Shown here one piece after another: positions 1 through 64,000 of a DNA stretch of 64,000 nt. The stretch lies in the NCBI GenBank assembly GCA_046290225.1, contig JBKAGE010000037.1, positions 1-64,000 on the forward strand. Direction: 5' to 3'. The translations under genes and the position numbers were made by a program. The stretch is from Bradymonadia bacterium (GTDB lineage: Bacteria > Myxococcota_A > Bradymonadia > UBA7976 > UBA1532). The notes beneath the pieces are model-generated. The model did not search any database. It had not been told where the DNA came from and saw only the letters and a list, made by a program, of their open reading frames with translations. The first letter of the stretch is position 1; the number at the start of each line of letters is the position of its first letter.

Positions 1-268
1 GTCCACAGCCTGGCGGTCTACATGTCGAACGAGCAATTCACATGGTCAGCACCTTTCATCTGACATGTTCAAACAGGCTTGGCCTGACGTACCGGAGCCC
101 CGGAGGTGGCGACAGTCGTCGTGAGGTCGGTGAGGTCGTGTGCAGGCGCGGGTTTTCACCCGCAGGCGCAGCGAAGGCTTTTGCTAGCGCTGCGCCGAGG
201 ACGGAAAAATCGTGCCTGTGCGCGAGATCGCCGGCGTCACGGCGGCTGGCGCCGCCGCAGCGCCGGAG

Positions 269-910
269 CTAGAACTGAAAGACCACCCCAGCCGACCAGA
301 CCAGGGCTGACGTGTTCAGTTGACCCATCTCTACGCCGTCACGGGCCAGAGACATCGCCCCGCTCTGCTCGTAGCCCATCTCCAGTGACAGACCCATGCC
401 GAAGGACTCGCTCAGCTCCTTGAGTGAGCCCAGAAGCTCCAGACCTGCCGCGCCCTGCACCATCCAGGCTTGATCCCGCGCTGCTACCCGAGAGCCACCT
501 GCAGACCAAGCCGTGTGTAGAAAACGGCGGCCCGCTCCAGCTTTCAGATAGGGACGCATCCAGCCATCCGGCAGCACGTGCCACATCACGTTCGCTCGGA
601 GGTCGTTCACTTCGAGTTGAGTCTCCACCACGCCGTACACCGTGTCTGGCGCCGCGCGGATCACCCAGTTCGCTTCGAGCCAGAGGGCATCGAAGAGCCT
701 GTAGCCCACGGCCAGATCACCACCCGCGAGGTGCTTGTCGGCGCTCAGAGCGGCCACCCCATCATCGAAGAGGCGAGCCCCCGTCGGGCGAATCGTCAGA
801 CGTATCGAGCCCGCCTCTGGGGCCTGGAACTCTACGTCTTCAGCGAGCGCCGAGCCCGAGAGCAGCAAGAGCGCACACACACCACACACCACTGACTTCC
901 ACATGCTCAT
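269..910 (-). CDS. Outer-membrane beta-barrel protein (small, OmpA/OmpW-like barrel), function unknown
   Basis: Signal peptide ending SALA-; alternating amphipathic strands (LAVGYRL, RPYLKAGAG, GAAGLEL); C-terminal beta-signal AGVVFQF; start overlaps the upstream gene's stop. Confidence 0.7.
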   Translation of the reverse strand: MSMWKSVVCGVCALLLLSGSALAEDVEFQAPEAGSIRLTIRPTGARLFDDGVAALSADKHLAGGDLAVGYRLFDALWLEANWVIRAAPDTVYGVVETQLEVNDLRANVMWHVLPDGWMRPYLKAGAGRRFLHTAWSAGGSRVAARDQAWMVQGAAGLELLGSLKELSESFGMGLSLEMGYEQSGAMSLARDGVEMGQLNTSALVWSAGVVFQF

Positions 911-2469
911 CGCTCCAGAATCCCGTCCAACATGAAGCCTCGGCGTGTCTCGAAGGGGCGCTGTCCCAGCTCTGCAGCTGGCACAAAGCTGATCTCACCG
1001 AGCAGCTTGCCGTGATCGAGCACCACCATCGTCTCCCCCTTCACCTGACTCAGATACAGCTCTCCACGCCCCGCGGGCACCGGAGATGACACTCCGCGCC
1101 CCGTCGCCAGCTCGACGCCCACCACCGCAAAGCCACCCTCCACAGAGGGCGTCTCCACCGTGGCGTACGCCCAGGAGCGTGCCGGGTTCAGGCGCACCGA
1201 CTGCAGCGTGCCCGAGATCGCCAGAGGCGTCGCCGTGCCCTCGTCCAAGTCGAGAATCACCAATGTCTCTTTGCCTTCTTCCTCCACCCAGGCCAGGGCC
1301 CTTCGCAGGGTGGGCAGCGGTTCCATCAGGCGCACAGCCCCTGGCAGAGCCAGCGTCGAGACCGCCTGACTCCGGCGAGTCTCCAGCACTGTCAGATCTG
1401 CCACCGAAACGTGGGCGCTGCCTTCCGACCAGAGCAATGCATAGGGCCCCTCATCACCTTCAGGGCGCATCGCCATGAAGGTGCGCACCTGTCGGATGTC
1501 GTGATCCACACTCACCCGCACTCGACGGCCCGTCACCGGATCCACCATGGCCACAGAAGACTCACCGGCGTTCACCGACAACACACGCACACCGTCAGGC
1601 AGCGTCTCCAGCACCATGTCGGAAGGTTGACGACCACTCACCAGAAGGTTCAGAGAGGGCTTCGGGATCGTGCGCTCATCTTCCGGGGCCTGCTCGAAGG
1701 ACAACGCGAAGAGCTGCTCAGTCCCCTCTGCCCGGATAAAAGCCATGGGGCGGTCCTGCACCTCACCCAGAAGCACCTGAGCGGGGGTGATGGTCTCCTC
1801 TGCCCCTTCAGGCACGAGGTGAATCGTCCGCTCGGTCGCCGAGGGCTCAGCCAAATCGATCAGCGTCACATATTGATCCGACAGCACCCACGCCAGCTGA
1901 CGACTTCGACCCATCAGCTCACGCTGCGGATCGATCACCAGCGTCGTGAGCGACTCGCCGAAGGCCCTCAGCGTGCGGGGCGTGGGGTTCGACTCTCCAG
2001 GGGCCGTGGTCAGATCGAAGATGGCGATCTCGTTGGGATTGCGGATCACCGGGCTCGCATCATCCGTGCTCTCCTCGGGGCCGAAGAAGGCCACGGCCCG
2101 GTCCCCTTCGGGAGAGAAAATGGCCTGGTCGAAGTCCGCCGGCATCGAGTATCGGATCCGCGCCGCCTCGTCACTCACCGGCAGCCAGGTGGCGCCCCGC
2201 TGGTCATCCAAAATCAACACCCCGTCGCCATTGGGTGACGGCACCACAGCCCGGGGTCGGGCCTCGAGCGCAATCAAACGCAAGTCGAGCTCACCTGGGG
2301 TGAAGAGCGATACAGCCTGCAGGTCTGGGTGGCTGTAGACCAGGCTGTCTCCGAGGACCACCACACCACTCACCTGCAGCGACTGCTCCCAGCGGCTGTC
2401 ACGCTCGCCACAGCCCATACAGAGCACGAGACAACTCAACAGCACATTTACCCACCTCATCTTCATCAC
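907..2469 (-). CDS. Lipoprotein, probable beta-propeller
   Basis: Lipobox-like CMGC; blade-like motifs (SPNGDGVLI, FSPEGDRAV, LNPARSWAY); overlaps neighbouring genes at both ends. Confidence 0.65.
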   Translation of the reverse strand: MMKMRWVNVLLSCLVLCMGCGERDSRWEQSLQVSGVVVLGDSLVYSHPDLQAVSLFTPGELDLRLIALEARPRAVVPSPNGDGVLILDDQRGATWLPVSDEAARIRYSMPADFDQAIFSPEGDRAVAFFGPEESTDDASPVIRNPNEIAIFDLTTAPGESNPTPRTLRAFGESLTTLVIDPQRELMGRSRQLAWVLSDQYVTLIDLAEPSATERTIHLVPEGAEETITPAQVLLGEVQDRPMAFIRAEGTEQLFALSFEQAPEDERTIPKPSLNLLVSGRQPSDMVLETLPDGVRVLSVNAGESSVAMVDPVTGRRVRVSVDHDIRQVRTFMAMRPEGDEGPYALLWSEGSAHVSVADLTVLETRRSQAVSTLALPGAVRLMEPLPTLRRALAWVEEEGKETLVILDLDEGTATPLAISGTLQSVRLNPARSWAYATVETPSVEGGFAVVGVELATGRGVSSPVPAGRGELYLSQVKGETMVVLDHGKLLGEISFVPAAELGQRPFETRRGFMLDGILER

Positions 2470-4160
2470 CTCACCCTGCTGTTGAGCACGTAGCCACCGA
2501 CGGTGGACACACGGCCAGTCTCGAAATCGAAGAAGCTGATCCGCCCGACGGGATCAGAGAGCGTCACAAAGGCCCGGCCCGCCTCGGGGATCACCCCCGT
2601 GGCCTCGGGGGCTGCTCCGAGGGGCACGTCGACCAGATCGAAGGCCTCGAGGCCCGCCACCTGCAGGCGCCGAACACCTTCAGCCTCATCGCTGAGCATC
2701 ACCAGCACACGCTCCCCCTCTTCGTCGAAGATCGGCCCCAGCGGCAAGCTGGGGGTGGTGTGCAGCTTCGAGTACAGAGAGCTCATCTTCAGCAGCGACC
2801 AGCCGTGACTCTGGGCCAGCGCCTCGTCCGCTGTCGGGGGCTCTCCTGTCATCGAGGGTGGCTCCGCCACATGGCGAATGAAGGCCACGTCACCCTTGGG
2901 CGCCACAGCCACACCCGCCACCCGCTTACGCAAGCGGCGGGTCACCACCACGCCCTCCTCGGACAAGTCGTCCACGCCCACCGACATCACCCCGATCTCA
3001 GGGGTAGAGGCCCCGGCCTCGAAGAGCACGGCGAAGAGCCCCTCCGGGCCAATCGAGGCGGCGTTGAAAGATCCACCAGCGTCGGCCACCTGAACCGCCT
3101 CGAGATCATCGAGAGGCACCCGGGCCACTTGCCCCAGCTCGCCAAGGGTCACCAGGGCCCAACGGCCCTTCGGATCGAGGTCGAGATCCGTAGGCACGGT
3201 CTCCAGCTCCACCCAGGTGAGCTGACCCGACTCGATGTCGAGCACCGAGATCCCCGACTCTCCCGCCCCCAGGCTCAGGGCCTGACGCCGATCGGGCGTG
3301 AGATACACCTCTCTGGGACCGATGGCGACGCTCGAAGGCGCCGTGGGCAGGTTCCGCGCCACCTGTGGGCCACTCAGGGGGTTGCCGTCTTCGTCCATCG
3401 GTGTCAGCGGGAACACCGAGAGGCCGTCCTCGTTGATGACGAGGGCCTGCTGATTGACGCGGTCGAACTCAACCTGTGACGGCTTGAAGCCAATGGCCAC
3501 CTGATGTACGTCGCCCGTTTCCAGAGCCACCACCTGCACGCTCTGAAGGGTAGAAGGTGCCTCCGGCAGCTCGGGCTCCACCTCGAACCAGCAGATCACG
3601 TGCTCTCCCGAGGGCGAAATGCTCAGGCGGTTGTAGCGCCCATCGAGGGCGAGATGGCTGACGGAGATCTCTTCATCTTCCAAGGTGATGATCGACAGCT
3701 CGTCGCTGCCCTCGTTGAGCACCACCGCGCCGCGGCCCTCTGGCCGGGCCTCGACCTGTGTGGGCCGACGGCCCACCTCTACAAGGCCGATCTCCAGCGT
3801 GGTGGCGTCGACATAGATGGTGGTGTCTTGACTGGGGCTGGTGATCCACACCCGGCCATCAGCAATGGAGGGTGGGCTGAAGCCCGGATCAGTGAGGTCG
3901 ACTTCTTCTACAGGACCGGCCCCAGCATCCATCTCTGGTCCTGCCTCTCCTTGAAAGACACATTGATTCTGAAAGCAGACATAACCGCTCTGACACTGCT
4001 CGGTGATCTCACATGGAAAGCCTGCGCCACCGTTGGCGTCAAAGTAGTCGCCAGCACCTTCGCCACACCCACTCCCCATCCACAGCCCGGAGAGCAAAAT
4101 GGCACTCAGGGCCCCCTTCCACACTGTCCATCGCTGATGTTCGCGCCTCATGTGAGTCAT
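2466..4160 (-). CDS. Lipoprotein with a Cys-rich N-terminal module and a YncE/YVTN-like beta-propeller
   Basis: Start moved to 4160 (GAGGAGG RBS); GSGC lipobox; CEITEQCQSGYVCFQNQC module; blades such as VEVGRRPTQV, ISPSGEH, LTPDRRQA, LDPKGRWA. Confidence 0.7.
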   Translation of the reverse strand: MTHMRREHQRWTVWKGALSAILLSGLWMGSGCGEGAGDYFDANGGAGFPCEITEQCQSGYVCFQNQCVFQGEAGPEMDAGAGPVEEVDLTDPGFSPPSIADGRVWITSPSQDTTIYVDATTLEIGLVEVGRRPTQVEARPEGRGAVVLNEGSDELSIITLEDEEISVSHLALDGRYNRLSISPSGEHVICWFEVEPELPEAPSTLQSVQVVALETGDVHQVAIGFKPSQVEFDRVNQQALVINEDGLSVFPLTPMDEDGNPLSGPQVARNLPTAPSSVAIGPREVYLTPDRRQALSLGAGESGISVLDIESGQLTWVELETVPTDLDLDPKGRWALVTLGELGQVARVPLDDLEAVQVADAGGSFNAASIGPEGLFAVLFEAGASTPEIGVMSVGVDDLSEEGVVVTRRLRKRVAGVAVAPKGDVAFIRHVAEPPSMTGEPPTADEALAQSHGWSLLKMSSLYSKLHTTPSLPLGPIFDEEGERVLVMLSDEAEGVRRLQVAGLEAFDLVDVPLGAAPEATGVIPEAGRAFVTLSDPVGRISFFDFETGRVSTVGGYVLNSRVR

Positions 4161-4201
4161 GAGCGGCCTCCTCTGTCTTCTCATCGATGCCGCCAGTTAT
4201 A

Positions 4202-4218
4202 CGCAACACCCGTTCCAC
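4202..4218 (-). promoter_or_regulatory. sigma54 -24/-12 promoter for the lipoprotein/barrel operon
   Basis: GTGGAACGGGTGTTGCG with exact GG-N10-GC spacing, ~40 bp upstream of the start codon. Confidence 0.55.
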
Positions 4219-4335
4219 CCTGAAAGGCTGCCTTTGATGGCCAATCTGCCTCGGGCAACCCCCAGACTGAGAACTGGGGTTGACGGCAGAGTGTGAACCG
4301 CCATTGGATCACGGTGAACCATCGGGGAGTGCACA

Positions 4336-5178
4336 GTGAAGCGAGTGCTCGAGGCGCAAATGCTCAAGACGCGAATGCAGGCCACAGGCGCCATGGTGAT
4401 GTCGGCGATGATCTTCTCGGGGTGTGGAGGCCTCAGCAACGGCAAGGATCTCAAGACCTCTGCCCAGACATGCACTCAGAGCGTCCAGAAACTGCGCAAA
4501 CGACTCGGGCCAGAGATGGGTCAGGTGGTGCAGTCGGTGGCGGTGAAGATCTCTCCCCAGGATGATCCGGCCTGCGCAGTGGTCTACACCCTGCTCGGCG
4601 AGGAGATGTACGGCGAGGGATTGCCGGTGGCCGAGGTGCCAGACCCAGCGATGGATCACCGTCTCGCCCTGGGTACGTGGCACAGCGACGGCAAGGTAGA
4701 CGTGAGCCTCATCGAGTCTTCGCCGGCAAGCCCTGGCGCTGTGCACCTGACCCTCTCAAGCCAGGACGCCGACAAAGACGGCCTCGTCGATCTGGTGGTG
4801 ATGGAAGCCTCGAGTACTCCAGGTAACAGCTGGCAGGGCCTGCGCCTCTTCAGCTTCGCCCAGCTCGACACCCCACCCCACGAGATGTTCACCTCACCGC
4901 TCATGTTCAAGACCCCCGAGGGGGTGGAGCTCGCCGGCGAGTGGGCCTCGGGCAAGGTCAATGGCCGCCCGGCCCTCATGATGAGCTTCGGCAGTCAGAA
5001 GCGGGTGTACTCGTGGGATGCAGTGAACAAGCAGTTCACCTTCGACCAGCTGGCCACGAACGCTCAAGGTGGTGGAGAGCCACCCGCGACGGGCGACGCC
5101 CCCGCAGCGGCGCCGAAGGCCCCGAAAGCGCCTGAAACGCCCGCTTCTGATCTGAGCAAAGAGTTGGGGCTGGATTGA
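4336..5178 (+). CDS. Hypothetical lipoprotein
   Basis: IFSGC lipobox; DADKDG Ca-binding-like loop; Pro/Ala-rich C-terminal tail; start uncertain. Confidence 0.6.
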   Translation: MKRVLEAQMLKTRMQATGAMVMSAMIFSGCGGLSNGKDLKTSAQTCTQSVQKLRKRLGPEMGQVVQSVAVKISPQDDPACAVVYTLLGEEMYGEGLPVAEVPDPAMDHRLALGTWHSDGKVDVSLIESSPASPGAVHLTLSSQDADKDGLVDLVVMEASSTPGNSWQGLRLFSFAQLDTPPHEMFTSPLMFKTPEGVELAGEWASGKVNGRPALMMSFGSQKRVYSWDAVNKQFTFDQLATNAQGGGEPPATGDAPAAAPKAPKAPETPASDLSKELGLD

Positions 5179-5215
5179 GCGGACGGCGGTGCGCAAGCAC
5201 GGCCGTCCGCTTCAA
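5175..5215. terminator. Hairpin between convergent genes, probable bidirectional terminator
   Basis: GCGGACGGC..GTGC-GCAA-GCAC..GCCGTCCGC stem with GNRA loop immediately after the stop at 5178; no long U tract. Confidence 0.55.
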
Positions 5216-5235
5216 GCACAAGCGCGGTCGCCTGC

Positions 5236-5931
5236 TCAATCCCCGTCGGCCACCCGCAGGGTGCTCAGGATGTGCTGCATACGCGCCTCCACCTTGCTGA
5301 TGTTGGGCACGTTGTCGAGCACGATGGCCCGACGCTCACCAGAGGGAATCAGCACCAGGCGGCCACCGCGGATCAAGACGTACTCGATGACGTCGCTGAT
5401 CTCCTTGGAGATGCGCATCTGAGGGGCAGGCCAGCGCTCTACATCACCGAGGAAGCCATGGTGATGCAGGAGCTCGTTGTTCTTGATCTCCCAGTAGTTG
5501 AACCGAACCTTCACGAACACGGCGATGAAGATCATCGCAAAGCCGATGGCCCAGACAAAATAGAAGGTCGAGTTCATGAAGAGGTGCTGTTTCAGTAATG
5601 ACTGAATCATGTTCTGTATCTGTGGATAGATACTCGATAACAACCCCACGATGACCACCACAAGCACCACGACGATGCTGGTCAGCCGGGTGTAGTCGAA
5701 AGCCACCACTGACAAGTTGAAGAAGAACAGCAGCGTAAAGATCAAGCCCACCGGGCCTGGGTTCAGGAGCAAATCCGCAGGGGGCACATCGCCCACAGTG
5801 AAGTGCATGTAAAGACCCGCTGCCAGGGCAGCGATCAAGGTGGGGTAGAAGTAGATCACCGAAGGGTAGGGTCGGATCACCACTCGGGAGGGCAAGCTCC
5901 CGCTCTCGTCACCGCTCATCTCGACTCCCAT
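5236..5931 (-). CDS. Membrane protein (~4 TM helices) with a C-terminal bacterial PH-like domain
   Basis: Four hydrophobic segments followed by NYWEIKNNELLHHHGFLG...GRLVL...LDNVPN pattern. Confidence 0.6.
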   Translation of the reverse strand: MGVEMSGDESGSLPSRVVIRPYPSVIYFYPTLIAALAAGLYMHFTVGDVPPADLLLNPGPVGLIFTLLFFFNLSVVAFDYTRLTSIVVVLVVVIVGLLSSIYPQIQNMIQSLLKQHLFMNSTFYFVWAIGFAMIFIAVFVKVRFNYWEIKNNELLHHHGFLGDVERWPAPQMRISKEISDVIEYVLIRGGRLVLIPSGERRAIVLDNVPNISKVEARMQHILSTLRVADGD

Positions 5932-6053
5932 CAGAAGATAACATCAGCAGAAAATGATTGCGGATTGGTTGTGTCAGGTCTGCGCACGCAGGTCAACTGC
6001 GTGGTCCCAACCCACGAATCTGCATCGTCAATTTGATGGGAGTGAGGAGGCGC

Positions 6054-6770
6054 TCAGGGGTTGGCGGGGGCCGGTGCGGGGGCTGCAGGGGCAGGGACGG
6101 GCGCAGCAGCGGGCGCCGGAGCAGCAGCAGGTGCAGGGGCCGCGGCAGGCGCAGGCGCTGCACCAGGTACAGCTGCTGGTGCGGGGGCCGGCGCAGGGGC
6201 GTCAGGCAGGCCAGCAGGGACAACCCCACCAGGCACGACACCGCCAGGGGCGACACCGCCAGGGGCGACGCCCTGCTGGTCGAAGCCGCCGGGCAGCACC
6301 TTGATCTCCTTCACCTCTTTGCGGGTGCGCTCGTCTTCGGGGGCCACATCCTCACGGGGCAGACCCTGCACGCCCTGGAGCGGCTTCTCCTTCTCGAGCT
6401 TCAGCTGGGTCTTCTCAGCCTCTTGCTGGGCGTAGGTGCTGCGGACCTCGTCAACGTACTCGCGGCCCTTCATGTCCAGGATGGTGAAGATGAAGAACAG
6501 CGACAGGAAGATGAGGCCAAAGCCGAAGACCGCAGCGTTGAGCCGCTCGTCATGGGCCAGGTGCATGAAGAACAAGCCCACCAGCGAGGCCTTGATGGTG
6601 GCCACGAACATGGCGATGAACATGTTCAGGGGCCCGAAGTCGAACTGCGCGATCCACACCGTGACGAAGGTGAGGAACAAAAGCGCACCGAAGACCTTCA
6701 GGTACAGCGACATAGGGGCGACGTGATCACCCAGAACGGAATGATGACCGTGATCGGCGTTGTGGCTCAT
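6054..6770 (-). CDS. ctaF: Cytochrome c oxidase subunit IV (caa3 type) with a long low-complexity C-terminal extension
   Basis: YLKVFGALLFLTFVTV...IATIKA-like VATIKASLVGLFFMHL motif; last gene of the oxidase cluster. Confidence 0.85.
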   Translation of the reverse strand: MSHNADHGHHSVLGDHVAPMSLYLKVFGALLFLTFVTVWIAQFDFGPLNMFIAMFVATIKASLVGLFFMHLAHDERLNAAVFGFGLIFLSLFFIFTILDMKGREYVDEVRSTYAQQEAEKTQLKLEKEKPLQGVQGLPREDVAPEDERTRKEVKEIKVLPGGFDQQGVAPGGVAPGGVVPGGVVPAGLPDAPAPAPAPAAVPGAAPAPAAAPAPAAAPAPAAAPVPAPAAPAPAPANP

Positions 6771-6783
6771 GTGTCAGCCCCTC

Positions 6784-7434
6784 TCAAACCAGATAAAGCA
6801 GCGGGAACAGGTAGATCCAGATGAGGTCCACCAGGTGCCAGTACAGGGCCCCGATCTCCACGGGGGTGTAGTAGTCCTGGTAGAAGTGGCCCTTCATGGC
6901 CTTGAACATCACCCAGGTCAGCATGCACATGCCCAGCACCACATGGATGCCGTGCAGGCCAGTCATCATGAAGTAGATGCTGAAGAAGATGTGGGCCTTG
7001 GCCTCTTTGATCCCGGCGAAGTCGTACAACGGCCCTGGCAGCATGCCCTCGTGAATCTTGTGGCTGTACTCGAAGTACTTCACCACGAGGAACCCGCCTG
7101 CGAGCAGGATCGTCAGGGCGAGCAGGCCGACAATCTGGCCATTCTTCTCGCCATTCTTGTTGGTCTGTGCGGCGCGCACGGACAACACAGCGGTGAGGGA
7201 GCTGGTGATCAGCAACCCGGTGTTCACCGTACCGAGCTGCCAGTTGAGGGTGGCCGAAGCCTCCTTCCACATCTCGGGGTACAGATCTTTGAAGATCGCG
7301 TAGGCCACGAAGAGCCCGCCGAAGAGCAGGATCTCGGTGACCAGAAACAGCCACATGCCCAGCTTGGCGGAGTTGAACTCCTGCTTCGCTGACTCAAAGT
7401 GGTGGCCGACCTCATGCTTGACGATGCTGCTCAT
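6784..7434 (-). CDS. ctaE: Cytochrome c oxidase subunit III (short form)
   Basis: LGMWLFLVTEILLFGGLF, TGLHGIHV, LYWHLVDLIWIYLFPLLY; start 7434 preferred over 7473. Confidence 0.93.
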   Translation of the reverse strand: MSSIVKHEVGHHFESAKQEFNSAKLGMWLFLVTEILLFGGLFVAYAIFKDLYPEMWKEASATLNWQLGTVNTGLLITSSLTAVLSVRAAQTNKNGEKNGQIVGLLALTILLAGGFLVVKYFEYSHKIHEGMLPGPLYDFAGIKEAKAHIFFSIYFMMTGLHGIHVVLGMCMLTWVMFKAMKGHFYQDYYTPVEIGALYWHLVDLIWIYLFPLLYLV

Positions 7435-7572
7435 CTGCTCTCTTGTGGCCTCTCTGAAGAGGGTGGCACCCATCGCTGGGCAGCAGGTGTTTAAAAGGGT
7501 ACGCGTTCGATTTCAAGCGCCGTTGCACACTGCCAGAAGCCTGTGTGCTCCGGTGCGGGCTCCAAACATCAC

Positions 7573-9210
<1,638 letters not shown>

Positions 9211-9228
9211 GATGCTGTCTTCCGCCTT

Positions 9229-10314
9229 TTACTTGAGGGTCTTCATCCAGCTGATCAGATCGTCGATCTGATCATCGCTGAGCTGGCCTTTGAACGACGG
9301 CATACCCCCGGCATACCCCTCCACCAGCTTGGCGTTGGGCTCCAGGATGGATTCCCGAATGTAGTTCTCGTCCACCTTCACCGGATCCATGCCGGTGATC
9401 TTCTCCATGCGGCCGTAGAGGCCCTTGAAAGAGGGGCCCACCAGACGGTTGCCGTCCAGGGTGTGGCAGCTCTTGCAGAGGCCATCGTACACCTTCTTGG
9501 CGCGGGCGATGGGATCTTGAGGACCGAAGCCGGTCTTCTTCATCCGCAGCTCGTACTCGTCCTGGGGCAGGACGACCACGGTGGCGAGCATGGCGCTGTG
9601 GCTGGTGCCGCAGTACTCGGTGCAGTACACCTGGTACTGGGGGAGCATGGGCATGCTGGCCTTGGGCTCGGGGGCCGGCTGCTTCTTGGCGATGGCAGCC
9701 TTCATGGCGTCGAAGTCGGCCTTGGCGTCGGGGTACTTCTTCCAGTACTCCGCCACGGTGTTGGCCTTGGCCTCGAACCAGACGCTGCTGTAACGACCAG
9801 GGACCACATCCTGCTTCACCCGGAAGGCGGGCACGTAGAAGGAGTGGATGACGTCTTTGGAGTTCATGACCAGCTTCACCGGCTTGCCTTCGGGCACGAA
9901 GAGCTCACCGGGGGTCTGATCGCCATTGGAGTACTTGAACGACCAGCTCCACTTCTGGGCTGTGGCCTTGATCTCCATGGCGTCCACAGGGGCGACGTGC
10001 AGATCCATGAACACGTTGAAGCCCCAGACGAAGATACCCAACACGAGAATTGTGGGGATACCTGTCCAGAGGATCTCGATCTTTGTGCTGTGGGCGATCT
10101 GGCTTGTTGCAAGCTGATCGGCATCACGACGGCGGTACTTGGCGACCAGGTACACCACCGCGAATGTGATCAGCAGGAAGAAGAAGACGCAGATCCAGTA
10201 GATCCCGTAGTACAGATCGTCGACGCCCTCGGCCACCGTGGAGGCCTGCGGGGGCATCCACAAGGTGGCGTCGGCCACGGCGTTGGTGCCTTCGGCTCCT
10301 GTCTCCATCACCAC
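9229..10314 (-). CDS. ctaC: Cytochrome c oxidase subunit II fused to cytochrome c (caa3)
   Basis: Two TM helices, EILWT, DVIHSF, CuA motif CTEYCGTSHSAM, C-terminal CKSCH and MPSF. Confidence 0.95.
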   Translation of the reverse strand: MVMETGAEGTNAVADATLWMPPQASTVAEGVDDLYYGIYWICVFFFLLITFAVVYLVAKYRRRDADQLATSQIAHSTKIEILWTGIPTILVLGIFVWGFNVFMDLHVAPVDAMEIKATAQKWSWSFKYSNGDQTPGELFVPEGKPVKLVMNSKDVIHSFYVPAFRVKQDVVPGRYSSVWFEAKANTVAEYWKKYPDAKADFDAMKAAIAKKQPAPEPKASMPMLPQYQVYCTEYCGTSHSAMLATVVVLPQDEYELRMKKTGFGPQDPIARAKKVYDGLCKSCHTLDGNRLVGPSFKGLYGRMEKITGMDPVKVDENYIRESILEPNAKLVEGYAGGMPSFKGQLSDDQIDDLISWMKTLK

Positions 10315-10327
10315 ACTCCAGGGCGCT

Positions 10328-11263
10328 TCAAACGCCCGTCGCTTCTTTGCTCATCGACTCAGAGCCCTCATCGCCCTGAGTGAAGTCACCCTGACTTTGG
10401 GCACGACGCGCACGCTTCTCGCGTCGCCTGAGCACAAAAATCAAACTGCCAAGTATGGCGATGGTCAGCAGCCCTCCGAGCCGCATCACACCCCATACGT
10501 AGATTCCGTATTTCTTGGAGTCCGGGTTGTAGTGGAAGCACGTGAGCAAAAACTGCTCGATGGTGCTGCCCAACTCACCGTCTCCAGATTCGACCAGCGC
10601 CATACGGAGCTGATCAGAGGGGAACTGAATCCCGTAGAGGTAGCGAGCGATGGTGCCGTCGGGGGTGGCCAGCAGAATGGCAGCGCCATGGGCATACTGC
10701 TTCTGTGACGGGTCCCACTTGTAACCAAAGCCCACGTCCTCGGCGAGGCGCTTGAGGTTGGCCTGCTTCCCCGTGAGGAAGTGCCAGCCTTCAGCGGCCT
10801 CAGGGCGGCCCAGAGCCTCGATGTAGGTCTCTTTCTTCGCCGCCGCCAGCGTGTGCTCTTCACGATGGTTGATCGTGAAGTTGAGCACCGTGAAATCCTT
10901 GCCTGGGGTCCACTCCAGGCCCTTCATGCCTTCGAGGGCCCCGTTGAGGACCAGCCCGCACAGCATCGGACATTCGTAATAACCGGGGATCAGGATCACC
11001 GGCTTGTCGCCCTGCTCGAAGTAGCTGCCGAGCGTCACGGTCTTGCCGTGCTCGTCCACCAGCTCGAGATCGAGGGGCAACTTCTCGCCGATGTGCTCCA
11101 CCACCTCGACCCCATCAAACTCCTTGGGTTTGATGTTGAGCTGAGCCTCCGCCTGAGGGATCGCGGCGACCGTCACTGCCACAGCGGCGATGAACATCGC
11201 AACCAGGCTGGCCGCTGCCCTCATGGGGACTGCGCTCAAAGTTGGGGTGAGGCGACGAGACAT
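10328..11263 (-). CDS. SCO1/SenC copper chaperone
   Basis: YYECPMLC (CxxxC), WHFLTG, QYAH; C-terminal TM helix; lies between the act and oxidase genes. Confidence 0.9.
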   Translation of the reverse strand: MSRRLTPTLSAVPMRAAASLVAMFIAAVAVTVAAIPQAEAQLNIKPKEFDGVEVVEHIGEKLPLDLELVDEHGKTVTLGSYFEQGDKPVILIPGYYECPMLCGLVLNGALEGMKGLEWTPGKDFTVLNFTINHREEHTLAAAKKETYIEALGRPEAAEGWHFLTGKQANLKRLAEDVGFGYKWDPSQKQYAHGAAILLATPDGTIARYLYGIQFPSDQLRMALVESGDGELGSTIEQFLLTCFHYNPDSKKYGIYVWGVMRLGGLLTIAILGSLIFVLRRREKRARRAQSQGDFTQGDEGSESMSKEATGV

Positions 11264-11270
11264 GACGAGA

Positions 11271-11627
11271 TCAGAGCCCCTCTTTGGCCACGGCCTTCAT
11301 GGCCTGCTCGATGGGGATCTGGTAGCGACCGTTCTCGAGCTTCTTGTACCCGGTGAGGGCCTCGTTCTCGGTCTTTTCGAGGGCCTCGAGCTCGTTCCCG
11401 ATCTGGGAGCGGGCGTAAACCTTCGTCTCTTCTTCGCTGTCGATGGCTTTGAAGAAGTAGGCGGTGAGGCCACCGATCGACAGGATGACCAGCAGCAACA
11501 TCACCATGCCCCACCCGAAGAGGAGGCCGGGGTTCACCTGGTCGGGCTCCGCTGCAACGGTGCCGTGGTGGTCATGATCGTGATCGTCATGGCCGTGATC
11601 AGCGTGCGTGGCATCAGACATTGTCAT
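11271..11627 (-). CDS. actG: Alternative complex III small subunit (ActG-like)
   Basis: Single TM helix; YQIPIEQAMK tail; position after actF; His-rich N-terminus; start may be 11621. Confidence 0.65.
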   Translation of the reverse strand: MTMSDATHADHGHDDHDHDHHGTVAAEPDQVNPGLLFGWGMVMLLLVILSIGGLTAYFFKAIDSEEETKVYARSQIGNELEALEKTENEALTGYKKLENGRYQIPIEQAMKAVAKEGL

Positions 11628-12840
11628 ACTCCATCGATGCGATCAGCTGCGGATCCTTGTGAGCCACGATGGCGCCGCTGGCAAACCGGCGTGCGTACAT
11701 CGCGACGAAGATGCCACCCATGCCCACCCACGTGGCCACGTTGAGCCAGTGGAAGTGGGGACCGCCGTGACCAGCGCCCTCGTGGGGCATGGTGGGCATG
11801 ACCACATAGTACAGGTCCAGGTAGTGAAGGACCAGCAGCCATGCAGAGACAAGGCCGAGGACCTTCCGGTTGCGCTTCATGTGCCGACTCATCAGCACAA
11901 AGAAGGGGGCAAGGAAGTGCCCAAAGGCGAGAACCCAGAAAAGGTTCTCCCAACCGTTATGTTTACGCATAAAGAACCATGCAGTCTCTTCGGGAATGTT
12001 CGCGTACCAGATGAGCATGTACTGGCTGAACGACACATAGGCCCAGAAGATGACGAAACCGAACAGCATCTTGCCCACATCGTGCAGGTTGCCCACGGTG
12101 ATCGTGTTGGTCAAAGCGCCATTGCTCTGCAGCCACATCGAAGAGAGCCCCAGGCAGGCGTAAAGCGACACCATGCAGCCCGCAAAGGTGTAGACACCGA
12201 ACATGGTGCTGAACCAGTGGGGATCGGTGCTCATGAGCCAGTCGAAGGCGGCGAAGGTGACGCTCATGGCGGTGAACATCATGAGCACCGGGGCCGCACG
12301 ACGCATCTTGTGGGTGTGCTTGGGATCGCCGTCGGCATCCTGAGCGACGCTCTGGGTCCGGAAGAACCAGGCGGCGCCGGAGAGCACCACGAGGTAGAAG
12401 ATCGCCCGGCCGATGAAGAAGCCCGAGTTCAAGTACCCTGCCTTGTGCTGCAGGATCTTGTCGGTGGCCATCACGTCTTCGTGGGTCCAGTGGTAGAGGT
12501 GGTGCATGCCGATGATGACCGGGATGAACAACACCGCCATCACGGGCAGGTTGAAGGCGAAGTTCTCCGCGAGCCGGCGCAGACCGGCGCTCCAGCTGCC
12601 GCGGCTCAGGTGGTGGAACAGCACGAAGACGAGACCGCCCACGGCGATGCTGAACCAGAAGAAGAACGACACGAGCCACGAGAAGTAGAAGTTGTTCTGC
12701 GTGCCCTCGTCACCGCCGAGGCCAACACCGAGGCTGGCGCCGAGGCCGACGATCCCGAGGCCGAGGCCGATGTTGAACACCGGCTTCCAGACCGAGGCGT
12801 CGAGTGTGGGCTTATCTGAGAAGGTCTTGTGGTGTCCCAT
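11614..12840 (-). CDS. actF: Alternative complex III membrane subunit F
   Basis: ~10 TM helices; LYHW, DWLMSTDPHWFSTMFG, HDVGK, FSQYMLIWYANIPEE. Confidence 0.9.
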   Translation of the reverse strand: MGHHKTFSDKPTLDASVWKPVFNIGLGLGIVGLGASLGVGLGGDEGTQNNFYFSWLVSFFFWFSIAVGGLVFVLFHHLSRGSWSAGLRRLAENFAFNLPVMAVLFIPVIIGMHHLYHWTHEDVMATDKILQHKAGYLNSGFFIGRAIFYLVVLSGAAWFFRTQSVAQDADGDPKHTHKMRRAAPVLMMFTAMSVTFAAFDWLMSTDPHWFSTMFGVYTFAGCMVSLYACLGLSSMWLQSNGALTNTITVGNLHDVGKMLFGFVIFWAYVSFSQYMLIWYANIPEETAWFFMRKHNGWENLFWVLAFGHFLAPFFVLMSRHMKRNRKVLGLVSAWLLVLHYLDLYYVVMPTMPHEGAGHGGPHFHWLNVATWVGMGGIFVAMYARRFASGAIVAHKDPQLIASMEYDNV

Positions 12841-12841
12841 C

Positions 12842-13456
12842 TTACTGCCTCCCTCGCTCTTCCGCGGGCACGTCTGCAGCGCTGGCGAACTGGCTGCGCT
12901 GGAGCGCCCGAATGTAGGCCACGATGGCCCAGCGATCCTCGGTGGGGATCTGGTGCCGGTAGGCGGGCATGGTGCGCACGCCGTTGCTGATCACGTGGTA
13001 CAGCTCGCCCACGGGCATGGCCCGGAGACGATCCTGATGGTAGGTGGGCGGGGGCACGAGGCCACGGGAGACCACCACGCCCTTGCCGGCGCCGGTCTTG
13101 TCGTGACAGGGGGAGCAGTAGATGTTGTACCGCTCCTGGCCCCACGTCAGCACGTCCATGTCCACGGCGATGGGCAAGGTGGTGACGAAGTTCCCCTCGG
13201 CATCTCTGCCGCGGTAGAGGGCGTCGTCGGCCTTGAGCATGCCCCGCGCCACGGTGCCCCGAGGGGGGACCCGCATGGTGCGCGCGTCGTCGAAGATCTT
13301 GCTCTGCCCGAAGGGCATGTACTTGTCCTGGAAGTCCATGTTCTGGTTCAGGTGAACCGGAGGCTCCCGGGAGACCTCCCCACGACACCCGGCGAGGGCG
13401 GTGAGGGCCACCGTGGCGACGAGTACGCTCTGGAACGCCTTACGCAAAGAGTTCAT
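12842..13456 (-). CDS. actE: Alternative complex III monoheme cytochrome c lipoprotein
   Basis: Start at MNSLRK (13456); lipobox LAGC; GQERYNIYCSPCH; MPAY; DRWAIVAYIRALQ. Confidence 0.9.
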   Translation of the reverse strand: MNSLRKAFQSVLVATVALTALAGCRGEVSREPPVHLNQNMDFQDKYMPFGQSKIFDDARTMRVPPRGTVARGMLKADDALYRGRDAEGNFVTTLPIAVDMDVLTWGQERYNIYCSPCHDKTGAGKGVVVSRGLVPPPTYHQDRLRAMPVGELYHVISNGVRTMPAYRHQIPTEDRWAIVAYIRALQRSQFASAADVPAEERGRQ

Positions 13457-13461
13457 GGCGA

Positions 13462-13990
13462 TCAGTCCTCCACCAGGGTGACGTTGCGCCCCCCGAGCTT
13501 CTCGAGGGCGGCACGGCTCATGTCGACGCTGAACTTCGGGTCTTTCGACTCGATGGTCATGAAGAAGGCGTCGTCGGTGACCCGCTTGAACCGCTCGATG
13601 CGGTCGAGGGGGTGGTAAGGCCGAGGCAACTTGTTGAGGGCGAACATGCCGAAGACGGTGCCGAAGGCGCTCAACAGCACGGTGAGCTCGAACATGATGG
13701 GCATGCCGAACTCCCAGGCGAAGAGCGGCTTGCCGCCGATGACCAGGGGGTAGTCCACGGCGCCGGTCCACCACTGGAGCAGCACGGCGCAGGTGAGCCC
13801 GGTGAGGCCCATGGCCAGCGCGATCCACGGCACCTTGGAGCCGCCGAGGCCCATGGCATCGTCCATCCCGTGGATCGGGAAGGGAGACCACGTCTCGAAC
13901 TTGGTGTAGCCCTGCTCTCGCAGCGATTGAGCGGCTTCGAGCAGTCGGGCGGGGTTATCGAACTCGGCGCAGAGGCCCCAAACGCGACGA

Positions 13991-13998
<8 letters not shown>
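13462..13998 (-). CDS. actD: Alternative complex III subunit D (DUF3341 type)
   Basis: [25 protein letters not shown]. Confidence 0.9.
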
Positions 13999-15406
<1,408 letters not shown>

Positions 15407-15409
15407 GCC

Positions 15410-18400
15410 TCAGCCCTCCAGCTCGGGGTTGGGGTTGCTGATCTTCGCGAGGAACGAAGTGCGGTTCTTCAGGTTCAGCTCGCTGAGGATGGTGTAATCC
15501 CGCTCACGGGCCTTGGCCTTGGTCACCGCGCTGCCCTTGTTGTTGATGTCACCGAAGACGATGGCACCGGAGGGGCACGCCTGAGCGCAGGCGGTGGTGA
15601 GGTTGTCCATGATGGACTTGGCCTTGCGATCGTCAGGGGCGAGCTTGGCGTTGAGCTTCGACTTGTTGATGCGCTGCACGCAGTACGTGCACTTCTCCAT
15701 GACACCGCGGAAACGCACGGTGACGTTGGGGTTGCGCGCCATCTGAATCAGCTCGGGCCAGGACTTGGTGTAGTTGTAGAAGTTGAACCGCCGCACCTTG
15801 AAGGGGCAGTTGTTCGAGCAGTACCGGGTGCCGATGCACCGGTTGTACACCATGTCGTTGAGCCCCTCGGGGCTGTGCACGGTGGCGGCCACCGGGCACA
15901 CGTTCTCGCAGGGGGCGTTCTCGCACTGCTGACAGTTCAAGGGCTGGTGGAGCACCCGGGGGTTCTCGGCGTCGCCCTCGAAGTAGCGATCCATGCGGAT
16001 CCAGTGCAGCTCGCGACCGCGCATCACCTGGTCTTTGCCGACAGGCGGGATGCTGTTCTCGGCCTGACACGCCACGAGACAGGCGTTGCAGCCGGTGCAC
16101 TTGGTCAGGTCGATGGCCATGCCCCACTGGTAGCCCTTGGAGTAGTCGTGCTCCTTGTAGATGGCCTCCGTCGGGGGATGCACCACCGGGGCGCCCTGGG
16201 GGAAGGGCTTGCCGTGCTCGATGATCCCGGGCTTGGCGAAGTCGGGCTTCTTGGCGAAGCCGGCGATGGTGTTCTCGCGAACGAGGGGCCGGTCGACGTA
16301 GCCGGGGGCCACCTCGGGGTCGTACCCCGCCTGGCGGCCGTAGCGCTGCACACAGGCCACCTTGAAGGCGTTCCCGGTGGACTTCAGCGTGGCGCCGAAG
16401 GCGATGTCGGGGTTCGCCGCGGTGCGCATGGGGTTCACGTTGGCGCCCACAGGGCCCGAGGCGTGGTAGGTCAGGTAGCTGTTGAAGTACCGACCGAAGC
16501 CTACGGCGAGGGCCACAGTGTTGGCGGCCAGACCCGGCAGGATCCAGGCAGGCACCTTCACTGAAGCGCCGTTCACGGTGACCTCGACCTCCTGCTCGTT
16601 GGCCACGCCGAGGGCTTCGGCGGTGGCAGGGCTGAGCAGCGCGGCGTTGTCCCACGTGATCTTGGTGAGGTTGTCCGGGGTCTCCATCATCCAGCCGTTG
16701 CCGCCGAAACGCCCGTCCCACATGTGGGCGGTCTCGTAGAAGATCACCTCGAGGGCGTCTTTACTCGGCGTCTTGGGGGTGGGCCGGTTCTCGAAGAAGC
16801 TACCGGCGGGCATGCCGGGCTGAGCCGTGAGGGCGGTGAAGACGCGCTCGGCGACGACGCCGTCGTGCAGCATCTTGCGCCAGGCCTTGAAGAAGCCGTT
16901 GGACCCGAGCTTCTGCTTCCAGGCGCCGCGGACCACGTCGTGGCTGCTGGTCTTCTCGTCACCGAGCAGCATGGCCAGGACCTCGACGTCGGCCTTGGCG
17001 CCGAAGATGGGGTCGATGAGCGGCTGCTGGATGCTCACGGTGCCGTCGGTGGCGGTGATGTCACCCCAGCTCTCGAGGAAGTGCGCCCGGGGGAACACGT
17101 GGGTGCTCGCCGCGGCGGTCTCGTCGATGATGGCCTCGAGATCCCGATCGCTCTGGTTGGGGAACTCTTCGACGTGCTTCACCTGAGGCGCGTGATGGCT
17201 GAAGGTGATGCGGGTCTTGGCCTTGGCGAAGGCCTCGGCCACCTTCACGTCGCCGGGGGCGGTGAAGAGCGGGTTGGTGCCGAGGTTGATCACCGTGGTG
17301 AACTTGCCGCTGTTGAGGCCCTCGACGAGGCGCTTCAGGTTGTCGGCGTCGCCGATCTCGAGCACGGGCCGACGGGTGTCGGGGTAGTACTGGACCAGGC
17401 TGCCGTGGGCGGCGAGGGCGCCGTTGATGAGCACGGCGAGGGCGTGCACCGCCGGGGACTGCCGGCGGCCGGCGAAGACGATGGCGCGCTTGCGGGCCTT
17501 GAGCAGGTCAGCGACGAGGACCTTGACGAACTTGGCCTCTTCTTCGCTGAGCTTCGCGGCGCCGTACTGGTCGATGAACTTCTCGGTGCCGACGGCGAAG
17601 GCGGCCTTGCCATCCTTGAGGCCCTTGGCCACGGCCCAGGCGATGGCCTCGACGCGGCTGGCGGGCACCCGGAGGCGGTGCTCGGCGTTGGTACCGGTGG
17701 TGCTGTAGAGGCCCTCGACGGCGTACAGGCGGCTCATGTTCTCCGCCTGCTTGGCGGGGCTCATCTTCCGCAGCCGCTCGATGTCGCGGGTGGCACCCCA
17801 GAGCTTGCCGTTGCGCACCGACTCACCCTCGGAGTGGAGGAAGTCGGAGTCGAAGGACACCAGGACCCGCGCCCGGTCGAAGCGGTACTGGGGGATGGAG
17901 GCGGTGCCGAGGACGGCCTTGATGCCCGCCCGCTGGTTGTCTTCGCTGATACCCTCGTAGGTGAACCACTTCGCCTGGTTCAGGTCACCCTGGAGCACCC
18001 GCTTGCGCAGAGCATCGAGGGTGGGCGAGGCCTTGGCGCCGGCGATGATGGCCAGGCCCTGGCCCTTGCTGGCCCGCAGAGCCTCGAAGGTCTTCTTGAG
18101 GGCGGCCTCGCCAGCAGCCCAGTCCACGGACTCGCCGTTGACGACGGGGCGGGTGAGGCGCGAGGGATCATAGAGCTCGTGAATCTGCGCCAGGTGAGGG
18201 GCGGCGCAGGCGCCGAAGCTGCTGGTGTGCTCCGGGTGGCCCTCGATCTTCGTGGGGCGGCCCTCGTGGCTCTCCACGATGAGGCCCATGGCCCGGCCGT
18301 TCACCTGAGCGGCGGTGGCGTAGAACTGAGGCACGCCGGGGACGAGATCCTCAGGGGCCTTGCTGTAAGGCAGGATCTTGTCTTCGGGGCGGCGGACGCA

Positions 18401-18649
18401 GCCCGCGAGACCCGCGGCGGCGACGCCCATACCCACGGCGCCCATGAAGCCACGACGGGTCTGACCACCGCCAGTAGCGATCTGCGCACCACCGTCCTCG
18501 GGGACCTCGGGAGACAGGCCGCCGTGCTTCTCGAAGTCGATCGGCAGCTTGTCGGCGAACTCTTTGGCCTCGGCCTCAGCGAAGGCCTCCGTGCCGTGCA
18601 GCTCGTCGAGGCTGCGCCAGTAGCGACGATTCTTGGTCTTCGTGTTCAT
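15410..18649 (-). CDS. actB: Alternative complex III subunit B (molybdopterin-oxidoreductase-like domain plus Fe-S domain)
   Basis: YWRSLDEL; Tat motif TRRGFM followed by LAGC; EGRPTKIEGHPEH; CTGCNAC, CQQCENAPCENVCP, CIGTRYCSNNCP, CTYC, CAQACP; ATGA overlap with actA. Confidence 0.95.
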   Translation of the reverse strand: MNTKTKNRRYWRSLDELHGTEAFAEAEAKEFADKLPIDFEKHGGLSPEVPEDGGAQIATGGGQTRRGFMGAVGMGVAAAGLAGCVRRPEDKILPYSKAPEDLVPGVPQFYATAAQVNGRAMGLIVESHEGRPTKIEGHPEHTSSFGACAAPHLAQIHELYDPSRLTRPVVNGESVDWAAGEAALKKTFEALRASKGQGLAIIAGAKASPTLDALRKRVLQGDLNQAKWFTYEGISEDNQRAGIKAVLGTASIPQYRFDRARVLVSFDSDFLHSEGESVRNGKLWGATRDIERLRKMSPAKQAENMSRLYAVEGLYSTTGTNAEHRLRVPASRVEAIAWAVAKGLKDGKAAFAVGTEKFIDQYGAAKLSEEEAKFVKVLVADLLKARKRAIVFAGRRQSPAVHALAVLINGALAAHGSLVQYYPDTRRPVLEIGDADNLKRLVEGLNSGKFTTVINLGTNPLFTAPGDVKVAEAFAKAKTRITFSHHAPQVKHVEEFPNQSDRDLEAIIDETAAASTHVFPRAHFLESWGDITATDGTVSIQQPLIDPIFGAKADVEVLAMLLGDEKTSSHDVVRGAWKQKLGSNGFFKAWRKMLHDGVVAERVFTALTAQPGMPAGSFFENRPTPKTPSKDALEVIFYETAHMWDGRFGGNGWMMETPDNLTKITWDNAALLSPATAEALGVANEQEVEVTVNGASVKVPAWILPGLAANTVALAVGFGRYFNSYLTYHASGPVGANVNPMRTAANPDIAFGATLKSTGNAFKVACVQRYGRQAGYDPEVAPGYVDRPLVRENTIAGFAKKPDFAKPGIIEHGKPFPQGAPVVHPPTEAIYKEHDYSKGYQWGMAIDLTKCTGCNACLVACQAENSIPPVGKDQVMRGRELHWIRMDRYFEGDAENPRVLHQPLNCQQCENAPCENVCPVAATVHSPEGLNDMVYNRCIGTRYCSNNCPFKVRRFNFYNYTKSWPELIQMARNPNVTVRFRGVMEKCTYCVQRINKSKLNAKLAPDDRKAKSIMDNLTTACAQACPSGAIVFGDINNKGSAVTKAKARERDYTILSELNLKNRTSFLAKISNPNPELEG

Positions 18650-19341
18650 CGGTGGCACCCCGAGCAATGCAGCGGCGGGTTGATGTTGTTCTCTTCCTTG
18701 AGCTTCGTGCCCACGGCGAGCTGGTCACCGCCCTCGGGCTCGTACCCCATCACCGTCACCATCTCCGGCGGGCGGAGGTGGTTCTCGGGGGCCCGGTGGC
18801 ACTCGAGGCACCAGCCCATGTTGAGGGGCTGGTCCTGACGCACCTCGATCATCTGATCGATGCGGCCGTGGCAGGACTCACACCCGACGCCGGCGGCGAT
18901 GTGGGCGTTGTGCTGGAAGTAAGCGTAGTCGGGGGTCTTGTGCACCCGGACCCAGGGGATGGGCTTGCCGGAGGCGAAGCTCTCCCGCACCGGGAGCAGC
19001 TTGGGGCTCTCGGTCTTGATCTGCCCGTGGCAGTTCATGCAGGTCTGCGTGGGCGGCACCCCGGCGTGAGCACTCTTCTCCACACCGGTGTGGCAGTAAC
19101 GGCAATCGATGCCGAGGCTGCCAGCGTGGAGCTTGTGGCTGTAGGGCACCGGCTGCTTGGGCATGTAGCCCACGTCGGTGTACTTCGGTGAGAAGTAGTA
19201 CCAGACGGCGGCGATGATCATCACCGTACCGAGGCCACCAGCCACCGTCATGATGGCTGGCACCTTGTTGTGCCAGGAGGGGAAGACGAAGTGAGGTCGC
19301 CTCTCTTCGTTTCCGGCGTTGCCGTGTTCCTTTTCGCTCAT
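18646..19341 (-). CDS. actA: Alternative complex III pentaheme cytochrome c
   Basis: N-terminal TM helix; QPVPYSHKLH; five CxxCH motifs (CRYCH, CMNCH, CESCH, CLECH, CSGCH). Confidence 0.95.
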   Translation of the reverse strand: MSEKEHGNAGNEERRPHFVFPSWHNKVPAIMTVAGGLGTVMIIAAVWYYFSPKYTDVGYMPKQPVPYSHKLHAGSLGIDCRYCHTGVEKSAHAGVPPTQTCMNCHGQIKTESPKLLPVRESFASGKPIPWVRVHKTPDYAYFQHNAHIAAGVGCESCHGRIDQMIEVRQDQPLNMGWCLECHRAPENHLRPPEMVTVMGYEPEGGDQLAVGTKLKEENNINPPLHCSGCHR

Positions 19342-19495
19342 CGCTTCCAGTACCCCGTGGTGTCCGGTTGCAGTGCCAGGATGCGGCTTCGGTCGCAGTG
19401 CCTGGTCTCAGTGCCCGGGCCGACCCCTCTCTCCCGAAGGAGGTGAGGATGGGCGGGTGCCTTCACAAGAAGATCGTCTTTCGGGCGAGCGTATC

Positions 19496-19512
19496 CGCAA
19501 GGGATATGCCAG
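19496..19512 (-). promoter_or_regulatory. sigma54 -24/-12 promoter of the act/oxidase operon
   Basis: CTGGCATATCCCTTGCG with exact GG-N10-GC spacing; predicted +1 at ~19485. Confidence 0.75.
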
Positions 19513-19581
19513 CCGTTTGGGCGGCGCATATTAAGCACCGCAAGTGCCCGAAGTCCATCCCTTTTTCAGCCATGATCAGGT

Positions 19582-19614
19582 GCGGCAGAACGTCGCACCG
19601 CGGCAAATCGCCAC
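19582..19614. promoter_or_regulatory. Two tandem RegA/RegR-type boxes, candidate upstream activator sequence
   Basis: GCGGC-AGAAC-GTCGC (19582-19596) and GCGGC-AAATC-GCCAC (19600-19614), about -97 to -129 from the predicted +1. Confidence 0.6.
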
Positions 19615-19673
19615 ACCGCTTTTTGGAGGGACATACAATACTGTCACGTCACGGTCGGGCGCGGTGGGGAAGG

Positions 19674-21053
19674 CTAGGGATTATCCCCAGCAAAATCATC
19701 ATGCTCCAGGCCCCATGCCTTGAGCTTGCGCTGGAGGGTACGGCGGTTGATGTCGAGGATCCGGGCCACCCGAGTGATGTTCTTGTGGTGGGCCAGCAGC
19801 CGCTCGATGTGCCTGCGCTCCACCGCTTCGAGACTGATCTCTTCTATGACGTCGGATTGTGGCGGCGGTGGTGGCATCGTACCGGCGCTGGAGAAGGGGT
19901 TGGCGGCGAGCATCCGCCGTACGAGGGCACCATCGACGTCGCCGTCGACGGCGAAGAGCGCCACTCGACGGGCCAGGTTCACGAGCTCTCTCACGTTCCC
20001 GGGCCAGGGGTGAGCCAGCAGCGCCGCATGGGCGTCGTCGCTGAAGTTGAACGGCCCCCGGGCCACGCGATCGAGCCAGTGGGTCATGATGGGCACGATG
20101 TCGTCCCGACGCACCCGCAAGGGGGGCAGCTCGAGGGGCAGCACCTGCAACCGGTAATAGAGGTCTTCTCTGAAGCGCCCTGCTTTGACCTCCTCGTGCA
20201 ACTTGCGATGTGTGGCGGCGATCAGCCGGCCCCGGAACGACACCTCCCGGGTCTCACCCACAGGGCGGAAGCTTCGGGCTTCGAGCACGCGGAGCAGCTT
20301 CGCCTGATGCTCGATGGGCAGCTCGGCCACCTCGTCGAGAAACAGAGTGCCCTCCCCCACCTCTTCGAAAAGGCCCACCTTGCGTCGATCGGCGCCGGTA
20401 AACGCCCCTTTAGCATGGCCGAAGAGCTCCGACTCGATGAGATCAGGGGGCAGGCAGGCCATATTGATGGGGATGAAAGGCTGCGCCACTCGAGGTGACT
20501 GCTGGTGCAGAAACCGCGCGGCCACCTCTTTTCCTGTACCTGTCTCCCCTGTGAGGAGGACCGGCTCGTCTGCGCCAGCGAGCCGGGTGAGCAGCGCCCT
20601 CAGCTGCTCTGTGGCGGGGCTCTGGCCCACGAGATCCACCCCACCGGCCTCCTGGGCGGCAGCTTGCCGCAGGACCGGCGCGAGGCCATCACCGTCGACA
20701 GGCTTCATCAAGAAGGTGTACGCCCCGAGGCGCATGGCCTCTACAGCGTCGGGCACGGTGCCGTGGCCAGTGAGCACCACCACGGGCATCGAACGCCCTG
20801 GTGTCTGCCTCAACACGTCGAGGCCACCCAAACCCGGCATACGCAAATCGAGCACGGCGACGTGCGGGGCCTCGGGATCATCGTGGGCGGCGTTGAAGGC
20901 CCCGACGGCGGCTTCTCCATCGCCGAGCTGAGAGACCGAGAAACCCCTTCGCCTCAGCGCCTTGGCCATGGCAATTCGAAAGGGCTCATCGTCGTCGATG
21001 AGGAGCACGCGCAGCTTTTGAGTCGGTGCCGGATCGGTTGACGCTCGGATCAT
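19674..21053 (-). CDS. sigma54-dependent response regulator (REC-AAA+-HTH) with RegA/PrrA-like receiver and HTH
   Basis: Start 21053 (AGGAG RBS); LLIDDDEPF, VLDLRMP, KP; GETGTGKE, ESELFGHAKGAFTGA, LFLDE, WPGNVREL; C-terminal RRTLQRKL. Confidence 0.9.
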   Translation of the reverse strand: MIRASTDPAPTQKLRVLLIDDDEPFRIAMAKALRRRGFSVSQLGDGEAAVGAFNAAHDDPEAPHVAVLDLRMPGLGGLDVLRQTPGRSMPVVVLTGHGTVPDAVEAMRLGAYTFLMKPVDGDGLAPVLRQAAAQEAGGVDLVGQSPATEQLRALLTRLAGADEPVLLTGETGTGKEVAARFLHQQSPRVAQPFIPINMACLPPDLIESELFGHAKGAFTGADRRKVGLFEEVGEGTLFLDEVAELPIEHQAKLLRVLEARSFRPVGETREVSFRGRLIAATHRKLHEEVKAGRFREDLYYRLQVLPLELPPLRVRRDDIVPIMTHWLDRVARGPFNFSDDAHAALLAHPWPGNVRELVNLARRVALFAVDGDVDGALVRRMLAANPFSSAGTMPPPPPQSDVIEEISLEAVERRHIERLLAHHKNITRVARILDINRRTLQRKLKAWGLEHDDFAGDNP

Positions 21054-21152
21054 GACGCCATCTCCTGGTGCAGTCGATGCGATCAATGTTAGCAAGACCT
21101 GAGCCGACAATCGGCCACCCTTCAGAGAGTCGGACAGCGCAGTAGAAGGTGG

Positions 21153-23108
21153 GTGAATCCCACCCTGAAAGGGAGTAGGCTCACCACCGTGTGGATCTGC
21201 CCAGAATGCAGGACGGTTTACCGGGTGTCGGCCCCGACGTGCGAACGTGACGGGGCCCCCCTCGCTCAGGTCTTTGCCCATCAGACCCGAGGCCGCTTCC
21301 CCTTGCTCGGCAAGGTGGTGGGCGATCGCTACAGGCTCATCGGCGGCCTGGGCAAAGGCGGGCTGGGCACGGTCTACCTCGCCGAGCACCAGCACCTCGG
21401 TCACCTCTTCGCGATTAAATTTCTCGAGCTCGGCGGTGAAGAAGCCTCTGATCAGGTGAAGAAGGATCGCGATCGTCATCGTCGCGACTTCCTGAAAGAG
21501 GCCCGGGTCGCCTCCCTCATTCGCCATCCCTCAGTGGTGGGGGTGACCGACTTCGGCGAGCACGAAGATCTACCCTTCCTCGTGATGGACTATGTGCCGG
21601 GCCCCTCTCTCCTCCAGGAGATGGAGCGCAAGGGGCGGTTCTCGTACAAAGAGGCCTGCGACATCGCCCTGCGCATCGCCGAGGCCCTCAACGCCTTCCA
21701 TGAGCGGCGCCTCGTTCACCGCGACCTCAAGCCGGCGAACCTGATCCTCGATCCCCGCGAAGACGGCCGCCTCACCCTGGTGGACCTGGGCCTCGTCAAA
21801 GATCTTGCTGGCCCTGGCGGTAAAGACTCCACTCACCCCCTGGCCCTACGTGGTACGCCGGGCTACCTCGCCCCGGAGCAGGTGCCGGGCTGGGTGCTTC
21901 AGGGGGCCGGCGTCCGGGCGGTGAAGAAAGAGAAGAAGGCCGTCGATCCTCGGGTCGACATCTACGCCCTCGGCGTCATCCTCTACGAGATGCTCGCTGG
22001 AGAGCCCCCCTACCCCGACGGCTCGAACACGCAGGTCATTGTCTACGCCTGCACACAAGATCCCAAACCGCTGCACGCGCTCGATCTGCCCATTGATCAC
22101 ATCGTGAAGGCTGATCCCCCCGTGGGCCTTGAGAAGCTGGTCCTCGACACGATGTCCCGGGATCGCGACACGCGCCCCGCCTCTGCCGCAGAGTTCATCG
22201 AGCGCCTGAAGGCGACGATGGCGGAGATCGAACGCCCCGCTCCAGTGCGGGTGCCCATCAACGCCTCCGCCCTCACGGCGCTGCCGGGGCTCGCCACCCG
22301 ACCGGGGTTGCCCAGCAGCGAGACGATGCCCGACGACAGCATGGGCAGCGAATACGACACGATGGTCTTCGACACCAACGCCCACCCCGATCCGGACGAC
22401 GGCTTCGATCTCGAAGACTCCCTCGACGAAGAGGCGGCGACGGTGGCGGGCCCCATGCCCGAGATCATCGCCGAGGCCAGGGCTGCCCAGGCCGCTCAGG
22501 TGGCCCGAGAGGCTCGTGGGCTCCCCACAGAAGACGATCGCCCCGGGCCGCGGCTGGGGCTCTGGATCGGCTTGCTCGGGGTGGTGCTCGCCGCAGCGGC
22601 AGGAGTCTGGTGGGCCCTGAGCAGCAACGGCAGCGGCGATCCGGTGGATCGACAGACCATCGACAATCGGGGCCAGCTGCCCGTGGGCTCTCTCCCAGAG
22701 ACGCCAGCAACGCCCGATGCCGGTCAGCCTCAAAAGCTCGACGCTGAGTTGACGATCCCAGTCTTACCGCTGGATCCACCGGAAGAGGCGCCTGATGCTC
22801 AGGGCGCAGCGGCCTCGACCGACGCTGGGGCGTCAAAGCCGACTACCCGGCGGCGCAAGCGTCGTCGCCGCGCCACGCCACCTGTGGTCAAGGACACACC
22901 CACGGTCCCCCCACGTGGTCCCACAGATGACGAGATCCTGGTGGCGCTGCTCCGTGAGGGTGACAGCGCCTTCAAGCGGGAGTCCTATCAGCGAGCCCTG
23001 CGCAACTACCGCAAGTTTCTCGCCCGGGCACCGCAAAGCCACGCCAAGTACTTCCAGGTGAAGCAGCGCGTGCGCTCCTTGGAACAGCTCACCGCCTACG
23101 ACCGCTGA
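21153..23108 (+). CDS. Membrane Ser/Thr protein kinase with a C-terminal TPR-like region
   Basis: CPEC..CERDG N-terminus; GKGGLGTVY, AIK, HRDLKPAN, DLG, GTPGYLAPE, DIYALG; TM helix; TPR-like GDSAFKRESYQRALRNY; start may be 21189. Confidence 0.9.
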   Translation: MNPTLKGSRLTTVWICPECRTVYRVSAPTCERDGAPLAQVFAHQTRGRFPLLGKVVGDRYRLIGGLGKGGLGTVYLAEHQHLGHLFAIKFLELGGEEASDQVKKDRDRHRRDFLKEARVASLIRHPSVVGVTDFGEHEDLPFLVMDYVPGPSLLQEMERKGRFSYKEACDIALRIAEALNAFHERRLVHRDLKPANLILDPREDGRLTLVDLGLVKDLAGPGGKDSTHPLALRGTPGYLAPEQVPGWVLQGAGVRAVKKEKKAVDPRVDIYALGVILYEMLAGEPPYPDGSNTQVIVYACTQDPKPLHALDLPIDHIVKADPPVGLEKLVLDTMSRDRDTRPASAAEFIERLKATMAEIERPAPVRVPINASALTALPGLATRPGLPSSETMPDDSMGSEYDTMVFDTNAHPDPDDGFDLEDSLDEEAATVAGPMPEIIAEARAAQAAQVAREARGLPTEDDRPGPRLGLWIGLLGVVLAAAAGVWWALSSNGSGDPVDRQTIDNRGQLPVGSLPETPATPDAGQPQKLDAELTIPVLPLDPPEEAPDAQGAAASTDAGASKPTTRRRKRRRRATPPVVKDTPTVPPRGPTDDEILVALLREGDSAFKRESYQRALRNYRKFLARAPQSHAKYFQVKQRVRSLEQLTAYDR

Positions 23109-23234
23109 TCATCGCCCTGCCCCGACCGGCCCAGACATCATTGCCGTCACGAAGGTGTGAACCATGAGACGCTTTTGCGTATCATGCGCCTCATGAGCAG
23201 CTCATCTTCGAGACAGACCTCTCTTCGAGGTGCC

Positions 23235-24146
23235 ATGCCGGGCTCCCCCTGCCTCTGGTGGGTGTTGTGCCTGCTCTGGCCCACCATCGGCCACGCTGAT
23301 GGCGATCACCTCGCGCGCTTCAACGCCGTCGCCCAGAAAGCAGAGGCAACGCTTCAAAAGAGCGGCCCCGAGGCGGCCATCGAGATCTATGAAGAGGCCT
23401 TGCTCGAAGAAGAGCTGGGGCAGATTCATCTGCGTCTCGGCCAGCTGACACAGGATCTCAAGCGCTTCGACGCCGCCGCCATGCACTACAAATCATGCAT
23501 GGAGGACGATCGGGTGGAAGCCCTCGATCGCAACCTGGTCTGCCTCAAAGGTCTCGAAGCCAGCACTTCAATCCTGAAGATCGAGGGCCTGCCCCAAGGG
23601 GCCTCTGTGGTGGTGCAGCAGCCGGCTTCCTTCGCAGGGCCCGTGGAGTCCGGCGCTCAGGTGCCCCGAGGGCCTGTCACATTGCTTGTAGATGCCCCGG
23701 GGAGGACGCCGAGGGCCACACAGCTCGTCTTGTCGGAGCGGGAGACACGGTGGCGCGCCGTGCTTGGTCAAGCCGCTGAGGGTGCAGCTCCTCCCCCGCC
23801 TCCGCCTTCAGGTAGCAATGGTGACATCAATATCCCGGATGGCTTCATCTCATCTGATCCGCTCATCACCGGCCCAGTCAATCCACCAGAGCCGAGCCCA
23901 TGGCCCATCTACGCCACCGGGGGCGCCGGCCTGGCGTTGCTCGGCAGTGGGCTCTACCTCGGCATCAACAACCAGGACGAGCTGGATCGCGTGCGCCGCC
24001 GACAGCGCATCGGCGCCTGTGGCGACGACAACTGCCGTGGAGACATCAGCAGCGCCGAGGGATCAGCACAGGTGGCCGACGCCCTCTGGATCACGGGCGC
24101 TGCAGTGGTGACGGCGGCGGTGATTTGGTATCTGCTCGATGATTGA
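23235..24146 (+). CDS. Secreted or membrane TPR- and PEGA-like protein
   Basis: Signal peptide; TPR-like helices; LKIEGLPQGASV beta module; hydrophobic Gly-rich C-terminal hairpin; start uncertain. Confidence 0.6.
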   Translation: MPGSPCLWWVLCLLWPTIGHADGDHLARFNAVAQKAEATLQKSGPEAAIEIYEEALLEEELGQIHLRLGQLTQDLKRFDAAAMHYKSCMEDDRVEALDRNLVCLKGLEASTSILKIEGLPQGASVVVQQPASFAGPVESGAQVPRGPVTLLVDAPGRTPRATQLVLSERETRWRAVLGQAAEGAAPPPPPPSGSNGDINIPDGFISSDPLITGPVNPPEPSPWPIYATGGAGLALLGSGLYLGINNQDELDRVRRRQRIGACGDDNCRGDISSAEGSAQVADALWITGAAVVTAAVIWYLLDD

Positions 24147-24204
24147 GCGCCTGAAAGGCGCCCACCGTTCGTCCTTACAGAGAAGTCTACATCAAGGATC
24201 AGCC

Positions 24205-25458
24205 ATGCTCTCGCTGCCCACGTTTGGGCCTCGTCTGAAGCGCTGTCTACGCATCATCGCACCGTTGGGTTGCGCGCTCTCTCTCTCGGGGTGCTTCTCG
24301 GGTGAAGACTTCTCGGAATGCACTGCTGATGATCAATGCCGATCAGGCATGTGCATGAGCGGCCGGTGTACGGTGCTCGATGGCCCCAGTGACATGGGCG
24401 TCGGCGTCGACGAGGGCATGGTGCAAATGCCCGATATGGGCGACTCGGACACGATGGTCCTCACGGGCGTGTACACGCCCCAGCCCGGCATCGAAGACTT
24501 CGGCGACAAAACGGTGATCATCGACGGGCTGCAACTGTCGGGGAACGCGATCCCCTTCCGGATCAAGGCCCGCACCATCATCGTGCGCAACCTCAACGCC
24601 AACGGCGCCGGCTACCTCGGCGGTGGCGGTGGCGGTGGCGGTGCAGGGGGCGCCCCCTCGGAGACCACGGTGAATGGCGGCACGGGCGGCAGCCGTATGG
24701 AGGCCGTGAGCGGTGGCAAGGGCGACAACAACACCATGACCAGCGGTGGAGATGGTGGCGATGGCGGCGACGGCAACGGGGTCGGCTCGGGCTCCGGTGG
24801 CGACGGCGGTCAAGCGGGCGGTGATGGTGCTCGAGGGACCGACGCGATCTACAACGACGGCAATGATCCATGCGCGCTGCTGGCCCCCAACGTACGCTAC
24901 GTGATCGGCGCCAGCGGTGGCGGTGGTGGCGGCGGCGCAGGCTCGAACGCTGATGTGGCCACGTGCACTGTAGGCAGCGGCGGTGGCGGTGGAGGCACGG
25001 GCGGCAACGGCGGCGGCGCCATCGAGCTCGAAGCCACTGAAGAGATCGTCATCGAAGGCAGCATCAGCGCCATCGGGCGCCCCGCAGATGCAGATCCCAC
25101 CGGCGAAGTGCCTGGCGCAGGCGCCTGCATCATCGCCGGCGCGGGCTGCGAAGGCACGTGCATCGGTGGAGATGGCGGCGACGGCGTCGACCCGCAAGTC
25201 ACCGGCTCAGGCACCACAGGTGGCGCCGGTGGCATCGGCAGCGGCATGGTGGATCCAGGCGGCAATGGCGGCGGCGGCGGGGCCGGCTCTGGTGGCACGG
25301 TGGTCCTCGTCTCGCCGAACGGTGTGCGCTTTGCTGCTGGCGCCAGCATCGACCTCAGCGGCGCTGGGGCCAACGACAACAAGGGCTCACTGCGCATCTT
25401 CGGCCCACTTCAGGGCAACCAGCCCGGCGGCAGTGGTTTTCACCTCTGTCAGTACTGA
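24205..25458 (+). CDS. Glycine-rich lipoprotein
   Basis: AAGGA RBS; LSGC lipobox; CTADDQCRSGMCMSGRC module; repeated GGGGGG..GG(A/T)(I/V)xL blocks. Confidence 0.65.
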   Translation: MLSLPTFGPRLKRCLRIIAPLGCALSLSGCFSGEDFSECTADDQCRSGMCMSGRCTVLDGPSDMGVGVDEGMVQMPDMGDSDTMVLTGVYTPQPGIEDFGDKTVIIDGLQLSGNAIPFRIKARTIIVRNLNANGAGYLGGGGGGGGAGGAPSETTVNGGTGGSRMEAVSGGKGDNNTMTSGGDGGDGGDGNGVGSGSGGDGGQAGGDGARGTDAIYNDGNDPCALLAPNVRYVIGASGGGGGGGAGSNADVATCTVGSGGGGGGTGGNGGGAIELEATEEIVIEGSISAIGRPADADPTGEVPGAGACIIAGAGCEGTCIGGDGGDGVDPQVTGSGTTGGAGGIGSGMVDPGGNGGGGGAGSGGTVVLVSPNGVRFAAGASIDLSGAGANDNKGSLRIFGPLQGNQPGGSGFHLCQY

Positions 25459-25467
25459 GGGGCACCC

Positions 25468-26580
25468 ATGGCCGGCTCCCTGGGGCCTGATCCCAAAGCA
25501 CACCGACGATTTCTCGAGCAAACGGGCCGGCAACAACGGTCTGACCAGCGCACAGCGCAATCGCCCAAACACCTGTTGGGCCTCGACGTCGTCGAGCAGG
25601 CAGACGATGGCACCCTGTGTTTGGAAGGCAAAATCGCCAACACCCCGGTCAGGCTGAGGCGCTGGCCAGAGACGAAGGAGTCAGGGGTTCTATCTCACTG
25701 GCCCTGGCGTATCGAAGCCGCCCCACCAGCCCTCCCCTCCACACTTCAAGTGGTCCGCCCCAACCTTCTGGATCGCAGCTTTGTCGGCCGGTTCAGCGGT
25801 CCCGCGTTGCTCGGTGACGACGCCTTCGACGAGGCATTGAGGGTGAGCGGCATCTCGCCGATGCAGACCTACAGCATCATGAGCCACAACATTCGCCGAC
25901 AGCTGCTCCGACTCTTGCAGCTCAAGGGCGGCGTGGAGAACGGCGTGGTCTTTTGTCGGCCCCACGAGCCCACGAAGCGGCTGCCCCGACACTTCAAAAT
26001 CCTCGCCCGCAACCTGGCTGGCCTCAGCCAGCGTATGGTGCTCTCCGAGACGCAAGCCTTCACCGCCCTGCTCCGAAACGCAGTGCATGATCCCGCCATC
26101 GGGTTTCGCACCCGTGCCCTCGAGGTGCTCCTCAACGTCGATCAGGGCAAGTTCGCTCCCGCAGTCCGCCAGGCCCTCGCCGCCGGCGTGCACAGCGATC
26201 ACGACACGTTGAAGAAGGTGGCTGGGGAAGCCCTCAACGCCGCATTCGAACAGCAAATCGTCACCCTCGACGACGCCGACGAGGCCGTGTTGCTCGCATT
26301 GCTCGACGGGCAGCCCTCGGGCACCCGCGATCTGATCATCACCCGCCTCACCGAGATCGGCACCCAGCGGGCCGTACCGGCCCTGGTGGCCATCGAGCGG
26401 TCATTCTTCAAGAGTCGCCGACAAAAGGACGCAGCGCGGGCGGCCATCGAGGCCATCACCCAACGCACCGGCGCGATCAAGGCAGGCGGGCTCACCGTGG
26501 TGGAAGACAGTGGCCCTGGCCAGCTGTCGCTCATCCCCGCCCCTGAAGCCCCCGTCGACCTGAAGCTCGACGAGCGCTGA
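25468..26580 (+). CDS. HEAT-repeat protein
   Basis: GAGG RBS; DPAIGFRTRALEVL, LTEIGTQRAVPAL, AARAAIEAI; GGLTVV..GQLSL tail. Confidence 0.6.
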   Translation: MAGSLGPDPKAHRRFLEQTGRQQRSDQRTAQSPKHLLGLDVVEQADDGTLCLEGKIANTPVRLRRWPETKESGVLSHWPWRIEAAPPALPSTLQVVRPNLLDRSFVGRFSGPALLGDDAFDEALRVSGISPMQTYSIMSHNIRRQLLRLLQLKGGVENGVVFCRPHEPTKRLPRHFKILARNLAGLSQRMVLSETQAFTALLRNAVHDPAIGFRTRALEVLLNVDQGKFAPAVRQALAAGVHSDHDTLKKVAGEALNAAFEQQIVTLDDADEAVLLALLDGQPSGTRDLIITRLTEIGTQRAVPALVAIERSFFKSRRQKDAARAAIEAITQRTGAIKAGGLTVVEDSGPGQLSLIPAPEAPVDLKLDER

Positions 26581-26586
26581 TCGCGC

Positions 26587-28302
26587 TCACAGCAACCGCA
26601 CCACGGCCTCGGCATCCATCAGCACTTTGCGGGTCTTGAGATCCCGCACGGTGGCCACCAGCCACCGTTGCTGATCCACCCCGAAGCTGATCTCCAGGCG
26701 CGGGACCTTGTCCGCAGGCGGGTGAGGCGGGTCGAGATGGCCCAGGGTGGGGTTCGCGACGTTGAGCGGCACCACCACGGGCTGAGCAGCGGCGCCTCCG
26801 CCGAGCTGCCTCAGGTTGCCCTCGGCATCCCAGGTGAACTGTCGATCATCCTGCACCCCGGCCACGGGCAGGCCAGCGATCTCACAGATGACCAGCTTGA
26901 AGATCTTCTCGGGCTCACCCAGAGCACAGGTGGGCACCAGCTTGCGCTTCCAGAGATCCGGGGCAGTGGGGAATCGAGTGCCTCGCGGCACGATGACCGT
27001 GTGCTGCTCCTCGTGCGTTCGGGGGTGATACGTCACGAAGGCATAGTCATGCACGATGAAGTCGGACTGACCGAACCGATCCGCGGCAAAGGCGCAGGCG
27101 CCGAAGGCCACCGCCTCAAAAGGCTGCCACGCCCTCACCTTGTCGCGTCCGTATCGTTGCTCGAACGATCCGAACACCCCTGGCAACAACGAGGAGCCAC
27201 CCACCATCAGCACATCTTCGATGGCGTCTTCGGCCATGCCCTGAGCTTCGAGCTGTCGGGCGATGCCGTTCTGGCAATCTTCGAGTATCTGATACATGCC
27301 CCGCTCGGTGAGCACCTGCACCAGCTCGTCCCGGGTGATGTCGAGATAGCGCGCACCGCCGAGGCGCGCCTTGACCCCGGGCATCTCCTCCGGAGGCACC
27401 ACGCTGAAGGTGGCCTCGTGGGGCGGGAAATACACCGCCTCCTTCACTCGGCGGGCTTCTTGGATCATCAAACGAGACCACAGCTCCGCCTCGAGCTTGG
27501 CCACCTGATCACCCGAAGGGATCAGCTCGATGCCCAGGCCGGCATTGAAGTGCTCGAGCAGCCAGCCATCGATCGTGTTCCCGCCGAGGGGCCGCCCTTC
27601 TTTGGCGATGACCTCACAGTGACCCTGAGCCACATCTCGAGCGGTCAGCTGCACTACGGCGAGATCGAGCGTGCCGCCGCCGAAGTCCACCACCAGCACA
27701 CGGCGTGCGTGGGTCAGGCCGAGCCCGTATCCAATGGCCGCGGCCACAGGCTCGTCGATGAAACGCAACCGCTTCACCCCCAGAGATCGAGCCACGGCTT
27801 TGAGCTCTGCCCGGTAGACATCGTACGACTCCACGGGGGTGGTGATGACCAGATCGCGGATCCGATCCCCCGTGGCGTCCTTGGCGCTGGAAAACACCTC
27901 GCGCATGAACATACGGGCAATGTCCCGGGCACTGTGCAGGGTGCTTCGGCTCCGAGCCAGCGTGCGCAGTGGATCTCGGCCGAGGGCTCCTTTGAAGTGC
28001 GGGGCAAAGGCTGGGTGATGCCACCCCTGATTCAACTCCAAGGCTGCTCGACCCACGTGGGCCTGCTTGCCCCAGAACGTCATGCGCTGAAACAGCCCGC
28101 TGCGGCCGAGGCGATCCCAGAGGGTGCTCGGCGGCAGCACATGGGTGGCCGAGGGAATCAGTCGAGGTGCTTCGAGGGGATCGGTCCGCCCTGGGCGACG
28201 ACAGATGTCGGGCAGCTCTACGAGCCGAGGTCGATCAGCGTCGGGATCCCACCGGGAGAGTCCGGTGTTGCTGGTCCCCAGATCCATGGCCCATGCAGTC
28301 AT
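26587..28302 (-). CDS. Atypical Hsp70-family ATPase
   Basis: MDLGTSNT, DEPVAAAIGYG, VDFGGGTLD, LGGNTID, LMVGGSS; C-terminus does not resemble the DnaK lid. Confidence 0.85.
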   Translation of the reverse strand: MTAWAMDLGTSNTGLSRWDPDADRPRLVELPDICRRPGRTDPLEAPRLIPSATHVLPPSTLWDRLGRSGLFQRMTFWGKQAHVGRAALELNQGWHHPAFAPHFKGALGRDPLRTLARSRSTLHSARDIARMFMREVFSSAKDATGDRIRDLVITTPVESYDVYRAELKAVARSLGVKRLRFIDEPVAAAIGYGLGLTHARRVLVVDFGGGTLDLAVVQLTARDVAQGHCEVIAKEGRPLGGNTIDGWLLEHFNAGLGIELIPSGDQVAKLEAELWSRLMIQEARRVKEAVYFPPHEATFSVVPPEEMPGVKARLGGARYLDITRDELVQVLTERGMYQILEDCQNGIARQLEAQGMAEDAIEDVLMVGGSSLLPGVFGSFEQRYGRDKVRAWQPFEAVAFGACAFAADRFGQSDFIVHDYAFVTYHPRTHEEQHTVIVPRGTRFPTAPDLWKRKLVPTCALGEPEKIFKLVICEIAGLPVAGVQDDRQFTWDAEGNLRQLGGGAAAQPVVVPLNVANPTLGHLDPPHPPADKVPRLEISFGVDQQRWLVATVRDLKTRKVLMDAEAVVRLL

Positions 28303-28466
28303 CGCGTCCCTTCGAGCGCCGTCTTCGACCACCATCGTCGAACAGACGATCTGCTAGCAGCGTCGGGGTTTGTGAGCAAGGCCTTGAGGCCATGTGATAC
28401 ATGCAGAGAGCCCATCTGAGCGGTTGCCGTGAGCACCTGCTCAGCATTTTCTTCCGGGAGTGCCCG

Positions 28467-29282
28467 ATGTTCGTACCCTTCGCGCTGATCGTCTCGTTGC
28501 TCTACGCCCCGCAGCACCCCTTCCCAGCGCCTCAAGTCACCGAGTCCCCTGCCGTGGGCGGTCGCTGGATCACGGTGACCATCGCCGCGCCGCCGTCTAC
28601 AGGTCCTGAATACAAGTCCGAGGTGTACTTCACCGCCGAGCCTGTGATGGTGGTGAGCCCCAAGGCCTACACGGCTTTGAACGAGGCCAACATCGCCGAC
28701 TCGGGCCTGGCGATGGATCTCAACGGTGACGGAGATCGCACCGACGTGCTGCCCACGACGTGTGAAGGCCGCGACGTGAAGGTGGGCGAGTCGACCTTCA
28801 CGCCTCTCTTCAAGGCGAGCTACATGCAGTACACGGAGAAATCTGTGGGCCGCATTGGCAAGAACGGTGCTCAGGTGGTGCAGTACACGCCCTGCGGGCC
28901 CTACCTCGCCATGGGCTTCTCACCGCCCGGGCATGATCTGAAGCTCCAGAAGCTGACGGGCCCCATGCTGCAGATCAGCGTCGCTCAGCCCCAACCGGGT
29001 CCCCGAGGGCTGCCCACACTGCGCACATCGTCCTGGACCCTCGACGGCAAGCCCATCGCCCCTTTGATGACCCAGGTGAAGTCCTTCGAGCCCGGGGAGA
29101 AGCAGACACCCACCTGGGTGCACGTGCACTGGGCGGTGATGAGCATCCCTGTGGGCGGCCAGCACGTTGTGAAGTTCAAGGTGGAAGGCCCCGGCAAGGG
29201 CATGGTGGCGGCAGGCGTGAACCTGGCGCCCGCGCCCGGGCGACGCTGGCGTGGGCCCATGGGGACCCATCAACTGAAATAG
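28467..29282 (+). CDS. Secreted hypothetical protein
   Basis: GGAG RBS; hydrophobic N-terminus; DLNGDGD Ca-binding-like loop; GC-rich third codon positions. Confidence 0.6.
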   Translation: MFVPFALIVSLLYAPQHPFPAPQVTESPAVGGRWITVTIAAPPSTGPEYKSEVYFTAEPVMVVSPKAYTALNEANIADSGLAMDLNGDGDRTDVLPTTCEGRDVKVGESTFTPLFKASYMQYTEKSVGRIGKNGAQVVQYTPCGPYLAMGFSPPGHDLKLQKLTGPMLQISVAQPQPGPRGLPTLRTSSWTLDGKPIAPLMTQVKSFEPGEKQTPTWVHVHWAVMSIPVGGQHVVKFKVEGPGKGMVAAGVNLAPAPGRRWRGPMGTHQLK

Positions 29283-29314
29283 CAACAGGTGCTGCCTCTC
29301 GTTGGACAGCCACC

Positions 29315-29373
29315 AAAAAAAATGCGAGCCACCTGCCGAGATCCATCCCCCGATCTCGGCAAGTGACTCGCAT
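29315..29373 (-). terminator. Intrinsic terminator on the minus strand
   Basis: 22-bp stem (29322-29343/29352-29373), 8-nt loop, U8 tract; the two stem differences are G-U pairs only on the minus strand. Confidence 0.8.
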
Positions 29374-29528
29374 CAACGGTGACGCTCAGCGCGGCGTGGC
29401 GCGTCACCTGATGGTGTGATGGGCAGAATCACCACACCATCCCTCTCCCTCAGTTGCAGCCGACCCGCCTCTCCCCAGGTCTGAGTCAGCCGTGGCGTCC
29501 CTGGGGTTCAACCCCATCGCCTTCGGGG
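29315..29528 (-). ncRNA. Candidate sigma54-dependent structured small RNA (~215 nt)
   Basis: Lies between a sigma54 promoter and a terminator; four hairpins; no convincing ORF; no known family recognised. Confidence 0.55.
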
Positions 29529-29538
29529 TAAAGGGCTT

Positions 29539-29555
29539 AGCGAGGGGTATGCCAA
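29539..29555 (-). promoter_or_regulatory. sigma54 -24/-12 promoter
   Basis: TTGGCATACCCCTCGCT with GG-N10-GC spacing. Confidence 0.65.
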
Positions 29556-29584
29556 ACACCCGGCACAGAGGCCACACCTAAACA

Positions 29585-29597
29585 AATCAACAACTTA
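29585..29597 (+). promoter_or_regulatory. IHF-binding site
   Basis: AATCAACAACTTA is an exact match to WATCAANNNNTTR, between the promoter and the repeat array. Confidence 0.65.
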
Positions 29598-29603
29598 AGC
29601 ATT

Positions 29604-29704
29604 TGGCACAGGCATGTGCCATCACTTGAGCTGGCACAATCGCTGGCACAGTGCCAATTGCTGTGCCAGCGATTGTGCCAATTGCTGTGCCAATCATTGG
29701 CACA
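29604..29704. repeat. Array of nine TGGCAC(A)/(T)GTGCCA motifs, mostly with a 12-bp period
   Basis: Copies at 29604, 29615, 29632, 29644, 29651, 29662, 29674, 29686 and 29698 in direct and inverted orientation. Confidence 0.9.
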
Positions 29705-29788
29705 CACTGCAGGTCTTCGAGGGCATCGGTGGGTGGGCATCGCCCATCTGGTGTTATCGTGTCGGGGGCAACACTGATGGGTTCACTG

Positions 29789-31870
29789 ATGATGCGCTCT
29801 TCTCTTCGAATCTCCGCAGTCTTTTTCTCTGGTGTTCTGTCAGTGGGTGGGTGTGACGACGGCGGTGAGGCCGAATCGACAATCGACGCCACCACCGGGT
29901 CCGTTGACGGTGATGTGCGCCCCGATCCGCTCGAAGACGCCGCTGTGGACCAGACCGATGCAGGGCGCCGAGATGCTGGCTCAGCCGATATGGGCCTTCC
30001 AGGGCAATGCAGCCCCGGGCGCGGTTACAGCCCCGGCACCGCCATGTTCGTCGAGCGTACCGAAGCCATGGGCCTCGCTGGGGTTCTGGGCACTCGCATC
30101 TCCGTGGGCGATCTCGACGGCGACGGGTATGCCGATCTGGTGGTTCGCCGCGGGCCTCGCGGATCAGATCAGCTCGGATCTCCTGAAGGGCGACGATTCA
30201 CCTGGGTGCTGATGAATCAGGGTGGCGAGGGCTTCACCGACTTCACCACCGAATCAGGCTTCTTGAGCACCCGGGAGGCCTATCCAGAGCCTGTGGGCCG
30301 GCCAGTGGAGGTGGTGGCCTTTGCCGATCTCGACAATGACGGCGACCTGGACGCCTACAGCGGCCTCGACACACGACAAGCGGTGTCGGCAGAGCTGAGC
30401 GACGGGCAGATGATCGCGCTGCGCGAAACCAGCGAGGTGTTGCTCAATGACGGCACAGGCCGCTTCGAGCTCACCTATGCAGGCGATCCGCTCCGGAGGG
30501 CGGGCCTGGAAGATGTGCCCGCTGGTGCCGCCTTCGTCGACGCCGATCGAGACGGTCACGTCGATCTCTGGCTGGCCCAGGGCGGCCTCGGGGCACCCTT
30601 ACAGGATCGACTCTTCATCAACGACGGCCGGGCGGTACTGGAAGACACCACCTCTGCAGTGGGGCTCACCACCGCAGGGTGGAGTGGCCCGGAGGCCATC
30701 AACGACGGCAACGGTCACACCACCGCCTGGGGGGCCAACGCCTGTGATCTCAACGGTGACGGGATCGCCGAGCTGCTCACCCCCAGCTATGGCCGAGCGC
30801 CCAACCACCTGTGGCGCGGCACGGACGAGGGCGGTCTCAGCTACGAAAACGCCTCCGTCGAATCAGGCTATGCCTTCGATGATGATCAAGGCTGGGGCGA
30901 CAACCAGTTTGCGGCGTGCTTCTGTCAGGCGAACCCCGAGGCCGAAGGCTGTGATGCCGCCTCGGAGCCGTTGATCCAGTGCAATCAGATGAACTGGCGC
31001 CATGCCCAGGATCGAGAGCCCTTTCGCCTCGGCGGCAACAGTGGGGCCACAGTGTGTGTCGACGTCGACGCAGATGGTGATCTCGATCTGTACACCACCG
31101 AGATCAAGCACTGGTGGGCGGGCTCTGGCTCCGACGGTGGCGAGTTGCTGGTCAACACCGGTACAGCAGATGTTGTGTTTCAACGGCCCGGCCGCGAGGC
31201 CACCGGGCTGGTGGTGCCCCACGACGGCCCGGTCTGGGACGAAGGACACATCACCGCGGGCTACCTCGACGTCGACAATGACGGCCGCCAGGATCTCTAT
31301 GTCGGCGCCACCGACTATCCAGGTAACCGTGGCCGGCTCTACATGAACATCACCGACACCGCCGACGCACCTCGCTTCGTCGAAGCGCCCACCGACGACT
31401 TCTTCGAGCACAACCGCAGCCACGGTATGGCCGTAGCCGACTTCGACCACGACGGTGATCTCGATCTGATCGTGGGGCACTCCCGGGCCCGATGTGACGC
31501 CGAGGCGCCGAACAACTGCTACGACACTGCACAAATCAGATACTTCGAAAACACCCTGGGGCAGGACAGCCATTGGATTCAGCTGCACCTCGAGGGTGGA
31601 GATGGAGTGAACGCTGCCGCCATCGGGGCCCGGGTCGAGGTGCGCACGTCGAGCGAAGACGGACGGGTACAGGTTCAGGAAGTCGCCGGAGGTTACGGGC
31701 ACTTCGGCGCTCAGCGAGACGCGGTCCTGCACTTTGGCCTCGCCGGCGCCTGTGATGCGGAGATCACGGTCCGCTGGCCTGATCGGGCAGGTACGGTGGA
31801 GACCTTCACGCTCCAGGCAGATCATCGCTACGCCATCGCACCAGGATCTCCCGCGCAGCAGGTGGATTGA
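29789..31870 (+). CDS. CRTAC1-like lipoprotein (FG-GAP repeats plus ASPIC/UnbV domain)
   Basis: VGGC lipobox; seven DxDxDG-type loops (GDLDGDGYADL ... ADFDHDGDLDL); AIGARVEV, LHFGL, VRWP. Confidence 0.88.
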   Translation: MMRSSLRISAVFFSGVLSVGGCDDGGEAESTIDATTGSVDGDVRPDPLEDAAVDQTDAGRRDAGSADMGLPGQCSPGRGYSPGTAMFVERTEAMGLAGVLGTRISVGDLDGDGYADLVVRRGPRGSDQLGSPEGRRFTWVLMNQGGEGFTDFTTESGFLSTREAYPEPVGRPVEVVAFADLDNDGDLDAYSGLDTRQAVSAELSDGQMIALRETSEVLLNDGTGRFELTYAGDPLRRAGLEDVPAGAAFVDADRDGHVDLWLAQGGLGAPLQDRLFINDGRAVLEDTTSAVGLTTAGWSGPEAINDGNGHTTAWGANACDLNGDGIAELLTPSYGRAPNHLWRGTDEGGLSYENASVESGYAFDDDQGWGDNQFAACFCQANPEAEGCDAASEPLIQCNQMNWRHAQDREPFRLGGNSGATVCVDVDADGDLDLYTTEIKHWWAGSGSDGGELLVNTGTADVVFQRPGREATGLVVPHDGPVWDEGHITAGYLDVDNDGRQDLYVGATDYPGNRGRLYMNITDTADAPRFVEAPTDDFFEHNRSHGMAVADFDHDGDLDLIVGHSRARCDAEAPNNCYDTAQIRYFENTLGQDSHWIQLHLEGGDGVNAAAIGARVEVRTSSEDGRVQVQEVAGGYGHFGAQRDAVLHFGLAGACDAEITVRWPDRAGTVETFTLQADHRYAIAPGSPAQQVD

Positions 31871-31882
31871 GAGGACCTCTGA

Positions 31883-32566
31883 ATGCTCTTGATCTTCCCG
31901 GGTCGTCATCCAGCCTTTCCACCAACTGATCAGCTCCCGCCTGGTCGCGGAGAGGTGGGGCTCGTGGCCCTCGGGGGTGATCTCTCCGAAGCGACCTTGC
32001 TCGAGGCCTACAGCAAGGGGCTGTTTCCCTGGGAAGGGCGGCACCCGCTGCCATGGTGCAGCCCGGACCCTCGAGCCATCTTGATTCCCGGTGAGTTTCG
32101 CGCCTCCCGCTCCTTGAAAAAGCTCGCTCGGCAGGGCCGATACGCCATCACCTTCAACACCGCCTTCACCGCAGTGATGAAAGCATGCGCCAGCATCGCC
32201 CGACCTGGACAGAGCGGCACCTGGATCACGCCCCGCATGATCAAGGCCTACACTCGGCTACATCGCATGGGTGTCGCTCAAAGCGTCGAGGTCTGGCCCG
32301 CCGACGAGGTGGGGCGCACCCTCGTCGGTGGCCTGTACGGCATCCGAATGGGGCAGGCCTTCTTCGGCGAGTCGATGTTCGCTCGAGCGCCCAACGTCAG
32401 CAAGCTGGCGCTGCAGGCGTGGTGCGCTCGTCTCGACTCAGAGGGTGTGCAGTTGATCGACTGCCAGCAAGACACAGATCATCTGCGCTCGCTGGGCTCG
32501 ATGACCATCTCCCGGCAGGCGTTCATCGAGCGGATTCGCGCAGCAGGTGTCGTGGAGCGACACTGA
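31883..32566 (+). CDS. aat: Leucyl/phenylalanyl-tRNA--protein transferase
   Basis: GGDLS, AYSKGLFPW, SPDPR, TWIT, SVEVW, LVGGLYG, FFGESMF, IDCQ. Confidence 0.95.
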   Translation: MLLIFPGRHPAFPPTDQLPPGRGEVGLVALGGDLSEATLLEAYSKGLFPWEGRHPLPWCSPDPRAILIPGEFRASRSLKKLARQGRYAITFNTAFTAVMKACASIARPGQSGTWITPRMIKAYTRLHRMGVAQSVEVWPADEVGRTLVGGLYGIRMGQAFFGESMFARAPNVSKLALQAWCARLDSEGVQLIDCQQDTDHLRSLGSMTISRQAFIERIRAAGVVERH

Positions 32567-32641
32567 GAGATGATCTGATTGTGGCTTGCTCCATCTCGCC
32601 CCGGCCGTTAGTGTCACCAAAACACAAACAAAGGAACGGCC

Positions 32642-33349
32642 ATGTCGCTGTCGCTGAGAAATTTCGAGCGTATCTGCTTCTTCACCGGCGCTGGCCTCTC
32701 GGCAGAGAGCGGCGTGCCCACCTATCGGGGCAAAGGGGGCATGTGGTCGCAGTACAACTACGAAGAGTACGCCTGCCAGGAAGCCTTCGACCGAAACCCT
32801 GAGAAAGTCTGGGATTTTCACAATGCGCGGCGAGAGGTCGTGGCGGGGTGCGATCCCAACCGGGCGCATCGGCTGATCGCTGACATCAAACGCGAGAAAC
32901 CCGGCACTTCGATCATCACGCAGAACATCGATGGCCTGCTTCAACGGGCGGGGGCCACCGACGTCATCGAGCTGCACGGCAGCCTCTGGCGGGTGAGATG
33001 CCCCTGCGACGGCTCCAAGGTGGAGAACTTCGATGTACCCTTTGTGGCATCTAAATGTTCTTGTGGTGATGATTGGCGTCCGGACATCGTCTGGTTTGGT
33101 GACATGCTCGACGAAGGCACCATGCTCAGAGCCCAGGAAGCCCTGGCGGAGTGTGACTGCATCGTGAGCATCGGCACCTCGGGTGTGGTCTACCCTGCTG
33201 CCGTTTTGCCGCAGATCGCAGTGCAGATCGGCGCGACGAGCATCGAGATCAACCCTGAGGAGACTGCGGTGTCCCAGCTGTACGAGCATTGTCTCCGGGG
33301 GCCTGCCTCGGAGATGTTGGAGCGCTTGTGGAACGACTCATCTGCCTGA
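32642..33349 (+). CDS. cobB: Sir2/CobB-family NAD-dependent protein deacylase
   Basis: TGAGLSAESGVPTYR, TQNIDGL, ELHGS, RPDIVWFG, GTSGVVYPAA, EINP. Confidence 0.9.
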   Translation: MSLSLRNFERICFFTGAGLSAESGVPTYRGKGGMWSQYNYEEYACQEAFDRNPEKVWDFHNARREVVAGCDPNRAHRLIADIKREKPGTSIITQNIDGLLQRAGATDVIELHGSLWRVRCPCDGSKVENFDVPFVASKCSCGDDWRPDIVWFGDMLDEGTMLRAQEALAECDCIVSIGTSGVVYPAAVLPQIAVQIGATSIEINPEETAVSQLYEHCLRGPASEMLERLWNDSSA

Positions 33350-34626
33350 TCGTCATCGCATCGAGCGGGGCCGCCCTCGCCGCCCCTGCTGATCCACTCC
33401 CCCCACCTGAGCCTGCCGCTGAGGTCACCGCCGAGGTGGCCTCGCCCGTGACCCCTGCCCCACCTGCCCTGCCACAGCTGACGGTCCGCAGCCGCCCAGA
33501 AGAGGCCCAGGTCTATGCAGGGCTGACCCCTCTCGGTCTCACCCCGCTCACCGTGGGCCTGCCAGAGGGCCGCTATCCATTGGCGGTGTACCGGCCCGGC
33601 GCAGTGCCCAACAAGCGCCCGGTGCGTCTCGAGTCGGAGGGCAAGACCTGGACGCCGGCCATCCGCAAGGCATGGCCGCCGACGCCGTGGGGCTGGCCCG
33701 ACGACGCCCCGCCATGGGCCACCAAGAATGGCTGCCGAGGGATCCACCGATGCGGCCTGGGTGCCGCTCGAGGCTTCAGCCCGGTGCTCACCGACACCAC
33801 GGCCCTCGCCCGGGCCATCGTCGAGGTGGCCCGGGATCAACAAACGACTGTGGGCCGCCTGGAGAAGGTGTACGTCGAGTCGTGGGGACACACCCAAGCC
33901 ACAGTGCTCCGGCAAACCACGCGGTGGCGGGTGCGGCCCGCCCGGTTCGATCACTGGACGGCCCCCGACGGCCTGGCAGGCTGGCGGATCTTCGGCGGCC
34001 GAGGTGGGGGTCAGCTGGGCTGGCCCGCCCTCGGCGCAGGCGACGCCCTGGCCATGGACGACGAAATCGCTCAGATGGCTCGAGCGGAGATCGGCGCAAT
34101 CCTCTCGGCGATCCGCTGGCAGATGGCCGCTCGCAAAGGCGTCATGGTGCAAGCCCGTCAGGGCACCTTCATCGATGGGGATCGAGATCGGCTGCTCTTC
34201 GAAGACGAGGCGACGCTGACCTTCAAGGGCACACTGCAGGGGGCCAATACCCGGATCGAGTTGAGAGGCCGCCTCTCTGATCTGCAAGCGATCACGCAGA
34301 AGCATGATGTGCCCGTAGGCACCGAGTATCAGACCACAGACATGATCCAAGTCACCCTCACGACCCCGACCGACAAAGGCCCCCGGGTGATCCGGTTCGG
34401 TGTGGAGGCGGGGGTGACCCGCCTGATCGAGAGCGACAGTGACATCACCCCCGCAGGTGCCCTGAAGCAGCTCAAGAAGGGGCTGAAAGCGGTGGGCTTG
34501 CGCATAGAGCAGCGCGCGCTGATCGGCGAGGTGAACGGGGTGCCCGTTGTCCGGGTGGTCGTGGGTCCGGGGGGGAAGGCGCCTGCGAGAGAGATGCGTA
34601 AGGCAGCGCAGAAGAAGCGCAGCTGA
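33328..34626 (+). CDS. Secreted PEGA-domain protein
   Basis: GGAG RBS before GTG at 33328; signal peptide; LTVRSRPEEAQVY..LGLTPL..LPEGRY PEGA motif. Confidence 0.7.
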   Translation: MERLICLIVIASSGAALAAPADPLPPPEPAAEVTAEVASPVTPAPPALPQLTVRSRPEEAQVYAGLTPLGLTPLTVGLPEGRYPLAVYRPGAVPNKRPVRLESEGKTWTPAIRKAWPPTPWGWPDDAPPWATKNGCRGIHRCGLGAARGFSPVLTDTTALARAIVEVARDQQTTVGRLEKVYVESWGHTQATVLRQTTRWRVRPARFDHWTAPDGLAGWRIFGGRGGGQLGWPALGAGDALAMDDEIAQMARAEIGAILSAIRWQMAARKGVMVQARQGTFIDGDRDRLLFEDEATLTFKGTLQGANTRIELRGRLSDLQAITQKHDVPVGTEYQTTDMIQVTLTTPTDKGPRVIRFGVEAGVTRLIESDSDITPAGALKQLKKGLKAVGLRIEQRALIGEVNGVPVVRVVVGPGGKAPAREMRKAAQKKRS

Positions 34627-34632
34627 AGGGGT

Positions 34633-35499
34633 TTACTCCGCCGCTGCGTCAGCAGCTTCCTGCTCTTTGATCAAGCTCTCGTAGAGCGCATCCGTCAGCA
34701 CTGCGGTCCCATGACGCTGGGAGCCGTTGCCGTGGATGAAGAACTGCCCCAGGCGCTGCTCGCCATAGGGCCCCGCCTTCAACGTGTACTCGCCAGCGGG
34801 CACATCTTTGAACTCCACCACGCCGTCTACGTCGGTGACCGCCTCGACTTCGCCCAGGCTCAGCTCGAGGCCAGAGGCTGCCTGACCGTAGGCGGTGACG
34901 ATGGTCAGCCGCAGATCTCCAGGGGTACGCGCCTCGAGATCGCCCTTCGAGCTGAGGGTCATCTCGTACGCGGCGCTGTCTTCATAGGCAGCAGGCGTGG
35001 CCAGGACCACCACCATGTACTGTCCGGGCTCGTAGATGTCGTACTGAGCCACGCTCGAATCCCACCGCTTGATCAAATCCCACTGTTCGAAGGGGGAGTT
35101 TGCAGGGGCTTTTTCATCATAGCGGAACAACAACGTCGAGCTTTGGTAGGCGCGGGGGCGGCCAAAGGCGATGTTGGCCGCATCCCACAGCAGCTCTTCC
35201 CACCCCCAGCTCAGCTCTGCCACCAACGTCTGAGCCGACTCAACCTCGAAGGTGTAGGCGACATACTCTTCTTCGAAGAAGTTGCCCTCTCGCGTCGAGC
35301 CATCAAGCTCAACCTCAGAGGGCTTGAGGACGCGCTTGAAGTTGAGGCCGTCGGCCTTGCCTCCAGGCTCGGTGAGCACCGGACGCTCACCACTCTCGGC
35401 AGCCTCTTCAGCAGGCGCCTGCACCTCGTCGTTCATCTGCTCGCCACAGGCGACGAGGGCGGTGGAAGCGAGCAGAGCAAGGCAGAGTCGGTACAACAT
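34633..35499 (-). CDS. Lipoprotein with beta-sandwich domains (PPC-like and carboxypeptidase-regulatory-like)
   Basis: LVAC lipobox; GKAD motif; YTFEV..EPGQYMVVV; TDVDGVVEFKDVPAGEYTL. Confidence 0.7.
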   Translation of the reverse strand: MLYRLCLALLASTALVACGEQMNDEVQAPAEEAAESGERPVLTEPGGKADGLNFKRVLKPSEVELDGSTREGNFFEEEYVAYTFEVESAQTLVAELSWGWEELLWDAANIAFGRPRAYQSSTLLFRYDEKAPANSPFEQWDLIKRWDSSVAQYDIYEPGQYMVVVLATPAAYEDSAAYEMTLSSKGDLEARTPGDLRLTIVTAYGQAASGLELSLGEVEAVTDVDGVVEFKDVPAGEYTLKAGPYGEQRLGQFFIHGNGSQRHGTAVLTDALYESLIKEQEAADAAAE

Positions 35500-35535
35500 G
35501 GTGAAGACCTTTGTGGGGGTGTTGCCACAGAGTAG

Positions 35536-35552
35536 AGCAAACACAGTGCCAC
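35536..35552 (-). promoter_or_regulatory. sigma54 -24/-12 promoter
   Basis: GTGGCACTGTGTTTGCT, 37 bp upstream of the lipoprotein start. Confidence 0.7.
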
Positions 35553-35709
35553 ATATCATCTGCGCCGCAAATGAGGAGATACGTGGCCAACTCAGATGAT
35601 ATTGGGGTGTAGAGACCGGAAGCTGCTCTCGCCAGTGGTCATCGAACGCAGGGCCTCAGCCCCCAGCTGTCGAACCCCACTGTCGGGCCCATCTGCCAAC
35701 ACCTTCCGT

Positions 35710-36708
35710 TCAGCGCCCTTCCGGGCCCGGACCACCGATGATCGACGGCATGCGAGGGATGCCCACCACTGCCCCTCGCCGCGTCACGGCATACGCGCCG
35801 ATCTCACAAGCAAAGTTCAGATGATCCTGAATGCGGGCCTGAGGCACCTCGGCAAGGGGCCCAGACTCTTGAGACAAGCGCACCAGCAACGCCGCCATGA
35901 AAGCATCACCGGCGCCGGTGGTGTCCACCACCTGCACCCTCGGCGTCTGCACATAGCCTGAGTCGTTGGCTCGGGCCCAATACGCGCCCTCGGGGCCCAG
36001 AGTGACCACCGCCAGCGTGGCGCCACGCTCGAGCAGCCGCTGCGCGGCCTCTTCGTGGAACCGCACCCCGGTGAGCCACTCGGTCTCGTCCTCGGCGCAT
36101 TTGATGACGTCGCAGCGAGAGAGCATGCGCTGGAGGCGCGCCTCGATCATCGCCGGATCACCCCAGCTTGGCGGCGCCTTGCCCGGATCACAGCACACCA
36201 GACCTGTGGCGTGCTCGATGAGGGCTTCGACGGCGGCTTCCCCACCTGCCTTACGCAGCGAGCTCACGGAGAAAAAGCACACCTTCGCAGCAGCCGCAAA
36301 AGTCGGATCGACATCTTCAGCGTTCAGCAACGCCGCAGCATCACCACCCCGATGGGTGAAACTGCGCTCGCGGTTGTCGTCGAGGGTGATGAAGCACAGC
36401 CCCGTGATGTCTTCGTGGGTGAGACGCAGGCATCGGGTGTCCACGCGCTCTCGCTCGAAGTTGGCCTTGAGGAACAGCCCGAAGGCGTCGTCGCCCACCA
36501 CCCCTGCAAAGCCCGAGCGACCACCAAGGCGGGCGCTCACCACGGCGACATTGCCCGGGGCTCCACCGCTGTGCATTTCGAAGGTCGTGGCTGTGCTCAA
36601 CGCGCCGTAGTGCAAGGGCACGAAGTCTACCAGGGCATCACCGAGGATGAAGATCTCTGGTAACGGGGCGGTCTGATCGGAGGGTCCGGTCGTCATGGGG
36701 CGCACCAT
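35710..36708 (-). CDS. PfkB-family carbohydrate kinase (fructokinase-like)
   Basis: GGAPGNVA, VGDDAFG, VTLGPEG, DTTGAGDAF; start 36708 or 36696. Confidence 0.9.
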   Translation of the reverse strand: MVRPMTTGPSDQTAPLPEIFILGDALVDFVPLHYGALSTATTFEMHSGGAPGNVAVVSARLGGRSGFAGVVGDDAFGLFLKANFERERVDTRCLRLTHEDITGLCFITLDDNRERSFTHRGGDAAALLNAEDVDPTFAAAAKVCFFSVSSLRKAGGEAAVEALIEHATGLVCCDPGKAPPSWGDPAMIEARLQRMLSRCDVIKCAEDETEWLTGVRFHEEAAQRLLERGATLAVVTLGPEGAYWARANDSGYVQTPRVQVVDTTGAGDAFMAALLVRLSQESGPLAEVPQARIQDHLNFACEIGAYAVTRRGAVVGIPRMPSIIGGPGPEGR

Positions 36709-36746
36709 ATCAAACCCTGGGGCCACGGGGGAGAGCGTTCGGCGCT

Positions 36747-37619
36747 CTAAATTACGCCCTGCCAGTCTCTGCCTCTGGCGAGGAAACGACTCTGAATGAT
36801 CGCCAGCACATCTGCAGGCAGAGGCCCACGCTCGAGGGCCTCCACAGCGGCCTTCAAGTTGGCCAGACGCCGCGAGCCCACAAGGCATGTGTGCACCCCA
36901 GGGGCAAAGGCAGTGAAGCGCACCATCAGCTCCGGCCAGGGCAGCGCCGGTGTGAGATCCAGAGCCTGCCCCCGCCGCCAGTAAGTGGCCACGTCAGGAG
37001 CATCAGGGCAGCGGGTATGGCGCCAGAACGCATTGCCCAGGGCACGCTTGGCCAGCACCCCGCAGCGCGTGTTGACTGGCAGCACAGCGTTCATGCTGTG
37101 TTGATCGACCACGCTCACCGAGGTCTGAACCGCGCCAAAGGCCGGATGGCTCAAGGCGAACGCCAGCGCCTCGTTCTCTCCAGAGTAACCCGCCACCCGG
37201 ACCAGGCCCTCATCGACCACATCTTCCACCGCCCGCAGCACATCATCACGTCGCAACACCTCGAGCGGGCAGGAATGTAGAAAGAAGAGGTCGAGATGAT
37301 CTGTCTGCAGGCGTTTCAGCGCCAGGCGCACGCCCTGGCGGATCGCGTCGCCCGTCCAGTCGGGGACTCCTGGGACCCCATACCCGCCTTTGGTCGACAA
37401 CAGATATGTCTCTCGAGGGCGTCGGAGCAGGCGGCCGATGCGGGCCTCGGCCTCACCATAGCTCGGCGCCGTGTCGATGAGGCTCAGCCCCAAATCGATG
37501 GCGCCATGGAGCACGGCGTCGACTTCGGCGTCCTCGAGATCCGGACCGCCGAGGCTGCCGGCACCAAGGGCCAGAGCCGGCGTCTGCAGACCAGTCTGGC
37601 CAAAGGCTCTCAGAAGCAC
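36747..37619 (-). CDS. Aldo/keto reductase
   Basis: IDTAPSYG, STK, LKRLQTDHLDLFFLH, GYSG. Confidence 0.9.
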   Translation of the reverse strand: MLLRAFGQTGLQTPALALGAGSLGGPDLEDAEVDAVLHGAIDLGLSLIDTAPSYGEAEARIGRLLRRPRETYLLSTKGGYGVPGVPDWTGDAIRQGVRLALKRLQTDHLDLFFLHSCPLEVLRRDDVLRAVEDVVDEGLVRVAGYSGENEALAFALSHPAFGAVQTSVSVVDQHSMNAVLPVNTRCGVLAKRALGNAFWRHTRCPDAPDVATYWRRGQALDLTPALPWPELMVRFTAFAPGVHTCLVGSRRLANLKAAVEALERGPLPADVLAIIQSRFLARGRDWQGVI

Positions 37620-39055
37620 ATGTTCACGCAGTTGTCGGGGTTATTCCGGAACCGGATGCACAGCTCCCCTTCACTGGCCAGGGCGGGGTTGGTCCAGCCA
37701 TCGCCGGGCTCGAAGAGCCACACATCGTTCACCGCGCCACAGTCGGTCTTGCCACCGAAGGCGATCGAGCGGCCACACGCTTCGGAGTAGACCCAACTGT
37801 GGGCGTTGCGACGCTCCGGCGTACCCGGGGCAGCGATGACGAAGTCCGGGGGAAAATCACAGAAGCCGTTGGCGGGCTTGTTGAAGCGATCGAAGTCGGC
37901 GAGAGGGCTCCACTGGCCGTCCTCGGGGTCGAAGGCCCAGATGTCGTTGCGGTTGCCCAGATCAGTGGCGTCGTGGCCCGCGAACATCACATAGGCGTCC
38001 AGGGCGGTGTCGTGGACGATGTAGGACCAGAAACGGCTGTCGGGCACCTCGGCAGAGTCGCCATCGATGCGCTCCCAGGTGTCCACATCGGGGTAGAAGG
38101 CCCACAGATCATCGTAATAGTTCGCCGCGAAGAAGGCGGTCTCGTCACCGCCGCCATACATCAACATCTGATCTCGTGCAGTGTCGAAGGTGGCGGCGTG
38201 CCAGATGCGGCCCTCTGGAGGAATGCCCGTGGGCATGATCTCAGACCAGCTGTTGGTGGCGATGTCGTAGCGCCACATATCCTCGAGGACCACAGGGTTG
38301 GCGCCGCTCGAGCTGCTGTTGCCCCCGAGCAGGAGCAGCTGATCCCGGTTGGCGTCGTACGCCAGGGTGTGGTTGTAGCGCCCCTCGGGCACCGGGCCGT
38401 CGGTCATGATCTCCGCCCAGGTGCGCGTCTCCGGATCGAACCGCCAGAGATCGCCGAGGACCTGATAGGGCCCCGAAGAGGCCTGCCGGGTGCGCCCGCC
38501 GAACATCCACATGGCACCATCGCCGAACACGGCGGCATGACGACCACGGGCCGAAGGGCCCTCGCTGCCCAGGTTCACCCAACGACCACAGCCCTCGGCA
38601 GGGGTGTAGTCGTAGTAGAGCCAGGTGGTGTCCTGGAACTGATAGGCGGGAAAACCACAGTTCTCCGGCACGGCGGTGTTGCCCCCGAAGATGATCATCG
38701 TCTTGCGCGCGTCATCGTAAGTCGCGACGTGCTCGTTCAACCGCGGTGGGCCCTCGTCCTGGCCATCACAGGCAGCCTCTGGAGGCGCCGGGCAGGCCTC
38801 GTCCACCACGCCACCAGCACCGCCAGCCATTTCGCCACCAGCACCGCCTGCAACCTCACCACCAGCCCCCCCCTCTGCACCAGCACCACCAGCGCCGCCG
38901 GCCACTTCGCCACCGGCGCCGCCCATGGCCGCGCCTCCGGCACCAACAGCGGCGTCAGGGGTGTTGTCGGGATCACTGCTGCTGTCGTCATCGCAGGCCG
39001 CGAGGGCCAACATCAGCAGAGGAGCGGTGAGCATCAGGGGGTTTCGAATGAGCAT
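37610..39055 (-). CDS. Kelch-repeat lipoprotein
   Basis: LAAC lipobox; GGAGG linker; repeated P..R..H....FGG....D.W blades. Confidence 0.85.
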   Translation of the reverse strand: MLIRNPLMLTAPLLMLALAACDDDSSSDPDNTPDAAVGAGGAAMGGAGGEVAGGAGGAGAEGGAGGEVAGGAGGEMAGGAGGVVDEACPAPPEAACDGQDEGPPRLNEHVATYDDARKTMIIFGGNTAVPENCGFPAYQFQDTTWLYYDYTPAEGCGRWVNLGSEGPSARGRHAAVFGDGAMWMFGGRTRQASSGPYQVLGDLWRFDPETRTWAEIMTDGPVPEGRYNHTLAYDANRDQLLLLGGNSSSSGANPVVLEDMWRYDIATNSWSEIMPTGIPPEGRIWHAATFDTARDQMLMYGGGDETAFFAANYYDDLWAFYPDVDTWERIDGDSAEVPDSRFWSYIVHDTALDAYVMFAGHDATDLGNRNDIWAFDPEDGQWSPLADFDRFNKPANGFCDFPPDFVIAAPGTPERRNAHSWVYSEACGRSIAFGGKTDCGAVNDVWLFEPGDGWTNPALASEGELCIRFRNNPDNCVNMCF

Positions 39056-40637
39056 CGTGGGCACCAGACAGTCTCTGAATCGGTGCCGCATCGTAGCGGG
39101 GCGTGTCGCCTCGGGCCACCCCCCATGAAATCGCCGCACCGATGGCGCCCATCAGCCCACCGATGAGCAATGCCACGCGCCACGACAGGCCCTGCTCCTG
39201 GGGCTTCGCCTGTCGTTGGGTGATCAGGCGCGTGCCCTGAGGGCCACGCCGTTGAGGACGCATGTACGGCGCGGTGTCGGGACCCGAGCCCACAGGACGA
39301 TCGCCGTTCTGCGGGCCATGGACCGCCACCTGCTTTGCGGGGCCTTGAGCGCCGACGAGCACCGATCGCTCCGGGCGTTGAGGGGTCGGGTGATCCATGT
39401 TCGGCGAAGCGGCATCTTTGCCAGGGGGCGAGATGGGCGGCAGATCCATCATGGTGCCGCCGAGGGCCTTCTTGGGCTGCGCGGACGCCTCCCCTTCAGA
39501 CTGGAGAGTGCCTTTGAGGGCTTCGGCGAGCAGCTCCGCTGTCTGCAAGCGGCCCTCTGGGCGTTTGGTCAATGCTCGCCGTACCTCTGCACGCAGCGCT
39601 GTGGAGATGCTCAGTTGCTCTGGCAACTCGGGAATCGGCGCCTCCACATGGGCGCGGAGCACCTCTTGAGCCTTCTCTCCGGTGAAGGGCAGCTCTCCGG
39701 CGAGCATCTCGAAGATCATCACCCCCATGGAGTAGAGATCGCTCGTCGGCGCGGCATCGTGACCCAGCACCCGCTCAGGTGCAGCATATGCAGTGGTGCC
39801 CACGATGAAGCCTCTGCGGGTGTGGATCGACGAGACCCGTATGGCATCGTCGGCCTTGAGCACCTTGGAGATACCGAAGTCCACCACCCTAATCCGGGGC
39901 TCGCCCGGCGGGTTGGGCTCAAGGATGATGTTCTCGGGCTTGAGATCCCGGTGCACGATGCCGCGTCGGTGTGCCTCGCCGAGGGCGTCGAGGACCTCGG
40001 CGGCGATGGGCACCGCCCGCTCTGGTCGCAGAGGGCCTTCCTCTTGGATGATCTCCTTGAGGGTGGGCCCGGCGATGTACTCCATGGCGATGTAGATCCA
40101 GGGTGGGCGGCCCCCTGATCTCGGCGATTCACCCGCGGAGACCAGCTTCACCGTCGCTGGATGCCTCAATGCGCCGATGGCCCTCGCTTCTTGAAAGAAA
40201 CGCGCCGCCCCTGACGGATCACGCCGGGCGCTCTCTTTGAGCACCTTCACCGCCACCACTCGGCCCACGGGCGCCTGCACCGCCCGATACACCACCCCGA
40301 AGCCGCCTTCACCGATGCGACCCACCAACAGGAACTGATCGCCAATACGCCGGCCCAGAAGCGGATCATTCGGGAAGGCCTTCAGATCATCTGCAAGGAC
40401 GAAGACAGACTCGTCATGAGGACACAGCCACTGATCTGCCTCGGGTATCTGGGTTTGATGTCCGCAGAGACGACAGGTGTAGAGGGGGGCTTCGGGATCT
40501 TTGATCGTCGCAGGCGCAGGACGCCGGGACCCTCGACGAGGGCGCTCACGCTCAGCAGGTTGACCTCGGGTGCGAGGTCGAGCGGTCCGGCGGGTGGACA
40601 AGAAAGCCTCCTGGCACATTGAGGTGCACTGCGACAT
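38988..40637 (-). CDS. Ser/Thr protein kinase with a C-terminal TM helix
   Basis: CRLC..CPHD N-terminus; GEGGFGVVY, AVK, HRDLKPEN, DFG, APE, SDLYSMG; start uncertain. Confidence 0.88.
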   Translation of the reverse strand: MSQCTSMCQEAFLSTRRTARPRTRGQPAERERPRRGSRRPAPATIKDPEAPLYTCRLCGHQTQIPEADQWLCPHDESVFVLADDLKAFPNDPLLGRRIGDQFLLVGRIGEGGFGVVYRAVQAPVGRVVAVKVLKESARRDPSGAARFFQEARAIGALRHPATVKLVSAGESPRSGGRPPWIYIAMEYIAGPTLKEIIQEEGPLRPERAVPIAAEVLDALGEAHRRGIVHRDLKPENIILEPNPPGEPRIRVVDFGISKVLKADDAIRVSSIHTRRGFIVGTTAYAAPERVLGHDAAPTSDLYSMGVMIFEMLAGELPFTGEKAQEVLRAHVEAPIPELPEQLSISTALRAEVRRALTKRPEGRLQTAELLAEALKGTLQSEGEASAQPKKALGGTMMDLPPISPPGKDAASPNMDHPTPQRPERSVLVGAQGPAKQVAVHGPQNGDRPVGSGPDTAPYMRPQRRGPQGTRLITQRQAKPQEQGLSWRVALLIGGLMGAIGAAISWGVARGDTPRYDAAPIQRLSGAHDAHSKPPDAHRSSADVGPRGLR

Positions 40638-40665
40638 GCACTGTGGCAGCTGAGGCGCAGCGTGA

Positions 40666-43443
40666 TCAGGGCTGCTCGAGCGCCACGCTCAGAATGTACG
40701 CCCCTTGCCACCCCTGGTTGAAGCCCACATCGAAATATCCATCAACAAAGATGAACACGGGCACACCAGCGGAGAGCTCGATCGTGGCGGCGCTGCGCAG
40801 ATCATCCTGACTGAGGTTGTCATTGCACGCCAGTTCCACCTCAGGCCCTTCGAAGGCACACAAACTACGTACGTACAGCACCGGATCAGCAAAGACATCG
40901 GGGCTGGACACCTCGATCCGCCACTGACCATCTTCTGGTGGCGTAAAGGTGTACACATCAGCACCGGCCCCACCACCACACAGACCCTGTGTCAGCGCTG
41001 GCTGCCCTGTCGTGTCGCCATTGACGCGCCAGTCGCCCCAATCCATGAATGGGGTCAGATCTGTAACCTCCCAAGCCTCGGGGCAGGCAGGCTCGGGCAG
41101 CACGCATCGAGGTGGCTCATCCGTCAGGCAAAGCTCGGGCGCAGGGCAGAGGCTCAATGCCCCGAGGGGATCGCACGCATCACCGGACATCAACAGTCTG
41201 GGGGACTGAATGGGCTGGATCACCGGCTCGCTGAAAACACCGCTCTGATCGAAGAAACGCACACGGGCCAGCTCGGCAGAGGCCAGCGCAGGATCTGGAG
41301 GCCACAACACCCTCACCTCTCCCGTCAGTCGGTTCTGAGGATCCATGACGAGGCGATCAAAGCCCACGCCTACCAGCGGCCCGTCTTCGAGGTGCAGGAG
41401 ATCACCCTCTGTATCGAGGGGGACCACTTCAAAGCCTGCAAGGGGGTTGAGCGCCCGAGCCTCAAAGATCATGCCGAGGGCCAGCGTCTCGCCGTTCAGA
41501 TAGACCTCGAGCAGCTCGATCTCCGGCCGTGGTGGGGGCACACAGCGCCCCTGACCTTCTTCATCAACCTCACAACGACTCTGAAAACGGCAGCGACTCT
41601 CGAGCCACAGCGGATCACATGGCTCGCCGTCTTCCGCCACAGGCTGTGGTCTCACAGGCACATTGAGGGGGTCGCTCGTGAGCCCGAACTGATCGTAGAG
41701 CTGCAACTGCACCGCCGCAGGTGTCTGTACCCCACCGAGCCTGATCGAAGTCACCGCCCTGAAGGCCCGTTGGCCGACGATGGGGCTGAAGGGTTCCAGG
41801 GCGACCTCCACTGGCTGCGGCTCGCCCATGACGTCCGGCCACATGATGGGCATCCCCCGGTCATCGAAGAAGCTCACCATCAGCCCCTCAGCATCGAGGG
41901 TGTCGTCAAAGCCTTCAGCGAGGATCACCAGCACCCCCGAGCCGTCGAGGGCATCACCTTCCACCAGCACAGGCGCCGTGGCCAGCACGCACACCGCGCC
42001 ATCAGGGTTTGCCTCGCAGAATGCATCTGAGGTGCAGCGATCATCCACCTCGTTCAGATCACATGGGGCACCGATCTCGCTGACCGGTTGAGGCTCGAGG
42101 GGGATCAGCAGCGGAGGGCTCATGTTGCCTCTGGCGTCGAGCAAGCTGACCTGCACGTGCAGCCCCAGTTGAGCGATCTCCGGCGCCACCCAGAGTGACC
42201 ATCTCAGGAAGATGTCCACCTCACCGAGGGTGACAGCGCTCACGTCGATCAGCGCGCTGAGGCGGTCGTCGAGGGGGTAGATTCGGATGGGGATCCCAAC
42301 ATCGTCGAGCACGCTCACCTCGAACGCCACCACGTCCGCGCCGGGATCAGTGCCCTCGAGCCGCATCGCCAGCCGCTCTCCGTCGAGGGTGGCGAACCCA
42401 TCTTCGATGATGGGGCTCACATCGAGCACACAGCGCCCTTGCCCCGGCGGCGCGTTGCCCTGCATCAACACCCGAGACTGACAGTAGTGACCGTCAGTAC
42501 ACCGATTCTCCACCCCCTCCACATCACAGAGCTCGCCGGGCTCGACTTCTGGCAAGCGGCTCACGATGAGGGTGAACTCTCCGCCACCCGGCACCTCGGA
42601 ATCTACGAAGAGATACACCGTCTGTTCCGCCTCCAGGAACAGGCTGAGCGCGCTCTGAAGACCCCGCGCGTTGTCATTGCACCCGAGCATCACCCCATCA
42701 GTGCACTGATCTTCCACATAGAGCACCGTGTCGTGCCGAGTGCCTGGGTCGACGGTGCTGATACGCCAAAGGCCAGCGACAGGTGGCGTAAATCGAAAGC
42801 TGCTCTCTGGCCCGGTGCCGCCACACACCCCCTCGTGCACTGAGGGCCCGGGCAGCGTCTCGCTGGCATACCGAAGGCCCCAGCCTTCGAGAGGTTGGGC
42901 GATGTCCACGAGCTCTGGGAACCGCTCTGGCTCACAGAGCGACATGCCCGGATCGTCCGCGTCGGGCGCCTCAGCGTCAGACAGCTCCAACTCAGCGTCC
43001 AGCTCGACCAGCCCTACGTCCACCATGCCCGCGTCAGATACAGCCATGGCATCGATGATGCTCACATCGGCATCAACCACTTCGGGCATACTGGCATCGG
43101 ACACACTCGTCTCAGTCTCGTCAACAGAGGCATCCTGTACCGCGGCATCACGTGAAGCCCCGTCAGAGACAACGCTCTCAGCATCTTCGTGCTCTGCGTC
43201 TGTTTGCCCGAACACATCAGCATCCATGTGTTCAGCATCATAAGAGGAGGCATCAGGTGAGTGAACCGGGCTCGCGTCGTTTCGGGAAAGCGAGGTATCA
43301 GCTGGGGTCTCGGGGGCACAGCCCCAGGCCAGCATCAACCCTATGCATCCCCAGAAGAACGTCTTGATGACAGTCACTCTCTTGGTCCCGAATGGCGACT
43401 GGACGAGTGTGCGCCTTTCATCGCATCTCTGCAAAGGGCACAT
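40666..43443 (-). CDS. Large acidic modular lipoprotein
   Basis: AWGC lipobox; Asp/Ala linker; two FTPP..G.WRI..VLYV..CNDN domains flanking Cys-module/beta-domain repeats; true start probably slightly downstream. Confidence 0.7.
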   Translation of the reverse strand: MCPLQRCDERRTLVQSPFGTKRVTVIKTFFWGCIGLMLAWGCAPETPADTSLSRNDASPVHSPDASSYDAEHMDADVFGQTDAEHEDAESVVSDGASRDAAVQDASVDETETSVSDASMPEVVDADVSIIDAMAVSDAGMVDVGLVELDAELELSDAEAPDADDPGMSLCEPERFPELVDIAQPLEGWGLRYASETLPGPSVHEGVCGGTGPESSFRFTPPVAGLWRISTVDPGTRHDTVLYVEDQCTDGVMLGCNDNARGLQSALSLFLEAEQTVYLFVDSEVPGGGEFTLIVSRLPEVEPGELCDVEGVENRCTDGHYCQSRVLMQGNAPPGQGRCVLDVSPIIEDGFATLDGERLAMRLEGTDPGADVVAFEVSVLDDVGIPIRIYPLDDRLSALIDVSAVTLGEVDIFLRWSLWVAPEIAQLGLHVQVSLLDARGNMSPPLLIPLEPQPVSEIGAPCDLNEVDDRCTSDAFCEANPDGAVCVLATAPVLVEGDALDGSGVLVILAEGFDDTLDAEGLMVSFFDDRGMPIMWPDVMGEPQPVEVALEPFSPIVGQRAFRAVTSIRLGGVQTPAAVQLQLYDQFGLTSDPLNVPVRPQPVAEDGEPCDPLWLESRCRFQSRCEVDEEGQGRCVPPPRPEIELLEVYLNGETLALGMIFEARALNPLAGFEVVPLDTEGDLLHLEDGPLVGVGFDRLVMDPQNRLTGEVRVLWPPDPALASAELARVRFFDQSGVFSEPVIQPIQSPRLLMSGDACDPLGALSLCPAPELCLTDEPPRCVLPEPACPEAWEVTDLTPFMDWGDWRVNGDTTGQPALTQGLCGGGAGADVYTFTPPEDGQWRIEVSSPDVFADPVLYVRSLCAFEGPEVELACNDNLSQDDLRSAATIELSAGVPVFIFVDGYFDVGFNQGWQGAYILSVALEQP

Positions 43444-43497
43444 CAGCCATTGACCAGAGTCTTCGGCATTTTGGGGGGGTCAACCGTAGAAAAGCGG

Positions 43498-45069
43498 TCA
43501 CTCCGTTGGTGCTGCCCACACCGTTATACGGCGGATCGACATGCGGCCGCTCCAGACATACGCCCCCACTCGATCGCGCTCTGCGCCACCACCGGGGCCA
43601 GGATCGATGATGCTGACCCGGTATTGGCCGTCCCAGCCGATGCGGGCGAAGTTGTCGGTCCGCCAGGCCCTCACCGTGTAGAGCACGCCCGTCTCCGGCG
43701 CCAGGCCTTCTTCGAGGCCCGCCCGGGTGTCGTCGACGTTGATGGCCGTCCGGGCGCGCTCGTTGGTCCCAAAGCCGAAGTAGTAACCCTGCAAGACCGG
43801 ATCATCCGAGGTGCTGTTGACCAGCAGGGACAGCTCGTTGTCCCCCTCTGCTTCGATCTCCACCAGCACCCGACCCGGCACGCTCACTGGCGCCAGGAGG
43901 AAGCCCTCAGTGCCTTCTTCGGCCGTGCCCACCAACACGCCGTTCTCGACCACCCAGTCACCGCTGGCGATCTCCCAGGCGGAGAGGTCTGCGTTGCGCT
44001 CGAAGGTCTGGTGAAACACCGGCTCCCAGGCCAGCATGCTGTCTTCCATCACCCGATCGCCGAGGCCACCGTCGTCACGTGCCGGCGCCAGGGCGTGGTA
44101 CTCCACGTACTTGTAGAAGTCGATCCACGCCTCGGTGATCGCGAGGAATGCATCCTCAGAGGGGTAGCGCCCGTTGGGCAGATCGAGATCGAGCATGGCT
44201 CGATCGGCCACCACTTGGCCCAAATCGAAGAGCGGGATCTGATTCTGCTCCGCCAGCAGGCGAATGATGGCGTTCGCCGAGTCCACCAGCTGAAAATCAC
44301 CGGGGTTCGGCTGCAAGATCGGCGGCAGGGTCATGAGCATGGGCATCGTGCCCTGAGCGAGGCAGGCGTCGATGATCGTCTGTAGATCGGTCTGGTAAGC
44401 CTCGTCGGTGTAGGTGCCGTTGATGATGTCGTTGGTGCCGAAGAGGATCGTGGCCAGCTCGGCCTGCGCCTCCGGAATCACCACCGGCGCCTGCATGGCG
44501 CCCCACCCGGAGCCGCGTCCGAATGCCGCGCCGACGCTCTTCTCGAAGTGAATGTACCCTTCACCCTCAGAGATACCGCTGCCCTCGTAAGGGGCAGTAC
44601 GGTGCGTCCTCAAGAAGGCGCCGCTCGCCGAGATGCCATCACCCAGGGCGAGGATCGACTTGGCGGTGTTCTCGGGGTTGTAGCGGCCGATGTTCGTCGC
44701 GTACCAGTCTTCGGGGAACAGGCCGTAAATCGAAGGGTTGGGCTCGGGCAACATCTCGCCCCCCTCCCAGAATGGGTCGGACCAGGGCATGAGCTCTGGG
44801 GGGGTGTCCTCCACCATACCCCCAGCACCAGCCTCGCCGCCGGCACCACCGACATCACCACCTGTGGCGCCTTCACCACCAGCGCCGCCTTCGCCGACTC
44901 CACCAGCACCGGCCATGCCACCTGAGCCGCCATCGACGCCGCCCATATCTCCAGCATCGGCCTCATTGCCACCTGAGACAGTCGCGTCGTCGTCACACCC
45001 CGCCTGGGCGAGGCACAAAATCATCAGGGCCGAGAGCACACTCGATCCGGACAGCGCACCACGTTTCAT
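43498..45069 (-). CDS. Lipoprotein with a degenerate SGNH/GDSL domain and a ConA-like beta-sandwich
   Basis: QAGC lipobox; LGDGIS (block I), FGTND (block III); WEIASGDWVVENGVL starts the second domain. Confidence 0.7.
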   Translation of the reverse strand: MKRGALSGSSVLSALMILCLAQAGCDDDATVSGGNEADAGDMGGVDGGSGGMAGAGGVGEGGAGGEGATGGDVGGAGGEAGAGGMVEDTPPELMPWSDPFWEGGEMLPEPNPSIYGLFPEDWYATNIGRYNPENTAKSILALGDGISASGAFLRTHRTAPYEGSGISEGEGYIHFEKSVGAAFGRGSGWGAMQAPVVIPEAQAELATILFGTNDIINGTYTDEAYQTDLQTIIDACLAQGTMPMLMTLPPILQPNPGDFQLVDSANAIIRLLAEQNQIPLFDLGQVVADRAMLDLDLPNGRYPSEDAFLAITEAWIDFYKYVEYHALAPARDDGGLGDRVMEDSMLAWEPVFHQTFERNADLSAWEIASGDWVVENGVLVGTAEEGTEGFLLAPVSVPGRVLVEIEAEGDNELSLLVNSTSDDPVLQGYYFGFGTNERARTAINVDDTRAGLEEGLAPETGVLYTVRAWRTDNFARIGWDGQYRVSIIDPGPGGGAERDRVGAYVWSGRMSIRRITVWAAPTE

Positions 45070-45170
45070 ACCTGAGCTCCCTCTATACTCTGCTCGGAGC
45101 GGCATGATAGCGGAGAAGACGGGTCTTACATAGACCTACCTAGCACCACAAACGACATCTCATTGAAATT

Positions 45171-45869
45171 TCAAGACTCTTTTACGAGTTCAGGCACACG
45201 AACGACAGCGCTCCATTCGGTGACCCCCACGCCGAGATTCTTCGCCGCGCGACCTGCAGTGCGCAACAACCGCACAGCTTGAACCGCCTCGACGCAGTAG
45301 CGACCACGGCAGTAGGCCACGATCTCCCTGCCCTCGAGCAGCTCGTCCAGGCGTGTTTCGAGCTCGCTCAGCGGCACCGACATCGCCCCAGGAATGTGCC
45401 CATCGGCGAACTCGTCCTTGGAGCGCACGTCGAGAAGCACCACCTCGTTCTTGCGCACACGCTCCAACAGCGCTTTGGCATCGAGGGCATCGACATGCTC
45501 TGGGCTCTCGTAGAACGATTGCACCATGGCGCTGAAGACCGGATCGCTCTCTGCTGCCCGATCCTGCATCTTCAACCAGAAGGTCCTCATCCCTTCATCG
45601 GCGATGCGATAGAGCACCTGACGACCAGAGCGCCGATAACGAACGATGTTGGCGTTGTGCAGAATCTTGAGCTGCGCGCTCGTGTTCGCCCGACTCTGGC
45701 CGACCCGGTTGGCCAACCCGTCTACAGACTGCTCCTCCACCTGCATGAGGCAGGCGACGAGTTGAATGCGTACAGGGTTCGTAAAGGCGGCGGCGAGACG
45801 TGCGATCGCTTCGAATCGGGCCCGCTGCACCTCATCCTTGAGCGCAGAGAGGGTGTTGGGATGGGTCAT
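45171..45869 (-). CDS. ArsR/SmtB regulator fused to a rhodanese domain
   Basis: NPVRIQL..SRANTSAQLKIL..GRQVLY; LDVR..EF..GHIPGA; YCRGRYC. Confidence 0.88.
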   Translation of the reverse strand: MTHPNTLSALKDEVQRARFEAIARLAAAFTNPVRIQLVACLMQVEEQSVDGLANRVGQSRANTSAQLKILHNANIVRYRRSGRQVLYRIADEGMRTFWLKMQDRAAESDPVFSAMVQSFYESPEHVDALDAKALLERVRKNEVVLLDVRSKDEFADGHIPGAMSVPLSELETRLDELLEGREIVAYCRGRYCVEAVQAVRLLRTAGRAAKNLGVGVTEWSAVVRVPELVKES

Positions 45870-46104
45870 TTCATGGGTCAAGGGTCAGACCTGACGACTT
45901 GGTGCTCGCTTGGATGGGTGAGCACGCAATTAAGGTGTATGTGCAATCCCTCATATTTCGCCCGAAGTTCTGTGGAATCGCAACATCATCTGTCTCACTC
46001 TGTCCCCCGATGTTGCGACACTGTTTTGATGATTTGAACGTAACGCCATGTGTCTTGATGCGTTTCACCTCTGTGAAACCCGCATATGTGCAGATCGTGC
46101 AGGG

Positions 46105-46121
46105 TCGGCACGCACAATGCA
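46105..46121 (+). promoter_or_regulatory. sigma54 -24/-12 promoter
   Basis: TCGGCACGCACAATGCA with GG-N10-GC spacing; 10-bp inverted repeat upstream at 45978-46018. Confidence 0.5.
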
Positions 46122-46249
46122 AACCCCACTCGTCACTGCACGGTGACACGTCATGACCGGGCCGAGACCCACTGAATTTGAGTTGAAGCTTCACCACACC
46201 GTATTTCGTTTAACGCCAAAAACCCCATATCCCCCATGAGGCAGAACCC

Positions 46250-46756
46250 ATGTACCCCTTTTCCCGCATGCTTGCCTGGTCCTGCCTGCTCTCGACCATG
46301 ACGTGGGCCCACACAGCTTTTGCTGGCGGTGAGCACGTCGTCTCCACCAAATTCGTTCACCTGTCGACCCACTCCGCCGACCAGGCCGATCACACGTTCT
46401 ATGGTGCGGGGTTGATGTACGAGTTCCCTCTCGTGCACCACGTCGTGGAGATGGAATTCGCTGTAGAAGGCCTCGTGGCCGACGGGGTCTACGCCACACC
46501 TGTGGACGTACGCCTCAAGGTGCCCTTCCACCTGAACCGGAACACGGATCTGTATGTGGGCGCAGGTGCGGTGGCCGACACGGTCTACGACCATGGAGAC
46601 ACACGGGTCTACCCGGGCATGGTCTCCACGGTAGGGGCCTATTTGTGGAGCGCAGACACGCTCGGCGTGGTCCTCGAGGTGGATTACCTCGTGATCTCCG
46701 AAGAGCGTACAGTGCACGAAATCGAGAGCGGCATCGGTGTCGCCTACCGCTACTGA
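46250..46756 (+). CDS. Small outer-membrane beta-barrel-like protein
   Basis: Signal peptide ending TAFA-; amphipathic strands (YGAGLMYEF, LYVGAG, VVLEVDY); C-terminal GIGVAYRY. Confidence 0.6.
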   Translation: MYPFSRMLAWSCLLSTMTWAHTAFAGGEHVVSTKFVHLSTHSADQADHTFYGAGLMYEFPLVHHVVEMEFAVEGLVADGVYATPVDVRLKVPFHLNRNTDLYVGAGAVADTVYDHGDTRVYPGMVSTVGAYLWSADTLGVVLEVDYLVISEERTVHEIESGIGVAYRY

Positions 46757-46888
46757 CGACACCGCAGAGCACGCCCTCACTGAAACCTGCCTCTTCAAAG
46801 CGCAATCGCCTTGATTCGACCCGGCCCTCAATGGAAGATCGGCGGCCAGTGTGACCGAAAAGCACACACCGTTGGTGGAGGTGAGACA

Positions 46889-49069
46889 GTGAGAACCCGG
46901 GGAACCCTCCTGGCCGGTTTGGCGGCCCTCTTGAGCGTGGGGGTGGCGAGCCCACCCCAGGCCCACGCCCAGAACTGTGAATATCCTGGCATTCTGGTGG
47001 TGTTGGACCGCTCGATCAGCATGTACAGCGGCCGCATCGGTGGCACACGCAAGTGGGACATTGCCCGTGACGCCACAGCCTCGATGCTCAACGCCCACGG
47101 TGATGCGGCCCACTTCGGCCTGATGCTCTACCCCGGCCCGTCAGGGAACGGTGCTCAGGGTGTCGAAGGTGCTGTGGGCGCGTGCAACTACAACCGGCAA
47201 GATGCCGGCTGCACCCCCCTGGCCCCCCGCTGCACCACCGGCGAGGTGGTGGTGGACATCGGCGCCAACACCCGCAATGCCATCATCGGCCAGCTCGACT
47301 GGCCTGACGGGCTGAGCAACTCGTACACCCCCACCTGGCAATCTCTCGAGGCAGCTCGGCGCTACCCTCAGCTCACGCTGCAGAACCGCCGCAACTTCGT
47401 GATCCTGGTCACAGACGGCTACCAGTGCTGTGGCCTCATCAGCGAGAACGGCAACCTCAGCTGCGAGCCCGAGAACTCCAACCTGATCCCCGACAAGGTG
47501 GAGGCCCTCACCGACGCCGGCATCACCACCTACGTGGTGGGCTTCGGCAGCTCCACCGACGTGCGCACGCTGCATCGCGCAGCGATCCGCGCGGGGACCA
47601 CCCGCCCGGGCTGCAACGTCAACGTGGACAACCCCGGCGCTGGCCAGGAATGCTACTACCAGGCCAGCGACGCCCAGTCGCTCAACCGTTTCCTCGACGA
47701 CATCGTCCGCGACATCTCGGAAGAGGTCTGTGACGGCCAGGACAACGACTGTGACGGGGTCACCGATGAGCGCCTGAGCCGGGCCTGCAACGGCGCCTGT
47801 GGCGCCGGTGTCGAGGAATGCTTCAACGGCCGCTGGGGCAACTGCGACGCCCCAGGTGCTGATCCCGAGGTCTGCAACGGCCGCGACGACGACTGCGACA
47901 ACAACGCCGACGAGGGCCTCTTCCGTGACTGCGCCACAAACTGTGGTCAAGGGGTCGAGAGCTGCGTGAACGGCAACTGGGGCGCCTGTGACGCCCCTGA
48001 TCCGGAGCCGGAGCGCTGCGACGGCGTCGACAACAACTGCAACGGTGTGGTCGATGAAGGCTGTGACTGCCGCTCTGGCGACGAGCGCCCCTGTGGTCAG
48101 GACCAGGGCGCGTGTCAGTCGGGCACTCAGATCTGCCAGAACGACGGCACCTGGAGCGACTGCCAGGGCGCCGTGGGTCCGAGCCCCGAGGTCTGTGACG
48201 GCGTCGACAACGACTGCGACGGCATCATCGACCGCCTGGAGCGCACCTGCTCCACGGCCTGTGGCAACGGCACCGAGCTGTGCGAGCGCGGCGAGTGGGT
48301 GGGCTGCGACGCCCCAGACCTGCGCGCCGAGGTGTGCAACGGCGAAGATGACGACTGCGATGGCCGCTTCGACGAGGGCGTGAGCCGCCCCTGCAGCAGC
48401 ATCTGCGGCGATGGCGTCGAGGAGTGCATCAACGGGCAGTTCTCCAACTGCACCGCGCCCAACCCCATCGAAGAGATCTGCAACAACGGCCGCGACGACA
48501 ACTGCAACGGCCAGGTGGACGAGATGTGCGAGTGCCAGAACGGGCAGCAGCAGCCCTGCGGCAGCGATCTCGGCACCTGCCAGCTCGGGGTGCAAACCTG
48601 CGTGAACAACCAGTGGAGCGACTGTGTGGGGGCCATCGCCCCGGGCACGGAGAGCTGCAATGGTCTGGACGATGACTGTGACGGCATCACCGACGAAGGT
48701 GATCTTTGCGCTGCAGGCCAGGCCTGTGGCTGCGGCGCCTGTGTGGACGCCTGCATCAACAACGAGTGCGACGGCGACGGCGTCTGCACCCGAGGCTTCT
48801 GCATCGAAGACAACTGCCCGGACGGCCTCGTCTGTGAGATGGGCAACTGCGTGCCCGGTGAGGGCGAGGGCAACGGCGGCTCCGGGGGCAGCTTCGGCAC
48901 CCTCCGGGACATGGGCGCTGGTGGCGCTGGCGGTGAGGGGGCCGACAACGGCCCCGTGACCGGCGACAACGGCTGCAACTGCGACGCCACGGGCCGGACC
49001 CGTGGGGGCGAGCTGTGGCTGCTGGCCCTGCTGGGCCTCGGCGCCATCCGTCGTCGCCGAGCCCGTTGA
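46889..49069 (+). CDS. Surface protein: VWA domain, Cys-rich repeats and MYXO-CTERM
   Basis: GGAGGT RBS; MIDAS DRSIS and TDG; seven E.C(D/N)G.D(N/D)(D/N)C(D/N)..D-type repeats; GCNC..LWLLALLGL..RRRR. Confidence 0.85.
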   Translation: MRTRGTLLAGLAALLSVGVASPPQAHAQNCEYPGILVVLDRSISMYSGRIGGTRKWDIARDATASMLNAHGDAAHFGLMLYPGPSGNGAQGVEGAVGACNYNRQDAGCTPLAPRCTTGEVVVDIGANTRNAIIGQLDWPDGLSNSYTPTWQSLEAARRYPQLTLQNRRNFVILVTDGYQCCGLISENGNLSCEPENSNLIPDKVEALTDAGITTYVVGFGSSTDVRTLHRAAIRAGTTRPGCNVNVDNPGAGQECYYQASDAQSLNRFLDDIVRDISEEVCDGQDNDCDGVTDERLSRACNGACGAGVEECFNGRWGNCDAPGADPEVCNGRDDDCDNNADEGLFRDCATNCGQGVESCVNGNWGACDAPDPEPERCDGVDNNCNGVVDEGCDCRSGDERPCGQDQGACQSGTQICQNDGTWSDCQGAVGPSPEVCDGVDNDCDGIIDRLERTCSTACGNGTELCERGEWVGCDAPDLRAEVCNGEDDDCDGRFDEGVSRPCSSICGDGVEECINGQFSNCTAPNPIEEICNNGRDDNCNGQVDEMCECQNGQQQPCGSDLGTCQLGVQTCVNNQWSDCVGAIAPGTESCNGLDDDCDGITDEGDLCAAGQACGCGACVDACINNECDGDGVCTRGFCIEDNCPDGLVCEMGNCVPGEGEGNGGSGGSFGTLRDMGAGGAGGEGADNGPVTGDNGCNCDATGRTRGGELWLLALLGLGAIRRRRAR

Positions 49070-49539
49070 TCGAGGGCATCCTCCGACCGCCCACCTTCGA
49101 AGAGCTGCCTACTCTGGATCAGCTCTGTTTCCGCTCGAAAGCCAGCTGGGGCTACGACGCCGCGTTCATGGCGCGGTGTCGGCCTGCATTGTGTGTCGAT
49201 CGCACCCTCGCCTCTGCGGGGCTGGTCCAGGTGGCCATGCACGCCCGAGAGATCATGGGCGTGGCCCAGGTGAGCCTTCGCCGCACCGCCGGCGACGTGC
49301 GTGTGGCAGAGCTCGATCTGATGTTCGTGGATCCACCCGCTCACGGTTTGGGTCTGGGGCGGGCGCTGATGGGATGGGCCGTGGAGGTCGCCCGGGAGCG
49401 GCAGGCGCACCGACTGGAGATCTTGTCGGATCCCGGCGCCAAGGGGTTCTACCTGCGCTGTGGAGCGGTGTTGGTGGGCGACGCCCCCTCAGATGTGGTC
49501 CCCGGGCGTCGCCTGCCCTTGCTGCACGTCGAGTTGTGA
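49066..49539 (+). CDS. GNAT acetyltransferase
   Basis: MFVDPPAHGLGLGRAL, SDPGAKGFY; TTG start overlapping the upstream stop. Confidence 0.85.
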   Translation: MIEGILRPPTFEELPTLDQLCFRSKASWGYDAAFMARCRPALCVDRTLASAGLVQVAMHAREIMGVAQVSLRRTAGDVRVAELDLMFVDPPAHGLGLGRALMGWAVEVARERQAHRLEILSDPGAKGFYLRCGAVLVGDAPSDVVPGRRLPLLHVEL

Positions 49540-52467
49540 TCAAGGCGCGTCGAGGAAACCCTCGAAACGCACATCACCTCCCTCAGACCACAACACGGGG
49601 AAGGGCATTTCATCAGGATTGTCGAGATCGACGAGTGCCACACCGGAGCCCAACCCAATCGGGGTGGCAATCGCGAGCCAGCGACCGTCCGAAGAGAGCC
49701 CCACGGGCCAGACCGAGCGACCATCGGCGGGTGTCAGCAGTTGGGGGGAGCCACCCTCTAGATCGAGGGCATAAACATCGAGTTCGGGCGCGCCCGCCAC
49801 AGCAAACAACCGGCTGCCTTCATCGCTGCGCAAGAGCGGCGTGGCGACAGTGGTTGCTTCAGGCAGATTCAGAGAGACCAGCTCCAGCCCATCATCGGTG
49901 AGCATCCCCACAGACTGCGCGCTCAACACCTCACTGTAGGCACCTCTGCGATCGAGGTCGGCGACGAGCACATGCTCTTCCGGGGTGATGTGCGTCCAGA
50001 GCGAGCGGGGGTGTGCGTCGTCCATGCGCTCACCGCTGAAGAGGCGCGTGGTGTCGTCGGTGTCGAGGCTATATGTGTGAAACGAAAGCTCACCATCTGC
50101 CTGGGGAGACATCAACACCATCTGGCCGGCGAGCACACCCTGGAACGCATATCCCTGAGCACCATCGAGCACGGCCGACTCCACTCCAGTCTCCAGATCG
50201 ACCACGTGGATGGGCCAGTACACTTCGTTGTCGTTGTTGGACCAGCGGCTGAAGACGAGCTGTGATTCGTCGAGAAAGCCCAGAGGCACATCGGTCGCCT
50301 CAGGGGAGGGCCCAGCGTGCTGCCACATGCGCCCTGTCCGCAGATCCATCACGTAGATGACCTGCCCACTCTCCACGGACTCGGCCCATGCCACCCGCCA
50401 ACCACTCGGCGAGGCCACATGCGAGTCATAGGGCAGCCGCTCGATCACATGCACGATGGGCGCACGGTCGTCGAAGTACCTCACCTCCACCCTGGTGGAT
50501 TCCATAAGGAACACACCCGAGCCATCAGGGAGCATCCGCATGGCCTGCCGGTAAGGTGTGGGCCCCACAGGGCCGAGCAACTGTCGCGCGTCGGTGTGGT
50601 GGTCCCACCGGATCAACTCGCCGTCCGTCTCTCGCCGGAACACCGTCTGGGCACCATCGGTGAGCACTCCGAAGCGCTCGGCGGAGACGGCGCCGGTGCC
50701 GTACCACCCATCCACGGCGCTGGCGAGATAGTTGGACGTGACCCCTTCTGTACCAGGGAGGTCACGTTGAACGCCGCCCTCGCTCACGACGAGGTGTGCT
50801 CTTTGATCGATGGACACCGGCATACCCAGGATCACCCCCTCGGCAGTGGCCATGCAAAAACCCAATCGCTCACCTGTCGGTGCATTGTTCGACCCAACTC
50901 GTTCCATGTTGCGTGGCTGGCGCCCTTCTATGACCGTCTTCGACGGCGCCGTGCCATCGAGAGGTACCCGGGTCAGCTCGAAGTGCTCCCCGTCTCTCGT
51001 GGGCGCCGAGAACCAGAACGCTCCGTCTTTCTCACTGAGGCCACAGAGCTGATGTTGGGAAGTTTGAGTCCGATCCGCGGGCACATCGACGATGGTGGTG
51101 GGCTCCGGCGCGTCGAGAGGCAACACAGACACAGCATTCCCTGCGCCGAACCAGAGCAGCCTCTGAGTCTCGGAGAGGTGCAGGATCGTGTCCGGGGAGT
51201 AATATGCCCCCATCGCCAGGATCGATGGCTCACCGAGGTCGTCCCGGGTCAGGTCGAACCGCACCACGTGCCGGTAACGCTCGATGGCGACCACAGCAGA
51301 GCCGTCATCGAAAAACGCCGCATCGTTCCATGGTCCCCTGGGCCTCAAGACGCGCATGGCCTCTTCTCCGAGGCTGAGCAGGAGAGCTTCTTCCTCACCA
51401 TAGACGATGGCCCACCCCGCCTCGGCGTCGACGCTGACACGGTGCACGCGCTCGGTCTCGAAAGGGATCTCCACAGTGGGCCGCATACCCTGAAGGTCGA
51501 CCACTACGGCATGCACGGCCGTCTCGATGTGCGTGGTGTACACCAGCCAGCGCCCCTGCATCGCCACGGTGTGGCGATGCATGTCGTGCGGTGGGCCGTC
51601 GAGTCGTCTGCCGGGACCATCGTCGAAGAGCGAAGCGACCCAGGGGCCCTCGTGATTCACCCACGCGATGTTCTGGCCATCGTGTGCCATCGTCCCATTG
51701 CCTGCCTGCCCTGCCAAAGGTCGCCGTACCACGTGATGACCCGCAGGATCGATCCGGAGCCAGGGGCCGGCCCCTACGAGCCATTGGCCATCTTCGAGGA
51801 CTTGCGACTTGCCGAAGCTGGTGTGCGGCACGTGGGCCCACAAGGGCTCTGGCGATCCGCCGAAGTCTACCTGGGTCAAAATGGGGTGAGGCATGTGGGG
51901 CACCTGGCGCCGGCCCACGATGCCGCCACCCTTCACGGTCCACCACTGCCCCTGTGGCGCCATCTGGCCTGGGGACACCGACATCACCCCATTGGCCGAA
52001 CTGACGTGTCTGATTTCGATGGGCTGCGAGCCGCCGTACGGCATCCGATGCGCCCAATGTGTCCCCACCACGTCGGGCAGCACACGGCCCCCCTCACACA
52101 CCCCTTCGACACATCGATCCCCCATGGTCTCCGGGTCGGAATCATCACAGGGCGTACCATCGACTCGGGGCCGCACGACACACTGCCCATCGATACACTG
52201 ACCCACCTGACATGGCGCATTTTCGAACTCAGGGCATGTGCAAGGGACCTCAGCGTCAGGCACCACAGCATCAACTTCGAGTGGAGGCCCAGCATCTGAG
52301 AGATCTGCATCTGTGAGCGCAGCATCAGGTGTGATGTCGGTGCCGACATCCGGTGACAACGCACCATCGGCGTTGTCGGGCTGGTCCGGCTCTCGGGTCC
52401 GCACATCGTCGCCGCAGCCCCACAAGGCCAACGATACGGCAAAGATCACTCGACTCGCCTTGCGCAT
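49540..52467 (-). CDS. Large lipoprotein with a Cys-rich module and beta-propeller(s)
   Basis: LWGC lipobox; DGTPCDDSDP..DRCVEGVC; TolB/PD40-like blades (SPSGWRVAW, SSDGRWLA). Confidence 0.65.
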   Translation of the reverse strand: MRKASRVIFAVSLALWGCGDDVRTREPDQPDNADGALSPDVGTDITPDAALTDADLSDAGPPLEVDAVVPDAEVPCTCPEFENAPCQVGQCIDGQCVVRPRVDGTPCDDSDPETMGDRCVEGVCEGGRVLPDVVGTHWAHRMPYGGSQPIEIRHVSSANGVMSVSPGQMAPQGQWWTVKGGGIVGRRQVPHMPHPILTQVDFGGSPEPLWAHVPHTSFGKSQVLEDGQWLVGAGPWLRIDPAGHHVVRRPLAGQAGNGTMAHDGQNIAWVNHEGPWVASLFDDGPGRRLDGPPHDMHRHTVAMQGRWLVYTTHIETAVHAVVVDLQGMRPTVEIPFETERVHRVSVDAEAGWAIVYGEEEALLLSLGEEAMRVLRPRGPWNDAAFFDDGSAVVAIERYRHVVRFDLTRDDLGEPSILAMGAYYSPDTILHLSETQRLLWFGAGNAVSVLPLDAPEPTTIVDVPADRTQTSQHQLCGLSEKDGAFWFSAPTRDGEHFELTRVPLDGTAPSKTVIEGRQPRNMERVGSNNAPTGERLGFCMATAEGVILGMPVSIDQRAHLVVSEGGVQRDLPGTEGVTSNYLASAVDGWYGTGAVSAERFGVLTDGAQTVFRRETDGELIRWDHHTDARQLLGPVGPTPYRQAMRMLPDGSGVFLMESTRVEVRYFDDRAPIVHVIERLPYDSHVASPSGWRVAWAESVESGQVIYVMDLRTGRMWQHAGPSPEATDVPLGFLDESQLVFSRWSNNDNEVYWPIHVVDLETGVESAVLDGAQGYAFQGVLAGQMVLMSPQADGELSFHTYSLDTDDTTRLFSGERMDDAHPRSLWTHITPEEHVLVADLDRRGAYSEVLSAQSVGMLTDDGLELVSLNLPEATTVATPLLRSDEGSRLFAVAGAPELDVYALDLEGGSPQLLTPADGRSVWPVGLSSDGRWLAIATPIGLGSGVALVDLDNPDEMPFPVLWSEGGDVRFEGFLDAP

Positions 52468-52567
52468 GCTCAATGCCCCCATCACATACATCTCTGGGTG
52501 TACGAGATGTGTGTATGCAGGCCTCCCAGCTCGAAACGCTCGGCCCGCCACATAGACTTATCGCAAT

Positions 52568-52849
52568 CTACGCGTTCAGTGCAGCGCCGATGTGCGTGGG
52601 GCATACACGGAGGAAGAGCGGCCCGCTCACGAGACCCTCTGGGCTGCGCTCGACCACAGCATCTCTGCTGGGGGCCACTTCAGCGTCTGACAGCTCCAGG
52701 TGAACGTCTGTGACGAATACGCCGGCGTCCTGACCCGCATCTTCACCAAATGCCTGCACCTCAGAGCCGATGTTACGGGCGCGCTCAGCCTCACAGCCCA
52801 GCATGCTCCACACGGCCATCCACCACACAGACATCTTGAAATTGCGCAC
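52568..52849 (-). pseudogene. Short lipoprotein or truncated lipoprotein remnant
   Basis: MLGC lipobox and a DAG-type linker, then a stop with no recognisable folded domain. Confidence 0.35.
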
Positions 52850-53012
52850 ACCACACCCCCTGCCAATGCACATCAGCAGTGTGCGTATCAGGGTCAGGCA
52901 GCGCAATGCAGCGCTTGAAGCTCAATCTACAATTGAGAACAAAACAACACGAATCCGATACTTGCCTCAGGCTCGATGCCAGAGTGATGCGTAATTTGGC
53001 TCTGCGGTCACC

Positions 53013-53029
53013 CTGGCACCCTCCTTGCT
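53013..53029 (+). promoter_or_regulatory. sigma54 -24/-12 promoter of the alpha-2-macroglobulin gene
   Basis: CTGGCACCCTCCTTGCT; palindrome CTCAAT-N5-ATTGAG at 52921-52937 upstream. Confidence 0.75.
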
Positions 53030-53117
53030 GAACCTGAGGGCCGGAGTCCGCCCCCTACGTGGGGGCTCAGCGTAAACAGTCACTTCTGTTGTGCATCACA
53101 TCAAGGAGGCAGGACCC

Positions 53118-56100
53118 ATGCGTCCATCCATCTCTCGAGATGGCGACGGCCACGTACGCGCTCATCGGCGCGCCGTCGCCATCGCCCGTCGCTCGCCCAT
53201 CAGCGAAACCTCGGCACGGTGGGGTCTCGCGGGCCTGCTCGCTGTCGCCGCCATGGTCTCGGTCACCGCCGTCAGCGTCGCCCGGGCCGCCCCTGCTCAG
53301 GCAGAAGCCCGGCCGGTCACCGTCTACCACAACGGCTGCTACGCCCCACAATGCCCCGTGCGGTTCACCTTCAGCGCCCCCATGGTGAAGGTGCCCAAAA
53401 AGGGGAAGCTCGAGGGCACCGGCCCCGTGGAGATCAGCTTCAAGCCCGCCATCGCCGGCACCTACCACTGGCCCGACGATCGCAACCTCGTCTTCACCCC
53501 CGCGAAGGGGGCCATGAATCATGGCACCGAGGCCGAGATTCACATCACCCGGGCCATCCCGCTCAGCGGCCCCACTCAGCAACTCGCCAAAGCCTGGAAG
53601 GGCTGGGTCATGGCCCCGAACTATGCCGCCGCGGGCAAGGTGGCGTGGTGGCCCGTGAAGGACGGCCGGCCCCGGTTCGTGGCCTTCTTGAACGATCACA
53701 GCCGGCAGATCGGCAAGGGGCCGCTCTTCTTGCTCTACGATCAGCCCGTCGACCCGAGGGCCCTCAAGGGCATGATGAGCGCCCGTGACGAAGCGGGCCG
53801 GCCGCTGCCCATCAGCGTCACCCGCCCTCGGAGCATCAAGTCGGTGTGGTCCGAAGCGGGCGTCGACCTGAAGCACGTGGTGGCCCTCACGCTGCGACGG
53901 CGCCCCAAAGCGGAGAGCAAGGTGCACCTGTCGCTGCCCACGTGGGACAAAGACGGGCCCACCTTCAGCACCCCCACCCTCGAAGCGACCAGCGATTTCG
54001 AGGCCGAGGCCTTCAGCCTCGAAGGCGAAGACAACCCTGATCGCGTACCCCTCGGCGCCCGCCTCGAGCTGCGGTTCGATCGGCCCGTGCGCACCGAGGT
54101 CGTGCGCAAGCACCTGAAGATCACCCCCGAGCCCCGCTCGGTGGAGATGTGGTCCTGGGATCACACCGTGGTGGCCTACCTCAACATGGCCCCAGGCACC
54201 CGCTACACCGTGAAGCTGAAGAAGGGCATGCCCGATCTGCTGGGCAACCACCTGAAGACGTCGGAGACGATCTCGTTCCGCACCGCTGATCTGCCCCCTC
54301 GCCTCGTGGTCTCTCAGCAGGAGTTGCTGCTGGAGCCCGGCCTCGCCGAGGTGCATGTAGGTGCCCGGAACCTCGAAGGCCTCGTGGTCACCGCCCACAC
54401 CGTGGAATCACCGGAAGCCTTCATCGCTGGCCTGAAGCAGGGCTCAGCGGAGCAGTGTGGTGACTACCCTGGCGTCGACGCCGTGGGCCACCCCCTGAAG
54501 CTGCCCCGCACGCTCCATCGTGGCGCCCCCCTCAACGACGAGGGACAGGCAAAGTTGCCCCTCGGCGGCCTGAGCGGGCTCTACTGCCTGAACTTCACTG
54601 CGGGCACCCGAGGCACTGAAGCCAAGGCCCAGACCCCCAAGGGCGACGCCACCCTCACCCGGACCAGCCTGGTGCAGATCGCCGATCTCGCCGCCACGGT
54701 GAAGGTGGGCGAGGACGAGAGCCTCACCTGGCTCACGGGCCTGCGGGACGGCGCCCCCATCACCGGCGCTCAGGTGCAGCTCATCGACGCCGAGGGCAAC
54801 CTGCGGGCTGGTGGTTTCACCGACGCCCACGGTGTGGCGCGTCTGCCCACCCCCGGGGCCCTGGAGCAGGGTCGTCTGATGATGCCGATGTACCTGATGG
54901 CCCGTCACGACGGCGACTCGGTGCTCACCTTGCTCGACAACGAGCACCTGTCTCAGCCCTGGCAGTTCGGTTTGCCTGGCCCGGTGAGCGGTCACGAGCC
55001 CTTCGAGGCCGCGGCCTTCACCGAGCGCGGCGTATACCGCCCTGGTGAGACTGTGCATGCCCAGGTGGTGGCCCCCAAGCACAAAGTGTCTGCTGGCGAG
55101 AGCGCTCCCGAGGTGGATCTCACCGTGGTAGACGCCCGAGGCCGCACAGTGGCCGAGGAAAGCATCGAGCTCGACGGCTTTGGCGTCGGCGCCCTGGAGA
55201 TTCCGCTCAAGGCCACCGCCTCTACGGGGACCTACACCCTCAAGGTGGAGCACGCCGGCGAGCTGCTCACCCGGCGGTTCCTCGTGGAAGAGTACCGCGT
55301 GCCCACCTTCGAGGTGGGGGTGAGCGAGGCTGGCAAGAAGACCCCCTGGCGCCCCGGCGCCACGGTGAACGCCCGCATCAAGGCCAGCTACCTGCACGGC
55401 GGCAAGCTCGCCGGCCGCTCGGTGAAGTACACCGTCGATCGGGTGCCTGTGGCGGTGACCTCCAAGGCCTTCCCCAAGTTCACCTTCGGGGGCGATCCCG
55501 GCGCACGGTCGGTGAGTCTAAACCCTCGCGTCACCGAGGGAGAAGGTATGCTCGACGACGCCGGCGCCCTGAAGGTGGCCTTCCCCATCTCCCGCAACAA
55601 GAGCCCCAGCCCTCACCGCTACGTGCTCTGGGCCGAGGTCACCGACGTCGATCGTCAGGCCTACGCCGGCCGTCTGGGCAAGGTGGTGCACCCCACTGAT
55701 CTCTACCTGGGTACGCAGCGCCCCGCGGGCTACACGATCAAGGCCGGGCGCACCCTCGAGGTGCCTGTGGTGGCCGTCGATGCGAAGGGTCGCCCCCATG
55801 CTGGCATCCGGGCCAAGGTCTCCCTGGAGCAGGTGGAGTACCGCAGTGTGCGTCGGCTCACCCGCACCGGCGAGGTCCGCTGGGTGAACCACACCAAGGT
55901 GCGCACGGTGAAGACCTGCCGCCTGCGCACTGCCGAGACCGCCCGTCGCTGTGATCTGAAGGTGGCCAAAGCCGGCCGCTACCGCGTGCGCGTCACCGGC
56001 AAGGATCGCAAGGGCCGCCGCATCAGCACCGGCTACGAGATCACCGCCAGCGGCTACGAGCCCTCGACCTGGCCTCGCTTCGATCAGGACCAGATCACCG

Positions 56101-59027
56101 TGGTGAGCGACAAGGCGAGCTACCAGCCCGGCGACACGGCGAAGCTGGTGGTGGAGTCGCCCTTCGAGGCCGCCTGGGCCCTGGCCACCCTCGAGGGTGA
56201 CGGCGTGCGCTGGCACAAGGCCTTCCCCATCAAGGGCGACACCCCCTCCATCGAGATCCCCCTCGAAGGCATCGACGCCCCCGAGGTCTACGCCGGCGTC
56301 ACCCTGATCCGCGGTCGCGTGCACCGCCTCACCGACGGCGCGGGCCTCGAGACCGGTGGCCCCACCTTCAAGATCGGCTACGCCCGGCTGAAGGTGGATC
56401 CCGCTCATCAGCGCCTCGCGGTGCAGGTGACCCCCAACGCCACCACCACGGCCCCCGGCAGCGAGGCGGTGGTCGACCTCGAGATCAACGGCCCCGACGG
56501 CACGCCTTCGAACGGTCAGGCCGTGGTCATGGCCGTGGACGAGGCGGTGCTGGGCCTCACGGCGTACCGCACCCCGAACCCCGTGGCAGAGCTCTTCGCC
56601 CGACAGCCTCTCAACGTGCGCACCGGCGAAGGCCGTCTGGAGTTGCCTCAGGCCCGCATGCGTCGATACGCCATCTCCCCCGCGGGCGATGGTGGCGACG
56701 CAGGCAACGAGATGAAGGTGGATCCCACTCAGGACAACCTGCGCAACCTGTTCAAGACCACGGCCTTCCTCGACCCCCGGGTGAAGGTGATCAACGGCCG
56801 GGCTCGGGTGCGCTTCGATCTGCCCGACAACCTGACCACCTACCGCGTGATGGCGGTGGTGGTCGACGGCGAGGGCCGCACGGGCTCTGCAGAGAGCAAG
56901 ATCACCCTGCGCAAGCCCCTGATGGTGCAGGCGGTGGTACCCCGCTTCGTGTACCCCGACGATCGCCTCGCCGTAGAGGCCCTGGTCTACAACGCCACCG
57001 AGTCTGACGGTGAGGTGGCGGTGAGCGCCCGTTTCATCGGCATGACCCCGGTCCGTGGCGCAGTGCCGGCGAGCATCGAACGCAGCGGTCGGCCTGATCG
57101 CCTCGGTGTCGTGAAGTCCGAGAACACTGGCAGCTTCAGCTTCCCGGTGAAGGTGCAGGTGCCCGCCCCTGTGGACGGCCTGCTGACGCACCCCGAGGTG
57201 AAGATCGAGTTCACCGCTCGCATGGGCGATCTGGTGGATCGCGTGCAGGTGGCGGTGCCGGTCCTCGATCCCGGCTCGGCACGGGCCGAGGTAGCCAACG
57301 CCATGATCCAGGGCAAGGGGGCCGAGAGCATCGCCCTCACCCTGCCGGGGCAGCGCCGCCCGGGCACGGGTCAGATCGAACTGAACGTGAGCACCACCAG
57401 CCTCACCCGCCTCGCCGGCGCCGTGGAATACCTGATGGGCTACCCCAACGGCTGCATCGAGCAGACCACCAGCCGGGCCTACCCTCTGGTGATGCTCGAG
57501 GACCTGCTCCCCGAGATGGGCGTGAAGGTGGACCCGGTGAAGCTCAAGGAGTACGCCACCGCGGGTGTGAAGCGGCTGCTGAGCTTCCAGACCCCGGAGG
57601 GTGGCCTGAGCTACTGGCCTGGCAGCGACACCCCCCACGCCTTCGGCACGGCCTTCGGCCTCACGGCCCTCCTCGAGGCCAAGAAGCGTGGCTACGACGT
57701 GCCCGACGTGGCCCTGAGCCGTATGGCCGATTACCTGGAGCGCCAGCTGCGCAAGGGCACGATCTCCCAGGAGATGCCCCACGGCAGCATGGCCGACGCC
57801 GACACCCGAGCCCTCTTCGTGATGACCTTGGGCCGTCTGGGCCGCACCCAGGTGGAGTACATCCAGCGCCTCTGGCAGCAGAAAGAGGCCCTCACCCCCT
57901 TCGGCTTGTCATTCCTGGCCACTTCCGTGGTGGAGGCTCAGGCCAAGGGCGAGGACAAGGGCACCGGCGGCCTGCTGGACGAGATCCTGGTGGCCATCCA
58001 GGAGAAGGCCCAGCAAGATCCCGATGAGGCCTGGTACGGCGGCAAGGCGAAGAAGGGCTGGTCCTTCGACAGCAGCCTGCGCACCCACGCCTCGGCCCTG
58101 CTGGCCTTCTCCAGCGTGCCCGCCAGCGTGATGCAGCGCCCAGAAATGCAGGGCATGAGCGGCAAGCTGCTCAACGGCCTGCTCAACCGCCAGAAGTACG
58201 GCCTCTGGGGGAACACGCAGGAGAACGTCTTCGGCGTGATGGGCGTGGCCCGCTACGTGGGCGCTGGCAGCAAGCAGGCTGGCGACGGCGACGCCCCGAC
58301 CTTCAACCTGAAGATCGACGGTCAGCTGATCCCCGCCGACGCCCTGCAGATCGAGAAGCTCGGCGGCCGCACCCACCGAGTGGTGATGTCCGAGGCTCGC
58401 TTGTTGGAGATTCTGGACGAGGCGGGCAAGCCCGTGGGCGGCCAGAGCGGTGATCTGGCCCCGGCCTTCACCATCGAGAACCCCGGCGGCAAGCCCCTGA
58501 CCCTCACGGGCCGTGCGGACTACCGCGTGGAGTTGAAGCCTGAAGACAGCAAGCCCGTGGCCAAGGGCCTGGCGGTCCGCCGCAGCTACACCACCCTCGA
58601 CGGCCAGACCATCGCCGCGGGCGATGTGATCCCCCTGGGCAGCGTGGTCCGGGTCCGGGTGGAGGTGGACGCTGACGATCTCACTCACTACGTGGCCATC
58701 GACGACAAGCTGCCCGCAGGCCTGGAGCCGATGAACGCGGCCTTCGCCACGAGCGCCCCGACTCAGGTCTTCGGCTCTGGTGGGCCCGACGCCCGCATCA
58801 CCTCGGGACTGCGGGTGCTCAGCCACCACGAGATCCGCGACGAGCGGGTGGCCTTCTACGTGGACGAGATGCCCAAGGGGAAGTTCGCCTTCACGTACCT
58901 GGCCCGGGCGACGATGGCAGGTGCATTCCGCCGTCCGGCGGCCCGCGCCGAGGCGATGTACGATCCGGAGACGATCGGGTTGACGGCCATCGACACGGTC
59001 ATCGTGGCACCGAACGAAGAGGGGTGA
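53118..59027 (+). CDS. Bacterial alpha-2-macroglobulin (YfhM-like)
   Basis: AAGGAGG RBS; TERGVYRPGETV, VEEYRVPTFEV, LPDNLTTYR, thioester motif YPNGCIEQ, DKLPAGLEP, AEAMY; followed by pbpC. Confidence 0.93.
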   Translation: MRPSISRDGDGHVRAHRRAVAIARRSPISETSARWGLAGLLAVAAMVSVTAVSVARAAPAQAEARPVTVYHNGCYAPQCPVRFTFSAPMVKVPKKGKLEGTGPVEISFKPAIAGTYHWPDDRNLVFTPAKGAMNHGTEAEIHITRAIPLSGPTQQLAKAWKGWVMAPNYAAAGKVAWWPVKDGRPRFVAFLNDHSRQIGKGPLFLLYDQPVDPRALKGMMSARDEAGRPLPISVTRPRSIKSVWSEAGVDLKHVVALTLRRRPKAESKVHLSLPTWDKDGPTFSTPTLEATSDFEAEAFSLEGEDNPDRVPLGARLELRFDRPVRTEVVRKHLKITPEPRSVEMWSWDHTVVAYLNMAPGTRYTVKLKKGMPDLLGNHLKTSETISFRTADLPPRLVVSQQELLLEPGLAEVHVGARNLEGLVVTAHTVESPEAFIAGLKQGSAEQCGDYPGVDAVGHPLKLPRTLHRGAPLNDEGQAKLPLGGLSGLYCLNFTAGTRGTEAKAQTPKGDATLTRTSLVQIADLAATVKVGEDESLTWLTGLRDGAPITGAQVQLIDAEGNLRAGGFTDAHGVARLPTPGALEQGRLMMPMYLMARHDGDSVLTLLDNEHLSQPWQFGLPGPVSGHEPFEAAAFTERGVYRPGETVHAQVVAPKHKVSAGESAPEVDLTVVDARGRTVAEESIELDGFGVGALEIPLKATASTGTYTLKVEHAGELLTRRFLVEEYRVPTFEVGVSEAGKKTPWRPGATVNARIKASYLHGGKLAGRSVKYTVDRVPVAVTSKAFPKFTFGGDPGARSVSLNPRVTEGEGMLDDAGALKVAFPISRNKSPSPHRYVLWAEVTDVDRQAYAGRLGKVVHPTDLYLGTQRPAGYTIKAGRTLEVPVVAVDAKGRPHAGIRAKVSLEQVEYRSVRRLTRTGEVRWVNHTKVRTVKTCRLRTAETARRCDLKVAKAGRYRVRVTGKDRKGRRISTGYEITASGYEPSTWPRFDQDQITVVSDKASYQPGDTAKLVVESPFEAAWALATLEGDGVRWHKAFPIKGDTPSIEIPLEGIDAPEVYAGVTLIRGRVHRLTDGAGLETGGPTFKIGYARLKVDPAHQRLAVQVTPNATTTAPGSEAVVDLEINGPDGTPSNGQAVVMAVDEAVLGLTAYRTPNPVAELFARQPLNVRTGEGRLELPQARMRRYAISPAGDGGDAGNEMKVDPTQDNLRNLFKTTAFLDPRVKVINGRARVRFDLPDNLTTYRVMAVVVDGEGRTGSAESKITLRKPLMVQAVVPRFVYPDDRLAVEALVYNATESDGEVAVSARFIGMTPVRGAVPASIERSGRPDRLGVVKSENTGSFSFPVKVQVPAPVDGLLTHPEVKIEFTARMGDLVDRVQVAVPVLDPGSARAEVANAMIQGKGAESIALTLPGQRRPGTGQIELNVSTTSLTRLAGAVEYLMGYPNGCIEQTTSRAYPLVMLEDLLPEMGVKVDPVKLKEYATAGVKRLLSFQTPEGGLSYWPGSDTPHAFGTAFGLTALLEAKKRGYDVPDVALSRMADYLERQLRKGTISQEMPHGSMADADTRALFVMTLGRLGRTQVEYIQRLWQQKEALTPFGLSFLATSVVEAQAKGEDKGTGGLLDEILVAIQEKAQQDPDEAWYGGKAKKGWSFDSSLRTHASALLAFSSVPASVMQRPEMQGMSGKLLNGLLNRQKYGLWGNTQENVFGVMGVARYVGAGSKQAGDGDAPTFNLKIDGQLIPADALQIEKLGGRTHRVVMSEARLLEILDEAGKPVGGQSGDLAPAFTIENPGGKPLTLTGRADYRVELKPEDSKPVAKGLAVRRSYTTLDGQTIAAGDVIPLGSVVRVRVEVDADDLTHYVAIDDKLPAGLEPMNAAFATSAPTQVFGSGGPDARITSGLRVLSHHEIRDERVAFYVDEMPKGKFAFTYLARATMAGAFRRPAARAEAMYDPETIGLTAIDTVIVAPNEEG

Positions 59028-59044
59028 GCTCCGGCTTCGCCGGT

Positions 59045-59349
59045 AAGAGAGTTTCGGGCACGGGCACGGGCACGGGCACGGGCACGAGTTGATACATATG
59101 TGGACCCGTGGCCTCGTATGACTCCGCTCGTAGGCTTGTGGTGATGGAGGCTCTGCTCGGCCCCATGCTCCCGTCAGTAGAAGCTCTGAGCTTCAGCCCC
59201 CCAAGACCTGAACTCTCAGGCCATTCCCATACGTATCTTCTCAGCTCCCATGACAACCTTCGCCCTGAATCCAGGAAGGGCCACGGGTCAGAGTATGTAT
59301 CAACTCGTGCCCGTGCCCGTGCCCGTGCCCGTGCCCGAAAAACTCTCTT
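59045..59349. repeat. ~305-bp foldback element (MITE/REP-like) with ~70-bp inverted arms containing (CGGGCA)5
   Basis: Left arm 59045-59113 and right arm 59279-59349 are near-perfect reverse complements; ~165-bp unique spacer. Confidence 0.85.
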
Positions 59350-59468
59350 TGCGAGCGGAGCGAGCCCCCCTTTGAAAGAGCCACCCAGAATTTTCTAAAT
59401 CCAATCATCAACTCTACAGATCAAAGACAACACACGACCCTTGCCCACCAAAAACAGCCACTCCAGCG

Positions 59469-59485
59469 CTGGCACTCTCTTTGCG
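59469..59485 (+). promoter_or_regulatory. sigma54 -24/-12 promoter of pbpC
   Basis: CTGGCACTCTCTTTGCG, 44 bp upstream of the start codon. Confidence 0.7.
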
Positions 59486-59528
59486 ATGACCCTCCACGAC
59501 TACACTCCATCGTGCAGAGGGCCCACCC

Positions 59529-61988
59529 ATGATCATCGCAGTGAACCCCAAGCTGAAACGCATCACCCGCACGCTCGGCAAGCTCACCCTCTGGACCCTG
59601 GCGCTGCTCATGATCGTCTGGGGTGGCCTCGAAATCACCGTAAGACTCTTCCCCTACGATCGCGCCGCCCTCAACCCCGGGTTCCCTGAGTCATTGCGCA
59701 TCCGAGATCGACACGGCCAGCTGCTGCGCGAGGCCGTGAACGCCGACGGGCACCGAGCGCGCTGGACCCCGCTCAACGAGATCTCACCGTTGGCGATCCA
59801 GGCCACCATCGCCGTCGAGGATCATCGCTTTTACGCACATGACGGCGTCGACCCCTCTGCCGTGATCCGCGCCATCAAACAGAACGTGAGCGAGGGCCGT
59901 ATCGTCTCCGGGGCCAGCACCCTCACCATGCAGCTCGCCCGCCTCGTGAAGCCCCACCCGCGCAGCTTCTGGAACAAGATGGTCGAGGCGTTTCACGCCC
60001 GACGCATCGAGCAGACCCTCGGCAAAGACGAGATCTTGGAGCAGTACCTCAACCGGGCGCCGTACGGCTCGGGGGCCATCGGCATCGAGGCCGCCAGCCT
60101 GCGCTACTTCGGCAAGCCCAGCATGCACCTGAGCCTCGCCGAGGCCGCCCTCGTCGCCGGGCTGCCCCAGGGGCCCGGCTATCTGAACCCCCTCAGGCAC
60201 CCCGAGCGGGCCAAGAATCGTCAGCTCACAGTGCTTCGGCGCATGCTCGAAGAAGGCCTCGTCTCCCAGCAGAGTCACGATCGCGCCCTGAACACGCCCT
60301 TACGCTATGTGCAGGCTCCCACCCAGCCCATGGCGCTGCACTTCACCGACGCGGTCATCGAGCAACATCGGGCTTTGATGCGTGACGGCGGCGACTTCGA
60401 CACCACCCTCGATCTCGCGCTGCAGCGCGATGTCGAGGCCATGGTGCGCGATCATGTGGCTCACCTGAAGGATCGCGGCCTCACCAACGCCGCCGTGGTG
60501 GTGCTCGACAACGATCAATGCGAGGTGCTCGCCATGGTGGGCAGCGCCGACTACTGGGGCAGCGACGACGGCGCGGTGAACGGGGCCATGGCGCTGAGGC
60601 AGCCTGGGAGCACGCTCAAGCCCTTCACCTATGCTCTGGCCTTCGAGCAGGGATACAGCCCTGCCTCCATCGTGCCCGACGTGGAGACCTGGTACGAAGA
60701 CCCCACAGGGCAGCGCTACAGCCCGCAGAACTATCACAAGACCTATCTGGGTCCGGTGATGATGGGCGAGGCCCTCGCCCGCAGCCTCAACGTCACCGCC
60801 ATCCGCACGGCCCAGCTCGTGGGGGCAGAGCGACTGCTCGATCGTTTGAAGGCCGCGGGCTTCGACAGCCTGAACGAGAGCATCGATCACTACGGCCTGG
60901 GCATTACCCTCGGCAACGGCGAGGTCACCTTGCTGGAGCTCGCCCGAGCGTATGCCATGTTCCCCCGGGGCGGCCACGCCTGCACCCCGAGGATGCTCAA
61001 GCATGCCGCCGGCGGCGAAGCCACCCAGCAGGTCTTCGATCCGGTGGTCTCGGCCTTGATCACCGACGTGCTCGCCGACGAGCGGCTTCGGGCCCTGGCC
61101 TTCGGCACCAACAACGCGCTGATGCTCGGGTTCCCTGTGGCGGTGAAGACCGGCACCACGGAGAACTGGCGCGACAGCTGGGCTGTGGGCTTCACGGGGC
61201 AATACACCGTGGCGGTCTGGGGCGGCGACTTCGAGAACCGACCGATGCACAGCCTCGCGGGCATGGCCGGGGCGGGGCCGCTGTTCCACCGCGTGATGAA
61301 GCGGGTCGCCGGCTCTACTGGGGAGCGGGGCCTGCCTCTGGGCCGCTTTGCAGGTCCTGGTAGCCGTAAGCAGAACGGTGACGATCCCCAACAGCGGGTG
61401 GCCGACACGCTGCGGGAGGTCGTCATCTGCCCCACCTCGGGCAAGGCCCCCACGGCCCATTGCCCCGGCACGCGGCTGGTGCGGACTCAGGTGAGGCCCG
61501 GCACCCCGAGCGCCGAGGTCCTCGAAGCGGATGACTGGATGCAGCCTGTGGCCCTCGATGCCCGTAACGGACTGCGCGCTGGACCCCACTGCCCCAAGCG
61601 CTTCGTAAAGCACACAGCCTTCGCCCACCTGCCTGCGGAGTACGCCGAATGGCAAGTGACCTCGCAAGACCTGCCCCCAGCGCCAGTGCAGTATTCGCCG
61701 CTCTGCCCTGCTGAGGGGCCCATCCCCGATGCGCTGGTGATCACGCACCCCGCCCCTGGCGATGTCTTCGTGGTGGATCCGGGCATGGCCGGCGAAGCTC
61801 AACGCATCGCCCTCAAGGGCATGGTGGATCCGCCTTCTCCTTCGGTGGAGTGGCGCCTCGATGGCCGCAAGGTGGCGAAGTCAGAGTGGCCCTACACTGC
61901 GGAGTGGGCGCTGGCTCGGGGTGAGCACACGCTCGAATTGGTGGGGTCTGGAGGGAAGAGCGATCCAGTGGTGTTCGAGGTGAGGTGA
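59529..61988 (+). CDS. pbpC: Penicillin-binding protein 1C
   Basis: Transglycosylase motifs EDHRF and GASTLTMQLAR; transpeptidase motifs STLK, SLN, KTG; C-terminal beta domain; adjacent to the A2M gene. Confidence 0.93.
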   Translation: MIIAVNPKLKRITRTLGKLTLWTLALLMIVWGGLEITVRLFPYDRAALNPGFPESLRIRDRHGQLLREAVNADGHRARWTPLNEISPLAIQATIAVEDHRFYAHDGVDPSAVIRAIKQNVSEGRIVSGASTLTMQLARLVKPHPRSFWNKMVEAFHARRIEQTLGKDEILEQYLNRAPYGSGAIGIEAASLRYFGKPSMHLSLAEAALVAGLPQGPGYLNPLRHPERAKNRQLTVLRRMLEEGLVSQQSHDRALNTPLRYVQAPTQPMALHFTDAVIEQHRALMRDGGDFDTTLDLALQRDVEAMVRDHVAHLKDRGLTNAAVVVLDNDQCEVLAMVGSADYWGSDDGAVNGAMALRQPGSTLKPFTYALAFEQGYSPASIVPDVETWYEDPTGQRYSPQNYHKTYLGPVMMGEALARSLNVTAIRTAQLVGAERLLDRLKAAGFDSLNESIDHYGLGITLGNGEVTLLELARAYAMFPRGGHACTPRMLKHAAGGEATQQVFDPVVSALITDVLADERLRALAFGTNNALMLGFPVAVKTGTTENWRDSWAVGFTGQYTVAVWGGDFENRPMHSLAGMAGAGPLFHRVMKRVAGSTGERGLPLGRFAGPGSRKQNGDDPQQRVADTLREVVICPTSGKAPTAHCPGTRLVRTQVRPGTPSAEVLEADDWMQPVALDARNGLRAGPHCPKRFVKHTAFAHLPAEYAEWQVTSQDLPPAPVQYSPLCPAEGPIPDALVITHPAPGDVFVVDPGMAGEAQRIALKGMVDPPSPSVEWRLDGRKVAKSEWPYTAEWALARGEHTLELVGSGGKSDPVVFEVR

Positions 61989-61992
61989 CGCC

Positions 61993-63738
61993 TCACTTCC
62001 ACAACATCTTCGGCGTGCGGCCTTCAGTGACCAGCGCGATGGCCTCCTTCGCCTGTTGCACCACCACCCGCTCCCGCGAAGCCGACGTCAGCCAGTGCAT
62101 CACCCCACGGATCGGCCAGGGGCTCTTCAAACGGCGGGCGAGGCGGCAGGCGGCGATGGGCGTCTTCACGTGGTGGGCCAGGAAGATGGCTCGGGCTACA
62201 TGATCCCCCATGATCGTGTGGTGGATGATCTGCTGCTCGATCACGTCGATCTGCCCGTTGGCCATCAGCGCCTCCGCCGAGGCCAGCACCCCCTCTCGAT
62301 CACCACCCTTCAGTGACGCCCAGAGCAACTCCGCGTCCCCAGCAGGCGTAGGGGGCTGCCACTCTGGCGCATCTGAAGCGCGACCGCCCACCACGAAGCG
62401 GGCGGCGAGGCACACGAGGCGTAGCGCCGCTCGTCGATCTCCCACGTGGGGCAGCGCCACCAGCAACGCCTCGGCGTGGGTGAGCAGGTGAGTGGCGAAG
62501 AGCCAAGTATCTTGCACGTCGAGGCGGCGATCGATCTCAGGATCAAAGCGCGCCAGACGGCGGCTCGCCGCCAGGGCCACCGCCTCGGCGCACGTCACCA
62601 GCGAGGCTCCGTCCACGACCGCGTCGAGGATCACGTCAACAGCCCCTGAGGTCGGCGCCTCCAGCAGACGCTCGGCGAGCTGCCCCCGGGCGATGGGATC
62701 CCCCTCACCCTCGAGGCCTTCCACATGGGGCAGCACAGCCTCCAAGCGCTCGGCCATGCGCGCGTTGAAGCTGCGCCAGGCAGGCAGCGTATCTTCCCGG
62801 GTGCCGTTCACGAGGCTCGTGAGCACCCCGGGCAAGATCTCGGAGGCCAGCGGCCAGCCCACGGACTCGAGCAGTTCAAACGCCTTCACCACATAGATGA
62901 GCCCGTGGCCGAAGCTGAGCAGGTGAGCGGCGTTCACCCGAATCAACCAGGGCATCACTTCTTCCACCGAGGCCCCGGTGTCGAGCATGCCCCGCAACAG
63001 CCCTTCCGCTCGGGGCAAGTCTTCCTTCTCTACCGACTCGAGCAGCGCCTCACCCCAACCTTCGTCTACGGCGAGGGCGGGATACATCGGTCGTCGTGGA
63101 CGGCGGACCAGGAACAGCGCGTTCATCTCCAGGGCCTGGGTCAACGCCACCACTCGGGCCTCGAGCGGGTCCACACGGCCATCGGCGATCAGCAGCTCGA
63201 TCACCCGGAATGTATCGGCAGCCACTGGCAGGCCATGATCATTCCCATACTGGCCGCGCTGGCAGTCTTCCGCGGCGGCGTACGCCAGAATCTCAGCGCT
63301 CATCTCGTGATCGTCGCCGGTCTGGAGCAGGCGCACCACATCCCGCGCGAGCTGCCCTGGTCGGCGCTCGTACAGCGCCCCAGCGAGGCTCTCGAAGATG
63401 GCCGGGCGCAACGTCGCCGGATCCGGCTCGGTGAGGTCAACCTCGATCACGCCCTCTCGACGACGCACCGGCCAGGACTTCACCGCCTCCTCTCCTTTGA
63501 GGCAGGCGCCGTCACGCAGGTCGAACTTGAAGTTGTGCCAGCTGCAGGTGAGCGTGCAACCGTCCAGTACCCCCTGGGCCAGAGGGTAGCCCTCGTGAGG
63601 GCAGCGGTTGTCCACGGCGAAGATCTCACCGTCGTCGAGGTGGAACACGGCGATTTGATGGTGAGCGTGCTTGAAGACTTTGCGGCTCCCCCGAGGCAGC
63701 TCGTCTTCAGTGAAGGTACGGGTCCAGTGCGTGCTCAT
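61993..63738 (-). CDS. Rieske [2Fe-2S] domain fused to a large helical domain of unknown function
   Basis: GAGGAG RBS; NRCPHEG..TCSWH; helical C-terminal region with spaced His motifs. Confidence 0.85.
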   Translation of the reverse strand: MSTHWTRTFTEDELPRGSRKVFKHAHHQIAVFHLDDGEIFAVDNRCPHEGYPLAQGVLDGCTLTCSWHNFKFDLRDGACLKGEEAVKSWPVRRREGVIEVDLTEPDPATLRPAIFESLAGALYERRPGQLARDVVRLLQTGDDHEMSAEILAYAAAEDCQRGQYGNDHGLPVAADTFRVIELLIADGRVDPLEARVVALTQALEMNALFLVRRPRRPMYPALAVDEGWGEALLESVEKEDLPRAEGLLRGMLDTGASVEEVMPWLIRVNAAHLLSFGHGLIYVVKAFELLESVGWPLASEILPGVLTSLVNGTREDTLPAWRSFNARMAERLEAVLPHVEGLEGEGDPIARGQLAERLLEAPTSGAVDVILDAVVDGASLVTCAEAVALAASRRLARFDPEIDRRLDVQDTWLFATHLLTHAEALLVALPHVGDRRAALRLVCLAARFVVGGRASDAPEWQPPTPAGDAELLWASLKGGDREGVLASAEALMANGQIDVIEQQIIHHTIMGDHVARAIFLAHHVKTPIAACRLARRLKSPWPIRGVMHWLTSASRERVVVQQAKEAIALVTEGRTPKMLWK

Positions 63739-63879
63739 CACACACTCCTCGATAAATCCACATATCGAGAAGTTTGAGTCAGCACACCTGCTCTGGGTTT
63801 CCTCGGCAACGCACAAATCTGATGCCGGAAGTTCAACAAGCTGTGTGGTTGCGGTGGAGCGCTGGTCGCAGTTCCGCAC

Positions 63880-63999
63880 TCAGGGGCAGGGCTCGAAGGT
63901 CTCGACCGGCCGTGCGGGGCGGCCGTTGACCGAGACCAGCACCACGCCGGTCTCGGGGGTCTCGGCGGTGAAGGTCATGGTGGTCTCCAAGCGGCCGAG
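63880..63999 (-). CDS. 3' end of a gene running in from beyond the window (partial)
   Basis: Open frame LGRLETTMTFTAETPETGVVLVSVNGRPARPVETFEPCP* with GC-rich third codon positions. Confidence 0.5.
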   Translation of the reverse strand, partial: LGRLETTMTFTAETPETGVVLVSVNGRPARPVETFEPCP

Positions 64000-64000
64000 G

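Follow-up and report, generated by a model that had tools for sequence, protein, structure and literature searches.

The 64,000-nucleotide stretch of DNA analysed here (the window) carries on its minus strand a gene for a 459-aa REC-AAA+-HTH sigma-54 activator (19674..21053) and, downstream of it on the same strand, an operon encoding an alternative complex III and a caa3 oxidase. The operon comprises actA, a multiheme cytochrome c of alternative complex III (18646..19341); actB, a molybdopterin-like and Fe-S subunit (15410..18649); actC, an NrfD-family membrane subunit (13991..15406); actD (13462..13998; PF11821); actE, a monoheme cytochrome c (12842..13417, start approximate); a probable actF (11614..12840), which has no family match and is named from its position and hydrophobicity; a SCO1/SenC protein (10328..11263); and the oxidase subunits II, with a C-terminal cytochrome c (9229..10314), I (7573..9210; TIGR02891 above cut-off), III (6784..7473) and IV (6054..6770; TIGR02229 above cut-off).

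The activator contains a Response_reg domain (residues 17-125) with phosphoacceptor D69, a Sigma54_activat domain (142-308; PF00158, 216 bits) followed by an AAA lid (PF25601), and an HTH_8 domain (408-448) with an RRTLQRK recognition helix. Walker A (GETGTGKE), GAFTGA, Walker B (LFLDE) and the lid are intact, and every peptide that the initial annotation quoted from the AAA+ domain, receiver and HTH is present in the protein. These domains, together with a -24/-12 target, tandem palindromes about 80-130 bp upstream and an rpoN gene found in this genome, assign it to the NtrC-type REC-AAA+-HTH activators. It reaches no equivalog cut-off, the best being ntrC at 336 of 558.6, and a search of the genome contigs for related loci brought up four activators, all unrelated, at 32-36% identity. 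On NF033791 (ActR/PrrA/RegA; cut-off 250 bits) the receiver scores 71.5 and the HTH 20.4 bits in a 459-aa protein with an AAA+ domain, and even the canonical RegA of this genome falls short of that cut-off at 176.8 bits. Three other receivers of this genome score above that of the activator on the NCBIfam ActR model, and its own best-scoring receiver model is FixJ. The closest named PDB match of the HTH is PrrA (1umq), and the HTH profile of ordinary activators scores 63 for the family and 54 for RegA.

Among 301 genomes sampled from the phylum, which database labels call Myxococcota, 30 carry an orthologue of the activator; the genomes are related, so these and the following counts overstate independence. 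The RR[TS]LQR helix occurs in 117 of 118 family members and 118 of 120 RegA proteins versus 6 of 114 ordinary activators, and in none of the 44 other AAA+ matches of this genome; R[RK]TLQRK is also present in seven near-neighbour activators outside the family clade. Across the same sets (n = 118, 120 and 114), four RegA-shared signatures gave family, RegA and ordinary-activator counts of 111/100/1, 117/120/9, 117/118/6 and 111/116/2. DDDEPF and a poly-Pro linker, previously taken as RegA marks, are both present in this protein, but they occur in only 5 and 6 (as PPPP) of the 118 family members and in 1 and 0 of the 120 RegA proteins, and they were rejected as marks of the family.

Separate phylogenies of the two domains, a comparison proposed by the initial annotation, grouped the receiver with RegA but gave a poorly supported HTH tree, in which the family and RegA fell on one side in 43% of bootstraps. 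Against 50 other receivers, the family and RegA (including Sinorhizobium meliloti ActR) were united with support of 99/92, and a mixture-model tree that included Escherichia coli NtrC, AtoC, GlrR and ZraR recovered this branch at 98/94. In a stringent tree of 38 ordinary activator receivers, including the 30 most RegA-like, the family and RegA lay on the same side of a branch in 99% of bootstrap trees; the uniting branch itself had 74/91 and took in one unrelated activator. RegA formed its own clade (100/97-99), with the family outside it as sister and not nested. Approximately unbiased tests, run on fast trees with little power, rejected only one of eight alternative placements of the receiver clades.

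The initial annotation recorded no RegB-like kinase, but a search of the genome, which it had suggested, finds one on an unlinked contig (G000:C38:115904-117541) and also a separate canonical RegB/RegA pair on contig C5. The C38 type of kinase accompanies the activator in each of the 30 genomes of the 301 that encode it, and also occurs in one where a contig end truncates the activator; in 17 of 18 distant loci the kinase gene immediately precedes that of the activator, and among closer genomes 39 of 41 agree with the co-occurrence of kinase and activator. Because this separate kinase is operonic and co-occurs with the activator, the canonical RegB on C5 is disfavoured as the cognate kinase, although cross-talk between the two may occur. 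The catalytic domains group with RegB (SH-aLRT 99), as sister and not nested within the RegB clade, and on the RegB membrane-domain profile the C38 kinase scores 71 bits, compared with 28 for the next kinase. RegB is characterized by R31 and Q38 in its first transmembrane helix (TM1), a GGXXNPF quinone loop and a redox-box cysteine, Cys265 (PMC3000548). The C38 kinase has the TM1 arginine, the exact GGXXNPF and the redox cysteine. Among 25 orthologous kinases, the TM1 arginine (LRW) is found in all 25, the loop reads GGxxNP in 2, GGxxCP in 21 and GGxxxP in 25, and the redox cysteine is found in 20, being absent from five family-f21 kinases. In the family kinases a hydrophobic residue takes the place of Q38 (Val in the C38 kinase). 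The membrane domain, like that of RegB, weakly matches Pfam 6TM_PilS. The kinase additionally carries a weakly PAS-like, cysteine-rich insert, which includes conserved cysteines and is too long to fit into the shorter canonical RegB; among 18 members the weak matches were to PAS_8 in 6 and PAS_4 in 4, and searching the PDB with a profile of the insert gave no match.

These groupings suggest that kinase and activator are likely a sister lineage of RegB/RegA, outside both clades. The earlier proposal that RegA-type recognition had been coupled to sigma-54 activation thus holds in that a RegA-type receiver and helix are found on an intact activator, but the placement as a sister lineage does not fit an AAA+ domain grafted onto RegA; on the unrooted trees, parsimony favours loss of AAA+ in RegA as a shorter explanation than a graft. 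A different account would be convergence, in which an NtrC/PilR-type system acquired a RegA-like helix by drift and its kinase senses another signal, for example metal or thiol through the cysteine-rich PAS-like insert, with act still activated by sigma-54. The placements left standing by the AU tests, the weak HTH tree, the recurrence of the helix motif in unrelated activators, the absence from most family kinases of the quinone-site residues Q38 and N110, and an insert that canonical RegB could not accommodate would all be consistent with it. We nevertheless regard convergence as unlikely, as the receiver and both the catalytic and the membrane domain of the kinase point independently to RegA/RegB, and the four shared signatures are rare among ordinary activators.

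Between the activator gene and actA lie two RegA/RegR-type boxes, as first noted by the initial annotation: a proximal GCGGC-N5-GTCGC (19582..19596; 18.3 bits) and a distal GCGGC-N5-GCCAC (19600..19614; 17.7 bits), 18 bp apart centre to centre and spanning -97 to -129 relative to a transcription start predicted near 19485. They match the RegR pattern GNGRCRTTNNGNCGC with no and one mismatch, respectively, as that pattern is quoted in PMC5506826, a secondary source for it and likewise for the PrrA pattern. Both scores come from a matrix trained without this genome, and the score of the pair was reached by 0 of 200 shuffles. Single GCGGC-N5-GYCRC sites are common by chance (306 in the 8.58 Mb genome), but the genome has a single tandem pair within 10 bp. 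The boxes also proved to be conserved, with a strong pair before actA in 19 of 20 orthologue-bearing genomes versus 1 of 9 others; this lone activator-less genome is 80% complete and carries the kinase. Three f21 genomes lack a box at act, and at act in G014 no significant pair was found. The activator is predicted to bind both boxes, and within one cell canonical RegA and the activator appear to read the same box. A weaker site, CCGAC-N5-GCCAC at 21104..21118, had been suggested as autoregulatory; its letters are present, but its score is 0.7 bits and it shows no conservation, the best site in 37 orthologue upstream regions reaching 9.8 bits, and autoregulation through it was rejected.

Downstream of the boxes, the sigma-54 promoter described earlier was recovered as a predicted -24/-12 element (TGGCA-N6-TTGC, minus strand, 19511-19497). 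A predicted sigma-70-type promoter (19528..19557, minus strand; -35 TGGACT at 19557-19552, -10 region at about 19535-19528) lies between the boxes and this site, 46 bp upstream of the -24/-12 promoter; it was not detected by a scan with the E. coli consensus and is also conserved in relatives without the activator. Sigma-54 control of the operon, as initially proposed, is thus supported by a conserved -24/-12 site, but the intervening sigma-70-type promoter implies that the operon probably does not depend on sigma-54 alone. A strict sigma-54 site accompanies 16 of 17 activators with intact GAFTGA or GSFTGA versus 0 of 3 without the loop; at act in G161 the boxes are present and the strict site is absent.

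Alternatively, the protein could work from the boxes chiefly at the sigma-70-type promoter, as an activator or as a switch between two overlapping promoters, with sigma-54 secondary. Among 125 homologues GAFTGA has been lost in 13 (about seven separate events, at least five of them forced) with the recognition helix kept in all 13, and G012, G025 and G026 retain boxes and sigma-70-type promoter at unchanged spacing. We consider this improbable: 112 of the 125 homologues retain GAFTGA or GSFTGA, this copy combines intact ATPase motifs with a -24/-12 site close to consensus, a sigma-54 site occurs in G304 and G008 without a -35-like hexamer, and a few ordinary activators encoded by this genome have lost the loop too. 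Least credible is that the boxes mainly serve canonical RegA at the sigma-70-type promoter, while the activator works on other targets and the -24/-12 site belongs to a different one of the roughly 40 sigma-54 activators of the genome. In its favour, the genome encodes a canonical pair, the same matrix places a box next to 13 of 16 canonical regA loci, and in 11 genomes the -35 hexamer follows the start of the proximal box by 37-40 bp, a spacing typical of class I activators. Against it, the act boxes are retained in G005, G011, G015, G023 and G161 (92-96% complete), where canonical RegA was not found, they are absent from G028 and G032, which have RegA without the activator, and the sigma-54 site decays where the activator loses GAFTGA even though rpoN is kept.

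The directly observed domains, motifs, boxes, promoter-like sites, conservation, co-occurrence and tree groupings are best accommodated by a RegB/RegA-sister system whose likely response regulator is the activator, which would bind the boxes and switch on the ACIII-caa3 operon from the -24/-12 promoter; we hold this sequence-based reading with fairly good confidence. In such a system, the C38 kinase would respond to quinone-pool redox, to a redox-box cysteine or to both and, as gene order and co-occurrence suggest, phosphorylate D69. Activator dimers on the tandem boxes would then oligomerise and open the sigma-54 promoter, a step suggested by co-conservation, and so raise quinol-to-oxygen capacity (ACIII-caa3 and, in this genome, probably cydAB and a HiPIP) when the pool is over-reduced. 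Basal expression could come from the sigma-70-type promoter, which may also respond to box-bound protein including canonical RegA.

RegB/RegA is a model global redox switch, with a small regulator that has no ATPase domain. The system described here resembles it (as well as PrrB/PrrA, RegS/RegR and ActS/ActR) in the grouping of receiver and kinase, the RR[TS]LQR helix, the kinase TM1 arginine, GG-x-x-x-PF loop and redox cysteine, and respiratory targets including cydAB. It differs in the intact AAA+ domain and sigma-54 target of the activator, in a kinase with a PAS-like cysteine-rich insert, without Q38 and mostly with Cys for N110, and in forming sister clades that score below the NCBIfam cut-offs and coexist with the canonical pair in one genome. 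The PilS/PilR and NtrB/NtrC type of architecture pairs a kinase of membrane domain, PAS, HisKA and HATPase with a REC-AAA+-HTH_8 regulator; the overall plan and the weak 6TM_PilS match are shared, whereas those systems are without the RegA-type signatures. NmpR of Myxococcus xanthus is likewise a myxobacterial REC-AAA+-HTH activator with sigma-54 promoters, an oxygen-utilisation regulon and paired 15-bp palindromes (PMC11841059). Compared by site only, its GCGCA-N5-TGCGC differs from the GCG(G/A)C-N5-G(C/T)CGC found here at positions 4-5 of each half, and its named targets include a cbb3 oxidase and hemN, with no mention of RegB, quinol or alternative complex in that study (PMC11841059). In Acidithiobacillus ferrooxidans, RegA acts at the sigma-54-dependent respiratory promoters tet and cyd, the latter with both sigma-54 and sigma-70 promoters; there, however, a separate small RegA is proposed to compete with an unrelated activator, whereas here the RegA-type domains are part of the activator itself (PMC5506826).

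A sister system driving sigma-54 transcription through the same DNA code would extend RegB/RegA to a new output, and would provide, if correct, a first candidate for the protein that controls the alternative complex III-caa3 operon of these bacteria. More speculatively, the pair could be a surviving "missing link", an ancestral sigma-54-dependent RegB/RegA from which RegA lost its AAA+ domain and RegB its PAS; the dual promoter, together with the way GAFTGA and the -24/-12 site have repeatedly and recently disappeared from lineages that retain helix and boxes, would then replay the transition among living bacteria. We put this forward tentatively, judging it somewhat short of an even proposition. 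The origin of RegA nevertheless becomes testable, as natural variants with and without GAFTGA and a promoter bearing both sigma-70 and sigma-54 elements would make the transition from activator to RegA directly assayable. The presence in one cell of two paralogous regulators with apparently one box also raises the question of cross-talk.

The same box matrix also gave matches in this genome upstream of cydAB and a HiPIP gene, which are probably further targets here. None of the 24 family relatives yielded a HiPIP with which to compare its site. At cydA, G005 and G025 have no box, G032, with RegA only, has the box without a -24/-12-like site, and four of six activator genomes have both.

The gene adjoining the act (alternative complex III) operon, at 21053-19674 on the minus strand, encodes a 459-aa member of the sigma-54 activators with a receiver, a sigma-54 interaction domain, an AAA lid and a Fis-type HTH; its Walker A, GAFTGA and Walker B motifs are all intact, as the initial annotation had reported. 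The two RegA/RegR-type inverted repeats (boxes; 19582-19596 and 19600-19614) and the predicted -24/-12 sigma-54 site (19497-19511, minus strand) were also recovered where that annotation placed them, and the claimed likeness to RegR holds, with 0 and 1 mismatches to the pattern given in PMC5506826. The tandem box pair occurs only once in the whole 8.58-Mb genome, which also carries rpoN. Downstream, the operon runs through actA-E, a probable actF, SCO and caa3 subunits II, I, III and IV. Next after subunit IV comes a 231-aa membrane protein lacking a Pfam match (5236-5931, minus strand), a possible further member of the operon. The gene divergent from the activator gene (21153-23108, plus strand) encodes a Ser/Thr protein kinase.

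The activator lies outside the RegA family, yet is RegA-like in its predicted DNA recognition. By model scores alone the likeness is slight (receiver: FixJ 81, ActR/PrrA 71.5, NtrC 66 bits): three other receivers of the source genome outscore it on the ActR model, and the protein falls below every NCBIfam equivalog cut-off. The trees are clearer. The first receiver tree combined 16 members of the family (the activator and its orthologues), 18 RegA sequences (including Sinorhizobium meliloti ActR and an Azospirillum RegA) and 51 other source-genome receivers, namely all 16 from activators and 35 drawn at random from the remainder. Family and RegA, each its own clade with one very long-branched row inside RegA, were separated from 50 of these 51 at 99/92, the bootstrap not having settled. 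A 44-row mixture-model tree including E. coli NtrC, AtoC, GlrR and ZraR and S. meliloti NtrC and NtrX returned the same split (98/94). After addition of the 30 most RegA-similar of 109 ordinary activator receivers, the split appeared in 99% of bootstrap trees, on a branch (74/91) that takes in the outside activator P0283. AU tests on fast trees rejected one of eight alternative receiver placements, and the HTH tree (48 columns; five poorly aligned rows omitted) gave no resolved placement.

The best PDB matches of the HTH were 3rqi and PrrA (1umq). Four signatures, picked after the alignments had been inspected, set the family and RegA apart from ordinary activators (n = 118, 120 and 114, respectively, after two broken or tail-less family hits were dropped): a receiver helix 1 pattern (111, 100 and 1), LTG[HY]G (117, 120 and 9), RR[TS]LQR (117, 118 and 6) and H[IT]-x7-9-N[IV][TS] (111, 116 and 2). 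DDDEPF and the poly-Pro (PPPP) linker, put forward initially as RegA-like traits, do not characterize the family, being found in only 5 and 6 of the 118 members. An R[RK]TLQRK helix also occurs outside the family clade in activators P0279, P0282, P0283, P0287, P0289, P0292 and P0313; P0283, which groups beside the family and RegA, is a possible deeper relative. Since the family and RegA are sisters surrounded by activators with AAA+ domains, a single loss in RegA is a shorter path than loss followed by regain, and loss of the AAA+ domain by RegA would therefore be the shorter explanation on these unrooted trees.

A search of the genome for a RegB-like kinase, as recommended at the outset, located one on contig C38 (G000:C38:115904-117541), distinct from the canonical regB-regA pair on C5. 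It is the orthologue (37-41% identity, E ~1e-100) of a membrane kinase whose gene immediately precedes the activator gene in 17 of 18 loci of distant families. Presence of the two genes agrees in 39 of 41 genomes (both in 19, neither in 20), the exceptions being G009 (80% complete; kinase only) and G014 (activator only). Among 301 genomes, all 30 with the activator have a C38-type kinase; in a 31st, G202, the activator is cut by a contig end. In a quick tree with 25 other kinases, its catalytic domain was sister to RegB (SH-aLRT 99); scored with a profile of the RegB membrane domain, the C38 kinase ranked second in the source genome (RegB 233, C38 kinase 71, next 28 bits). Of the RegB features described in PMC3000548 (also PMC8191878), it has R31, GGXXNPF and the redox cysteine and lacks Q38; among 25 orthologues the loop reads GGxxCP in 21 and the redox cysteine is present in 20. 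Likely kinase-receiver interface residues differ between this pair and canonical RegB/RegA, which would fit insulated paralogues. The kinase also has a cysteine-rich insert with weak PAS matches (L122:2131-2481), whose three to four conserved cysteines are a possible metal or Fe-S site; G005, G022 and G161 have lost them. A kinase/pyrophosphorylase gene (PF03618; G000:C38:117541-118425, plus strand, L122) abuts the kinase gene.

Of 40 relatives, 19 have an orthologue of the activator, with identities (46-73%) well clear of those of paralogues. In a sample of 301 genomes of the phylum, with only five candidates scored in each, orthologues turned up in 30, across five families. Named database matches are few and all from Myxococcales or Myxococcota, and a profile search of 1.84 billion representatives yielded ~10 further members among the best 150 matches. 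Eleven of the 19 relatives, and the distant G304, have the gene immediately before actA. The orthologue is itself directly preceded in L011 and L012 (G013, G021) by another sigma-54 activator gene, of the ordinary kind. In genus g65, nnrS often lies 3' of the activator (PF05940 confirmed for L061:8897-10081; L041, L042, L043, L047, L048 and L053 by similarity of starts), hinting at a nitric-oxide link.

The box consensus, from a leave-one-genome-out matrix, is YGCG(G/A)CA-WWW-TG(C/T)CGCR. Conservation upstream of actA was confirmed: none of 200 shuffles equalled the box pair in 19 of the 20 genomes with an orthologue (G014 failed) and in one of nine genomes without one (G009). The result for G030 was borderline (best site 4.6 bits; p 0.015), and G022 (39 bp upstream) and G039 were skipped. 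Boxes remain with act where the activator gene is unlinked from it. They are kept in G005, G011, G015, G023 and G161 (92-96% complete), where canonical RegA was not found, and are absent from two genomes with RegA but no activator, G028 and G032; G008 has a divergent RegA-like protein. Beside 13 of 16 canonical regA loci the act-trained matrix found sites scoring 10 bits or more, where 0.067 per 3.5 kb would be expected, so that one DNA code appears to be shared by both regulators.

Of the 17 genomes whose activator has GAFTGA or GSFTGA, 16 carry a strict TGG-N8-TTGC site, the other, G005, showing a weaker CGG version; the strict site is found in none of three loop-loss genomes (two independent lineages; rpoN kept) and in none of eight that have neither gene. 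Thirteen of 125 homologues have lost GAFTGA, in ~7 events, and all thirteen retain the recognition helix; some ordinary activators of the source genome have lost the loop too. The clade of P0066, P0067, P0070, P0094, P0110 and P0112 has the loop deleted, with Walker motifs and recognition helix remaining. Between the boxes and the sigma-54 site sits a putative sigma-70-type element, T(G/A)GAC(T/A)-N16-17-(G/C)TA. It precedes the -24 element by 42-46 or 55-58 bp, and in 11 genomes the proximal box begins 37-40 bp ahead of this putative element. A scan with the E. coli consensus did not detect this element; similar ones precede 6 of 96 source-genome tRNA genes, compared with 0.13% of random windows. 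G003, G010 and G018, which have no activator, boxes or strict sigma-54 site, retain the element.

We consider it probable that phosphotransfer from the C38 kinase to D69 of the activator drives the sigma-54 promoter, adding quinol-to-oxygen capacity to a basal level that depends on sigma-70. The kinase would sense an over-reduced quinone pool or thiol state and phosphorylate D69; the activator, bound to the tandem boxes, would then open the sigma-54 promoter, with increased capacity predicted by analogy with RegB, and the sigma-70-type promoter would supply the basal level. The nearest functional precedent is Myxococcus xanthus NmpR (PMC11841059), which differs in its site and signalling chain. 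Among the entries and abstract openings brought up by full-text searches, over a literature mostly outside subscription papers, none describes a RegA relative that carries an AAA+ domain; supplementary family censuses or tables of myxobacterial activators could list such proteins.

Of the 23 sites in the source genome that score 14 bits or more, the highest precedes a HiPIP gene; a further site, of 13.7 bits, precedes cydAB. Each of these two is accompanied by a GG-N10-GC element and a partner half-site. Most of the remaining genome-wide matches are intragenic and probably due to chance. The HiPIP gene (G000:C59:49888-50286, plus strand, L143), with its half-site 18 bp away and an AT-rich stretch, was found in none of 24 family relatives; in L150 (G038) and L151 (G031), a box and then a HiPIP gene directly follow canonical regA, with no sigma-54 site. 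Three genomes of family f21 have no box at act and a strong box with GG-N10-GC before a sigma-32-like gene, which argues that the regulon varies by lineage; this arrangement (L177, L178 and L182; G256, G238 and G117) points to a possible sigma-factor cascade under this system. On C5, canonical regB-regA (G000:C5:3892-5702, minus strand, L025/L033) ends an operon of uncharacterised exported proteins preceded by a 16.4-bit box (C5:7844) and no sigma-54 site, and on the G304 contig that carries regA, a box precedes a similar gene containing cysteines. The cydAB genes (G000:C37:145853-148286, minus strand, L142), on the same contig as the window and beyond it, have two boxes and a -24/-12-like site.

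Follow-up and report, generated by a model that had tools for sequence, protein, structure and literature searches.

A sigma-54-dependent transcription unit for a non-coding RNA of about 215 nucleotides probably lies on the minus strand of the spacer described here, to judge from the layout of its sequence. The spacer is part of the window (the whole stretch of 64,000 nucleotides that was analysed, from contig C37 of an 8.58-Mb genome with 64% GC) and is flanked by a gene for an unknown protein (28401–29282) and a gene for an FG-GAP/ASPIC-UnbV protein; both are on the plus strand, the orientation given in an earlier note on this DNA. The candidate sequence is single copy in the genome. The earlier note had proposed a new sigma-54-dependent small RNA (sRNA) distinct from Pxr, and the architecture of the unit, the chance estimates and the outcome of the Rfam search support that proposal. 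As to function, the most likely single role, though somewhat less than probable, is that of a sponge resembling RosA and RsaI that acts on C-rich anti-Shine–Dalgarno sRNAs of the same cell. The features of the unit are the following.

29604–29704, no strand assigned: nine TGGCAC(A)/TGTGCCA half-sites seen in the sequence, mostly spaced 12 bp apart, upstream of the IHF site
29585–29597, plus strand: IHF site with the exact consensus WATCAANNNNTTR, some 60 bp upstream of +1, with the array on one side and the promoter on the other
29539–29555, minus strand: sigma-54 −24/−12 promoter, 19.5 bits on a genome-derived matrix
29315–29529, minus strand: predicted non-coding RNA of about 215 nt (folding z −6.4, negative small-ORF scores, no Rfam match)
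29494–29521, minus strand: hairpin 1 of the predicted fold, inner stem 29502–29516, unpaired GGGA at 29501–29498
29457–29492, minus strand: hairpin 2, three G–U pairs, loop GGGGAG at 29476–29471 with an unpaired probability of about 1.0
29441–29451, minus strand: G-rich linker GAGGGAGAGGG, predicted to be the site that pairs best with the C-rich loop CCCUCCCUCC
29410–29441, minus strand: hairpin 3 of the predicted fold, 12 bp, one G–U pair
29378–29408, minus strand: hairpin 4 of the predicted fold
29315–29373, minus strand: intrinsic terminator, 22-bp stem 29322–29373 with two G–U pairs, loop GGGGGAUG at 29351–29344, U8
29404–29517, minus strand: 37-codon ORF, probably not coding (score −15.1), with a 12-nt leader lacking a good Shine–Dalgarno sequence
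29440–29429, minus strand: micro-ORF MVW* behind the G-rich linker (score −3.2), start inside hairpin 3
29435–29373, minus strand: 20-codon GTG ORF behind the G-rich linker (score −6.2), start inside hairpin 3

The −24/−12 element reported in the earlier note is present, and the positions of its GG (29553–29552) and GC (29541–29540) place +1 at about 29529/29528, which upholds the earlier prediction of about 29528. Its score was obtained with a matrix trained on this genome's own sigma-54 promoters, with the candidate site outside the training set, and sites of at least 19 bits arise at a chance rate of 8e-5 per 250 nt when coding DNA serves as the null. Genome-wide, a loose sigma-54 pattern has 413 matches, of which 120 are intergenic where about 45 would be expected, and the −12 variant TCGC is in use, with 20 matches (nine intergenic; eight within 250 nt of a gene start). 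The genome encodes one copy of rpoN, four IHF/HU genes and 51 hits to sigma-54 activator domains, 44 of which are strong; the activator domain closest to the candidate is about 9 kb away. The exact IHF consensus is likewise where it had been reported and, among the 32 in the genome, it alone has a sigma-54 pattern within 100 nt in that orientation.

The nine half-sites farther upstream had been missed by the earlier note. Clusters of at least three such half-sites number five in 8.58 Mb, and the array at 29604–29704 is the densest. Across 166 sigma-54 sites of the genome, the candidate has nine copies, a site on contig C69 has seven and all others have at most four. The C69 cluster (C69:360–620), which is the second densest, lies upstream of a sigma-54 promoter and a gene whose product is a secreted hexapeptide-repeat protein that has dozens of paralogs, and it shares an 18-nt exact match with the array in the window; the TGGCAC/GTGCCA motif is found also at several protein-gene promoters. 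From its sequence, the array is likely to be an enhancer for a sigma-54 activator, and none of the 44 strong activator-domain candidates in the genome was singled out as that activator. A −24/−12 promoter, an enhancer-like array and an IHF site are all present at the candidate as sequence motifs, and the array strengthens its reading as a new sigma-54-dependent small RNA.

The minus-strand RNA has a predicted folding energy of −119.4 kcal/mol (z −6.4), compared with −95.8 kcal/mol (z −4.8) for the plus strand. Folding confirmed the hairpins that had been proposed at 29502–29516, 29410–29441 and 29378–29408 and revealed a fifth, at 29457–29492, that had been overlooked; part of the linker GAGGGAGAGGG is predicted to be tied up in a 3-bp helix formed with the RNA's 5′ end. 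The 22-bp terminator stem with U8 also withstood analysis, the U8 occupying 29315–29322 and its first U closing the stem. In a genome-wide scan of 258 intergenic terminators, five of which have a sigma-54 site of at least 14 bits upstream within the same spacer, this one ranks first in stability (−41.4, ahead of −32.1 for the runner-up), and it is one of two with a G-rich loop among 229 terminator hairpins, compared with eight that have C-rich loops. The argument that G–U pairs favor the minus strand holds for the two in the terminator stem and extends to six internal G–U pairs in the minus-strand helices as a whole. Just beyond the main terminator, a second, weak terminator-like hairpin is found at 29281–29296 (minus strand).

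Elsewhere in this genome, orphan sigma-54-type promoters lead to tRNA-like arrays or to short RNAs with C-rich loops, the latter on contigs C72, C44 and C35. The RNA at C72:111666–111745 (plus strand), beside mvaD, is a hairpin of about 55 nt with a sigma-54-type promoter and the loop CCCUCCCUCC. Tracing by mvaD synteny recovered 14 copies of this RNA in 12 of 26 loci. In these copies the promoter and the loop CCCUCCCUCC are invariant, and the 14-bp stem is paired in 196/196 cells, with double-sided changes at seven of 14 pairs, a level of covariation reached in 0/500 shuffles. The C72-type family is real: its stem covaries, its loop is invariant, and the family model detects it in 17 of 27 family genomes, three of which have it tandemly duplicated. 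The family stands irrespective of the candidate's function. No Rfam model reaches its cut-off with this RNA. A run of C rather than U lies 3′ of the hairpin in most relatives. Weak matches of the model outside the family, four loci of which were inspected, were rejected as repeats or promoter-only matches. The other two C-rich RNAs, at C35:546140–546355 and C44:18758–18990 (both plus strand), are sigma-54-type RNAs of about 190–210 nt with several C-rich loops and U7 terminators, and in one of 26 relatives the gene that precedes the C35 RNA is followed by a five-hairpin C-loop RNA.

The upstream motif of the candidate recurs at the promoters of the C72-type family. With the qualification that relatives are not independent samples, a TGGCAC-type 7-mer is present in at least two copies at 16 of 18 C72-type promoters, compared with 26 of 166 among this genome's sigma-54 sites, and a de novo search of the C72-type promoters of 17 relatives ranks GGCACA and GTGCCA highest among 6-mers. 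In the genome studied here, the C72 promoter has one copy of the 7-mer and two of the shorter core, and the C44 and C35 promoters have zero and one core copies, respectively; a shared activator within this genome gains no support from these low numbers. Strong sigma-54 promoters also stand before tRNA genes and tRNA-like RNAs at C44:41111, C34:374570 and C35:239913 (plus strand). Some of the tRNA-like RNAs behind such promoters carry long anticodon-arm inserts, and our guess is that these RNAs are Y-RNA-like.

Several single-stranded G-rich regions are predicted in the candidate. On the predicted structure, exposed GGG[GA] amounts to 4.99, compared with a shuffle mean of 0.35, a level reached in 0/400 shuffles and in none of 540 intergenic windows sampled from 3,626; with the stems held fixed, 194/20,000 permutations match the candidate's unpaired GGG count, all for a statistic picked after the sequence had been inspected. 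Pairing with the C-rich RNAs is less distinctive. The linker GAGGGAGAGGG, an imperfect complement of the CCCUCCCUCC loop, is predicted to form 10 bp with it, interrupted by one bulge, at −19.5 kcal/mol raw and −12.9 after the opening cost, and 31 of 5,690 ribosome-binding windows pair with that loop as well as the linker does. Four candidate sites together reach −35.7 after opening costs. The summed pairing energy with the loop is matched by 45/300 shuffles and 4/540 intergenic windows and the best single site by 34/300 shuffles. With accessibility taken into account, 4, 3 and 6 of 60 shuffles pair as well with the three partner RNAs, and cofolding of the whole molecules gains little (0 to −5.3 kcal/mol). 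The terminator loop GGGGGAUG is predicted to pair with a CAUCCCCC stretch of the C35 RNA. From the shuffle and window statistics, the display of G-runs is non-random and the pairing strength is largely a matter of composition.

If the candidate is a sponge, an enhancer-binding protein would occupy the nine half-sites at 29604–29704, IHF would bend the DNA and sigma-54 polymerase would start near 29529. The RNA would fold into five hairpins and end at its own terminator, leaving GGGA, GGGGAG, GAGGGAGAGGG and GGGGGAUG largely unpaired. These G tracts would then pair with the C-rich loops of the C72, C44 and C35 RNAs, chiefly CCCUCCCUCC, and would do so without Hfq, for which the genome gave no match in a search that was positive in five of 14 control genomes. 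By analogy with RosA, such pairing would relieve the block that the C-rich RNAs would impose on ribosome-binding sites. Since the upstream motif is shared by the C72-type promoters, a single signal may govern regulator and buffer alike. The fullest form of this model, which we consider doubtful, is that one enhancer-binding protein drives both the ~55-nt anti-Shine–Dalgarno hairpin RNA and a G-loop sponge with a nine-site enhancer that buffers this RNA and the two multi-loop C-rich RNAs, making up an RNA-only global translation switch in an Hfq-less, high-GC lineage. The sponge reading draws support from a promoter and terminator far beyond chance, a layout like that of glmY, the exposed G-runs and the existence of a real partner family; it is weakened by the lack of any homolog found, by pairing near the shuffle level and by the small cofold gains.

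In a related, near-identical strain, at least 29421–29571 is present with two differences in 151 nt, on a single contig of depth 2; the three DNA runs searched consist of short pieces only, and this one strain contig spans the interval. The homologs that the earlier note had proposed collecting for covariation did not emerge from blastn, model, synteny or pattern searches. Specifically, blastn found none in 40 relatives, a single-sequence covariance model gave two weak matches, both in coding DNA, in 27 family genomes and no candidate homolog in sets of 18 and 50 loci, and none lay upstream of 21 FG-GAP homolog loci (five more distant paralog loci were left out). Pattern searches were of exact patterns on partly incomplete genomes, for which not found does not mean absent: a 24-nt exact candidate pattern had no match in metagenomes; the enhancer pattern had 18 metagenome matches, all unrelated, and none in viral contigs; the IHF-plus-promoter pattern had at least 50 matches in genome contigs, by title from organisms outside this lineage, and yielded no homolog in the family; half-site array patterns yielded none, and neither did promoter-plus-G-tract patterns in 5 + 5 genomes; and enhancer-plus-promoter patterns in 20 genomes returned promoters of C-rich sRNAs and of protein genes, repeats and coding matches. 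An Rfam search, which had also been suggested, gave no match at gathering score, and sub-threshold matches of the candidate to miRNA models were set aside as generic hairpins. Outside the supplements of the bioRxiv TRIC-seq preprint, which may contain sponge pairs of M. xanthus, literature searches turned up no description of the candidate or of the partner RNA.

That the locus holds no functional RNA at all, being instead a fold-back or repeat element specific to the lineage, or else a relic with weak transcription, whose array would be a product of strand slippage, would fit its occurrence in this genome only and partly in one near-identical strain, as well as the hairpin repeat families of the genome and the tandem TGGCAY repeats in relatives. 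We consider it unlikely, however, given that the candidate is single copy, that enhancer, IHF site, promoter and terminator are arranged in an order expected by chance about 1e-4 times per spacer, that the G–U asymmetry favors one strand and that the second-densest half-site cluster, on C69, likewise precedes a sigma-54 promoter. A small peptide encoded by the 37-codon ORF, the 20-codon GTG ORF or MVW, with the RNA serving as its mRNA or in a dual function, is a still less probable account. The linker GAGGGAGAGGG does resemble a strong Shine–Dalgarno sequence just 5′ of AUG and GUG codons, and 93 of the 120 intergenic sigma-54 matches in the genome precede protein genes. The 37-codon ORF that the earlier note had offered as the alternative exists and, as it said, lacks a good Shine–Dalgarno sequence, but a hexamer coding model gives it and all other small ORFs of the candidate negative scores. 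In addition, start codons lie hidden within the 12-bp stem, structure takes up nearly the whole RNA, and the strain's one listed difference (from the low-depth contig, depth 2) is non-synonymous in the 37-codon ORF yet falls in the loop of hairpin 1; in the neighboring gene of the same strain, 17 of 20 listed variants, also from one low-depth contig, are at third positions. A functional RNA of the plus strand, for example a 3′ UTR of the gene at 28401–29282, is by far the least probable. Read as the reverse complement, the RNA would have C-rich loops resembling those of the other sRNAs, and it folds at z −4.8, but plus-strand sigma-54 sites in the spacer reach 7.1 bits at best, neither a sigma-70 site nor a terminator was found on the plus strand of the spacer, and six G–U pairs would turn into A–C mismatches.

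Two further readings accept the RNA and assign it a different partner. The earlier note had suggested a CsrA-type sponge on the strength of six GGA motifs. The six motifs are present (2.85 expected per 216 intergenic nt), as are four ANGGA (0.55 expected), exposed GGA exceeds the shuffles (7/400 reach it) and the genome has a csrA gene, so that titration of the protein CsrA by a sigma-54 RNA has something in its favor. However, three of the six GGA are predicted to be unpaired, exposed ANGGA is at the shuffle level (0.11 vs a mean of 0.13; 108/400 reach it), and both fully looped GGA carry G where CsrA sites carry A. The sole genomic copy of csrA, moreover, lies within a flgL–csrA–fliW cluster and adjoins fliW, and a flagellin-like gene of this genome has ACGGA and AAGGA in its leader. 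In excerpts of work on C. jejuni, FliW and flagellin mRNA replace sRNA antagonists of CsrA, the CsrA motif is given as (C/A)A(A/T)GGA, and an anti-correlation between FliW and CsrB/C sRNAs is stated (PMC4894983). We therefore think CsrA titration improbable. The ribosome-binding site of csrA itself (C75:228974) is within the best 25 predicted targets of the CCCUCCCUCC loop. On the second of these readings, the candidate would be a trans-acting sRNA whose G-rich loops serve as seeds on C/U-rich stretches of mRNAs instead of on sRNAs. Exposed G-runs would suit any C-rich partner, and a setting free of Hfq would suit G–C-rich seeds, but C-rich sRNAs whose promoters belong to the same class are obvious partners in this genome, and we rate the mRNA alternative as rather unlikely.

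The sponge reading has its closest precedents in RosA and in S. aureus RsaI, which the accessible text of PMC8216469 presents as G-rich sponges for C-rich sRNAs. RosA of B. subtilis is described there as about 229 nt long, with three G-rich regions, and as binding the C-rich sRNAs RoxS and FsrA. The candidate resembles it in being a stand-alone RNA of similar size, with an intrinsic terminator and several G-rich regions that are single-stranded (by prediction in the candidate), and in sharing its cell with C-rich sRNAs. In contrast, RosA has a sigma-A promoter under CcpA control and demonstrated binding according to that text (PMC8216469), whereas the candidate has a sigma-54/IHF/enhancer layout in a Gram-negative lineage and its binding is predicted only. 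Judged from the candidate's Rfam hits, it has no sequence match to RosA or RsaI. The promoter layout is shared with glmY, for which excerpts of PMC3045617 describe control by sigma-54, GlrR and IHF and the order activator sites, IHF site, −24/−12 element, sRNA; GlrR sites are three TGTC-N10-GACA palindromes (PMC3045617), as opposed to nine half-sites in the candidate. GlmY, in the literature seen in part, is a decoy of the protein RapZ. Sponges of the CsrB/RsmY/RsmZ type are, like the candidate, multi-hairpin RNAs with several GGA; the candidate differs in its low GGA density, in exposed ANGGA that is not enriched and in the FliW-type CsrA of its host.

Pxr, as described in excerpts of PMC5568312 and PMC5684412, is 108 nt long, has three stem-loops and lies directly downstream of pxrR/nla19. 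On these partial sources, it and the candidate are alike in having a sigma-54 promoter with an upstream enhancer (putative in the candidate), a multi-hairpin RNA and an Hfq-less host. The candidate differs in its length of about 215 nt, its five hairpins, and the lack of an adjacent activator gene and of an Rfam match, and it was rejected as Pxr by model, size and context. The Pxr model (RF01812) is absent from the candidate's 29 Rfam hits at E up to 10 and has no match in this genome; it matched 0/121 phylum genomes, so that it had no positive control. The portion consulted of a preprint reports that Pxr and MXnc1 bind near Shine–Dalgarno sequences in Hfq-less M. xanthus (bioRxiv 10.1101/2025.09.11.675593), which fits the role proposed for the C-rich partner RNAs; these are nearer to that reported role of Pxr than the candidate is. 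The closest known counterparts of the C72-type RNA are the Cuckoo/ar14 RNAs, which in the excerpt of PMC4615179 have a constant C/U loop and variable stems, with the loop CCUCCUCCC in two to four hairpins (PMC4615179) as compared with CCCUCCCUCC in one; the partner's best Rfam score in this comparison is 35.1 bits (cut-off 58.8), obtained in one of seven loci. In the sources available to us in part, G-rich sponges for C-rich sRNAs are represented by Firmicutes examples, and knowledge of sRNA control in myxobacteria is largely confined to Pxr. Should the sponge reading be true, sponge logic that needs no chaperone would also operate in a Gram-negative lineage, within a sigma-54 regulon.

Several other features of the genome were observed. 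Dense tRNA arrays are found at C37:77269–79067 (10 genes) and C20:227–1226 (nine genes), and ARAGORN called a tRNA-Pyl (CUA) at C14:27995–28067 (minus strand). The window contains, at 13991–19341 and 19674–21527 (both minus strand), a cluster that we take to resemble alternative complex III, together with a sigma-54 activator gene. A dispersed family of hairpin repeats with a sigma-54-like −24/−12 sequence occurs on C76, C54, C1, C7, C41, C50, C78, C38 and C40. Finally, at C71:168800–168876 (plus strand), a hairpin with the anti-Shine–Dalgarno-like loop UCACCUCCU and a U-run lies directly 5′ of a gene start and may be an attenuator.
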